From Eledone cirrhosa (Eukaryota), in assembly GCA_964016885.1 (NCBI GenBank), contig OZ024741.1, positions 93,372,001 to 93,436,000 of the forward strand: DNA of 64,000 bases, written 5' to 3'. The translations under genes were made by a program, and so were the position numbers. Below, piece after piece: positions 1 to 64,000 of the stretch; position 1 is the first letter of the stretch, and each line of letters starts with the position of its first letter. The notes below the pieces were generated by a model. The model searched no databases and was not told where the DNA came from. It saw only the letters and a program-made list of their open reading frames with translations.

Positions 1-276
1 AGGTAATATATGCTGTGGACCAGTATTTTCAACAAAATCGGGAACATGTATTGGTGTGGTATTTTTCGACCATGTTGCTGAAATATCTTCAATGGCGCCC
101 TGGAGATCTGGTTCGCTTTCACTTTCAAAACAATCATCGTCGGACGAAATTTCAGAAATATAAACATCAGATTCATTTGATGATATATCACTAATATTAT
201 CTTTTGTTTCTTGTTCATTCTGAATGTCGTCGTGTGTAAAACCTTCAAAGTCGGTATCGCTACTTTCAGAAGCCAT
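1..276 (-). CDS. piggyBac transposase, N-terminal part (runs off the left edge)
   Basis: ATG at 276, open to position 1: MASESSDTDFEGFTHDDIQNEQ...SSDDDCFESESE...ATWSKNTTPIHVPDFVENTGPQHILP. Acidic N-terminus and W...F..xxGP are typical of piggyBac transposases. Absent from the ORF track. Confidence 0.75.
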   Translation of the reverse strand, partial: MASESSDTDFEGFTHDDIQNEQETKDNISDISSNESDVYISEISSDDDCFESESEPDLQGAIEDISATWSKNTTPIHVPDFVENTGPQHILP

Positions 277-479
277 GTTGATACAAAAAAAATTTGTTGC
301 ACTTTCAAAGTTAAAAAAACATGTTGCTTTAACTTGTTTCACTATATTAAGTGTTAATTTTCGCGGTAAAGGCCTAATCTCGCAGTAGTCTCGAATTGAC
401 GAGATTTTGATGATGGTTTGTTTATTTTTAGAACGATATTTTAGTGTAGGTGTTTTGGAGCGGTTTGAACACTAAAGGG
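1..479 (-). mobile_element. piggyBac transposon 5' end
   Basis: Terminus ...GAACACTAAAGGG (479) followed by TTAA (480-483), about 200 bp upstream of the transposase ATG. Confidence 0.75.
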
Positions 480-483
480 TTAA

Positions 484-880
484 GAGAGAATTTCGGCGTC
501 ATTGGTTTGTAAGGGTCAGTGTACTTCAATGTCTAAGCTAGTTATGATAGTCTTACCTAATCTATCTATGTGATTAAGTGTGTTAGTAGGTGTTTTTTTG
601 TAATTTTTGCTTAATTCGTTGGAGATGAACTGCCTATATCTATTTGTCTATCTTGTATAGGTTTTTAGTTTTGTCAGAGACTACATACAAGTGTTTGTCA
701 TTCCTTATTTCAGTTATGAGAGTATTCAAAGAGTTCAAGAATTTGTTGGTGCATTTGTATTTTTTTGTATTTTTTAAAATCTGTTTCTGATCATGTTTAG
801 CAAATTGTTTTCGAAGGAGTCTAGTAGGGTGTTGTGTGGTGGGTTCTTATAAGTTTTAAATGTTGTCTGTGCACTCTATG
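484..880 (-). mobile_element. Penelope-like retroelement RT remnant
   Basis: Broken translation FKTYKNPPHNTLLDSFENNLLNMIRN...IRNDKHLYVVSDKTKNLYKIDK...ELSKNYKK resembles the PLE pre-RT region (ADKTxNLYK). Stops and frameshifts present. Confidence 0.65.
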
Positions 881-899
881 ACAGCGTCTTAACCTGGAA

Positions 900-1935
900 A
901 TTCAAGCTTGGGTGGCGTGCTTGGGTGGCGTTTTAAAGGATAACTAGTGGGATATCATTCCAAGCTCTTGCCAAGCACGTTTTCAAATCATCAATGACGT
1001 CTGTGTCACGTCGATATTTCTGAGTCTATGTTAATAACAAGCTCCAAACACAGTAATCCATGACATTTAAGTTTGGACTTTTTGAGGGCCAATCTTCAGG
1101 AGTCGATTACTGAAGAAATTGAATTGTAGCCCTTGCTGCCATGACACTTTTTATATCTCGGAACATCTGTGGACACATCTCATAATAAACTTGTTGGTTT
1201 ACTGTCTTTTTCTTCTTGCCTTGAGGATTATGGTAATATCCTTCAATAAATTGTAGCTCCGTTTTACCACACCATGAAACAGCAGCATTACAAAGGACAG
1301 ATGGCTGCAAATTCTCATATTTTACGGGCAGGTCTTCCTCAGGTATGTCAGTTTTCACATTCACTTCTCGGTAAATGCAATCATTTTGTCTATTCAAAGG
1401 AGGTCGCAATGAAAACTTTGCTTCGTCCGAAAACCATACTCTTCTCCAAGCATACTCTGGTTCAAAGCGATCAATCGCACATTTTCTGATGTCGATCAGT
1501 GAGGACGTTGTATTTTATTCGACGATAGCATTTCAGTTCACTTTCTTTGAGAATTTCAAACACAGATGTTTTTGAAATATTGAGATGTCTAGCGATTTCT
1601 CGTTGAATTAAATGACATCTCTCCGTTGAACTGCGTCGCACAGGTGAAACAGCTAAATCTTTTACTGTGTCACGTGTTTCGTCCGAAATTCGTTTCTTTG
1701 GACCCGTCCCTTGTCGGTGAGAACTAGCTGTTTCATGTCCCCGTTTCAAAAATTGCAACATTATCAAACTTATGCCTTGTGATCGTTGAAAAAAAATTCA
1801 GTAACATGGTTAAACATTTTGTCAGTCCCCAAGTTAGATTTTCAGTTTTGAACAGAACAATCACCTGCCTTTGAAAGTCTGAAAGCTGTTTCCTCCCGTT
1901 TACAGACTTACATGTATAAACCCCTGCCATCATGT
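900..1935 (-). mobile_element. Tc1/mariner transposase remnant (DD37D/maT-like)
   Basis: HTH fragment QREIARHLNISKTSVFEILK (1471-1767), DDD-domain pieces (1107-1409) and WPSKSPNLNVMDYCVWSLL at about 1035-1092. Boundaries approximate. Confidence 0.75.
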
Positions 1936-2394
1936 TTTGTAATGTCCCATTGTGTGCTCTTCTGGCAAATAAAGAAATCTATCTATCTATCAACATTGTG
2001 GTAACCGGTTTTGTTAGAAATGACATCGAAATAAAACACTAGCTTCTACAACACACTCAGACACACAGATTTGTACCTATCTATGTATTCCTATCTATCT
2101 ATCGCCAAGTACAGAAAGCATTCTCCAAAGGAGAATCAACTGAATTTGTCTAGTTTTATATAAAAAAAAAATTTTGTTACTTTGTTACAAACATCTCAAT
2201 AATAAAATAATTAATAATTTTAATAAATTTCTAATTAACTAAAATAAAGTGTATATCATTAGAAATGTGCTGCATTCTCTTCATAGAATTTTAAACTTTT
2301 TTTATGTAGCTACATCGAACATCACAGCTGTACACATTCTAATCCTAATTTGTGTAGCCTGAACATAACTAGTCTTACATTTTCTTTTTGTTAT

Positions 2395-2969
2395 TTGGCA
2401 GTATTTTTAGAGCGTCAGACACCATGCTTTCCGGCATAGAGTTATGGCCTTTTACGTTCTGCGTTCAAATCCCGCCGAGGTTAACTTTGCCTTTCATCCT
2501 TACGGGGTCGATAAAATAAAGTACCAGTCACGCACTGGGGTCAATTTCATCGACTTTTCCCTCCCCCCAAAATTGCTGGTTTTGTGCCTATATAAGAAAC
2601 CATTATTATGACAGTGCATTATTATAGGCAGTATCGGTAGAGGGTCGGACGCCATGCTTTGCAGCAAAGAGTTACGGCCCTTTACGGTCTGAGTTCAAAT
2701 CCCGCCGAGGTTAACTTTGCCTTTCATCCTTATGGGGTCGATAAAATAAAGTACCAGTAATACACTGGGATAATTGCTGGCCTTGTGCCAAAAGTAGAAA
2801 CAATTATATCTTTGCGGTGGATTGGCAGTATCGGTAGAGAGTCGGACACCATGCTTTGAAGCATAGAGTTACGTCTCTTTATGATCTGAGTTCAAATCCC
2901 GCCGAGGTTAACTTTGCCTTTCATCCTTACAGGGTCAATAAAATAAAGTACCAGTAATGTACTGGCCAT
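2395..2969 (+). mobile_element. Three tandem SINE copies (octopus-type SINE)
   Basis: Repeated core GTTCAAATCCCGCCGAGGTTAACTTTGCCTTTCATCCTTACGGGGTCGATAAAATAAAGTACCAGT with B-box-like GTTCAAATCC. The same family recurs at about 25165, 27605, 34400 and 44160. Confidence 0.85.
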
Positions 2970-3471
2970 GTGCCAAAAATAGAAACAATTATTATGACAG
3001 TGCAGTGACCTTGTGCCAAAAGTAGAAACAATTATTATGACAGTGCAGTGACCTTGTGCCAAAAATAGAAACAATTATTATGACAGTGCAGTGACCTTGT
3101 GCCAAAAGTAGAAACAATTATTATGACAGTGCAGTGACCTTGTGCCAAAAGTAGAAACAATTATTATGACAGTGCAGTGACCTTGTGCCAAAAGTAGAAA
3201 CAATTATTATGACAGTGCAGTGACCTTGTGCCAAAAATAGAAACAATTATTATGACAGTGCAGTGACCTTGTGCCAAAAATAGAAACAATTATTATGACA
3301 GTGCAGTGACCTTGTGCCAAAAATAGAAACAATTATTATGACAGTGCAGTGACCTTGTGCCAAAAATAGAAACAATTATTATGACAGTGCAGTGACCTTG
3401 TGCCAAAAGTAGAAACAATTATTATGACAGTGCAGTGACCTTGTGCCAAAAGTAGAAACAATTATTATGAC
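2970..3471 (+). repeat. 43-bp minisatellite, about 11.7 copies, derived from a SINE 3' end
   Basis: Unit GTGCCAAAA(A/G)TAGAAACAATTATTATGACAGTGCAGTGACCTT; TGCC starts at 2971, 3014, 3057 ... 3444. Confidence 0.95.
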
Positions 3472-4708
3472 TGCACAAAATGCTATGCAAATCTTTGTTC
3501 CAGGTCTGTGTTCTCAGTTCGAATACTGCCGAAGTCAACCTTGCCTTTCATCCTTCCTAGGTTGATTTAATCAATTGTTCCCCTTTGTGCCTAAATTAAA
3601 ATCCTTTTTTTTTTTTTCCTTCTTCCCCCATCTACTCTTGCAATTTTGTAGTTCTTTTCTCTTACTTAAAAAAATTTTATTTTTGTCCAATGGTCGTTAT
3701 TAAAAACATTAAAAAAATTTTCAATCAGCCTAAAACTAAACCAAGCACATCGGTTTGTGTATTTGATACCATTATTAAATTATTTTTGTAAAATCACTTT
3801 TTGTGTTCATTAAAAGACTTTGCTAAAAATCAAATTTGTTGAGTTTTTTGTTGTTGTTGTTTTTTGTTTTTCACTGTTTGTCAGAGAGGGCAGTGTTAAC
3901 AACACTTTTCACAGATTCTGACATTGTTGTGAAAGATAATAGGTAATTATCCTCAAACTAGATATGCCCCCATTGCAACAGAGAGAGCAGGTGGTGGGTG
4001 CTAACCGTTTTGATAACCCACACGAAACTGCCTCTCTTCTATCACATAAAACTTCCCGTTTTAAACTATTCATACATTAAAACCTTCCATCATAATTTTA
4101 TGTAAGAAATTTTAGTCAAGTAATGTTCCAATTAGAAAAAGTTAATTTTGCTAAATTCCTCAATTTTTATTTGCAAAATAAATTGAAATACACAGTGTCT
4201 TTCATTAGAAATATAACAAAAGTATTAGGTGGTCGTTGTACATTAATATCAACTGTATAATAAATATTTGGCCAGTGTATTGCTTCTTTCCACATCATCA
4301 ACATAGTCTTTTCTACAATCAAAAATGGCCTTGGGCTAAACAGCAACTTTAAACTTTGCCTTGGAGCATTGCAAGTAAAAAAAATGATGGTAAAGTCATA
4401 TAAGAGTTTCAGAGTCCAGGAAAGCAATTATGAGATAAGAAGATAAATTGAAAATAGAGCTTGGACAAAAATGGTTCCTTGTTTCACTTCATTTTCGTTA
4501 ACACAGTTACGTGTTGGTATCACATTGATGTTGGTAATTTACAACTAAAAAAACATAATTCTTTTCAAGGGGAAACAACTCCACTTGAAATAAGGAAATT
4601 CAAATTCTGGCTTAAATTTAGAATATCGAATTTCTTTGTACCACGTGCCCAATCTGTAGATTCAAGCAGTTTGATATATAGGGGACTGAGAAACCCAATA
4701 TGAATTAC

Positions 4709-4749
4709 CTTTCGAAGTGAATCAAAGTTGTTTCCCTTAAACTCTTATC
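4709..4749 (-). CDS. Candidate 41-nt coding exon of an unannotated gene (DKSLRETTLIHFE-R)
   Basis: cattacag|GATAAG...TTCGAAAG|gtaatt; phase-compatible with 13285-13304 and 20943-20955. Confidence 0.3.
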
Positions 4750-5689
4750 CTGTAATGATTTACAGAAAGTCTTTTTAAAAAAATGGTATTTTTATAATTC
4801 AAATATTTATGTTTTTATTGGCAGTCAGATCGTTGTGAAAATTTTCAGTATTAATTTTTGATGCAGTCATAGTGCTGACATAGTTTTTATTTTTATGAAT
4901 GTTTTGCCATGTGGTCCATACTTGTTTCAGAGGTGATAGGAAGAACATCCAGGCATAGAAAAGGTGCCAAACAGAGGGTTGTATCGATGACATGACATCC
5001 TCTTTAATGGTGGGGATCTACATAATAAAAGCACCCAGTTCATTCTGTAAAGTGGTTGGTAATAGGAAGGGCATCCAACTCTAGAAAATCTGTTAAACTA
5101 AAAACCTGGAGCACTTTTCAGCTGTGTCAAAGATATCACAACCTCTCTAGTGGTGGTGTGATTATGTGTGGGAATGTTTTGTAAGTGATATGTAGGCCCC
5201 ATGCCCATCTGAGGTCAGTAGCTCCACTTGAGTACTGACTCAGTCTGTGACAACTCATCCAATCCTTGCTAGCAGGGAAAAATGATGTCGATATAGGTAG
5301 TGGCATTATGGTGTGGCTGAGTAGCTCACTTTGCTACCATTTGGTTCTAGGTTCAATCCTGCAGCACATTTGTCTTCTATAGCCTCAGGTTGACCAATGA
5401 TTTATGAGTGGAATTTGGATTTGGAAACTACAAAAGCCTGTCATATATAATCATCATCATTATTTAACATCCATTTTCTCTGCTAGCAAGGGTTGGACAG
5501 ATTGTCACAGACCAAGTCAGTATTTACTTGGAGCCACTGACCTCTCTGGCAGGGTTCACAGGCCTTCTACAGATCAACAAATGTCTAGGGAAAGAATCAC
5601 AAGCAAAGCTTTTGTAATTAAACAAGGAGAAAACTCCTATGAGATGAAACTTCATAACAGGTCAGCAAGTGTGTGCTGTAACTATAGAC

Positions 5690-5758
5690 TTAACCCTTTT
5701 GATATCAAATTGTCCGAAACTGGCCCAAGTTCAGACAAAACTTTATTTTAAAGTGTTA
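5690..5758 (+). mobile_element. piggyBac-type MITE end interrupted by the Helitron
   Basis: TTAA-CCCTTTTGATATC at 5690. The element probably resumes at 11772. Confidence 0.45.
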
Positions 5759-8700
5759 TCTATATATATAAAACTGATGTTGTCTGTGTGTTTCTCATTT
5801 TTGCAAAGTCTATACAAATCCACATTTCTACTCCGATTGACTTCAAACTTGCATTTATATATTCCTTGCAGTCTAAAGATATTAACTGCAGCTTTTATTT
5901 TTCAATTTTCTGTTGTTAAGGGGGTGTTAGGCGACGGTTATCCATCTCCATCGCGCTCTTATAATATCTGGCTGTTTGCATTATGACATTCTGACGAACA
6001 TTGATGACGTATTATGTTCGCTATTATCTGTTCATTGCCAGGGAATGTCTTCTGTCTGTATGCCTGGCTGTCTGCATTACGACATTCTGACGAACATTGA
6101 TGACATATTATGTTTGCTATTATCTGTTCATTGCCAGGCAACGTATTAACGAACCAAAGTAGTATCTGCCTGTTTTCCTTCGGTTGTAACGTTTTTAGAA
6201 ATACTTTCTCCGTTCACAGATTGATTTTTAGAGTTTCAGAAGATTCTGTTCAGAGTGAAAGCAGCGATTCTTTGCTTAAACTTTAATCTGTTATTTTAAT
6301 ATATAATATAAGCGAGCCAAGCCAGCCCAGGTTAACAATTGAATTTGAGAATACCTTTCCGACGGTTGGCTTATTTTTCAATCAGGAAGTGTCATTTACT
6401 AATTTTTTGGCTAACAATCCAGAGACATTCCCACTTACCCCTGTTGCTTTAATATTTTTTGCAATACTTCCTGAGACATAATCACTTACCACTCCCATTG
6501 CACACTATTATTGGTGTTAGTACCAAGCCATATGCCCCATTACACGTACATAGATAGAAATAATGGATCTTTTTAGAAAGACCCCCGCCAAAAAGGATCC
6601 CTACATCTATGTTAAAAATCACATTCGCTGGCGTTAAGCGGTAATTTCTATCTATCTTGGTACAGACAATACAGTGCAGAGGGGCGGGATAGTGTTACGG
6701 CAAACTGTCTTAAGTTAAGTCGACAATTGTAGTTGTTGATGCATACTTACGGTGGTTCGACAATCAGTCACAACTAACCTATTACCCAAGTGAGTTTTAG
6801 ACTGAAAACTATTAACCTCTTCTACATCAACTAACCTAAGCTGAATAGATACTTAAACTTCCCCCTTGCACCTGATTTTCTGCATCCACAAGTTATACGT
6901 TGTTGTTTAATATATCCTAGGCTATGCCCCCAAAGAAGAGAGTTTGCTTTGGAAGAAAAACGCCCTTTTCAAAAAGACTGCAAAGGAACAGTCCCCAGAA
7001 GTTGCTATTAGCCCATTGCAAAACGAAGCATCAACACCCACTGCCCGAACTGCTGAAAGTGACAGACAGTGTGACCTTAGACCGGCAACAAATGATTTAT
7101 CAGAAACTAACGTCCGATCTGCTGAGAATGATGACCAGTGTGTCCTGCGAAAAGCACGAAATGCTGCATTAAAAGCCGCTGCTCGAGCTGCTGAGACTGC
7201 AGAAGAGCGTTACCTGCGTATAAGAAAAAAGGCATCAACTGCTGCCACTCGAGCTGCTGAGAATGCAGAACAGCGTGCCCTACGTATAACAGAAAATGCT
7301 GCTGCTACTCGTGCTGCTGAAAGTGCAGAACAGCGCGCCTTGCGTCAGGCAGGAGATGCTGCTGAGACCTCCGACGGGATCGCCTGGAGAGTATCGCCGA
7401 GGTAGAAATACTCGGCAGGGTGTTTCAAGGCCATGTAGTTCAAGATGGCTACTAGAAGCATTTGAATATAGGCCCGACAGTGATTATGCTAACCATCCAG
7501 ACATGTCAATTTCCAGTATGCAAGATACTTGCAAATTTTGCTCTGCGAATAAGTGGCCAGAAGAAGCAGCCGGCATGTGTTGCGCAAGTGTAAAGGTCAA
7601 ATTACCCACTCTAGAGGATCCACCCCAACCATTGCTGCTGCTTCTTACAGGCACAACCCCAGAATCAAAGCATTTCCTCAGTAATACCAGAAAGTACAAC
7701 TGTGCCTTTCAAATGACTTCTTTCGGGGCGAATATCGTTAGGGAAGGTGGGTTTATGCCTACGTTTAAAGTCCAGGGGCAGGTTTACCATAGGATAGGAC
7801 CACTTGAGCCCATTGTGAACCAAGAGCTTCAGTTTCTTCAACTGTACTTCATTGGCAGCTACCAAGAGAAAGCGAGAAGACGAAACACTATATCACCCGG
7901 CATTAATTGTGAGCTGACATTGCAGCTCCAAGAGATGTTACATGCAACAAACAGTTATGTGCAGAGTTTTAAGTATGTGTTAGAAACAGCATCAATCCCC
8001 AATTTTAATGTTGTCATTAATGCTGACAAACGGCCATCTGGAGAGCATGTTGGCCGCTTTAATCCGCCTACATGCAACGAAATCGCAATTGTGCTTGAAG
8101 GTGAGCAGCAAAATCCATGGGACATCGTTCTCACGTGTCGCGACAACACTCTTAAGCGAATCAGCGAAACCCACAGATCCTACGACGCGCTACAATACCC
8201 CTTGCTCTTCGTGAATGGTGAAGACGGTTTCCATTTGGGTATTCACCAGCGTAATCCCCATAGACCAGACGAGTGCAGCAGCAAACAAGTTTCCAGCATG
8301 GAGTTCTACGCATACTGCCTAAATCATCTCCACTGTTCACGCGAGCTATTCCATCAATTTGCAGTCGACATGTGCGCCAAGATGGAGTCTGAGAGGCTGC
8401 GCTACATCAGGTACAACCAACAAAAGCTGCGTTCAGAGAGTTACATTCACCTTCGAGATGGTATCAACAATGATGTTGCTCCGGGAGGCTTAGGGCAGGT
8501 GTGCATTTTGCCTTCCACTTTCACCGGGGGTCCGCGGTATATGCATGAGAGGACACAAGACGCCATGAAATGTGCGCCATTACGGTCGGCCCAACTTATT
8601 CATTACCTTTACCTGCAACTCCAAGTGGAAGGAGATCGAGGCTGAACTCTTCCAAGGCCAAAAGGCCAAAGACAAGCATGACCTTCTAACCAGGGTCTTC

Positions 8701-11700
8701 CGACTGAAGTTACAGAAACTCATGGACCTTATCAAGAAAGGGCAGGTATTTGGGCCTGTAATAGGCGACATGTACACAGTTGAATGGCAAAAAAGGGGTC
8801 TGCCACATGCCCATATTCTTATTTGGATGTCAACAAAGATTAACTCCATCAACATTGACAGGCTTACCTCTGCAGAACTCCCCAACCCCTCTGTTGACAA
8901 AGACCTCTTTGACATAGTGTGGGCAAACATGGTTCATGGTCCATGCGGGCGTGGATTTAACCTACACTCACCATGCTTGAGAGATTCGGTTTGCAGCAAA
9001 AAATTTCCGAAGCAGTTTCTTCGAGAGACCCAGACCGGCAAAGACGGATACCCACTATACAGACGAAGAAAGCCGGAAGATGGCGGGTTTACAGTGCACA
9101 TTGGGCCATACGAAGTAGACAACAGGTGGATAGTGCCGTACTGCCCTATTCTGTCCAAGGCGTTCAACACTCACATCAACTTAGAGTTTTGCAACTCCGT
9201 GAAGTCCATCAAATATGTCTGCAAGTACATCAATAAGGGCTCAGACGCTGCTATGTTTGGCCAGCAGCAAGAGCGCAATCGGAACGAAGTTACACAGTAC
9301 CAAGTGGGTAGGTACATAAGCAGTAACGAGGCCTTCTGGTGCATTTTCGGTTTCCCCTTGCATCAAAGGCACCCATCCATCCAACAGCTTGCTGTTCACC
9401 TTGAAAACGGTCAACACGTATACTTCACTGCTTCCACAGCTGCTCGATTGGTCGAGGAACCGAAGCACACTACCCTCACTGCCTTCTTTAACCTTTGTCA
9501 AGTCGATCCATCCGCCCAAACCTTGCTGTATCCACAGGTGCCGTCCTATTACATCTGGGAAAAAAAAGAAATGGCAACGAAGGAAGAAGGGTCAAAACGT
9601 TGATGGATACCCTGCCATTAAATTTGACAGTTGCCTTGGGAGAGTTTACACAGTTCATCCAAGCCAACAAGAGTGTTTCTACCTTCGTCTGCTACTTCAT
9701 GAGGTTAGGGGACCAACGTCTTACCAACATTTGAAAACAGTCAACGGTCGGCTTTGCACTACTTTCAGAGAGACCTGCTTAAGACATGGACTGTTAGAAG
9801 ATTGCGCACAGTGGGATGTTACGCTCGCGGAGGCTGCCGTTTCACAGTCGCCGAAAAGTCTCAGAGCTCTCTTTGCAGTGCTTCTGCACATTTGCGAAGT
9901 CTCAGATCCCGTCTCTCTCTGGGGTTGAAGTATAGAGATGCTCTGGCGGAAGACTTTTACCACCAAGCACAATTGCGGTATCCTAGCCTTGATGCTGCCA
10001 GTGACGATGTCTACAACTGTGCTTTGATTGATGTTGATGTGGAAAACAGGACTGTTTCACTGGGTGGGAATATTTTGCCAACGTTCAGACTGCCGCAACC
10101 AGTACGGACAGGGATGGATAACCTTCCGACAGAGCTCATTCTCGAAACAGCCTATGATATTGTCGCTCTTGCCCAATACGTCCATGAAACAAAGCCAAAA
10201 CTCCTTCCTGGACAGCAGCGGGCCTACAACACTATTTTCGACCATGTGCGAAACCGGAAAGAGGGAATCTTCTTCCTAGATGCACCTGGAGGGACTGGAA
10301 AAACGTTTCTAACTAAGCTTCTTCTAGCCAAAGTGAGGCAGCACAAGGTCATCGCATTAGCCCTGGCATCCTCTGGTATTGCTGCAACTTTGTTACTCGG
10401 CGGTAGGACAGCACACTCAGCCTTTAAGCTCCCTCTGAACTTGGCGACATCCGAAACACCGTCCTGCAACATTAGCAAAACTTCGGACAAGGGACTGGTT
10501 CTCTGAAGGTGTTAGCTCATAGTGTGAGATGAATGTACCATGGCCCATAAACAAGCTCTGGAAGCACTAGACACTACTTTGCAAGACATCAGAGACTGCG
10601 ATGGGAGGTGTCACCCTTCTCTTATCCGGCGACTTCCGACAGACCCTTCCCGTTATTCCCAAGGGAACCAGGGCAGATGAAGTCCGGGCGTGCCTCAAGT
10701 CCTCTCCTTTGTGGAAAAAGGTAACAACGTTGACCCTGACAACTAACATGAGAGCCCAACTGCATGGCGACCAACTAGCAGCAGAGTTTGCTTCGGATAT
10801 TTTGTCACTTGGCGCTGGCAAGATCACCCTCGATGGAGATGGCGAATTGTCACTCAGTCCGATTTGTACCACTGTCAACACAGTTGAGGACCTCAAGGCT
10901 CAAGTGTTTCCCAGTCTTCCTGATAACTACCAAGATGTGAATTGGTTATGCGAAAGAGCTATTTTAGCTCCAAAAACCAGCACAGTGAACGCTATCAACG
11001 AGCAACTGTTGCAATCTCTTCCCGGAAGGCTACATATTTACAAGTCTGTCGATACAGTCCCCGACAAAGACCAAGCGGTAAACTACCCTGTTGAATTCCT
11101 CAATTCGCTAGAACCTCCTGGACTGCTTCCTCATAGACTGGGACTCAAAATTGGAACTCCAATAATGCTTCTTAGGAATTTGGACCCTCCAAAACTTTGC
11201 AACGGCACACGTCTGGTTATAAAGAAGGTAATGCAGCACATCGTTGAAGCCATCATTATTTCAGGGTGTGGAAAAGGAGAGGATGTGTTTGTTCCCAGAA
11301 TACCACTCATTCCATCAGGTGAAGAAATTCTGTTTACCTTCAGACGCCTTCGCATAAGTTTTGCCATGTCTATCAACAAGTCCCAGGGGCAGACATTTTC
11401 ACTGGCAGGACTTCACTTGGTAGAATCATGCTTCTCACACGGTCAACTATACGTAGGCTGCTCCAGAGTGGGGAGCAAAGGAAGTCTTTTCGCGTACACT
11501 CCATGAGGGAAAACAAAGAACATTGTCTATCAAGAGGTTTTACGCCAAGATGCCATGTGTGCTCAAATGGACTAACTCAAGGTAAGGTTTTATACTACTA
11601 CCCCTATACAATTTCGAATTTACACCTTCATATTACCATCCTTCCTTCAATCAGGTATAAGTCAGGAATTCGGAAACAACCACAGGCAGAAGGAATGTAC

Positions 11701-11771
11701 AACGAATTATATATATCAAATATATAAGAACCCTAGAGCAAATCCCGAGCAACGCCGGGCCATTCTGCTAG
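5759..11771 (+). mobile_element. Full-length Helitron (6.0 kb)
   Basis: 5' A|TC at 5759; subterminal hairpin CCCGAGCAACGCCGGG (11744-11759); 3' CTAG|T at 11768-11772; A/T target without TSD; RepHel inside. Confidence 0.93.
6924..11575 (+). pseudogene. Helitron RepHel (HUH Rep + PIF1-like helicase), disrupted
   Basis: Zn motif CKFC...CC; Rep motifs FITFTCN, VEWQKRGLPHAH, KYVCKYINKG; helicase DAPGGTGKT, GDFRQTLPV, AMSINKSQGQT, HGQLYVGCSRV. The C-terminus GKTKNIVYQEVL lies beyond a TGA at 11504. Several frameshifts and stops. Confidence 0.93.
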
Positions 11772-13167
11772 TATTATCTAAAAACACCAGCTTAAGTAGA
11801 AGAAAATTAGTTATATTCTAAATCCTTCCAAATTTTTGCTTATTTTTGAAATTATTTGAAAATTTTAGACAGTGTTTTTAATTAGAAAAAATGATGTAAA
11901 CATTTTAAAAAATCTAGAACACATTGGACAAGGCTGTCCTATATATTAAAAAAATAGGATGATTACAGCAGAGAATAGCATTTATCATAAGTTTGCTTGA
12001 TCAGAGCTGATTGGTGCTAAACAACAACTGTCCTATAAGGTTCTTTGTGATTAAGGAAAATGATTTTAACTTGTTGGTATTATTTTAAAATCTGTAACCT
12101 TTTTGATATCATATTTCTAATGAAATATACTGCCTATTATTTTCAAATCATTTTCAAAATAATCAAGAATTTGAAAGGATTTTGTAATATAACTAACTTG
12201 TTATTTAGCTGGTGTCAAAGCAGTGGATTGGCAGAGTGAATCGTTAGATCTTCGGACAACTTCTTAGGAGTATTTGTTCTGGCTTTTTGTGTTCTGAGTT
12301 TAGGTCTTGCCAAGGTCAACTTGGTTGATAAAATAAAGTAAAACTTTGATTGTTTAAGCCAGAGGCAATTTGTTATCAAGTGGGTTGACAGGAAATAAAA
12401 TGTATCATTGATTAGTTTCTCAAACTATAACCATAAGTTTACTAAAAAGAAGCCAGAAAAAGTTTTTGTCTTATAAAAATATTGCAATTGTTTAAAATAA
12501 GTTACAGTATGTTTGCTTATTGTCGGGGGGAAGAGAGACATTCCATGATAATCACTGCTTTAGAAAAGAAAACTATCTTTGGCATAACACATCGTTATCA
12601 TTATCATTTAGCATCCACTTTCTCTGCTAACAAGAGTTGGATGGGTCAGTACTCAAGCCGAGTTACTGAGCCCACAGATGAGCCTACAACAATACGACAA
12701 CAAACTTTATATCAATATAAAAAATAAATCAATATGCCTAATGACATTTACAAAAAATATAATGATGAGGGACGAAAAAAAAAAACATTACCTGAAAAAT
12801 GAATAATTTAATTTACTGATTTCAGGCATTAGATTGTGGCCATGCTGGGGTTCTGTTTTGGAGGGATTTAGTCAATTATATAGACCACAATACTTTATTT
12901 TTAAAGTCTGGTATATATTTTATCAATCTTTTTTGTTGAACTGCTAAGTTCCAGAATACACATGTGTGCACACACACTTTGTGTATGTATATATATATAT
13001 ATATATAATTACAACTGTGACATAAACAGGTACTTAAGTTTCATTGGGTACTGGACCTCAACTCATTCAACCTGAAGATGGTTTTCCGAAGTGGATTGAA
13101 AACCCCCCACAGGTAAATAAGGTATTCAATGCATTAATAGAGGAAGCATATTTATTTTGAAATAGAA

Positions 13168-13214
13168 ATTCTACAGGTCTAGAACTGTTTAATTCGTGTG
13201 AAGTCATCAGGAAT
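13168..13214 (-). ncRNA. Degenerate type I hammerhead ribozyme (Penelope-type)
   Basis: ATTC-CTGATGA-cttcacacgaat-TAAA-CAG-ttctagac-CTG-TA-GAAT. Homologous to 52305-52355, but GAAA is mutated to TAAA. Confidence 0.55.
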
Positions 13215-13284
13215 GTCCGATTCATAATTTATAGATTCCTTTGGGGTAAATAGGGGGGGGGGGGCTCTCTTTTCCTCTCATTAC

Positions 13285-13304
13285 CTCTTCAAACAAAGGA
13301 CTAC
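13285..13304 (-). CDS. Candidate 20-nt microexon (C-SPLFEE)
   Basis: ttgatttatttttcag|GTAGTCCTTTGTTTGAAGAG|gtaatg; good acceptor and donor. Confidence 0.3.
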
Positions 13305-15017
13305 CTGAAAAATAAATCAATTGAACATTCAACAATATGTTTGCTTCATTATCATCATCATCATTTACCATCCATTCTTCCATGTTGCCATGGGTTGGAC
13401 AGATTGTTACAGACCAAGTCAGTATTAACTCTTGGTACCAACCCACCCAAAACTGCCAGTCTGTCCATCTATTTTAAAGGATTTCTATTTAAATTTAAAT
13501 CTCCTAACATATTTTAATAAGTTATATTACATATACCATCTTAATAATGGAATAATTAATAATTTTAGTATATTCCTCAAACTTTTTCATTGATTAATTA
13601 GAATGCAATGTATATCATGAGAAATAGTCATAAAAAGGTTATCAGAGCTTATATCTTCCCAGATGTATCTGGGACCACATTTCATGTTCCAGTTTTAATA
13701 CAGTTTCTACAGCTGGATGCCCTTCCTATCACCAACTACTTTATAGAGTATACTAAGTGGCTAGTTATAGGAAGGGCATTTAACATTTGTAAGAATAAAT
13801 TATATCTGATGAAAGATAACAAAGATAAAGGTGGCAGAAATAGGGGAAAATAAAATGAAATGTTCTGCAGAGTTTTATCAGTATTCTGAGATTAGATCTG
13901 ACTACTTATGTCACATCATGATGGTGGTGGTGGTAGTGATGTCTCCAATACCAACATTTTCATCACTACTTTTGCCACCAGCATTATCATCCTCATCACT
14001 AACAGCACCACCAGTATCACTGGAACCAACATCACCACAACCACTACCACCATAATTTTCGATTGTTTCTTTTTTTTTATACTGGCATGGCTTGGAAGGG
14101 TCTCACAGTAATTTTCCTCTTGTCTTGGCCCTTCAAGTAATTAATTATCATTCTATTCACAACTAAAATACTTTACTTGAGTATTAAATAGTGCTCCTTG
14201 TCCCAGTATTATTCTGGTCCCCCATAGGATTAGTGAGGGCTCTTAAATCAAGTCAATGACTGATAACCTCCTGGGTACTGCTGTCATGATAAAACACCCA
14301 GCACACTCTGTAAAGTGGTTGATGACAGGAAGAACAGCCAGTCATGGAAAGCTTGCCTAAAAAAGGGTCAAGAGGACTCTTTAATTAGTAATCGTCATCA
14401 TCATCACTGTTTTACGTCCATTCTTCCACGCTAGCATGGGTTAGACAGGTTGTCCTGTTATGGGCGATGTTAGGTCAGGTAACCTTGTCTTGCTCATACG
14501 GGAACTGATTCTGGCGTGATTTCTACAGCTAGATGCCCTTCCTAACACCAACCTCATTTACAGTGAGTGCTGGGTGCTTTTTTTTTTGTGGCGCTTACAT
14601 GACCACTTTACAGTGGTGGGCTGGGTGCTTTTTTGTTGTGACACCTCCACGACCACTTTGCAGTGGGAGCATATTGTCTATATGCTTCAACTTCGGTTTG
14701 TACCTGTGGGAAGTTGGGTCTTCTGTGTTACTGCATGACACCAGAGGTCACGGTCCTGTGTCATCGCCATTGAGAGGTGCAATTGGGCAAGGTCCACTTT
14801 TATCACCTCATCCCAGGTCTTCCTGGGTCTCCCCACTCCATGGCTTTCAACTTTTAGTGCTCTGCACCTTTGTATGAAATTGTCATCCTTCATACGCATC
14901 ATATGTCCATACCAATCCATCCACCTCTCCTGCATACAGCATTTGATTCCTCTTATGCTCAGTCTCTCTCTCAACTCGCTTATGCTTTGCCATTCGCATA
15001 TATTACTGCTAGCTGGT

Positions 15018-15650
15018 CCGTCCAGCTAGGTATAGGCACTTTATCTTTTCAGGAAGCCCCCCTCCACTCCAGTTCAAAGATACCGCACACCCTCTCAAGT
15101 CACATTGTCGTTCCAAGTACGTATCAACGGGGGGGGGGGGGGGGGGGGGCTATTGTGGTGACTCATTTCTGACACGTGAAAAATACCACTACCACCACTG
15201 GAATGCTCAATGACCATAATCACTCGATTCCGTGGTAAAAGTTACAACTGTGGTGTTGGACCATTAGTTTTGCGACATGATGACAGACCTGCATAGTGAT
15301 TACACGTCATGCAACGTTGAAATACTAATAGATAGAGATCTGCATAAGATCAATGTAAATCGTAACATGAAACAATGAATTAAAGTTAGTTGTTTACCGT
15401 TTTGAAGTCAGCCGCGCATTAGACCAAGAGGTCTTTACATTACCATGTTTAGGTTGCCAGAGAGTATACCCTCGGCGGAATGCGCCAGGCAGGTTAAAAG
15501 AGAGGGAGATAGCTCTCAGCTCTCTCCTTTATAGGGTCCCTGGACGGAAGTGACAAAGAAGGTTCTGCCACCTCAACTCCAGCTACTTCCTGTCTAGAGA
15601 GTGCTACTGGTGATGTGATCGTCATAACAAGGGAGGCAACTCTTGCTACA
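15018..15650 (-). mobile_element. LTR-like fragment
   Basis: Starts TGTAGCAAG at 15650 on the minus strand with a TATA-like CTATAAAGG at about 15527-15535. No TSD or partner LTR found. Confidence 0.35.
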
Positions 15651-15677
15651 GTGTGTTCTATGGCATCCAGTTATATA

Positions 15678-15720
<43 letters not shown>

Positions 15721-15728
<8 letters not shown>

Positions 15729-16402
15729 GAATAATCGAGTATCGGAAAATCAGCTCACGAATTTACGATAAACAAATCCGACATAAGTGGCAGAGGGCTC
15801 AATAATTCAGATAAATCAGAGCTATAACTATCGTTAAAATACCAACACACAAAGATTATGCCTAAAATCACCCATGCAGCCGAAAAATAACGACCAGGAA
15901 GATTCGGGTCACTCAGATAAAATATCAATAAATCAATAATTTATATGAATGTAAAAACTTACCCGGACCCACTAGAAAGGTGGTAAATCTAGCTTCTTGG
16001 GTTTCTGCAATTCCTTAATCCGCCCCCTATCAGCCCACATAAAAATATATAAGACTTCTAGGGAGCGGAGGGACCGGAATGCTTTATCAATGGGTCATGT
16101 CCGACGAATAAAGAAGTTAACTATAGCTAGACGCACATGGAGTCCAGCAAGGGAGATAACCTCTATATTCGCGAAAAATAATCGGTAATGTGGAATACAC
16201 ATATCGAATAAGAGTGCTCGATAGACATGTTAAAATAAACAGGAGCTATTCATTATTCAATAGAATCGATAAAAAATGAACAATAAAATTAACTGGTCAA
16301 TAGCTATGTCTAGAGCTAAATATAATAGAATAATCGAGTATCGGAAAATCAACTCACGAATTTACGATAAACAAATCCGACATGAGTGGCAGAGGGCTCA
16401 AT
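15721..16402 (-). repeat. 599-bp monomer with 83-bp terminal direct repeat ending in (TA)n
   Basis: 15721-15803 and 16320-16402 differ at 2 positions; abuts a long (TA)n tract. Confidence 0.85.
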
Positions 16403-18590
16403 GTACCTAGCTTCGCTTGGATAAACAGACGATAAGCTGTCTGTACAGTCGAACTAAATGTAAACAAATCGCTGCGTAGTTAACAAAATAAATACAATGT
16501 TTGTTTATATTTTGTTTTTGTAGTTCTGTTTTCCGATGTATTGTGTGTCTGTACATGAATATATAATTATATATATAATTAATTAAAAGTTGGTTTTAAG
16601 CGAAGTCAATGCAGACAGGCAAACATACAGACAGATATTACAAGTGTGTGACGTTATAGCTATGTTTCTATCTAAAAAGAGAGAGGAATGTCGTATTATA
16701 TAAAATAAAATATCAGTAATGTACTCCTCACTTTCTTCCTTGGAAAAAGTTACATCTATGGTCCCATTTGGCCAAAAGTTTGTTACATACATAGATACAT
16801 ACATACATACGGCCGTCAGCTTTATTAATATAGATTACACATCCATTGGAGCATGCAGGCTTCGTTTCTTTCTAATCTACACACAGCGCCCAGGTCTCAC
16901 TACCATGTAACATCGCTATTCGTATACACGCACCATACAGTCTGCCTTTCATGTTGAAGGAAAAGCCTTTTGCAGCTAGCAGTGGCAGTAACTCCCTGAA
17001 CTTCTTCCATCCCGTTCTTACCCTAGTTATTGTACTTTCCGAACTCCCACCTCCGCTGCTAATTTCGTCACCTAGGTAGCAGAAGCTGTCTACTGTTTCT
17101 ACAGAGTTTGGTAGTGCTTGTTTCCTGTGACTGTTTGCTGCTTACTGTCCCGGTGCAGCTGCTACATGTAAAGCCTACATTCTTAACTAAGCTTCCTGAG
17201 ATCCCACTACATCTCTTGTGTACCCATTGTTTGCATTTGGGGCAGAGGATGGAGTTTCTACCTACACCTTTCCTACATACTGAGCAAGGCCATTTCCCTG
17301 AGGGGATCTGGGTTCTGTTTTCTCATCTACTTACGAGGACCTTAGTCTTTGTCAGGTTGACTTTGAGACCCCTTCTTTCTAGTCCCTGCTTCCATGTTTG
17401 GAATTTCTTCTTTAGTTCCGCCATAGATTCAGCTATAAGTGTAAGATTATCTGCATACAGAAGTTCCCATGGGCATCCGGTCTTAAACTCTTCTGTTGTA
17501 GCCTGCAATACTATAATAAACAGGAGAGGGCTAAGAACAGAGCCCTGGCGGACACCGACCTGTATGCTAAATTCCTCGCTATAGTCATTGTTAACCCTAA
17601 CTTTGCTGACTGCTCCCCTATACATGGCTTGTACGGCTCTCACAAGCCATTTATCTACTCCTAGTTTTCTAAGAGCCCACCAGATTATAGCACAGGACAC
17701 ACTGTCGAAGGCTTTTTCTAGAGCGGCTTACTTTTAGCTAGGTACTTTTCCTGTAACTGCCTCACAAGGAAGAGAGCATCAGTGGTGCTTTTTCCTGGCA
17801 CAAACCCAAACTGCATCTCATCTAGTTTTACCTGGTCCCTAATCAACTGTGCTATAACTTTTTCCGTTACTTTCATGACCTGGTCTATCAGCTTTATACC
17901 TCTAGTTTCCTCTATCTAGTGCATCTCCTTTACCTTTGTAGCAGTTGACAATGATGCTGCTGTACCAATCCTTTGGTATGACACCCTCCTGTATTACCTG
18001 GTTAACAATACGTGTGGTGATAGTGTGACCTACCGACCCAGATGCTTTTAGCATCTTGGCAGCTATACCCGATGGACCGGTTGCTTTCTCAGTCTTCATA
18101 TCTTTAATTGCCTTACTTATTACACTGCTGCTGACTTGTACTGCTGGTCCCTCTATAGGGTCCACTTGGGGTAGAGTCTCTTTCTCCCATGCATTCTCCT
18201 CATTTAATAATCTTTCATAATAGCTCTTCCACACAGCTTTCTTCTCGGCACTTGTGAGGGCAAGCTCACCTTTATCATTCTGGACACACTTCTCTCCAAT
18301 TACATCACAATTTTCTCTGACACACTGCCTCGCAATCCTGAACATCTCCTATTTCTGGTTCTCACGCTACAAAACATGCGTGCTTGGTTTGAGATGACCT
18401 GTCCAACCCTTGCCAGCAGGAGAAACTGATATTAAATGATAATGAATTATAGATAACAGGTGAATAAATCGATAAAGTTTCCTTGGAAATGGAAAAAAAT
18501 AGGTAGAGATATATATGAGAATCAAACTTCAGATCTCTAAAATGTTGGATGAGTACATTTAACCATTACACATCTAGCTACCAATTTATA

Positions 18591-18745
18591 TTTTCACGGT
18601 AAAGGCTTTACCTCACATAATATCAAATCTATGAGATTTTGATATTTATTTTGAGAACAATACCTTAACATCAGTATGAGTGGCCGGTTTGAACAGAAAG
18701 GTGAGAGAATTCTGGCTGGATACGGCTGGTTTAGATGCTAAAGGG
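18591..18745 (-). mobile_element. piggyBac-derived MITE
   Basis: Ends ...GATGCTAAAGGG|TTAA; internal similarity to 357-479 (TTTTCRCGGTAAAGGC...GAGATTTTGAT...CGGTTTGAACA). Confidence 0.7.
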
Positions 18746-19494
18746 TTAAAGTGTTAATCTAGAAGTGCAATGTGGTAGCTTCCCATAAAAACTTACATAT
18801 TTTCAAATTTCAAGTTTCCCTAATTCTTTATAAATTAACTAAATGTTGTTTACATCTCTAGCTTAACACTTAAAGCTTCTAAAAAAAACTAATTGACAGT
18901 GCTTTAACAGGTATTTTAGTTGTATTTTGGTCATGTATCTGTTGATGTGTGATTGAAGTCAGGAAAGGGATTTCTCCAAGACATTGATATCAAGTGGAGA
19001 AGGACCAGCAAGAAAACAAACTGCTAATTACATATTTATTTCAGCAGCTGATTAGGTTGGATTTACAATCATAATGTTGTGAGTTCGATTCCTGGACCAG
19101 GTTGCGCATTGTGTTCTTGAACAAAACATTTCATTTCATGTTGTTCTAATACACTCAGGATAAGCACTGGTCTGATGAGCCTCCAGGCTTAGGGCAAACT
19201 TTTTTTTAATATGGAATGCATTAACCATATGACATTATATTGCTTCACTTTCGATGGTAGGATGACGCAAGAAGACATTATTTTACACAGTTCACAGAAA
19301 ATATATATATATATTTATTTTTTTACAATGTTTTTTGGTGAAATTGTATTGGTTTGGAGTTGCTAGTTATATATTTATTTTTAACCATGGAATACAACAA
19401 ATCCATGTGGCGAACAGTAACAGATAAAAATATTCAACACTTCAAAATAACAACAAGCATAATGTTTTTATTACCATTAAAAGTAAAATTTATA

Positions 19495-20758
19495 CAGGGT
19501 GGGGCATAAGTTTTGAAGCAAATAAAAATGCTTTTAATAACAAAACTGCTAACTTTATTGACCAGCACCATATATGTAATTATACATAAATATCTTTAGA
19601 ATATAATGTATAGAGTTTATTCAAAATGACCCCCTAATGCAGCAATAACAGCCTCTAACCTCCATCCAACATCTTTCACCAAAGTATGCAACATTTCTTG
19701 GGGTATTTCTTTCCAAGTGCTCAGTAAAGATGCCTTTAAATCATCGACTGTCTTGTGGACTTTTGAACAGGCTTTTTCCTCAATGATAGACCATACTGAA
19801 AAATCCATAGGGTTCAAATCAGGGTAACATGGAGGCCACATTTCTTTTGATCAGAACCTTGGAAGATGGTCTCTGCACCAAGCTTGTGTGACATTTGGTG
19901 TATAGGAGGTGGCTCCATCCTGTTGGGAGGCCCACAGATAATCATTGCCAAAATGATTAGTTGCAAAAGCAAGCATAGGCTCCAGAAAACTTTATGTAAG
20001 ATTGGGAGCTGATTTTTGTCCTTTCTTCCACAAAAATGAGAGGAGACTTCCAAGATGATGAACCAGACCCCTAGACCATAACAGAAGCTGATTTCATTGT
20101 ATGGAATACAGATGTTTTGGTCAACATTGATTGCTGATGCTTCTTTCCCAATGATTTGATCATTTCTTCAGTTGTGTGTCTGCTCAACAGTGAAAACCTT
20201 TTTATCTGATCAGACAATTTCTTTAAGCTAATTCTTGCTGCTCTCTAGCCTTTTTTGTTTTGCTTTTTCAGAAAGGGTTTGTCTCTTCTACAGGGTGAAG
20301 GAAGACATTCTCAAGTCATCATTGATGATCCTTCTCGTTGTCCTAGGGTTTACTCAGACCTCGTTTGCTATTTTTCTCATGGACTTTTTCGGATTTCTTC
20401 TTATCTTTTCTCGAATGGCTTTAATGAGAGTAAGAGTCCGTTTAGTTTGCGGTCTTCCACTTCTGGGTCTATCCGACAAATCTCCTTGCTCTTTAAAACA
20501 CCTCACAGCTTTCCAAACAGTAGATATAGCAACTGAAAGTAACTTTGCAATATCCGAATCTGACCTCCCTGCACGATGATGTTTGAGTATCATTTATCTA
20601 TTGGATGACATTTTCAAATTCTTTAAGAAATTCAAAGTCCAATATGGTTACATAGATTAATGTTTTAACCTGATAATAAAAGAAGATCAATGATATACTT
20701 ACAACACTTTTAGAAACCAAATTTCAAAAATTTGCATCCGAACTTATGCCCTGCCCTG
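19495..20758 (-). mobile_element. Full-length decayed Tc1/mariner (DD37D/maT-like), 1264 bp
   Basis: TIRs TA|CAGGGTGGGGCATAAGTTTTGAAGCAAAT and ATTTGCATCCGAACTTATGCCCTGCCCTG; HTH with DRPRSGRP (20354-20593); WPPCYPDLNPMDFSVWS...GGHFE (19617-19841). Confidence 0.9.
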
Positions 20759-20942
20759 TTGTTCAAGGAAAAGGAAAGTATCTTCTTGGAATGTAAATAT
20801 ATATATATAGATGTAGTGGAACTTGTAAACAAGATGTATCATAGAGAATTTTTAGAGAGGGCCAGTTTGAATTAAGGTGTTTGCTTGCTGGCTGGCTAGC
20901 TGGTTGTCTTAGCAGTCAGTCAAAATAACCATGATTGCTTAC

Positions 20943-20955
20943 AGCCAAAATCCAT
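20943..20955 (-). CDS. Candidate first coding exon (MDFG-C)
   Basis: GGCA-ATG-GAT-TTT-GGC-T|gtaagc; good Kozak context; CpG-richer unique sequence upstream (21100-21210). Confidence 0.3.
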
Positions 20956-21257
20956 TGCCGAGAAGATTTGCCACTATATAACAACCCTTTTATACCTCAG
21001 GGTGACACCATAGTTTATTAACCAAATGGAAGGGAGAGTCAGGCATCAGGGGAACCTTCAGTGTTTTTTTTTGTGTGTGAGAATTTTTCTTTTCTAGATA
21101 TTTTCGAGTGTTTTCAACAAATCTGACCTCCAGCTCGGAATCGACTGGATTTTTTTTAACAAAAGGGAAGGAGAACCACGGAGTTTCGCTTTCGGAAAGT
21201 AACGATAAAATGGGAGGTATAAAATCATATACATTGTATGTTCGGTTATCTATCTAT

Positions 21258-23731
21258 GTGCTACTTGATCCCAAGCAAATGTGTGCGACCTTTCAGCGGC
21301 ACTTTGCGTGACTGTTTGAGCAGAACGACGGTGAGCCGAACGGGGCAATGGACTTTAGTTCATACCTCGACGGCCTGCCGCATCTTTCGAACACGGATGC
21401 CGAGTTCTGCGAAAGACTGATCATGGACACTGAGATACGGGACGCTCTGGCCGCTGCAGGAAACGCAAGTCACCCGGTCTAGATGGTCTACTCTACGAGT
21501 TTTACATAGGCATGCCGGACTTGTTCTCTGGCGTCCTTGAAGCCGTCTACTGCAATTGGCAGCAGAACAGGAGAATTCCCAGTTCTGCAGGCAAGGGCCT
21601 AGTAACGCTGATCAGGAAAGACGAGAACAAGGGGGACGAAATTAACAACTTCAGGCCCATAACGCTGCTCAACACAGAGTTAAAGATTTTGGCCAAGGTG
21701 CTAGTGACGAGGTTGGCGCTTGTCGTCGAGAACCTGGTAGGGAAAGCGCAAACGTGTGCAATCCCGACCAGGTCCATACACGACAACCTCCACCTCATGC
21801 GATACATCATAGAGAGGGTGGGTAGTAAACCCGGCTTCGGTGGGGCTCTGATCAACTTGGATCAGTCTAAGGCATTCGATAGGGTCGACCATCGATACTT
21901 GGAAGCGGTTCTCAAGGTGGCCGGTTTCGGTCCCGTGATCAGAGGATGGATCGAGGCGATGCACACCAGCATCTGATCGAGGGTCAAGGTAAACGGCTAC
22001 CTATCAGAGCCGTTCGCAATCACGCGTTCCATTCGACAGGGGTGCCCTCTCTCCTCCATTCTGTATTTATTGACTCTAGAGCCACTACTGCGGAAATTGG
22101 GGCTGTTGCAGGGCATCCCTCTAGAACCGGGACTGCGCAAAGCGGCGTCGGCTTATGCCGACGACGTGACGGTAATGGTATCGAGCACCTCAGAAATTGG
22201 GGTGATTGGCAACTTACTGAAAGAATACGAAACGCTGACGGCAGCAAAACTAAACCCGGACAAGTCTGTCGGTTTGCAACTCGGTACGTGGAGAGGCAAA
22301 CCGATGACGTCCGACAGCGTCGTTGGACGCTGGACAGACGGACCGGTGAAATTGCTCGGGGTCTGGTTCGGTCCAACATCCAGGTGGAGAAAAACTGGAA
22401 CGAGGTCACGGCCAAGGTATTTGCACTCACCCAGAAGTGGGCAGAGTGCAAACTGTCCTTGAAAGGTCGAGTGGAGGTGGCGAACACTTTCATAGCATCC
22501 GTCATCTACTACCGCTTGACTGTCGTGCCTTGTCCCCGTGAACACCTCGCCAAGATGGAACACATGCTCTTCCAGTTTCTGTGGAAGAAGCAGGCTCCGC
22601 TGGTGAGGAGATCCGTCTGCTGTCAGCACCCTTCCAACAGAGGGCTGGGAATGCCGTAGCTGAGGCTGCGGCATCTCCAGGTATTCCTCACCGACCCCCC
22701 AACCGGTGTGGGCACCGTTTGTGAGACAGGCTTTCCCACAGCTCGTCTCGCTGACGGAGCTTCAGTCCTGGGTCAAGAAAAGACCGAAAACGATGGGCGC
22801 CTGGCACATTGAATGCGCTCACAGTCCTCTGGCAAGCGGGCGCAGCAATCAATGGAGACTCCACTTCGACATTCTATAGAGGGATTGTACGTTACAAGGA
22901 CGACGACGTGCTCGGCGTCGAAGACGATGAGCTCACCAGTCTGTTTGGTAGGACTTTCCGCCCGGGACCTATGGACAACTTCCAGAGGTCCCTGGCCTGG
23001 CAGTGCTACCGAGGAGCTCTACCGGTTCGTGACAAGATCTACAGGCACGGACGCCCCGGCAGGGATTCTTCCAAGAGGACGTGTCCAAGATGCGCGCAGG
23101 ACATTGAAACAGTCCTGCACGCAATTGTACACTGCCCGGGCGTAACCGACCTGTGGAACTATGCAGAACAACTGCTGTCGCGTATGGGACAAATCCAGTT
23201 GACTGCCGAGTCCATAGTAAGGATCAAACCGCCAGCCTCTTTCAAAAACGAAAGAGAGGCGGTTTTTCTCTGTACGGTGGCTATGGTGAAAGAAGTTATA
23301 TGGTGGACGAGGTTGAGAGGACTGAGGATAGATGCCTTTCTCTCCGGACAACAATTGATTCCCTTCTTTAAGTATCACTTTAGAAGGAGAATCAGGGTGG
23401 AGAGAGAGGCACTGCACTCCAGTAAATTTACTGAAAGGTGGGTGAATGAAGCGAAAATGGCCCGAGTGATTGGACCTTCTCTGTTTATAAGCCTGTAGAT
23501 TGAAGAAGACAGCAAAAGGAAGAAAGGAGCACTTGCACAACACGCTCCTGGAGTTGAGGGTTGTTCTATCGACGGGGTATTAAACAACCCATTTGTGGTG
23601 CCTCCCCCCTATTGGGGATTTCGATTGTTGTAATTGTTTGTTTTTATATTTTTTACACGACTATGTAAAATCCCCGGCATGTCTTTGTATTGTCCCCTTT
23701 TCTTGTGCGCCCTTGTGGCTAATAAAGAAAT
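21258..23731 (+). mobile_element. 5'-truncated Tx1/L1-clade LINE (ORF2 disrupted)
   Basis: KSPGLDG-like motif, NFRPITLLNTELKILAK, DQSKAFDRVDH, RQGCPLS, AYADD, C-terminal CPRC...HAIVHC; 3' end GGCTAATAAAGAAAT. Confidence 0.9.
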
Positions 23732-24732
23732 ATATCTATATCAGTTTGTGCGTATGTATATGTCCTAATTCTAACCCAAACTCTATTGTGAGGTAGGGTA
23801 AACAAACAAACAAAAGGGGGGGGGGGGAATATTCGCGAATTTAATGTACTCCTAGATATACAAGTGGGACGTTTTTTTGTTTATAGGCATTCTCAATTAG
23901 AACTAACCTGGGGCTAAAGAAAATCAACAACAACCACATTATATACACGATCAATAACACCACACTACAGGATGACACACATACACACTGACATTCATAT
24001 ATATGTATATTTTCCTATCTGTACACAAACAGTATAATATTCAATCGAAGTTGCGAGAAATGTGTATGTAAATACACATATTTCTACATGTAGACATGTC
24101 ATATTTACTTGTGTACAGAAATGAATTTATGGTATGTATACACACACACACATACATATATGTATATATATATATATATACATGTATATGTATGTTTTAT
24201 ATGTATGTTTTATATATATATTTATATATATATATATATATAAATGAAAAGTATAGAAATTGTTGTAGCGAGAAGCTAACAGTATTCCATAACATATATA
24301 TATATGTAGATAAATCTACCAAAATATACGGTAGTGTCCAATCCGTATGAAGAACTCAAGGTAATCCAAATATCATGAAAAGAGAAGATGCATTCAAAAA
24401 TTTTCGATGAAAATCATAGGAAAACAGAGTCAAGATAAATTATATATATATATATATATATATAGTAATAATAATAATAAATTTGAAGACTAAAATAAGG
24501 ATAAATATATATAAGAAATTACAAAAAAGATAGAGATAGTGAGCTATACGGACGACATCGGTATAGCAAGAGAGAATTTATAATATTAGAACATAAGAAA
24601 ATACATTATTTCTTTAAAGAACAGGCAATACCGGGTAAAATTTATTAAAAACAACCAATGTGTTACATCAAAATGTCATGTTTGTTAAAATATTGCTTTA
24701 TATACATTAATTTTCACATACCTGTCGTAGCA

Positions 24733-24814
24733 GACGAGGTGGCCGAGTGGTTAAGGCGATGGACTGCTAATCCATTGGGGTCTCCCCGCGTGAGTTCGAA
24801 TCTCATCCTCGTCG
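24733..24814 (+). tRNA. trnS-GCT: tRNA-Ser (anticodon GCT)
   Basis: GACGAGG/CCTCGTC acceptor stem, A-box TGGCCGAGTGG, anticodon arm ATGGA-CTGCTAA-TCCAT, long variable arm GGGG-TCT-CCCC, GTGAG-TTCGAAT-CTCAT, discriminator G; 82 nt. Confidence 0.96.
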
Positions 24815-24821
24815 ATGTAAG

Positions 24822-24834
24822 TTTTTTTTTTTTT
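24822..24834 (+). terminator. Pol III terminator of tRNA-Ser
   Basis: T13 run starting 8 nt after the tRNA end. Confidence 0.8.
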
Positions 24835-25161
24835 CTTCTTTCCAGCTTTTATTTGTTCACTGTTTTACTTACTGTGTACAACGATTAGGTTATGGATATT
24901 CTATTTTGTTTTGCCCGTGTACGACATTTAATAAGGCGAAAAATCGATACAGCCATTAGAATATTGAATAGAAGAATTCTTTGCAGGATTCGTTCTGGTT
25001 CTCAATCATCTAATTTCAAATACCTTCAATGTCAACTTTTCCTTTCATTCTTTCTCGGTCGATAAATAAAGTACCCGTCTGTAGCGAAATCGCACATTAA
25101 CCAAGTTGTAATTATACGAAATTATGGCTATTTTCATAATTTATGCACTATCGTATTAATA

Positions 25162-25347
25162 TTGTTTCTACTTTTGGCACAAGGCCAGAAATTACTCAGT
25201 ACATTACTGGTACTTTATTTTATCGACCCCGTAAGGATGAAAGGCAAAGTTAACCTCGGCGGGATTTGAACTCAGAATAGCAAGGGCCGTAACTCTATGC
25301 GTCAAAGCATGGCGTCCGACTCTCTACTGATACTGCCAATCCACCGC
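25162..25347 (-). mobile_element. SINE, same family as 2395-2969
   Basis: Reverse complement of the SINE from head (GCGGTGGATTGGCAGTATC) to tail (GTGCCAAAAGTAGAAACAAT). Confidence 0.85.
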
Positions 25348-25559
25348 AATATTAATTAACTTCAGTGCCCCAGTTCACTTTCTCTCATTTAGCAGCAGAG
25401 TTGGCTGCGACCAATTACGGCCACTGTTGCCCCGCCCACTCCTCCAAGTCGGTTTACTGACAGCCTATCATTTCTTACTCTCTTTACATTCTTCATTCAC
25501 ATCTTTAGCCGATTGCCATTTTAATTATTTAGTATAAAAAGAAATATAATGATACAATA

Positions 25560-27360
25560 ACATTACAAATCGTTTGCATTTCTTTCAGAATGAAAATATA
25601 AACAGAGCATATAAATAAATTTACAGTAGAATAACATAACAAATATGTTTTAAATATATACATAAATAAGATTACAAATGCTTCGATAACATTATAAATA
25701 GATCGCGATTCTTTCAGAAAGATATATTAATTTTAATGTTGCAATATTAAAGGAAATGTAAAGGAAGGGGTGAACAACCGAGCCAACACCAGAGGAAAAG
25801 ACAGCAGCGTCGCAAGGAATATTGGGCAACCTCTCTAATGATTTTTGAGACAAGCCAGCACACTCGCAGCGTTGCCTCGGGTGATGGCGTGGCTGATGCG
25901 CTGAAACAGCCAAGCGCCCTCGCGAGATTCGCCAGTTACCTCTATTAGGCGAGCCGCCAGTGAAGAGAGGAACCTCACAGTCAGCGGCCCGACTGCCCCA
26001 AACGTCTCGAAAGCCACAGGCTGAAAAATGTAGCTGGCCGACAGATCAGACTATTTGAGGGTCTTACTCCACTCGGCTGCGGAAGCTGTGGCTCTCGACC
26101 TAACCGCAGCATCCAGGGTGTGGGAAAGAGCAAAAGAGTCACTAACAGTGACTTCCCAGACAAGGCACCTGCCTCTCGACCAGGGGCACAGGGTAAGGCC
26201 GTCACTTCTGGACAACCCAGATAGTTCCAAGACTGAGGGGATATTCGCCCAGGCCAAAGCTCTCTTCAGAATGAGGTTTAGCTCTGTGTCACCTCAAACA
26301 CATGCAGACGTCAGCTCCCACTCTGAGGGCGATGGAGACACGAAGTTCGTCCAGGCTGAGTAGGCCACCAATGTTGGCCACGGGTAGGCATCAACCCAGT
26401 CGCCTGAGTATTTGGCGTTCGCAGATAGTAAGTGGCACTTTGCAAACTGATCTGACTGGACGAAGAGGGAGTTGAAGGTGGCCTTCGAACTTATGCTGTC
26501 CCAAGTTCTCTGACTTCGACTGTGCTCCACCTTCTCAGGAAGAGACAAGCCCAACTCACTCCATTGCTGGAGAGCTTCAGCCAACTCTATGTTGGAGAGG
26601 AGAGGATGCTGCCCACCAGGGTGAAGCAAGCATGGGTGGAGGAAAGGAAGCAGGGGAGAGAGAGGGACAAACACTTACAAAGACCAAGACCCCCTGATCG
26701 CGGCACTCTGGAGAGAGTCTAACATTGACCAGGCACTTGGGTCTCTCGAAGATTAGGTCGTCGAAGCATTGGAGGCATGAGTATGAAGAAACCTTGATGG
26801 AGTTCGATAACTTTGATATTCCTCAGCAGCTGCTCAAGGCCAAACATCTTCGATTAGAAGGTTGACTCGAAGGCCAGGTTTGTGATTAGGGCTCCTAAGG
26901 AGCACCAAGCCGACAGGGGAGGGACCGCGATGGAAGGGATGGACTCTGCAAACAGGTCGATTAGCTGTTGGTGTTGAGAAGCCGGGTGGTTGAGGATCCA
27001 GAGCTCACATTTGGAGCTATTGATCTGGAGACCCCGGCGGCCAAGCTCCTCAACCATCTTGTTGGCAGTGGCGAGAACCATATTCGGAATTCCCCCCAAA
27101 CAGGCGTCGTCGAGGTACCAGACATTGAGGTCCAATTCAACCCCCATCTTGGTGACAACATCAATGCCCAGTGCAAACAGAGCAGGCCCAAGTGGATCAC
27201 CCTGTTGGACTCCTGAGGCAGAGGTGATCATTTGGTCACCGAAAGAGAGGTAGGAGGGCTCCAGATAAGCCTGCTAAGGAAAGTGGTAGAGTTGTGGGAC
27301 CCTCTCTCTTACTGAACTGAGGACGATGTCATGGCTGACGTAGTTAAATGCATTCTTTAG
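25560..27360 (-). mobile_element. 5'-truncated CRE-clade non-LTR retrotransposon (RT + restriction-like endonuclease)
   Basis: LKNAFN, GVQQGDPLGPALFAL, WYLDD; RLE region SGLSRSDGLTLCPWSRGRCLVWEVTV, AFETFGAVGP, WLFQRISHAITRGNAASV. The 3' boundary is approximate. Confidence 0.85.
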
Positions 27361-27814
27361 CCCATCTTTCTCTCTTTCATATTTATCATATACACCCAAA
27401 CACATTCTGTATTTTACAATTATGCTTCATCAATTTGTCGTGATGTTCTTATTGTTAACCTTATGATTTGCACGAATTAAACAACGATTTGAATGTTGCT
27501 TCAAATCTAATATTTGACGAAATAAATAACCATATTTTAGACAAACAGACGCATTTGTTTTCAATTTTGTCAGTCTTTTCCTCAAAACATCATTACTGGT
27601 CATAGGTCTGAGTTCAAATCCCGCCGAGGTTAACTTTGCTTTTCATAAAATAAAGTACCAGTAATACATGCTTTTCATAAAATAAAGTACCAGTAATACA
27701 CTGGGATAATTGCTGGCCTTGTGCCAAAAGTAGAAACAATTATTACTGGGCATAGGCTTGCAACATGGAATCTTATGAATCACACATACAAACAATCATT
27801 ATGTTATTTTCAAC

Positions 27815-30150
27815 CATCACCATCATCATTGTTTAAACAACAGTTTTCCATGTCTGCATGGACACACGAGCTGTCATGCTCTGATATTAGGCCAGACAGA
27901 TATCTAATCCATACGTTCTATTTAGGCATGATCTACATCACTGGATGCCCTTCCCAACCCCCAATCAAGAATTTTTATCATGAAAGGTGGAGCGTGCCCA
28001 GCTGTTCACGTTGGTATAGGTTGGATATGGAAGGGAGGGGGTGTTTCTGTCTTTTGCAAGCTGCAATGGGGTTAATTGTGTGTGATCAGCTTTTACCACA
28101 TTGTCCCGTCTTCCTAGGTCTTCCACATCTATAGTTTCCATAAACTTTAAGTGACTTGCTCTTTTTATGTAACTCTCATCCTCCATATGTATCACATGTC
28201 CTTGCCATCACGATCTCCTCTCCTGCTCACAGCATCTGATTCCTTTTATGTCCGGTTTCTTTTTTCAGTTCACTGATGCTCTATGGTTCATGTACACTAC
28301 TATTTCACATCCATCAGAGTATGCATGCCTCATTTCTTTTCAAATTTCGTAGGTTCTCTGCACACAAGCATCTTTCAATCATTCAAGAAACCCTTTGTAG
28401 CCAGCAGAACATCCATCTTCACTGCTGATATGGTCACCCAGGTAACAGAAGTTGTCAACTACCTTTAGGAAGTCCTCTGAGCATTTGATAGAGTTTGTTT
28501 CATGTGAGTTCTCGCTGTATACTGCTCCTGAATATCTGCCACAAACAAGGCCTATATTCTTCACTACTCTGCCTGAGATTCTGCTACATCACTTGTGTAC
28601 CCATACCTACTCCTTTCCTGTATACTGAAGAGGGCTGTTTCCTTGATGGAATCAGGGCTTTGTTTTCCTTTCTACTTACTTCAGTCTTTGTCAAGTTGAC
28701 TTTAGGGCTTTTCGATTTCAGATTTTGCTCCCAAGTCTGGAATTGTTTCTCTAATTCTGCTGCAGAATCAGCTATGAAGACTAGATTGTTGGCATATAGT
28801 AGTTTCAATGAGCAGCCAGTTTTAAACTACCTTCTAATGGCTTGGTGGACAATAATAAACAGAAGACTGAGGACAGAGCCCTGGTGGATCCCCAACTTCA
28901 TGCTAAATTCCTCATTATACTCATTGTTAATTCTAACCTTGTTGACTGCACTTCTGTACTACCCTCACAAGCCACTCTTCTGCTCCTAGTTTCCTAAGAA
29001 CCCACTAGATTATATAACAGAACCCTGATAAATGCATTTTCCAGGTCAGCAAATGCTAGGTAGAGGGGGGCTTACTCTTAACTAGATGCTTTTCTTGCAG
29101 CTATCTCACAATGAAGAGGTCATCTGTGGAAATTTTACCAAGCACAAAACTAAACTGCTTCTTGTCTAGGTTGATTCGATCCCTAATTAGTTGTGCTATA
29201 ATTCTTTCAATAACTTTCATAACCTGGAACATCAACTTGATGACTCTATAGCTTCCTCTGTATAGTATGTCTCCCTTACCTTTGTAGCAGTTGACAACAA
29301 TCATTGGGCATGACACCATTCTGTATTCCTTGGTTTACAATACAGGTAGTTATGGTGTGGCCCACCATCCTAGATGTTTTCAGTATCTCAGCAACTATTC
29401 CGGGTGGCCCAGTTGTTTTGATTCTTTTTAAATCCTTAATTGCTTTACTTACCACACTGCTGCTGACTTGGATGGCTTGGATGGCTGGTCCTTCAGTTGG
29501 GTCTACTTGAGACATTATCTTCCTCCCATGCATTCTCTTCATTTAACAGCCTCTTATAATGGCACTTCCACACTTTTTTATTTCCAGCATCAGTGAGGGT
29601 GTGTCACTGTCATTACAAATGTACTTCTTCCCCACATCTTGATTTCCCCGTAATAATCCTGAACACCTCAAACCTTGGATCTTCATGACATAAAACATGT
29701 GCAAACTTAGTTCCCCCCCCCCCCCCCCCCCCCGTTAAGTGAACCTGGTGCCTAGGCTAGCTTCTAACTTCTTGATACCACTCTCTGCTTCCCCGTTTTG
29801 CCAGTCTTTCCATGCCTGCTTCATGATTTTGATCACCTCTTCTAACCTACTATTCCATCAACATGTCACTCTTTATCTAACTGGAGACTTGCATCTGTAA
29901 CAGGTCTTATCTATAGCCTTCAGCAGGTTGTCACACACAAACCTCCATTGTTCTTCTACATTAACAGTTTCCAGCTCCTCTTCTCTACTCTCATAAGCAT
30001 CAAGCAGGATATCCTTGAATTTGTTGCCACCCAGAGAAACTTGAACTTTGTTTTTTTGCTCATGAGAAGTTGAGCTGAGGCTCCTCTCCACCTAGTCTTT
30101 TGTAAACAGCACGCATCTACTTGCTTTTGCTTGAGTAATTCTAGTTTTAT
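27815..30150 (-). mobile_element. Old degenerate RTE LINE
   Basis: Fragments VDACCLQKTRWRG, NCYKGKGD...YRVIKLM, LLYANNL, VDNFCYLGD; many stops. Confidence 0.85.
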
Positions 30151-31135
30151 CAAACCAAGGTGATGTTGAGGGTAGCAGTCTTAAATTTTGAAATTCACAA
30201 GAATCGTTATTGATAGGAAAGATTTTTAACTGAGTTTGAATAAAGTAGATGAATTTTCAAGGAAAAGATTTTATTGCCCACTAAATGAATATAACCCTTT
30301 CATTAGAATACTTCCATCTAAATATTTTATTTAATGTTGAAAATGTTTAAGAATTAAGTTAAATAATTCACTTTTTCATGATTAAACTGCTTATTCTGAA
30401 CACAGCTTAACAAAATGGCCAAGTATAAAATTATGTTGGAAGGTTTTAGTTTAGATATAAATACTTTAAAAGAAGAAATTTATGTCAGAATTAGGGGTGG
30501 CTTCAGATGTGCTGATACCAACAATGTTAAAATAAACAGCATAGTGCGGTCCCAACACAAAAGACTATAATAATAGCTGATCATTCTAAATAATAGTTGA
30601 GAAAATTGGGTGACTTATTCCTGGAATCAGAAAAAAGTGAACAGTTTCTCCTGCAACCAGTTGTTTAAACAGTTTACTATCATAAAACCAGGAATTGCTT
30701 CAAGCAGTTTGTTATCAAAAGGGTGAACATCGAAATGTTTGTGTAAAAGCAAATTTGATATAACACCAATAAGACACATTTTGTAAAAAATAATTTATTA
30801 AAATTTAGATAATTTTTGTGCATGGTGTGTGCATGGGGAGGTAATAATATACATTTCTATTCAAGATTATTACAGCAACTAGCAGAAAACCACCCTACTG
30901 GTGGTCTTCTGTTAACATGTGTAGTGTGTATATTGATATTATACACAAATATATATGCATGTAAATATGATACATCAAATAAAATCGTAGTTGACAATAT
31001 ACACAGAAATTGAACAAAGACTGCGTTACACTGTCTTATGTAATCAGTAATGTAATCCATGATACATTAAAAAAAGACGATATTATATATAAACTGCATT
31101 AGGAGAAAATTAGTATGTTTATTTAAGTGATCGCC

Positions 31136-31222
31136 ACCGGAAGTGTTGACATCACACACTCTCTCTTTCTATATATATGTAGTTGAAGTGGTGGTGGTGG
31201 TGGCAACGTTATACCGGAAGTG
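31136..31222 (+). promoter_or_regulatory. Pair of ETS/GABP-type sites
   Basis: ACCGGAAGTG at 31136-31145 and 31213-31222, plus GTGGCAAC at 31200-31207, in very AT-rich DNA. Confidence 0.4.
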
Positions 31223-32268
31223 CAACTTTGAAAAGAAGTCAATTTTAAATTATTTACTTTTACAAAATTATTTTTGTTTACGAAATTTAGTAGATAAATT
31301 ATGTAATATTCATTCATTATTTATTCAAAGTAATCCAACTTATTTTACTAACGGGGTAAAAATATATATTCTGGACGCAATCCTGCAGACCTTCCTTTAT
31401 TATAGTTAAGATAGCAGTATTTCCTCTGTAGAACAATTGGTGGGGGGAAAATATATACTGAAAATCTAGAAAGATTCCAGAATATTAAATTGGTAATTCT
31501 TTACATCAGTACTTCTTTTTAAATCTTAATGTTGATTACCATGTTCTAGTTACTACATTTATTGTATTTCAGATTTCTTTGGTAAAAGTGCATCATTGTG
31601 TATGTGACTGTATCTGTATCTATGATTGTGTGTGTGTTTGTGTGCATAACTATATCTGTACATGATTGTGAGTGTGTGTGTGTGACTGTATTGGTATGTA
31701 TGTTATTGTGTGTGTTTGTGTGAATATATCAGTATATGATTATGTGTGTGTGCCTGTATCTGTATGTATGTGATTGCATGTCTGACTATTCGTATGTATG
31801 TGATTGTGTGTGTAACTATCTGTATGTAAGTAATTATGTGTGTACTTGTAGCTGTGAATTCATTTTTGAAGTTGATTTAGAATACAGTTTAATAAAAAAA
31901 AATTTAAATCTTACTAAATAATAATATTCCATAATCTATTAATTATAATTATTCAAGTAAAGCAATATCATTGCCAAATTTGATAATTAAATAAAGTGTA
32001 TCTTGAGGAATTAATACAATAAACTTTTGATGTTTTTTGCCAATAAACAAGGAGAGAAGCTGGTTGTCTGACCAGACCAAAGAAACAATGTTTCCATTGG
32101 TCTTGCCATTACTGATACTATCTGATGGTTGCAACTCCTGGCAAAGGGAGAAACATGAAATAAAATACAATGCATTAACCAATCCAAGAATTGAACCTAC
32201 AATCTTATGATCATAAGTTCAACATCCTAACCATTAGGTCACATGACTTCAATAAATAAAAAACAAAC

Positions 32269-32443
32269 TTAAGCTGGAAACAAAACTTTTGAAGGATTTA
32301 GGATGTTGTTGGGATCTAGAGCTGTCTTTAATTCCCTCATTAACTGAATGGTGTTCTCATCAAGTTCTTGTGTCAATAAATGTTGTTTGCCAAGACCAAC
32401 TCCATGTTCCCCAGTACATGTGCCATTGAGGGCTAAAGCTCTC
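32269..32443 (-). CDS. LDHD: D-lactate dehydrogenase, last coding exon
   Basis: ttcttttctag|G-RALALNGTCTGEHGVGLGKQHLLTQELDENTIQLMRELKTALDPNNILNPSKVLFPA*; GEHG and DPxNILNP motifs; phase 2 entry. Confidence 0.95.
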
Positions 32444-32826
32444 CTAGAAAAGAATAAAATAGTATTAAGACACAAGTTTTTTAAATCTTAACATCCTGTA
32501 ATGATTAAATATCTAAAAAAAAGGGCTTGTTAATTCAAATGTTTATAGTATCCTAACTAGTGGGCACATCATTGAGAAATTTCCAATATTAGAGTAAAGC
32601 ATTTAATTTTTTTATTTTTTTTATGTATCATCTGCATCCCCCGATCATGAGCTGAATACCTTAACCACTAGGCTGCATGCTTTCACAAAATAATCTCCAG
32701 TTCATCCAAAGTGGAGCACATATAAGATAAATATCTCCTGAATATATGTTACTTCCATGGTGATGATTTACTAAGAACAGGATTTGACTCCAATACTTGA
32801 GGCTTGTGAAACACTCATCAATTATA

Positions 32827-33068
32827 CAGGATGTCCATAAATTATCTTTACAATTTGAAAAATATCAGAATAAAATGGATAACTCTACAGGGTTTATTGA
32901 AAAAGATAGGTAAGCAATGAAAGCCATATTAAAAACATCAGAATACTTCAATGTAGACTCTGATGATTGTATGCAACACATCAAGATGATGCTCAATTTC
33001 TGGCCTTGAATTATGGAGCATCCTCTTATCAATGGTGTAATTTGGAAAGATGATTTATGGACACCTTG
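32827..33068. mobile_element. Tc1/mariner-type MITE (242 bp)
   Basis: TA|CAGGATGTCCATAAATTATCTTT ... AAAGATGATTTATGGACACCTTG|TA. Confidence 0.8.
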
Positions 33069-34398
33069 TATATACATTGAGTCTGCTGTTTCTACATGTG
33101 TTGCGTTAGACCTCTGTCAGTCCTGACATTTGTACCAGTTGTTTAACCAGTGGAACAGCCTGCTCATGAAATGTATGGACAAGTGGCTGAACATTCGATA
33201 GATATGTGTACTCTTAATGTAATTCTCAAGGAAATTCAGTGTGACAAAGCTGGCCGTTTGAATCACCAGTACAACTTATTCTTGCCAACTGAGTTAGCTG
33301 GAGCAACATAAAACAGTTTATTGTTCAAGGACACAACATGCTGCCAGGAATCAAACTAACAAACTTAAGATTGTGAGCCAAACACCCTAACCACTAAGAT
33401 ACATGCCTTCAGATGTCAACTATAGTTTTTCCCTTTTTATAGCTAAGGGAACAGAGCCACTGAAAATAAAGGTTCTTCTTGCAGAAATAAATAATTGTGG
33501 TCAGCTTCAAGATAATATCAACTGACCCTTTCAACTACAAAACCCTAATAAACGTAGATAACTAAATCTCAAATCGACTTTGTGCATAAATGAAAAATAA
33601 AATACTCAAATAATAGTCGATCTCATGTAAAAGTCGACTCTAGTATTTCACGGATAACAGGTCAACATTTGTGGGTCAAGATATCCTGTACGTAGAAATA
33701 ACACTGTTACAAAATCATCATGAATTTAAGGCAAATTTATATTATTGTAAATACATGTCTGAAACTAAAAATGTGTGCCTATCTTACTGTAGCCTGCCCT
33801 TTAGCTGGAATACTTGGTTCTTATAGTAAAATGCCATAGGATGTGTGTTTTGATGTATAGGACCGGTAATATTACTGTAGTTCATTGTGGTTTTGATTTT
33901 ATTTGTTTAGAGAGCTGTTGGGCTTCTGTTATTCATATGGTACTTTGGATTCTAGCTTGAATTTCAAGCCCCTCAAAAGTAGTATCCATATAAGTGTTGA
34001 CCCTATGAATTTAACCTTAAAAAACGGTCTAAAGAATTTGACTTTTACACAAGTATAAACGTATTATAATTTATGATTCTATCCATGGAATTTGAATTCC
34101 TGATGGAATCACAGAGGAACCACCATGATATAGAGTGGGTCCTGGTCATTTAAACTTATTGAAGCCTATTCTTTCCTGAGTCTGAACTCAGCCAATTTCT
34201 TCCAGAGAAAGAGAGAGTGAGATAGAAGAAGAAATGATCTCATTATTGGAGTGGTACTCTATTTATTGGCATTGAAATGATGAAAGGCAAAGTTGACCGT
34301 GACAGGATTTAAATTTAGAGTGTAGAGAACTGGAACAAATATCCCATTTTCTAACGACTTTGCCAGTTCACTACAAAATTTATTATTATGCTAATAAT

Positions 34399-34584
34399 TG
34401 TTTCTACTTTTGGCACAAGGCCAGCAATTTCCCCAGTGCATTACTGGTACTTTATTTTATCAACCCCATAAGGATGAAAGGCAAAGTTAACTTCGGTGGG
34501 ATTTGATCTCAGACCATAAAGGGCAGTAACTATGCTGCAAAGCATGGCGTCCGACCCTTTACCGATACTGCCAATCCACCGCCC
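34399..34584 (-). mobile_element. SINE with 18-bp target-site duplication
   Basis: TATTATTATGCTAATAAT at 34381-34398 and 34585-34602 flanks a full copy. Confidence 0.9.
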
Positions 34585-34709
34585 TATTATTATGCTAATA
34601 ATACATCATCATTAATATTTTATGTCCTCTTTCCAAGACTAGACAAGTTGAAGAGACCTCATCTTGCTCATATATTCCCTATTTGGTATGACTGGATGCT
34701 CTTCCTAAC

Positions 34710-35038
34710 ACCAACTACTTTACAGAGTGAACTGGGTGTATTTTATTGTGGTACATTACATATTGTGGTACATTACAGAATAGTAGGTGTATTTTATTAT
34801 AACACCAACACTACCCCTTTACAGACTGTTCTGGGTGCATTTTATCATTGCACAAGCACTACCACTTTACAAATTGTACTTGGTGAATTGTATTGTAACA
34901 CCAGCACTATCACTTTACAGAGTGTACTGAGTGCATTTTATCATGGCACCTGCACTGCCACTTTACAGAGTGTACTAGGTGCATTTTATTGGGGCACCAA
35001 CACAACCACTTTACAGAGTGTACTGGGCGCATTTTATA
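34710..35038 (-). repeat. Degenerate 48-bp tandem array of an RTE/SINE motif
   Basis: Units like ACCACTTTACAGAGTGTACTGGGTGCATTTTATCATGGCACCAGCACT; produces the spurious 16-aa repeat ORF 34648-35043. Confidence 0.8.
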
Positions 35039-35089
35039 TGTAGTAGTTATTTAATGACTATTACTCAATTTCATGTACTGAATACTCAC

Positions 35090-35201
35090 ATAGTAATTTT
35101 ATCAGTAGTTTCCAATACTAATCTTAGTTCATTTTGATCATTGGGGTCAAAAACAAATGTAGCATGAACATTTCCATCACCAACATGGCCAACGATAGAA
35201 C
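35090..35201 (-). CDS. LDHD: LDHD active-site exon, copy B (alternative)
   Basis: ctttccttttctag|GT-SIVGHVGDGNVHATFVFDPNDQNELRLVLETTDKIT-AT|gtgagt; 112 nt, phase 1 to 2, no stop. Confidence 0.88.
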
Positions 35202-35239
35202 CTAGAAAAGGAAAGCAACTAATATAGAAATGCACTCAC

Positions 35240-35351
35240 TTTGCCATACGATTGGCTAAATCGGCAACTATTTGCTTCTCCTCAGGCTTGTCTGATGTTA
35301 CTGGGAAAAACACGTGGAAATTGCCATCACCAACATGACCAACAATTGGGC
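35240..35351 (-). CDS. LDHD: LDHD active-site exon, copy A (alternative)
   Basis: tttcattttccaag|GC-PIVGHVGDGNFHVFFPVTSDKPEEKQIVADLANRMA-AA|gtgagt; 112 nt, phase 1 to 2, no stop. Confidence 0.92.
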
Positions 35352-35414
35352 CTTGGAAAATGAAATTTAATTGAGTGATTACATGCATACATACATAGGT
35401 ATTTTATATACATA

Positions 35415-35790
35415 TTTTAGAAGTGAGCATGCTTCAATGGATGTATAATTTTAATGTGCATGAATAATGAAGCATAGATGAGCTGGGAGAAAAACTGGGA
35501 TTAAGAGGAATCAAATATAGTGTGCAAAAGAGAAGACAATGCTAGAATGGATAAGTGATACATATGGATGATGTTTGCTGCATAAAGAAGTGTCAAGAAA
35601 TCCTAGTAGAAGATAGCTGCAATAGAGGAAGACCAAAGAAGACTTGGGAAAAGGTGGTGAGAACTGATCTCACATTGCTGAAGTTCACAAAGAAGATGAT
35701 GGAGGAACATAACAAATGGAGGGATGTTGTGTTGGAAAAGACCTGCCCAACCCATACAAGCATGGAATAGCGGGTGTAAAATAATAATGT
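35415..35790 (+). mobile_element. RTE 3' fragment
   Basis: CIKKCQEILVE...RGRPKKTWEKVV and 3' end CCCAACCCATACAAGCATGGAA. Confidence 0.75.
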
Positions 35791-35848
35791 TTAAAATGTA
35801 ACTGAGAAATTACTTATATACATATTATATTTTATATATATATATATA

Positions 35849-38800
35849 TCATCATCATCATCATCATCAACGTTTAACGTCTATCTTCCATGCTAGCATG
35901 GGTTTAGACGGGAATTGTCCTACTTGAGGCAAGATTGGTCGGGTGACCATGTCTCGCTCATATAGGGCTGTCTGATAGGTTTTCTACGGCTGGATGCCCT
36001 TCCTAATACCAACCATGTTTACAGTGTGGAACTGGGGGGTTTTTACCGTGTTACCTACACGGCCACATTGTAGTGTGGACTGTGTTTTTTTGTCGTGACA
36101 CCTACACGACCTAATTTATTTTAGACTGGATGTTGTGGTACCAACATAACTTTATATATATATATATCATCATCATCATCTTCGTTTAACGTCCACTTTC
36201 CACGCTAGCATGGGTTAGACGGGAGTTGTCCCACTTGAGGCAAGGTTTGGTCGGGTGACCGTGTCTCGCTCATATAGGACTATCTGGCAGGTTTTCTATG
36301 GCTGGATGCCCTTCCTAACACCAACCACATTTACAGTGTGGAACTGGGAACTTTTTACCATGTTACCTACACGGCCACATTACAGCGTGGACTGTGTTTT
36401 TTTCTCGTGACACCTACACGATCTCGATCTCATTTATCTCATTTATTTGGACTGGACGATGTGGTACCAACTTTACAGAGAGAGGGTGGTGTTGGTGGAA
36501 GTAGGAGGATAGGGTAGGGGTAGTAGATTGGGGTGTATATTTGGTTAAGAGGTGCCTACTGACTGTAGGTTTCGCTTTGTACATAGGCAAGGCGGGTCTT
36601 CTGTATTACTGCGTAGCGCCAAAGATCTCGGTCCAATGACATTGTCTTAGAGAGGTGCAAGTGTGTAAGGTCGGAATTTATCAGATCGTCCCAGGTTTTT
36701 CTGGGTCTACCTACTCTGTAACTACCATCAATTTTGATCGCCCTGCACTTTTTTATACAGCTGTCGCCTTTCATGCGCATCACGTGGCCATACCAACGTA
36801 GTCTTCTCTCGAGTAAACAGCATCTGATCCCTCTTATTCCTAATTTCTCACTTAGTTCACTTATGCTTTGCCGTTGACGTATATTACTATTACACATCCA
36901 ACGGAGCATGCATGCTTTGTTCCTTTCCAGTCTACGCAAGTCCTCTGCACGCAATGCCCATGTCTCACTGCCATGTAGCATTGCTGTTCGTATACAAGCA
37001 TCATACAATCTATCTTTCATTTTTAGAGAGAAACCTTTTGTGGCCAACAGCGGTATAAGCTCTCTGAACTTTTTCCATCCCGTTCTGACTCTGGCTACTG
37101 TACTTTCAGAACACCCTCCAACACTGCTGATTTCGTCACCCAGGTAACGGAAAGTGTCTACTATTTCTATAGAACCATCTGTGCAATAGAAGGGGCTAGT
37201 ATGTTGTAGACACTTGCTACCTATTTCCCTGAGGGTACCTGTGCCTTATTTTCCTTTCTACAAACTAGGACTTTAGTCTTAGACAAGTTAACTTTAAGGC
37301 CTTTTGATTCTAGGCCATGCTTCCATGTTTGGAATTTCTTTTTTAATTCAGCCATTGATTCAGCTATGAGCGTTAGGTCATCTGCGTATAGGAGTTCCCA
37401 TGGGCAGCCGGTCTTGAACTCCTCTGTTATAGCCTGAAGGGCAATAATAAATAGGAGGGGGCTAAGGACAGAGCCTTGGTGAACACCAACTTTTACACTA
37501 AATTCTTCACAATATTCATTGTTAATTCTAACCTTACTGACTGTTTCATTATACATAGCTTGTATAGCTCTCACAAGCCATTCATCTACACCTAGTTTTC
37601 TAAGAGCCCATCAGATCATGGAGCGGGGGGACTCTGTCAAAGGCTTTTTCCAGGTCTACAAAAGCTAAGTAGAGGGGTTTACTTTTAGCTAGGTACTTAT
37701 CTTGTAGTTGTCGTATAAGAAAAAGAGTGTCTGTGGTACTTTTACCTGTCACAAACCCAAACTGCCTTTCATCTAGATCAATTCGCTCTCTGATTAGTTG
37801 CACTATAACTCTTTCTATGACTTTCATGACCTGGTCAACTAACTTAATGCCTCTATAGTTTCCTCTATCTAGAGCATCTCCCTTACCCTTGTAGCAGTTA
37901 ATAATGATGCTGTTACGCCAATCTTTTGGTATGTCCCCATTCTGTATTACTTGGTTAACTATACGGGTGACCATAGTATGTCCCACCATTCCAGATGCCT
38001 TCAACATGTCAGCAACTATCTCCGAAGGTCCAGCTCCCTTGCCTGTCTTCATATCTTTGATTGCCTTACTTATTATACTACCTTTAACTTGCACCGCTGG
38101 TCCTTCTATTGGATCGATTTGGGGCAGACTATCTTTTTCCCACTTATTCTCTTCATTTAATAGTCTCTCGTAGTGACACTTCCAGGTATCTTCTTATCAG
38201 TACACCGTTATCATTACGGACACACTTCTCCCCGACAATATCACAGTTTTCCTTGACACATTGTCTAGCAATCCTGAACACCTCGCGTTTTTGGTCCTCA
38301 CGTGTTAGAACATGCTTGAACTTTCTTTCCTCTGCTTCCCTTTTTGCAAGGTACACTTGTCTCCTAGCTTTTCTCCTGGCCACTTGATAGTGCTCTCTAC
38401 TTCCCCCATTCTGCCATTCTTTCCAAGCCTGCTTTTTGGCCTTAATTGTCTCTTCCACCTTACTGTTCTACCACCAAGTTACTCTCCTCCTGCCAATAGG
38501 TCTGCTCCAGCCACAGATTTCATCCGTAGCTTTTAGCAGGTTCACTTTCAAGAATTGCCACTGTTCCTCTATATCGCACGTCTCTAATTGCTCTTCCTTA
38601 TTGTCAAAGGCATCAAGTAATAAGCTTTTAAATTTGTCACTGGCTATGGGATACTTCAACTTCCATATTCTTCTCCTCAAGGTAGGCCTCCTCTGTCGTC
38701 GAGTACGTCTATTCCTGACTGTGAGGTCACTAACTACTAGGCTATGTTGGGAGGTGCATTCTTCACGGAGGAGGGATTTAGTGTTTACAACAGACACTTT

Positions 38801-39052
38801 GTCCTGTCTTCTAGTAAGGATATAATCTATCTGGCTGGTGCGTTCCCCTGATCTATAGGTGATCAAGTGGTTTTCACGTTTTTTGAAGTTTGTGTTACAG
38901 ATAGTTAGGTTATTGGCGTCACAGAATTCCAGGATTCTGAAGCCTTCCTCATTTCTATTTCCAAACTCACAGCCTCCATGGATTCCATCATAGCCATCAC
39001 TATGTTGTCCAACATGGCCGTTTAGATCGCCAGCAATAATTAGGTAGTCGCT
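35849..39052 (-). mobile_element. RTE LINE copy A, 3' portion, with tandemly duplicated 3' tail
   Basis: APE (IAGDLNGHVG, SQIDYIL), RT (DLEKAFDRV, GVHQGSVLSP, YADD), C-terminus to 36556. 3' UTR and (ATG)n tail occur twice (about 35849-36150 and 36166-36472). Confidence 0.92.
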
Positions 39053-42050
39053 TACGCACCCCAATCAGGGCTGTCAGACGAACTTAAGGATAGGTTTTAC
39101 GAGTCCCTAATGCACACTACTGCTCTAACAGACGACAATGACTTCCTAATCATTGCAGGAGATTTTAACGGACACGTAGGTAAACACTGCGATGGCTTCA
39201 ATAGAGTACATGGAGGCCATGGGGTTGGCACAAGGAATGAGGAAGGATTCAGACTTCTAGAATTCTGCGACGCCAATGACATGTCGATATGTAACACAAA
39301 CTTTAAAAAACCCGACAACCACCTGATCACCTATAGATCAGAGGAGCACTCTAGTCAGTTAGATTTTATCTTCATCAGAGGACGTGACAGATGGACGGTC
39401 GTAAACACAAAAGCCTTCCCTAGTGAGGAATGTACATCCCAACATAGCTTAGTTGTCAGCGACCTCACGGTCAGAACTAGACGAACCCAGAAACAGAGGC
39501 CAACCTGGAGAAGAAAGATCTGGAAGCTGAAAGTCCCCTCAACCAGTAACAGATTTAAAGATATTTTACTCAACGCCTACGACAGTAAAGAAGAACAGAT
39601 AGAGACATTTAATGTAGAAGAGAACTGGGAGTTCCTAAAAAATAATTTACTAGAGGCGACGGATGAGGTCTGTGGCTGGAGTAAGACCTCAAGCAGGAGG
39701 AGAGTGACTTGGTGGTGGAACAATAAGGTAGATGAAGCAGTTAAGGCCAAGAGACAGGCATAGAAAGAATGGAAGAACAAGGGGAGCAGGGTACATTACA
39801 TACATAGAGACCAAGAGGGAAGCTAGGCGACAAGTATACTTAGCTAGGAGGGAAGCAGAGGATAGAAAATTCAAGCATGTTTTGCAACGTGAAGACCAGA
39901 AACAGGAGGTATTCAAGATTGCGAGGCAGTTTGTCAGAGATAGTTGTGATGTCATTGGAGAGAAGTGTATCCGGAATGATGAAGGTGAGCTTGCCCTCAC
40001 AAGTGCTGAGAAGAAAGATGCATGGAAGAGTCATTATGATAGATTACTAAATGAGGAGAATGCATGGGAAGAAGAGACCCTACCCCAAGTAGACCCTATA
40101 GAGGGACCAGCAGTACAAGTCAGCAGCAGCGTAGTAAGTAAGGCAATCAAAGATATGAAGATGGGGAAGGCAACCGGTCCATCGGGTATAGCTGCCGAGA
40201 TGCTGAAGGCATCTGGGTCTGTAGGTCACACTATAACCACACGTATCGTTAACCAGGTAATACTAGAAGGTGCCATACCAAAAGATTGGTGCAGTAGCAT
40301 CATTGTCAACTGTTACAAAGGTAAAGGTGATGCACTAGATAGAGGAAACTATAGAGGTATAAAGTTGATGGACCAGGTCATGAAAGTAACAGAAAGAGTT
40401 ATAGCACAGCTGATTAGGGACCGGGTTAAAATAGACGAGATGCAATTTGGGTTTGTACCAGGAAGAGGCACCACTGATGCCCTCTTCCTTGTGAGGCAAT
40501 TACAGGAAAAGTACCTAGCTAAAAGTAAGCCACTCTACTTGGCATTTGTCGACCTTGAGAAAGCCTTTGACAGAGTTCCACATGCTGTAATCTGGTGGGC
40601 TCTTAGAAAACTAGGAGTAGATGAATGGCTTGTGAAAGCGGTACAAGCCATGTATAGGGGAGCAGTCAGCAAAGTTAGGATTAGCAATGAGTATAGCGAG
40701 GAATTTAGCGTACAGGTTGGGGTCCACCAGGGCTCTGTTCTTAGCCCTCTCCTGTTCATCATAGTCATGCAGGCAATAACGGAGGAGTTTAAGACCGGAT
40801 GCCCATGGGAACTCCTGTATGCTGATGACCTCGCACTCATAGCTGAATCTATGGTAGAACTAGAGAATAAATTCCAAACTTGGAAGCAGGGACTAGAAAG
40901 AAAGGGTCTCAAAGTCAACATGACAAAGTCCTTGTAAGTAGACGAGAAAACAGAACCCAGATCCCCTCAGGGAAATGGCCTTGCTCAGTATGTAGGAAAG
41001 GTGTAGGTAGGAACTCCATTCTCTGCCCCAAATGCAAACAATGGGTACACAAGAGATGTAGCGGGATCTCAGGAAGCTTAATTAAGAATGTAGGATTCAC
41101 ATGCAGCAAACAGCCACAGGAAACAAGTACCACCAATCTCTGGGAGGGCCCTGTAGAAACAGTAGACAGCTTCTGCTACCTAGGTGACCGAATTAGCAGC
41201 GGAGGTGGGTGTTCAGAAAGTACAATAACTAGGGTAAGAACGGGATGGAAGAAGTTTAGGGAACTACTACCACTGTTAGCTGCAAAAGCTTCTCCCTCAG
41301 AATGAAAGGCAGACTGTATGATGCGTGTATCCGAACAGCGATGTTGCATGGTAGTGAGACCTGGGCGCTGAAGGTGGAAGACTTACGTAGATTAGAGAGA
41401 AACGAAGCCTGCATGCTCCGATGGATGTGTAACAGTAATATACGTGAACGACAAAGCATAAATGAATTGAGAGAGAGACTGAGCATAAGAGGAATCAAAT
41501 GCTGTGTGTAGGAGAGGCGGTTGCGCTGGTATGGACATGTGATGCGTATGAAGGATGACAGCTGCATAAAAAGGTGCAGAGCACTAGAAGTTGATGGAAA
41601 CCGCGGAGTGGGGAGACCCAAGATGACCTAGGATGAGGTGATAAAAGCCGACCTTACCCAATTGCACCTCTCAAAGACAATGACACACGACCGTGACTTC
41701 TGGCGTCACGCAGTAATACAGAGTACCCGACCTCCCATGGGTACAAGCTGAAGCATATAGACAATATACCCCCACACCCCCCACCGCAAGGTGGTCGTGG
41801 AGGTGCCACGGCAAAAAAGCACCCAGCCCACACTGTAAAGTGGACGTGTAGGCGCCACGAAAAAGCACCCAGCACTCACTGTAAATGAGGTTGGTGTTAG
41901 GAAGGGCATCCAGCTGTAGAAATCAAGCCAAATCAGTTCCTGTATGAGCAAGGCATGGTCAGCCGACCAGAAACTGCCCACAACAGGACAACCCGTCTAA
42001 CCCATGCTAGCGTGGAAGAACGGACGTAAAACGGTGATGATGATGATGAT
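39050..42050 (+). mobile_element. RTE LINE copy B, 5'-truncated, inserted antisense into copy A
   Basis: Starts at AYAPQSG; APE, RT (YADD), PHD-like finger, 3' UTR and (GAT)n tail at 42036-42050. Confidence 0.93.
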
Positions 42051-42600
42051 GTCGGTTATTTGGGAGGTAGTGTGCATTAGCGTCTCATAGAACCTGTCCT
42101 TTATAACGTCAAGTAGACCAGATTGGGGGTGCATAAGCGGATATTACTGTCACAGTAGTTTTATTTAGAACTAGCCTTATTTTAATTATTCTGTCATTTG
42201 CTCTATTTATGTCGATTACCTTATCTACCCATTTTTCAGCTAACATAATTCCTACTCCACCCAGTCCGTTGTCATTTCCCACCCAGAAAAGTTTATAGCA
42301 TCGTTTTTTACCCACGATGAATCTGGCAGACTCCCCTCTCCACCTAGTCTCTTGAATACAACAAACATCAACTTCTTTACGTTGAAGCATCTCTACAACC
42401 TCATTTGAGCGACCTTTTAATGTGCGTACGTTCATGGTACCAACTCTGAAGTTGGGAGGGTAGGATGGATGGGCTATAGGGGCAGGGATGGGTGTGGGAG
42501 ACGAAATTATGTTGGTCATTCGTGTCTGAAATAGAGAGGGGCCTTTGTATTCTCGTCCTGCAGCAGGAGGTGAATTTATCTTTATCTGTGACATCGTCAT
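42051..42600 (-). mobile_element. RTE LINE copy A, 5' portion
   Basis: RVGTMNVRTL...CIQETRWRG...ISAYAP, then KDRFYETLMHTTSQITD, which continues as DYLIIAGDLN at 39049. Confidence 0.9.
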
Positions 42601-42673
42601 TGAATGCTTAGACTTTCCAAATCTCCGCAGTCAACCCATCAAACAGGTCTATATATATATATATACACACATA

Positions 42674-42850
42674 CGAGGATTGACTGAAAAGTTCATAAGG
42701 CTGACCAAATTCCTGGAATGTGAGCCAATGAGTTTTATTTTTCAATTTTTCAATATAGTCCCCCATGTGATCTACACAATTCTTCCATTGGTGTTGCAGC
42801 ACTTGGATCCCATTGGTGAAGAAGCTTTCATCCTGTTGGTCAAATGTTGG
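42674..42850 (-). mobile_element. mariner 3' fragment
   Basis: FFTNGIQVLQHQWKNCVDHMGDYIEK C-terminus and TA|CGAGGATTGACTGAAAAGTTC terminus. Confidence 0.75.
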
Positions 42851-43356
42851 GGAACAAATGATAATCTCCCTGAGAACTACATGAACTCCTGACATATGAT
42901 GATTTAGCAGAAAATATCTAACAACAGTTTTGTTAAATCAAATGTTTCTAGTATGTTTACTAGTGATCAGATCTTTGTGAAAATTTGCAATAAACTAAAG
43001 TAAAGACTTTAATTTTTAATGTAATAGTCAGTGCTGTTTTGTACTTCTCAAGAATGTCTTGCTAATGTGCTTTTGTGTGGTACATGATGTTACTAGTGCA
43101 TATATCTGGAATGCTCAGCTACTTACACATTAATTTCATGAGCGGGTTGTTTTGTTGATCAAACCATTCGAACAGCCATTGTTGAACTGATGGAGGTCCA
43201 ACAACACACACATACGCTCACAAACATACACACATGTGCATCCACACACATACATATTGACACTGGATTCGCAAGGTTTGATTCAATAAAATCTTGCAAG
43301 TCAGGGCAGATATATTTCAACAAGTGGGACATTAATGGTTTAAAGAATCTGTTTAC

Positions 43357-43447
43357 CTATCATTCCTGATTCTTCTATGTCTTCTTTGGTTTTGACAATT
43401 ATTTCTGGCAGATGAGATATCGGTACACACACATCTGTGCAGTATGG
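43357..43447 (-). CDS. LDHD: LDHD exon
   Basis: cttcattttag|[31 protein letters not shown]|gtaaac; 91 nt, phase 0 to 1. Confidence 0.95.
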
Positions 43448-44944
43448 CTAAAATGAAGAACAAATACGTAAGACATTTTCACAGCAGCAGCAATGGTAGT
43501 TGTAGTTGTTGGAGTGGTGGTAGTGGTGGTGGCAATAGTAGTAGTAGTAGTAGCAGTAGCAGCACCATCATCACCACTACCACCACCACCACCAGTAGTA
43601 GTAGTAATTGACTGTCAATTTAGCAGTATTTAGTTTTTTGGGGTCTCTGCATTCTAAGTTCAAATCCTGCTGCAGCCCACTTTCAGGATCAATAAAGAAA
43701 GTACCATCCCAGGGCTGGTACTTTCTTTTGCTCTTCTAGCAGTCACATCCTGGATGTTCCACTGGATCAAGGGAGGGAGAATCTTGAGGGTATCTGTGTC
43801 TACTCAAGACAGCATGGGCACATAGCGAAAGCATAGTACATACTACCAAATCATACTCGATTGTGAGTGATGGCTGTAGATTTTTTTAGTTTTTAATAAT
43901 ATGGTAGTAGTTTCTTATTTAGGCTCAAACACAACAATTTGGTGGAAGGGAATTCAATTAAATAGATTACAGAGCTTGATTGGTACTTTATTTTATTGCA
44001 CCCAGGAGGATGAAAGCAATGTTAACCTCAACTGGATTTGAACTCAGAACATAAAGTATTTTGTCTGATGCTCTAACGATTCTGCCAATCAACTGCCTCA
44101 TTGTTGTTATTGTTATTTTTATTATCATTGTTATTACTATTATTATTATTATTATTATGGCAGTGGATTGGCAGTATCGGTAGAGGGTCGGACGCCATTC
44201 TGAGTTCAAATCCCGCCGAGGTTAACTTTGCCTTTCATCCTTACGGGGTCGATAAAATAAAGTACCAGTAATGCACTGGGTAATTGCTGGCCTTGTGCCA
44301 AAAGTAGAAACAATTATTATTACTACCCCCTTTTCAGAGCTTTGGGTGTTACTGCCAGTTACTTACCACATCAAGCTTAGCATAAGCGTCAATCTTGGAG
44401 AACGACTGGTTCTTCTCTCATTTAATAGAAAAAACTTTTTGAAGAATATGTGCTGTCTCTAAAAGTACTAATTTCTGAAGAGTACTCCCTTCATACTCTA
44501 TGTTGAGTTTTTTTTCAAGTGGTTGTGGAAATCTAGTGGTATTGATCACAAAGCACCAACAATCAAGGGAATGATACATATCTCTTTATTCCACATCCTC
44601 GCTATTTCCATCCTACACTCAAAGTAATTTCACTTTTCTACCAGACTGGTATCCACTGCACTGGCTACATCAATTATTATTGGCAGAGTACAACTGGGAA
44701 AGACCCTAGTAATCAGGGTGAGCATGGCTTTTACAGGGCTTTCTCCACGATTGACCCTCATAGGTCTTTTCTTATTGGAGAATGTTTGTTTGTTTGATTT
44801 TTTAATGCATATTTTTTAGATTTTGTTATAACCTTTTTTTGTACACAAAAAAGAAATCCACACTGTATTGTCCTGTGCCATCTCTTGTTTGCTTAATGTC
44901 AGCCCTGTGTGGCTAATAAAGAAATGATTACTATAATTACTATG

Positions 44945-46150
44945 TTTTTTTTTTATTAGCTATCTGGGGTCACAAATATTAAGGACAATACAAATAAACT
45001 TGGACTGGAGTTTACATGAAACCAGTAAACAGAAAAAACAAAAAGATAAAATAGTAACAACAAAACACTCTAATGGTGGAGGAGGAGGGGGGATTGGGGG
45101 CACACCACCCAGGGATAATTATGGAACCCAACAGATCTAAGATCACTCTGATCACCAAGGGCACCATAGGCAAATGCCCTACTCTCTTCTATTCCTTACA
45201 ATCTATAGATGCATGCTTAGAATAGGCACATTCACTAGGGTCAACCTCATAACATTCACCAAACTTTTAACAAATATACTGGGAGGGCAACACTTCTCTT
45301 TCCACCTTTGATTTCATTTCCATGTAGAACTTGAAAAAGTTGATGAGGGCTTGACTGAAGAGGAATGAGTCTGTCTTCAGTCTTTTCGGTCTTTTCCCCG
45401 ACACAACCTCTTTCGCCAGTCACCAGATAGAGGATGACTACCTAGCTGCCCATTCTGACCAAAAGAATAGCTTAAAAGTACTGATGGGCCAAATTGATCA
45501 GGGACCCACTAAAGCCAGGTTTACTCCCTCCCCTTTCTATGATATATCACATGAAGTAGAGGTTGTTGTCGATAGACCTGGTTAGGATTATGCCTGTCTG
45601 TGCCTTCACGGCCACACTTTCAACAAGCATCAACCTCCTTGATAGTAATTTGGCCAAAATCTTAAACTTTGTGTCGAGGAGAGTTATGGGCTAGAAATAT
45701 TCAATTATGACCCTTTGTGTCATTCTTCAACTGTTCTATCATTCCCTGACAAACGGTTGCAGTAGATGGCTGCTAGGACATGAACAAATAAATCTGGCAT
45801 ATTTGTGTAAAGCTCATAGAGCTGACCATTCAAACCAAATGGTCTGCACCTCGTACAACCACTCAGGACCAACTGTTTTTCAGCTGTAGTTATCAACTTT
45901 TCAAAGCACTTTGCATCTTCTGTCAAGAGTCACAGCAGACTGTTGAGGCCACTACCACTTCCATCCCTCCATCCAATCCACACAGCTGCACAAAGTATTG
46001 TAAGAAAGCCACACACATCTGCTTGTGACTTTGTTTCCACACTGTGCCTCAATCACTTGGACCCATCATTCACTCATCTCATACAGTATGTACCTTAGCT
46101 CTGACAATGAAGAAATGGTTTAGGGCCATTCTCACAGCTAGCACATTGGT
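44945..46150 (-). mobile_element. Degenerate, internally deleted Tx1/L1 LINE
   Basis: Minus-strand PITLLDTKFKILAKLL (about 45640-45690) and polyA signal GCTAATAAAA at about 44950. A second Tx1 3' end lies tail-to-tail on + (about 44760-44924). Confidence 0.65.
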
Positions 46151-46573
46151 TGTGAAGCCATTCCTAATCACCTTTTATAGCTTAATAATAAACTCTTGCT
46201 TTATTATATTTTTTATATTGCTATAGTGACAGTATGCAATGAAAATAATGATAATAATAATAATAATGTTTAAATATAAAGACCTTTAGATTGAGATCAA
46301 TGGAATGTAGAACATGACCACCCAAACAATACTAGTGATTATCAGAAGACTGGTTAATCAAAAAGAGACTGGGAAAATTCAATAAGAAAATCCCAGGAAA
46401 CATCACCCTAAAGGAATGAGGAAAAAATATTATCCTTGAGACAGCAAATATACTATGGAGGCTGCTGTCATCAGTGTAACAATACTTTGTATACCCTCAG
46501 GACCATGGTTTGAACCCAGTGACACAAAATGAAAACAAAATATTCTACGAAATATTAATAATAATAAATTTAC

Positions 46574-46701
46574 CTTAGAGCCAGGTCGAAGAGCTGTGCA
46601 TGCATACAACATGTCATGCCGAGCTCTCCATAACTTGTTTCTTTCATCCCTGTCTGTTGCCCATGTAAATTCAGAACCTTCATTAGAGCTGGCAATTTCT
46701 C
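46574..46701 (-). CDS. LDHD: LDHD exon
   Basis: ctttcaaaag|GA-EIASSNEGSEFTWATDRDERNKLWRARHDMLYACTALRPGSK|gtaaat; 128 nt, phase 1 to 0; LWxARH motif. Confidence 0.95.
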
Positions 46702-47006
46702 CTTTTGAAAGATTAGAGAGAGAAAATAAGAACAAAACCAAGATATGATAAGTGAAAGATAATCTAAACTGACATTGATATGAGGCTTCAACATTACAAT
46801 ACAATAACAATAAGCATTTTAACATTTAACATCCTGTACTTCATGACACCATAATGACTACATCACATTAAAAATGAAAATCTTTACTTAAATGGAGCAA
46901 ATTTTCACAATAATCTATCTACCAGTAAAGAAAATATAAACATTTGAATTAACAAAGCAACTTTTCAATATTTTCTGCAAAATCATTACAGGGTGTTAAG
47001 AGTTAA

Positions 47007-47108
47007 CCCTTTAGCATTTAAACTGGCCATATCCATCTAGAATTCTCTCATAACACTCATGTTAAGGTATTGTTCTCAAAATAAATAATATTAAAATCTT
47101 GTATATTT
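47007..47108 (+). mobile_element. piggyBac-derived MITE interrupted by the Gypsy element
   Basis: TTAA|CCCTTTAGCATTTAAACTGGCC; reverse-complement match to 18591-18745; resumes after 51054 (GATATTATGTGAG). Confidence 0.7.
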
Positions 47109-47507
47109 TGTGGGTATGGTGTGGTGTGCGGTGGCCGGAAGCTGGGGAGTGCTCGACCGGAAGAGTGCTTGACCGGAAGGGTGCTTGGCCGGAAGGGTGC
47201 TCGACCGGAAGGGCCAGCAGATCGGTCTCTCTCTAGTGGTGACCAGGAACGGTGTGGACGCGAGTTTTGGCAGCTCCCGGGTGTTAACGAGTTGGATGCA
47301 CGTGGAAGAGAAGAAACCAGCCATGGGATTTAGCGGCGCCTATGAAAAGCAGTAAGTGAGATAGCTTTTTCTAACCACAAGCTATTTCGGCACTGGAAAC
47401 TGAGATCTGATTGAAAAAAGAAAAAAAAAAAAAAACTTTCTCGAAAACAAAGCTACAGAGAGGAGTCTGTTGTTTTTTTTATTACGTACCACAAGACAAA
47501 TTAGGAT

Positions 47508-48268
47508 ATGGCGACGAGACTACGAATGAACGAAGCGATTAGGGCATTTACCGGTGAAGGCAATGTTGTCGCTTGGCTGCGAAAAGTCCGGCTGGTCGCA
47601 AGCTTACAGAAGATAGAAGATGTGGCTGGCCTCATGGCACTGTACCTCGAGGGGTACGCGTTGGTACTCTTCCTTGAGTTGGATGAACACAGCCAAAGGG
47701 ATGGCCAAAATATTGAGAGGCGCATGATGGAAGCGTTCGCGGAGGGACCGTTAGCCGCTTTTGCTAAGCTGGCTAGAATTAGATGGAATGGTGAACGCGT
47801 TGACATTTTCGCAGCGGAAATACGGCAATTGGCCATGTTGGCTGGATATCAGGCGGAATGCGAACGCACGGTGCGGTTGGTGTTCATAAATGGATTTCCA
47901 GACAACATAGCGGTGAAACTGCAGCAAGTCCCGGGTTACAAAGAAATGGAGATGTGTTCACTGGTGGAACAAGTCCGTATCATAGCAGAAGATCCCAAGA
48001 AGAGTGTCGCGGCGATAGCAACTACAGAGGCTAAAGACAGCTGGCAGCGAAATGGTAAAACGGAGGCAACGCGGCATGCAGTCGCCCGCGAACGTTTAGA
48101 GGTCGCTGTTTTAGGTGCCAGGGTGCGCACATGGCGAGAGACTGTAGAGAGTCAAGGCTGGAAATAATATGCTACCGGTGTAAGCGACCAGGCCACATCG
48201 CTACTAACTGCGACCAGGGAAACGATCCAAGGGGAACTACTGCACTGGTAGTTGCCCCTTACGAGTAG
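47508..48268 (+). pseudogene. Gypsy gag with two zinc knuckles
   Basis: ORF 47508-48167 plus, after a frameshift near 48090, CFRCQGAHMARDC and CYRCKRPGHIATNC, ending TAG 48266-48268. Confidence 0.85.
48217..48260 (+). promoter_or_regulatory. -1 programmed ribosomal frameshift signal (gag-pol)
   Basis: G-GGA-AAC in gag phase (48217-48223), 5-nt spacer, stem AAGGGGAACTAC/GTAGTTGCCCCTT. The -1 frame is open into the protease. Confidence 0.85.
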
Positions 48269-48279
48269 AGGCGCTGCCC

Positions 48280-50778
48280 GTGGTGGAAGTTTTTGTGAGG
48301 GGAAAGCCACAGCGAGCCCTCGTGAACACGGGCTGTACGACGACACTGGTGACTGCGGGGGTGACGCAGAGGTGGAGAGGGAAGAGCAGCGTAAGGGCAG
48401 TCGACGGCAGGAAAATTGAATGCCGAGGTCGCAGCGAGGTGGAGATGGCGGTACGGGGAAGGAAAATAAGGCTGTCTGCCATCGTAGTTGACAACGTGGT
48501 GGATGGGATCGGCATGGTTATGGGCATGGACGCAATTGGCCGTCTAGGAGGCGTCACAGTGAACAACGTCGGTGTGTCGTTTGGCAGCGCTGCATCGGTA
48601 TGCGCTGTGAGTACGCGACAGGAGAACCAGAAGACCCACGAGGAGAAATGCCCCGTTTACACTGTGCAGGACAAAGACTTCAAGGGCGTGTTCGGTGGGC
48701 AGCGATGGGTTGTTGAGTGGTACTGGAAGGGAGAACCACCAACACTGAAGACCAAAGTAGGCTGCTATCAACACACATTGAAGGGAGACATTAGGAGCGA
48801 ATTCGAGCAAGAGGTAGAGAGATGGATTGAGGAGAGCATACTGCTTCCCTGGAAGGAGGAGGTGAAGTGCGGAGTATTGCCGTTAATGGCGGTGGTGCAA
48901 CCCACGAAGAACAAGGTGAGGCTGGTGCTGGACTTTCGGGAGCTGAACGAGTATGTGTCATGCCACATGGGTGGCGAGGTCACGGATGTATATGGGCAAA
49001 CCCTGTGTGAGTGGAAACGCATGACGGGGGGGGGGGGGGGGTTTCAGCAATCGTAGATCTAAAGTCGGCATACTTGCAATTGCATATAGATGAGAAGTTC
49101 TGGCAGTATCAGCTGGTCAGTTATAAGGGCCGTACATATTGCCTGACCAGGCTCGGTTTCGGGCTGAGCTCCGCACCGAAGATCATGGCGGCGGTCCTCA
49201 AGACCATTCTGGGAAAGGCCGACAAGATGAAGAGGGCCACTAACTCCTACATTGACGACATCCTAGTGGATGAGTCTGTGGTGTCGGCAGCGGAGGTCAC
49301 GAGCCATTTACAGGGGTATGGACTGGCTGCGAAGCCGTCAGAAGCGTTGGAGGGAGATCGTGGAGAGGGTGAAGGCCGACGACCCAGTGCGGGGACGCTG
49401 GTATGTTCCCAAATCGCAGAGCGGGACCGTATGGTGCGATGCCAGCAGCATAGCGCTGAGTGTCACGTTGGAGATAGGAGGTGTTGAGGTCGAGGATGCA
49501 GCCTGGCTTAGGAAGAAGGATGACTGCAACCACATCAATGTGGCCGAACTGGACGCAGTGTTGAGAGGGGTGAACCTCGCCCTGAAGTGGGGACTGCGCA
49601 CCACCGACTCGGCTACTGTACTCGGATGGGTGAGATCAGTGCTCACCAGTGAGAAGAGAGTGCGAACGAGAGGGGCGGCGGAGATGCTGATAAAGCGCCG
49701 CCTGGGAACTTTAGGAGAGCTGGCCACCGAGTTCGACCTGAGGCTGAGCGTAGTTTTCTTGCCCTCAGAGAAAAATAGGGCGGACGTCTTAACCAGGGTG
49801 AAGAAAGCCTGGATGGAAGCGCCGGAGGAGGTTTAAGATGAGATAGCTGCCGTGTGTCGGCTGACCGAGTCGGATCTGAAAGGGTTGCATGACATGCACC
49901 ACATGGGAGTGGATAGGACCCTGTTCCTAGCCAGGAGAATCGACTCGGACGTTAACAGACACAGTTTTCAAAGGGTGGTTAGAGGCTGCGTCCGATGTCA
50001 GTCTATCGATCCCACCTCTAGAAGTCTCCCGGTGGATCGCGACTGGAAGTTATTGGCGGTGGATGTAACGCACTACTGACAGGGAACGTACCTCTCAATG
50101 GTCGACTGTGGACCAGGACGGATGGCGATATGGAGGGAGATGAAGACTGGAACGGCCGAGGAAATCATGCGGACGTTGAGAGAGGTGTTCCTGGAGCAGG
50201 GCCCTGTGGACGAACTGCTGATGGACAACAGCACAGCGTTCCGCTCGGAGGCGCTGAGGGAGATGCTCGATGGATGGAAGGTGGACCGTTTCTTCAGAGC
50301 GGCGCACAGGCCGAGCGGGAATGGAATTGTGGAGCGGGGCCATATCTCACCAATGGAGGCAGTGTTCTGGTACAACATGTCCCCTCGGGTGGGACAGGTT
50401 GAGGAATCGGTGCCACACAGAGCAGTATTCAGATATGAGTGGCAGCACCCGTGCACGCCACCACAACGGCCAGTGGGGAGAGAGAATGCATTCGTGCAGG
50501 TGGGCGAAGAAGTCTGGGTTAAGCCCCCAGATGCACGTTGCACATCTCAATGGGGAAGGGAAACGGTGACGGCCGTAAATTCACAGAACAATGTGTCCGT
50601 GGACGGGGTACTACGTCATGTCCTGGATGTCCGTAGAATCACTGTGTCAACGGACTCCGAGGAAGAGGAAACTCAAAGTGCCGCCACAACACTGCGGAGA
50701 TCGCAAAGAAGTCGCAAACCACCAACCTGGACAGCAGACTTTCATAAGCAGAAGGACGAGGGGGAAATTGATCCTTGA
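48280..50778 (+). pseudogene. Gypsy pol (PR, RT, RNase H, integrase), fragmented
   Basis: ALVNTGC (DTG mutated), RLVLDFRELN, DLKSAYLQ, YIDD, WCDAS, HINVAELDAV, TDS, HHCC motif, AVDVTH / MDNSTAF / NGIVER. Confidence 0.9.
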
Positions 50779-51068
50779 GATCAGAGGGGCGTGTGGGTAT
50801 GGTGTGGTGTGCGGTGGCCGAAAGCTGGAGAGTGCTCGACCGGAAGAGTGCTTGACCGGAAGGGTACTTGGCCGGAAGGGTGCTCGACCAGAAGGGCCAG
50901 CAGATCGGTCTCTCTCTCTCTAGTGGTGACCAGGAACGGTGTGGATGCGGGTGTTAACGAGTTGGACGCACGTGGAAGAGGAGAAACCAGCCATGGGATT
51001 TAGCGGCGCCTATGAAAAGCGGTAAGTGAGATAGCTTTTTCTAACCACATATTTGATATTATGTGAGA

Positions 51069-51140
51069 TAATTATGTAAATGCTAATTATGTAAATGCTA
51101 ATTATGTAAATGCTAATTATGTAAATGCTAATTATGTAAA
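51069..51140 (+). repeat. 15-bp tandem repeat, about 4.7 copies
   Basis: ATTATGTAAATGCTA units. Confidence 0.9.
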
Positions 51141-51296
51141 CGCTGGGAATGCAGGGGTTATCCTTGCAGACCTGATGACAGCCTTCATGTTCATCATGGG
51201 GTCTTTTCTGCAGCAATGTTTTATAGCCAAGTGTCTTTCCTGGCACCAACTCTTTTAATCTCTTCTTACAACATGCAGGAATACAGTGTACTTATT

Positions 51297-51985
51297 CAAA
51301 AGGGCAACAATGGTTGCTGATGGTTGCCGAACACTGTACTGCTTAATTCGGGCTGTTTGTTTGTTTACAAACAAGCCGAACATTATAATAAATGTTCGGT
51401 AAACCCATACGTACATATATATATGTCTGCATGTATGTATATATATACATACTACTGTACGTCTATATCCATATATGTATGTACGTATGCATACTTATAT
51501 TTAAGTATCAGCCGTTCTAAGAGTGAGAAATGAAATTTCATTTCATTTTTTTCCATTTATTGTTTTCGGTATGCCCGGCCAACTAACTCACTCGATATGC
51601 AAATTAGGCTGCTCAGTCGTTAATATGCATAAGGAAAGTATATACTTTCAAACGTTCAATCATTTGACAGGAAGGTATTCGATGCTGACGATAGCTAATA
51701 AGCTTGAAACTAGTTCATTGTTCCTTTGTCAGTGTTGAACAAAAGGGCAACGATGGTTGCTAGACACTGTACGGCTTAATTCGGGATGTTTGTTTACAAA
51801 CAAACCAAGCATTATAATAAATGTTCGGTAAATCCATACGTACATATATATATGTGTGCCTGTATGTATATATATACATACTACTATATGTCTGTATACA
51901 TATATGTATGTACGTATACATACTTACATTTAAGTATCAGCCGTACTAAGAGTGAGAAATGAAATTTTGTTTCATTCTTTTCCAT
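51297..51985 (+). mobile_element. Terminally redundant non-coding element (443-bp period) with hammerhead; Penelope-pLTR/retrozyme-like
   Basis: Direct repeats 51297-51556 and 51740-51985; hammerhead between them; ends in (TA)n. Confidence 0.7.
51680..51720 (+). ncRNA. Minimal type I hammerhead ribozyme
   Basis: CGATG-CTGACGA-t-AGCT-aata-AGCT-t-GAAA-CTAG-TT-CATTG: 5-bp stem I, palindromic ACTAGT stem III, GUU triplet. Confidence 0.7.
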
Positions 51986-52003
51986 ATATATATATATATA
52001 TAT

Positions 52004-52440
52004 ATATTTAATATAGGAAAGCTTTTACAGGACTAGAACTGTTTCCAAGTAACATGGTGGTATTTATATCTTTTCTGGTGGTAGGAGAGGGCGGTGACTA
52101 GGATGGGTGGAGGTTATTGATTGATGGATTTAAAGCAAGGGGAATTCTTTAAAAGCTAATTCTTTGCCTTTGTTACTTTAAATATAGCTTTTAAAGAATT
52201 CCCTTTTCTTTAAACCCATCAACCAATGGCCTCCACCGATCCTAGTCACCACCTTCTCCTACCACCAGAAAAGATATAAATACCACCATATTACTTGGAC
52301 AGTTAGCTTCCTGATGATTTCTCATGAATGAAACAGTTCTAGTCCTGTAGAAGCTTTCCTATATTAAATATTTATACCCTGCTTTGTATTGAGTACCTTA
52401 CTTACTGTGGTTACCCCCGATTGAACCCGGGATAAACTTA
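52004..52440 (+). mobile_element. Penelope-type terminal repeat with inverted 5' copy, within (TA)n
   Basis: Arms 52004-52158 and 52185-52371 are reverse complements with a 26-nt spacer; hammerhead in the right arm. Confidence 0.75.
52305..52355 (+). ncRNA. Type I hammerhead ribozyme
   Basis: AGCTTC-CTGATGA-t-TTC-tcat-GAA-t-GAAA-CAG-ttctagtc-CTG-TA-GAAGCT; perfect 6-bp stem I, GUA triplet ending 52349. Confidence 0.75.
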
Positions 52441-52668
52441 TATATATATATATATATATAGGGAGCAGCGGCTGTTAGGGCAAGACGTGTTTTCTCGGGC
52501 TCTGCTAGAGTCAGCAGCAACACACAACCACGTGTTGCTACACACACACAAGAGGAAAGAGAAAATTTATGAGACCAATAGAGATATGTACATTTATATT
52601 TATATCTAGATATTGCTATTATCATTTACAGTCCCTCTGTGTTTAATGTATGTTCATTAGTATATGTG

Positions 52669-52974
52669 TTGTTATTTCTGCTTACATTTTACATATATAC
52701 ATATATATATCTATATATATGCTTGCGTGGACCCCTCTAAAAAATTCGTTGGATTTTCTAATTGGATACCCTAACACTGGATACCAACACTGAATACACC
52801 TGAACTTCTACCAGGAAATCTTTTGTTGTTATTTCTGCTTGCATTTTACATATATACATATATATATCAATACTTGCATGGACTCCTCTTAAAGATTCGT
52901 TGGATTTTCTAATTGGATACCCCGAAACTGGATACCAATCACTGAATACACCTGAACTTCTACCAGGAAATCTT
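52669..52974 (+). repeat. 157-bp tandem duplication
   Basis: TTGTTATTTCTGCTT...CCAGGAAATCTT starting at 52669 and 52826. Confidence 0.85.
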
Positions 52975-53295
52975 CCGTATCAGTGAAAATTCTTTTCTTT
53001 GCTTCATATATATATATTATATATACTTGTCCACCATTGTAAAAGGCCATAAATTCAAAAATTTTGAAGAGAGAGGAAAAGAGAGTAGAGATCTATGAAC
53101 TTGTACATCTCACTGACCCCCCGCCACCACAATAACAATAACGCCTACACTCGCTCCCCACCATCACCACATTACTCTAAGGTCGCTGTCCTGTCCCCTG
53201 TTGACATACTGCTGACTCTCTTTTGATGTAAATATGTGTATATACATATGTGTATGTGTGTATATAGGTATATCTCAGTGGATACGACCAGATTT

Positions 53296-53650
53296 CAACA
53301 CAGCAACAACTACAACAACAACAGCAACACCAACAACAACAACAACAGCAACAACATCATCGTCTGTGTTGAATGTGTGTGTATGTGTGTATTTGTATGT
53401 ATGCGACAGCAATAACAGCATCAACAGCAGCAGTGAAATGAAGAAGAACAACAACAGCAACAACGACAACAACTACAATAACAACTACAGCACCAACAAC
53501 TGCCACCACCATCACTGACCATCCACCACCACCACGCTGATACCATCCACCACCACCACACTGACACCATCCACCACCACCACACTGACACCATCCACCA
53601 CCATTCACCACCACACTGACACCATCCACCACCATTCACCACCATCACCG
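53296..53650 (+). repeat. (CAA)n/(CAC)n low-complexity tract and 24-bp minisatellite
   Basis: CCATCCACCACCACCACACTGACA units at about 53513-53645. Confidence 0.85.
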
Positions 53651-53959
53651 CCATTACCAGCGTAAAGCAAACAATTATTATTGTTATTATTATTATATAC
53701 AAGCTGAACTGGACTGGGAAAGGTCAACAGTTGACATGATATTGATTTTGACTTTGACGATTTTGATTTTGTGTCAGTACTGTCGGTAATATATGTATAT
53801 ATGTGTGTGTTTGTGAGTGGTGTGTGTGATTGTATGCATGAATGAGTGTTGGTATGTGTGGCATGTGTGTGGTTGTGGTTTGTATGCATGAGTATTGGTG
53901 TGTGAGTGTTTGTGTGTGCGTCGTGTCAATAAGTTTTTTTTTTTTTTTTTTTTTTTTAA

Positions 53960-56900
53960 TGACCATGCTGTAAAATGCAGGGGTAGAGAGGGCCCTTGAG
54001 TCTAGTAAGACATCCTCTCTATGCTGGTGGCACAAATAAAAGCACCCAGTCCATGCTGTAAAGTGGCGCTGGTGTTAGGAAGGGCATCCAACCAGTGTAT
54101 CAATGCCAAAGCGCTTATCAGCACAGCAACAAAACAGCATAGGAACAACAACAAAATATGAAGACGTCGCATCTCAGAGTTGCAACACTTAATGTTGGCA
54201 CTCTCAGAGGTAGATCTGCTGAAATAGCAGAGATGCTGGAGAGAAGGCAGGTGGATGTGTGCTGCGTGCAAGAGGTGAGATGGAGAGGTGCCTCTGCGAG
54301 ACTAGTCGTAGGCAAGCGTCTTAGCTATAAGCTATTCTGGGTAGGTAAGGATGATGGGTTAGGGGGAGTAGGCATTTTCCTGGCTGAGAAATGGATCAAT
54401 AAGACAATAGAGGTAGTTCGAGTTAGTAATCGAATAATTAAGCTTAGATTAGTTGTAGGTAGGAGACTACTGACAATCATCTCGGTCTATGCTCCCCAAG
54501 CAGGCCTAGGCAAAGATGAGAAAGACTGCTTTTATGAGCAACTTTTGCAAACAACCACAATGACAGAGGACGGAGACATCGTTATGCTAGCAGGAGACTT
54601 CAATGGTCATGTTGGACAGCTCCAGGATGGTTACACTGGGGTACATGGTGGGCACGGTTACGGTTCAAGAAATGAAGAAGGAGTGAGACTTCTTGAATTT
54701 TGTGATGTAGGTACATTGACTATTTGCAACACAAACTTCCAGAAACCTGCCAATCACCTAATAACCTACAAATCTGGTGAGCACATAAGCCAGATTGACT
54801 TCCTGCTAGTTAGGCAGCGGGACAGGCAGATAGTGTCTAATACCAAGGCATACCCTGGGGAAGAATGTACCCCACAGCATAGGTTAGTTGTTAGTGATAT
54901 CTCAGTAAGCAAGAGATGGAATGAGACATATAAGAAGGTATGGAGAAGAAAGGTTTGGAAGCTAAAAGAGCTTTCACTAAAATACAAATTTAGGAAAGCC
55001 CTTCAAGATGTATATGACGAAAAAGAAGACGATTTAGAGACGTATGACATAGATAATAACTGGAAGTTCTTACGTGACAACTTGCTGCAGGCTACTGATG
55101 AAACCTGTGGCTGGAGCAGAGCTCCAACCAGACAGAGAGTGACCTGGTGGTGGAACAGCACAGTAGATAAGGCTATTAGAGACAAAAGACTAGCATGGAA
55201 GGCTTGGAAAAAGGGTGGGAGTAGGGAAGAATATACAGCCACTAAGAGAGAAGCTAGACGTCAGGTGTACTTAGCACGCAGGGAGGCAGAGAGTAGGAGG
55301 TTTGCCAATGTTCTGCGACGGAAAGATCAGAAGCGTGCGGTGTTCCACATTGCAAGGCAGTGTGTCAATGCAAATCAGGATGTTGTTGGAGATAAATGTG
55401 TCCGGGATGATGCCGGTGTACTTAGTGTCACGAATGACCAGAAAAAGGAGGCCTGGAAATGTCATTATGAGAGACTGATGAATGTGGAGAACGAATGGGA
55501 GAGAGAGAAATTACCCTTGGTAGATCCGACAGAGGGACCAGCTATTGAGATTGACAAATATAGGGTCCAAGAGGCGATTAGGGAAATGAAAAATGGTAAG
55601 GCGGCCGGACCATCGGGAATAGTTGCTGAGATGCTAAAGGCATCAGGGGACGTAGGCACTAAACTGGTTGCACGCATCATCAATCAGGCTATATATGGTG
55701 GTGTCATACCCAAAGACTGGTGCAGCAGTATTCTCATAAATTGCTACAAAGGTAAAGGGGATGCTTTGGAGAGGAGCAATTATAGGGGTATAAAACTGAT
55801 AGATCAGGTTATGAAAGTGGCAGAAAGGATTTTAGCACAACTAATTAGAGAAAGGGTCAAACTAGATGAGATGCAGTTTGGTTTTGTGCCTGGCAAGAGT
55901 ACAACAGATGCCCTCTTCTTGGTGAGACAAATGCAAGAGAGGTTCTTAGAGAAGAATAAGCCACTATACTTAGCCTTTATTGACCTAGAGAAGGCCTTTG
56001 ATAGGGTACCCCGATCTGTCATCTGGTGGTCCCTAAGGAAGCTAGGTGTTGAGGAATGGCTTGTGAGGACAGTGCAAACTTTGTACAGAGGTACTCTCAG
56101 TAAAGTCAGGGTAGGAATGGAGTTTAGTGAGGAATTCCAGATACAAGTAGGAGTACATCAGGGTTCGGTCCTCAGCCCGCTCTTGTTCATTATAGTCCTC
56201 CAAGCCATAACAGAGGAGTTTAAGACTGGCTGTCCATGGGAACTTCTCTATGCTGACGATCTGGCTCTTATAGCAGAATCAGTAGAGGAGCTAGAGAATA
56301 AATTCCGACTATGGAAACAGCAGTTGGAAGCAAGAGGACTGAGAGTAAATCTAGCTAAGACAAAAGTGTTGATGAGTAGAAAAGAGGACAAAACCCTGAT
56401 TCCGTCAGGGAAATGGCCATGTTTGATATGCAGAAAAGGAACTGGCATAAATTCTATAAAATGCACACAATGCAGGTCCTGGGTACACAAGAGATGTAGC
56501 GAGATAGCAGGCAAACTAACAGGTAGGGAGAAATATGTATGCAGTAGATGTACAGGGAAATTAGACAGTAGAAGTCGCACTGATAGACACATTTTTCAAA
56601 TGCGAGAGGGCGCTATAGAAGTGGTGGATAGCTTCCGGTACCTAGGAGATCAGATTAGCATGGGAGGAGGGTGTTCCGAGGCCATAGTATCTAGAATAAG
56701 GACGGGTTGGAAGAAGTTTAGGGAGCTGCTTCCTCTGTTGACGAAGAAGGGTTTCTCCCTGCGTACGAAAGGCCGGTTGTATGATGCCTGTGTGAGGAGC
56801 TTGATGCTGCATGGTAGTGAGACATGGGCAGCAACCGCAGAGGATATGTGACGGCTGGAGAGAAATGAGGCAAGCATGCTCCGTTGGATGTGCAGTGTAA

Positions 56901-57253
56901 ATGTGCGTGAACGACCCAGCATAAATGTGTTGAGAGAGAAACTGTGTCTGAGAGGGATAGAATGTAGTGTACGGGAGAGGAGACTGAGGTGGTATGGACA
57001 TGTGATGCGCATGGAGGATGACCGATGGGTGAAGAAGTGCCAGGAAATGCCAGTTGAAGGAAGACGTGGTAGAGGTAGACCACGAAAAACATGGGCGGAG
57101 GTGGTGAGAACAGACCTCAGATCATTGAAGCTCACGGTGGAGATGACGAGGGACCGTGACGAGTGGAGAGATGCTGTGCTGAATAAGACCCGTCCCACCC
57201 TTGCAAGCAGGGAAAAGCGGATGTAAAATGATGATGATGATGATGATGATGAT
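53960..57253 (+). mobile_element. Apparently full-length RTE (BovB-like) LINE, copy C
   Basis: About 200 bp of 5' UTR, single ORF, very short 3' UTR, (ATG)n tail at 57228-57253. Confidence 0.93.
54158..57226 (+). pseudogene. RTE ORF (APE-RT-PHD), one premature TGA at 56849-56851
   Basis: The 897-aa ORF and ORF 56876-57226 share a frame. DM*RLERNEA aligns to DLRRLERNEA of copy B, consistent with CGA to TGA. Confidence 0.93.
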
Positions 57254-57741
57254 ATATACATACACATATATACATATATTGATGTTAATGTTGGGGTGTA
57301 GATTTATAGGTATAAAAATAATAAACATTTACATACACGTTGCAAAGTCATGTTTATAATATGTATATTAGCTGATTGATACTCAAGTTTTGCTGAAGTA
57401 AGCAGCTAAAGAATGAACTGTTGACTTCAGCAAAACCCAAGTATCACTGAACCAAGATACATATTGTATATAGATACCTAGTGTTGGTGATCTACATGTA
57501 TAATTCATCATGCATACTGTATAAAGTAGTTGGTCATAGGAAAGGCACCCAGCCATAGCAAACCTGCCAATGATAATGTCAGGAAGACTCTTCAGCTATG
57601 TCAAGGACATAACAATTTCCCTAGTATTAGTACCACAATAAAATGCAATCAGAGTGGGGGATCATATGTTGGGATGGTGGACCACCTGGAGGCCAGAGGC
57701 TCCACTCAAGTAACGACCAGTCTGTGACAACACATCCAACC

Positions 57742-60559
57742 TGTAGTGACCTACATTCTGCGGGCTCACATACATTCTCTGTGCATGATTTGGCTCAGTT
57801 CAGTCAATCAGCGCCAGTAGAAGAGGATGTATCCCTACGCGCCCTGAGGAAGAAATTCCCCGCGAAGATTTGAAGAATCACTCTCTTGTACCAGGAACTT
57901 CGAACCAGCAACACGCATAATGTAACGGTGAGATTTGCACCCTAGCCTCGCCGGCTTTCCGGCGCAATGGCACATTCCCTTTTGTAACCTCTTTTTATCT
58001 GTAACTTCAACCATATAAGTTAACAAACATTGTTTGTGCTACATCAAAAATAAACATACATTTCATCTCTAATTTCTGCTGTTGAAATCATTATTATGTT
58101 AATCGTGTCTCAATAGCATCTATAATCCATGCTGCTGGAATTGGCAACCTGACGAAAGGAATATTGTAAATGCAAAGATGGTAAATAGATCGAGGGACCT
58201 TCCCTCACGTCTATGTCGACAAGACAATCCAAAGAGGAAACTATCATTTTACCACTCTGGCGACCACACTGTCAACTCACGACTTCATTCAAACTACAAC
58301 CCTGCTAAAGTGGTGACCGACGTAAGAATTTAACGCAGCCTCCTTTTTTATTCAGTTGAACTTTTATTGCCGCGTTGCCGGCTTTTTCGCAACTTGCGAA
58401 AATACAATATATTCCTTTCAAAATTTTTTTTAAAAATTAGCAGTATTTCAAAAATTTTTCGCCACGAGGGAATTACAAAATGGCTACCTACAAGTCCTGG
58501 CTACACTCGACAACAACAACGACAGCAGCAGCAGCAGCAGCAGCGACAGCATTGTTTAGCCACTGACCAAAACAGGGAATAGTGAGTGGCAGCTTCATAG
58601 CCTTACCGACGCAAACCACCACACATCGGAAATTTCAAAACGGCTTGTAACTTTACCGATGCAACCACCATACCTTCTGTCTCGTTACCACAGGGACTCG
58701 AGAAATTGAGACAGTAGTTTTCTCACCATTATGGCGTCAGACGTGGCTGCCATATTGGACTCTGGGTTCTTCAACGCTTGACTGCTACTCTACAGAAGAT
58801 TCATTGACTTTGCTTTAACAACAAGCAACACAACCTTTCGTCACACAAGGTGGTAGTACGGTAAAATGGCCACAAAAACTCTCCAAAACACCATACATCT
58901 AACCCCTAACGGCATTAACAAACTTCTTTTTCAGTTTTCGGATAGAACTAGTGTCAGAAAGTCTGTACACTGGTGACGTGTGAACTATTTGACTTTGAAA
59001 AACTTCGAACTTTTCATTGAGCAATTTCTCTGCTCCCTCAGATTGACTTTGAATTATCAGTTTGTTACATTCACATATTTCTTTGTGGAATGCATTTACT
59101 TGTTTTGTGCTCTTTTGCTATTTGCTTGCTGATGGTTTTTGTTCATTCACATACTTTGCTGTTTTACATGCCTGCATATGCACACATTTTTTTGTCACAT
59201 ACCAACATCATGTTCTTGGTATATGTTCTTCAAACATAATATTCTGCGAGTCCCTTATCACCTGGTTGAGGTGCTGTCACATGCTAGCAGCTCACAGAGC
59301 TTAATCCACTGGATTCAAACGGGCACCGCAACACGAGAATACTAATTGCAGCTGAACTCAAACAGTTTTGCATCTCGTAGCACACTGATCGTCCATGACG
59401 GCCTTCGTCTTGCTGTTTTTGCCCGACTCGCTGGGAAAACAGCAAATAGAACTGGACTTGTCAGCATTTCGGCCACTTCTGTGGATTCGCCCGAATTATG
59501 GAATTTACACTGCAACCCACCTACAGATTAAACTTGCTTTTTTTTTCTTTTCAAAGCAACCAGCCATTTTTTCCTGGCTCCCTAGCACATTCGGCAATAC
59601 ATCTGGGAGGCCAACATTTTCTCGCCTACCCATCATCTTCTTGCCAGCACTGGTAAACTACCATAATAGCTTCGTCTACGGCTACTGGTACAGCACTTAC
59701 CATTAACATTAAATGCAAGAACAGCAACTTCGCCCATGTCAGACTTTATCCGTTTTTGTTAGACCTTTACTGGTCACGTATAAACAACAAAACAGCTGGT
59801 CATTTGACACAGCGGCTCAACACGGCCCGTAGCGCCTCATTTTTTTTCTTGCATGCAGCCTTCTGCTCAATTATTTTTTCACTGATGTGCTCTTTCAGCA
59901 TTTTTTCTTGCTGATTCAATAATCTGTATCGACTTCCTTGTGGGTCCTTGGCTTCTTCGTTTACGATTTTCGGCTAAAAATCTGCTCGGAGGTATTGTAG
60001 TGACCTACATTCCGCGGGCTCACATACATTCTCTGTGCGTGATTTGGCTCAGTTCAGCCAATCAGCGCCAGTAGAAGAGGATGTATCCCTACGCGCCCTG
60101 AGGAAGAAATTCCCCGCGAAGATTTGAAGAATCACTCTCTTGTACCAGGAACTTCGAACCAGCAACACGCATAATGTAACGGTGAGATTTGCACCCTAGC
60201 CTCGCCGGCTTTCCGGCGCAATGGCACATTCCCTTTTGTAACCTCTTTTTATCTGTAACTTCAACCATATAAGTTAACAAACATTGTTTGTGCTACATCA
60301 AAAATAAACATACATTTCATCTCTAATTTCTGCTGTTGAAATCATTATTATGTTAATCGTGTCTCAATAGCATCTATAATCCATGCTGCTGGAATTGGCA
60401 ACCTGACGAAAGGAATATTGTAAATGCAAAGATGGTAAATAGGTCGAGGGACCTTCCCTCACGTCTATGTCGACAAGACAATCCAAAGAGGAAACTATCA
60501 TTTTACCACTCTGGCGACCACACTGTCAACTCACGACTTTATTCATCAACCCTGCTAAA
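57742..60559 (+). mobile_element. Non-autonomous LTR retroelement (about 565-bp LTRs, 1.7-kb internal region)
   Basis: Near-identical direct repeats 57742-58309 and 59996-60559 starting TGTAG; TSD AACC; PBS-like TGGTGACCGACGT at 58311 (tRNA-Trp-like); splits an RTE-type tail CATCCAACC|CTTGTTAGCAGGG. Confidence 0.9.
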
Positions 60560-60653
60560 AACCCTTGTTAGCAGGGCAAATGAATGTTATATGATCATAA
60601 TGATCATCACACACACACAACACAGAAATCTCAATAATTTTGTTCATACTTAC

Positions 60654-60782
60654 GGACTGTTTCCACTTGATTATTCAATGATTCTGCAGCACCATGGAAC
60701 TCCAAGAAAAGAGTTGGTGCCACTGTTAGAGAGAGTTTACTGAATTTGTTGCAAGCATCAACCATAACATCATCCATGAATT
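60654..60782 (-). CDS. LDHD: LDHD exon
   Basis: tttctttctacatag|[45 protein letters not shown]|gtaagt; 129 nt, phase 1 to 1; PTLFLEFHG motif. Confidence 0.95.
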
Positions 60783-61733
60783 CTATGTAGAAAGAAATGA
60801 AATTGAAGCAATACACAGGTTTTCTTTGCATTTAACTTCAATTACAATCTTAATTTCCAATTATTATTTTACTCTTTTACTTATTTCAGTCATTAGATTA
60901 AACTGCAACCATGCTGGGGTACCAAGTGGAGGGGATTTAGTTGATTATATCAACTTATTTCATCAATCACTTTTTATCAAAACACTAAGTATTTTTCTTG
61001 GTATAAAGCCAAAACTGCATCTCATCAAAATTAATTGTTAGTTTTGCTATCACTCTGATCTAGCAATTTGATGCTCTGTAATTTCTTCTCTCTAGTGCAC
61101 CTTCTTTGCCCTTGTAGCAAATAACAATAATGCTTCCACACCTGTCATTGGGTATGAAACCTTCCTTGTTTATTACAAAAGTGACTAGCCCATGTTGTCT
61201 TGGTTTTCTCTTGTACACTGTCTTTCAATCTGGAAAGATCTCTCACCTCTGATCCTCACACCACAGAACATTGACAAACCCCTTACTTCTTAATTTCTGC
61301 CTCCTCTTTTGTTATATAAACCTGATGTCTAGCTTCTCTCCTTGCAACTAGGCATTGTTCCCTCTCTCTTAGATTTTATGGCCCTGACTACAGTACTATG
61401 CCACCACTATCACACAGTTGTTATAATTGCAGAGGGCAATGGAAATAGAGTCAGTGATGAATGCTGTGAAGAAACACAGGCATGGTTGGGTTGTGTTGCA
61501 GAAGGATGAAAGTGACTGATTGATCGATTCCTTGTGTTTGTTCATGTGTATGTGTGTGTCAGTTTGTCTGCCTGTATATATCCCATAACTTACAAGTTGA
61601 CAAATAGTATTTGATAAAATAAGTATGAGGTTTGAAAAATATAAATACTGGGGTTGATATGATCAATTAAATCCTTTCAAGGTGAGGCCCCATCATGGTT
61701 GCAGTAAAGGAATAGTAATTTCTGGATACATAC

Positions 61734-61827
61734 CAATTCTTGCTATGGGAATACCACACTGTAAGGTCATCACTGTAGTGTCTACTGCAGCTTGTACAGT
61801 GGGAAAATGACAAACAGCCGAAATTGT
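61734..61827 (-). CDS. LDHD: LDHD exon (gene continues beyond the right edge)
   Basis: tttctcattacag|TISAVCHFPTVQAAVDTTVMTLQCGIPIARI-G|gtatgt; 94 nt, phase 0 to 1. Confidence 0.95.
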
Positions 61828-62424
61828 CTGTAATGAGAAATGAACTGGAATATACATATGTTGTATGATGGGAATATAACCAATTATGAATGAAGTGAAG
61901 AGAAAAGGCATGAGGCAGAAGGGTCTTGTGTTGAGGAAGGATAAAAGTGACAGGGTGAGAGAAATAGAGTCAGTGATGAATGTTGTGAAGACAAATGGAA
62001 TGAGATGGTTGGGTCATATGTTGAGGAAGGATGAAAGTGTGTCGAAATATGTGATGGAAATAGAGCCAGTGATAAATATTGTGAAAAGAAATGTAATGAA
62101 ATGGTTGAGTCATGTGTTGAGAAAAGATGAAAGTGACTGGGTGACAAGAATGATGGAAATTAATGTGAAAGGCAGTAGAGGGAGGGAAAGACTAAGAAAG
62201 TCATAGCTAAAGATGGAGGAAGAAATTAAAGCAAGGAAGTTGGTGAGTGGGGAGAAAAGCTTGTCATGGAGCTCACAGATTAACGCCTGCTTTAGCAAGG
62301 ATAAATGGTTATGAAACTCTTTTTGTTGCATACACATGAAGTGTATAAACAAAACACTTTCTTTTAATACTTCATGCTGGCTGAATGGCTTTATATTTAT
62401 TTATTAATATTGTTCTGCAAACTA

Positions 62425-63330
62425 TAATAGAAGAGTTTAAGACTGGCTACTCATGGGAACTTCTATATGCCAATGATCTAACCCTCATAACCAAATCTAA
62501 GGCAGAATTTCCAAATCTGGAAGCATAGCTTGGAAGCAAAAGGTCTTAAAGTCAACTTGACAAAGACTAAAGTCCTAGTAAGTAGAAAGGAAAACAAGGT
62601 CCAGATCTCTTCAGGAAAATAGCCTTATTCAGTGTACAGGAAAGGAGTGGGTAGAAATTCCATCCTGTGTCCAAATGCAAACTATGGGTACACAAGAGAG
62701 GCAAGTGGAGGCAAGCTAGCAAAGAATGTAGGTTTGATATGTGATTGATGCACATGAACAGTTAGCAGCAAGAGCTGACAGGAAAGAAGCTCTATTAAAT
62801 ACTCAGGGAGCTCCATAGAAGTGGCTGAAAGCTGCTATTACATGGGTGACCAAATTACCAGTAGAGGTGAGTGTTCTGAAAGTACAGTAGCCAGAGTAAG
62901 AATGGGATGGAAAAAGTTCAGGGAGCTACTACTGCTGCTACCTACAAAAGGTTTCTCTCTTAAAAGGAAAGGCAGATTGTATGATGCTTGTGTATGAACA
63001 ACGATGATGCATGGAAGTGAGACCTGGGCACTGTGTGCAAAGGACCTACAACGATTGGAAAGAAATGAAGTTTGCATGCTGCAATGGATGTATTATAGTA
63101 GTATGCATGAACAGCGAAGTGTCAATGAACTGAAAGAAAAACTGGGCATAAGTTAGGTCAGATGCAGTGGCATATACATGTGATGTGTATGGAGGATGAC
63201 AGCTGTATAAAAAGGTTCAAGGTGCTTAAAGTCAATGGAAACTAAGAAAGCTTGGGATGAAATGATAAAAGCTGAGCTTGTACAATTAAACCTCTCAAAG
63301 GATTGTGATCTCTGGCATTATGCACAGGAT
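62425..63330 (+). mobile_element. Degenerate RTE 3' half
   Basis: EEFKTGYSWELLYAND, GWKKFRELL, MMHGSETW with stops. Confidence 0.85.
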
Positions 63331-63589
63331 GAAACAAACCTGTAGAGGACACTAGTCTATACCAATCTTCTCCCTACCCCTCTCCAGTCTGAATACCCCC
63401 TAACCAGCTAAATATCCTACTCACCTCGGCCATGTCCAATTTGCTTACTCATTTCTCCCTGCCCAACCTTCATTCTTCATCCCTGATACACCTTTCCTGC
63501 CCAACCCATGCATGCATACAAGCAAGGAAAGTTGGACACACTTCACATGTCTGATGTCCCATAATGCTACTGCCACGATAAACAAGCAA

Positions 63590-63995
63590 TAAGTCCACCT
63601 TGTATGATCTACCCTGTAAGGTGGTTTTACTTGTAACATAAGAGGCAGTGCCCAATCCACTCTGTGAGGTGGTCATGCTGGTAACACGACATGAAGCAGC
63701 ATCCAGTATATCCTTCAAGGTGGTCATGTTAGTGACTGGAGAAAAAAAACACCTAGTAAGGTGGTCATGCTGATGACACGACAAAAAATCCCCAGTCCAT
63801 CCTGTAACGTGGTCATGCTGGTGATATGCAAAAAAGCCCCCAATCCACCCTGTTAGGTGATTGTGTTGGTAACACGAATAAAGCACCCAGTCCAGCCTGT
63901 AAGGTAGTTATGCTGGTAATATGACAAAAGGCTGTACCCAATCCACTCTGTAAGGTGGTCGTGTTAGTGCCGTACGAGGCTCCCAGTTCACCCTG
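63590..63995 (+). repeat. Degenerate ~48-bp tandem array in an RTE 3' UTR
   Basis: Units like CCAGTCCACCCTGTAAGGTGGTCATGCTGGTAACACGACAAAAAAGCA. Confidence 0.75.
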
Positions 63996-64000
63996 CATAG

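Follow-up and report, generated by a model that had tools for sequence, protein, structure and literature searches.

A tandem pair of active-site exons in a mollusc LDHD gene, probably spliced as alternatives

The question raised by this locus is whether an enzyme gene that carries an active-site exon twice, with 38 nt between the copies, uses the two as alternatives, and in what the resulting enzymes would differ. The DNA analyzed, hereafter the window, is a stretch of 64,000 nt from the octopod Eledone cirrhosa; by its coding content it holds the 3' half of a single-copy gene for LDHD, the mitochondrial FAD/Mn D-2-hydroxyacid dehydrogenase. The features discussed are listed below, residues being numbered as in mouse LDHD.

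35240..35351, minus strand: alternative exon A, 112 nt, phase 1-2; carries the His398 and His405 equivalents, Pro394, Phe407 and Pro409
35090..35201, minus strand: alternative exon B, 112 nt, phase 1-2; His398 and His405 equivalents kept; Ser394, Val404 and Thr407
35202..35239, minus strand: spacer intron between A and B, 38 nt, with an in-frame TGA if retained
43357..43447, minus strand: constitutive exon upstream of the pair; Cys at the Ser365 position
32269..32443, minus strand: last coding exon; Glu442 and His443 equivalents in GEHG; stop at 32269-32271, transcript to at least 32114
46574..46701, minus strand: constitutive exon; Arg347 equivalent, Leu at mouse Trp351; boundaries taken from the flanks
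60654..60782, minus strand: constitutive LDHD exon, residues about 282-325
61734..61827, minus strand: constitutive LDHD exon, residues about 251-281

Five more exons of the gene lie outside the window, up to G000:C2:93445840. In the 3.0-Gb genome, a full-length LDHD query gave 11 exon matches, which fall in a single locus of 42 kb on C2, the contig of the window, besides two weak matches on C3, and no second LDHD gene or dispersed exon copy was found in this genome search; the weak matches (G000:C3:57740826-57754363, E about 1e-5) probably belong to the D2HGDH paralogue. The constitutive exons of the window match LDHD of Octopus sinensis at about 77-94%, and the closest relatives of the last exon are the LDHD proteins of O. 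sinensis (84%) and Argonauta (76%). A sequence-only reading of the window had called the gene LDHD, and the call was upheld by way of the two O. sinensis forms described below, which match the Pfam families FAD_binding_4 and FAD-oxidase_C and have mouse LDHD as their best solved-structure match (E 1e-197).

Compared with mouse and human LDHD (PDB 8JDC series), the gene has the same Pfam domains and a complete catalytic subsite A, Arg347, His398, His405, Glu442 and His443 being common to both. The mammalian-type subsite B (Val101, Trp351, Ser365, Ile407) was not found: the window gene has Leu101, Leu351, Cys365 and either Phe407 (A) or Thr407 (B), and the exon itself is doubled. Judged from sequence, these differences lower the expectation of the same specificity as in mouse, not that of orthology; the residues are still non-charged, unlike those of D2HGDH.

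The sequence-only reading had described two stop-free exons of 112 nt, both preceded by AG and followed by GTGAGT, both running from phase 1 to phase 2 and each fitting between exons 43357-43447 and 32269-32443; all of this was found again, together with the peptides assigned to them, the 38-nt spacing (35202-35239) and all four synonymous differences in the shared motif. The upstream exon, A and the last exon give an open frame, and so do the upstream exon, B and the last exon, with the same stop in each case. The frame kept by each exon alone is lost with both or with neither, again as had been read: joint splicing of A and B shifts it and brings a stop 87 nt before the last junction, retention of the spacer between them reads AAG-TGA and puts the stop 146 nt before that junction, and skipping of both exons shifts the frame into a stop within the last exon.

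Adjacent, homologous, equal in length and of the same phase, the two exons have the marks of tandem duplicates. Their identity is 13/36 in amino acids and 54/112 in nucleotides, with 30/42 identical in the first part and 24/70 in the last. Chance resemblance was ruled out by a profile made from database proteins only, which over 94 kb (the window plus 30 kb upstream) scored A at E 4.5e-21 and B at E 3.4e-15, the next best match having an E of 1.1; no third copy of the exon was found in this search. When the peptide of exon B was compared with the whole genome, only A and B were among the matches listed (at least two places).

What could keep the two exons apart is the size of the spacer. The other 10 introns located in the LDHD gene measure about 0.8-14 kb, the spacer being some 20 times shorter than the next-shortest of them, and every potential branch-point adenine in its sequence lies at positions 4-20, that is, at most 20 nt from the donor of A; with any of these candidate adenines the distance from donor to branch point stays below about 50 nt. 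A steric limit of ~50 nt has been proposed for this distance, in the parts available of PMC7969005, and since the whole intron has 38 nt, splicing of A to B should be barred, the donor of A and the branch point of B being unusable together. The steric argument made from the window, which set the 38 nt against this threshold, thus holds. With U1 on the donor of A covering the branch region of B, A would be the default, and B would be reached only if A is left undefined. By the 50-55 nt rule of NMD, RNAs that join A and B or retain the spacer would be removed, their stops lying as far upstream as given above, and skipping of both exons would yield a protein that lacks its metal ligands. We regard it as very probable that both exons are functional and that their use is mutually exclusive.

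The arrangement resembles that of exons 4a/4b of OGDH, also a mitochondrial dehydrogenase with duplicated exclusive exons, a donor-to-branch-point distance below ~50 nt and a small intron size held for long; OGDH differs in having distant branch points, a longer intron and a switch of Ca2+ sensitivity (PMC7969005, in the parts available), whereas in the window gene the whole intron is 38 nt long and the exon carries catalytic metal ligands. The RNA folding of the exon pair (z -2.1; 2/100 shuffles equally stable) showed no clear pairing able to explain the choice of exon.

Repeats were also observed on both sides of the pair. A 48-nt tandem array (34786-35037; 5.2 copies, 78% matches) starts ~50 nt downstream of the donor of B and, judged by read depth, is present many times at other places in the genome. 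Within the 8-kb intron that precedes exon A lie two decayed copies of non-LTR retroelements, oriented against each other (36593-41729, RVT_1 matches); they form long inverted arms with about 75-77% identity, which could base-pair in the pre-mRNA.

In O. sinensis both forms are on record, as XP_029641646.1 (X1, A-type) and XP_029641647.1 (X2, B-type), each of 492 aa, with 18 differences that all fall in this exon; exon A of the window shares 26/36 residues with A of O. sinensis, and exon B 22/36 with B. Among the matches listed, 31 named mollusc species had a record, both forms being present in 14, only A in 15 and only B in 2; the count is based on O. sinensis and ten further clusters of the 120 shown (eight of named molluscs, one cephalopod-like and one of a rotifer). 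The species with both forms are O. sinensis, Mya arenaria, Dreissena polymorpha, Gigantopelta aegis, four Mytilus, three Haliotis, Littorina saxatilis, Saccostrea cucullata and Ostrea edulis, and in the isoform pairs of 14/14 every difference is inside this exon, none outside. Taken alone, exon B is found in 16 other species as predicted gene models (XP_, GenBank); such models as a rule rest on RNA-seq. The mollusc-type Logan proteins typed among the matches listed were A-type in 17/17, which suggests that A is the main form in molluscs. The A and B forms each occur in cephalopods, bivalves and gastropods, which bears out the old duplication with both copies kept that had been supposed from the window, and makes it older than that reading could show.

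One metagenome gene call (P0134) opens with what reads, in another frame, as exon A of a bivalve (31/32 residues agree with P0170); about 18 nt past the donor of A it passes into an exon B, the later part of the record being garbled. From its protein letters we infer that so short a spacer also occurs outside octopods. P0131, tried as a further exon A in another frame, was rejected (11/25 at best).

Some records depart from the common pattern. Mya, Mytilus and oyster records (P0277, P0218, P0184, P0308) have an extra residue at the start of B relative to A, so equal length is not universal. In the Haliotis X2 models (P0239, P0296, P0300) the motif, nearly invariant in the other records, is changed to SHAGDGNFH, with Ala407, the longest branch in the tree and both His kept. 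Two X1 models of Dreissena (P0166 and P0278), from different accession series, are one residue apart, which suggests two near-identical LDHD loci or haplotypes.

No paper on alternative exons of LDHD was found in the literature searched; genome-wide MXE tables for molluscs might list the event. PMC10053595 (an RNA editing list), PMC5793162 and PMC12202636, considered as accounts of these exons, proved irrelevant in the parts available. LDHD is absent from the human tandem-exon catalogue as far as the available part of its supplement extends (PMC8373072), and the main text of the mouse LDHD paper, in the part available, does not contain the word 'isoform' (PMC10589216). The remark that no description was known for LDHD needs one qualification, which concerns annotation: RefSeq already has the pair as X1/X2 models, automatic ones that are the orthologous A and B products, and does not label them as mutually exclusive exons. 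No functional description of these mollusc X1/X2 models was found.

In mouse LDHD, the Mn ligands are His398, His405 and Glu442, the substrate ligands are Arg347 and His443, and subsite B, the side-chain pocket, is formed by Val101, Trp351, Ser365 and Ile407. Differences in this pocket account for the specificities of LDHD, D2HGDH and GlcD; W351C costs the mouse enzyme about 90% of its activity, and the human counterpart W374C is a D-lactic acidosis mutation. All this is from the available part of PMC10589216, whose main text, in that part, does not mention an Ile407 mutant. The octopus and mouse proteins align without gaps in this part, which places His398, His405 and residue 407 within the exon. 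The two His that had been said to bind the catalytic metal are those that bind Mn in the mouse structure, and the difference noticed beside the metal ligand, FHVF against VHAT, falls on the pocket residue Ile407.

The A records have Pro394, Phe407 and Pro409 in 52/52. Both His are kept in all 18 B records, in which residue 407 is Leu (13), Ala (4) or Val (1); in B of the window it is Thr. Residue 351 is Leu, Ile or Val in 70/70 mollusc records and Trp in 89/90 fish-type records, these being related and not independent sequences; residue 365 is Ser in 70/70 mollusc records, whereas the window gene has Cys, and residue 101 is Leu in the 10/10 molluscs and 4/4 fish checked. In the mechanism that we propose, molluscs would have exchanged the pocket Trp351 for Leu, Ile or Val, and Phe407 of exon A would refill the pocket, giving a housekeeping enzyme for D-lactate and small substrates. 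The Leu, Ala, Val or Thr407 of exon B would keep the pocket wide, in a minor or tissue-restricted isozyme for larger D-2-hydroxyacids. Phe407 is not strictly a compensation, since one Rotaria gene has Trp351 together with Phe407. The weak conservation of B and its varying residue 407 would agree with relaxed constraint no less than with a particular new substrate. From the residues at 351 and 407 we infer a roomier substrate pocket in the B form, and we lean towards isoforms that also differ in substrate spectrum, with B shifted to larger substrates.

The best-surviving alternative, which we nevertheless hold to be unlikely, is that both exons are functional and exclusive and that what sets the isoforms apart is kinetics, stability, oligomer state or electron-acceptor contact, not substrate. 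Most A/B differences come after the second His, in the loop and helix that follow it, in line with the low identity of the last 70 nt, and the pocket residues of B are not fixed across classes. Against this reading, A fixes three residues on pocket-side strands in every one of its records, one of them a named pocket residue, and Trp351 is lost. On balance we favor, as the best explanation overall, an ancient, sterically enforced exon switch that would give two isozymes, B with the roomier pocket.

Active-site exon swaps by exclusive splicing are known from few enzymes, mostly from vertebrates. The isoforms of ACOX1 and KHK differ in substrate preference. ACOX1, KHK and PKM are metabolic enzymes with homologous alternative exons in or beside the ligand site and catalytic residues in both copies (PMC9741552, in the parts available), and ACOX1 is a flavoenzyme too, like LDHD; they differ from it in being human events in other folds, ACOX1 being dated to Chordata in the available part of the PMC8373072 supplement. 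The LDHD pair appears common to three mollusc classes, sits on a substrate-choice residue and coincides with the mollusc-wide loss of Trp351, and would also amount to a natural experiment in LDHD pocket design. Two D-lactate-oxidizing enzyme forms would bear on the hypoxia physiology of octopus, mussels, oysters and abalone. The isoforms differ in about 20 residues, and gene-level RNA-seq studies would miss a switch at the exon level.

In a bolder version of this explanation, which we think quite improbable, a two-enzyme switch would have existed since the Cambrian, with A as the ordinary D-lactate dehydrogenase and B taking another substrate class (bulky or aromatic D-2-hydroxyacids, even D-configured opines). 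Such opines accumulate in molluscs deprived of oxygen. If B did take opines, this would be a mitochondrial FAD-linked clearance of anaerobic end products, chosen by splicing. Molluscs depend on these end products, which in abalone are opines and lactate (PMC5898262, in the parts available).

Splicing in E. cirrhosa itself was seen in one public run (X4), which is not on record as RNA; a spliced contig shows that it contains mRNA-derived sequence. In the region looked at (32000-35800), this contig 26 (1835 nt, depth 25) has exon A at 1392-1506 and the last exon with 3' UTR at 1507-1835, A being joined to the last exon and B passed over. Exon B was in no transcript of this species among the assembled contigs, where rare forms get lost; the depth of X4 is 0 in the bin 35048-35174, which holds most of exon B, and this was not taken as evidence on the use of B. 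The expression search (4 runs, 1 study) gave no run on record as RNA that covers 35090-35351. The DNA-type runs X1-X3, from one sample that is possibly the source of the assembly, cover 35006-35800 and show no difference from it. Exon B extended by residues from the spacer, when used as a protein query, gave no match.

These data could also be read as saying that exon B is a rarely used relic, functional in the mollusc ancestor and decaying or silent in this octopod. The sole spliced contig uses A; B of the window is farther from its O. sinensis counterpart than A is (22/36 as against 26/36) and has the unusual Val404, Thr407 and Ser394; and the cephalopod records are A-type throughout except O. 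sinensis X2, the short O. bimaculoides models ending just past the upstream exon and being uninformative on the pair. Against this reading, B is of full length and free of indels and stops, with AG and GTGAGT intact and both His kept amid synonymous changes; a B model also exists for O. sinensis, and B is intact in three classes. We consider the relic very unlikely.

As to the history of the preferred switch, between-class identity is 0.63 for A-A (38 pairs), 0.41 for B-B and 0.42 for A-B. An exon tree (36 columns, 38 rows) was built with 16 A exons from four classes, chiton included, and 12 B exons. The 16 A exons form one side of a branch (support 84/95, unstarred); the 12 B exons are spread among the single exons of fish, mite, rotifer and fungi, and there is no B group. 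Because of this placement, B appears ancestral and A a mollusc innovation. AU tests reject no alternative (B clade p 0.28, cephalopod A+B p 0.10, window A+B p 0.25), and since the B exons are ungrouped as well, it is by parsimony that one tandem duplication probably preceded the split of cephalopods, bivalves and gastropods. The least probable alternative, repeated duplication of the exon (once per class) with the A likeness convergent or that of an ancestral mollusc exon, could appeal to the missing B clade, to the AU tests that leave cephalopod A+B standing and to a eukaryote that seems to own a separate tandem copy (P0130, below), and is set aside as very improbable because all A exons group together, because B is closer to the exon that outgroups such as fish and mite have in one copy than to A, so that copies derived from A would each need reversion, and because A is upstream of B both in the window and in the bivalve read-through P0134.

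Outside molluscs, no exon pair was found in 90 fish-type representatives, Varroa and Rotaria, P0130 being the exception. Several candidates were rejected: the Rotaria records in which the motif occurs twice are fusions of two gene copies, the X1/X2 models of Varroa differ at the N-terminus only, and P0129 (Nucella, 10 matching stretches), P0135 and P0138, tried as exon arrays, are repeat proteins. When metagenomes were scanned for two tandem motifs at a distance of 143-173 nt, L005 was the only match, and this is a simple repeat; P0130 was missed by the scan.

P0130, P0143, P0144 and P0151, metagenome gene calls from a cluster of 12, have two tandem copies of this LDHD exon in their protein letters, 53 codons apart (112 + about 47 nt), with the introns read through and a donor-like junction at the end of each copy. 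With copy 1 joined directly to the upstream exon, use of copy 2 would require an internal donor where the lost intron had been. This is possibly an independent duplication of the same exon; if so, the exon would be a recurrent point for retuning the enzyme family. Residue 407 is Gln in copy 1 and Ile in copy 2, residue 351 is Tyr, and the identity of P0130 to mollusc LDHD is about 53% at best.
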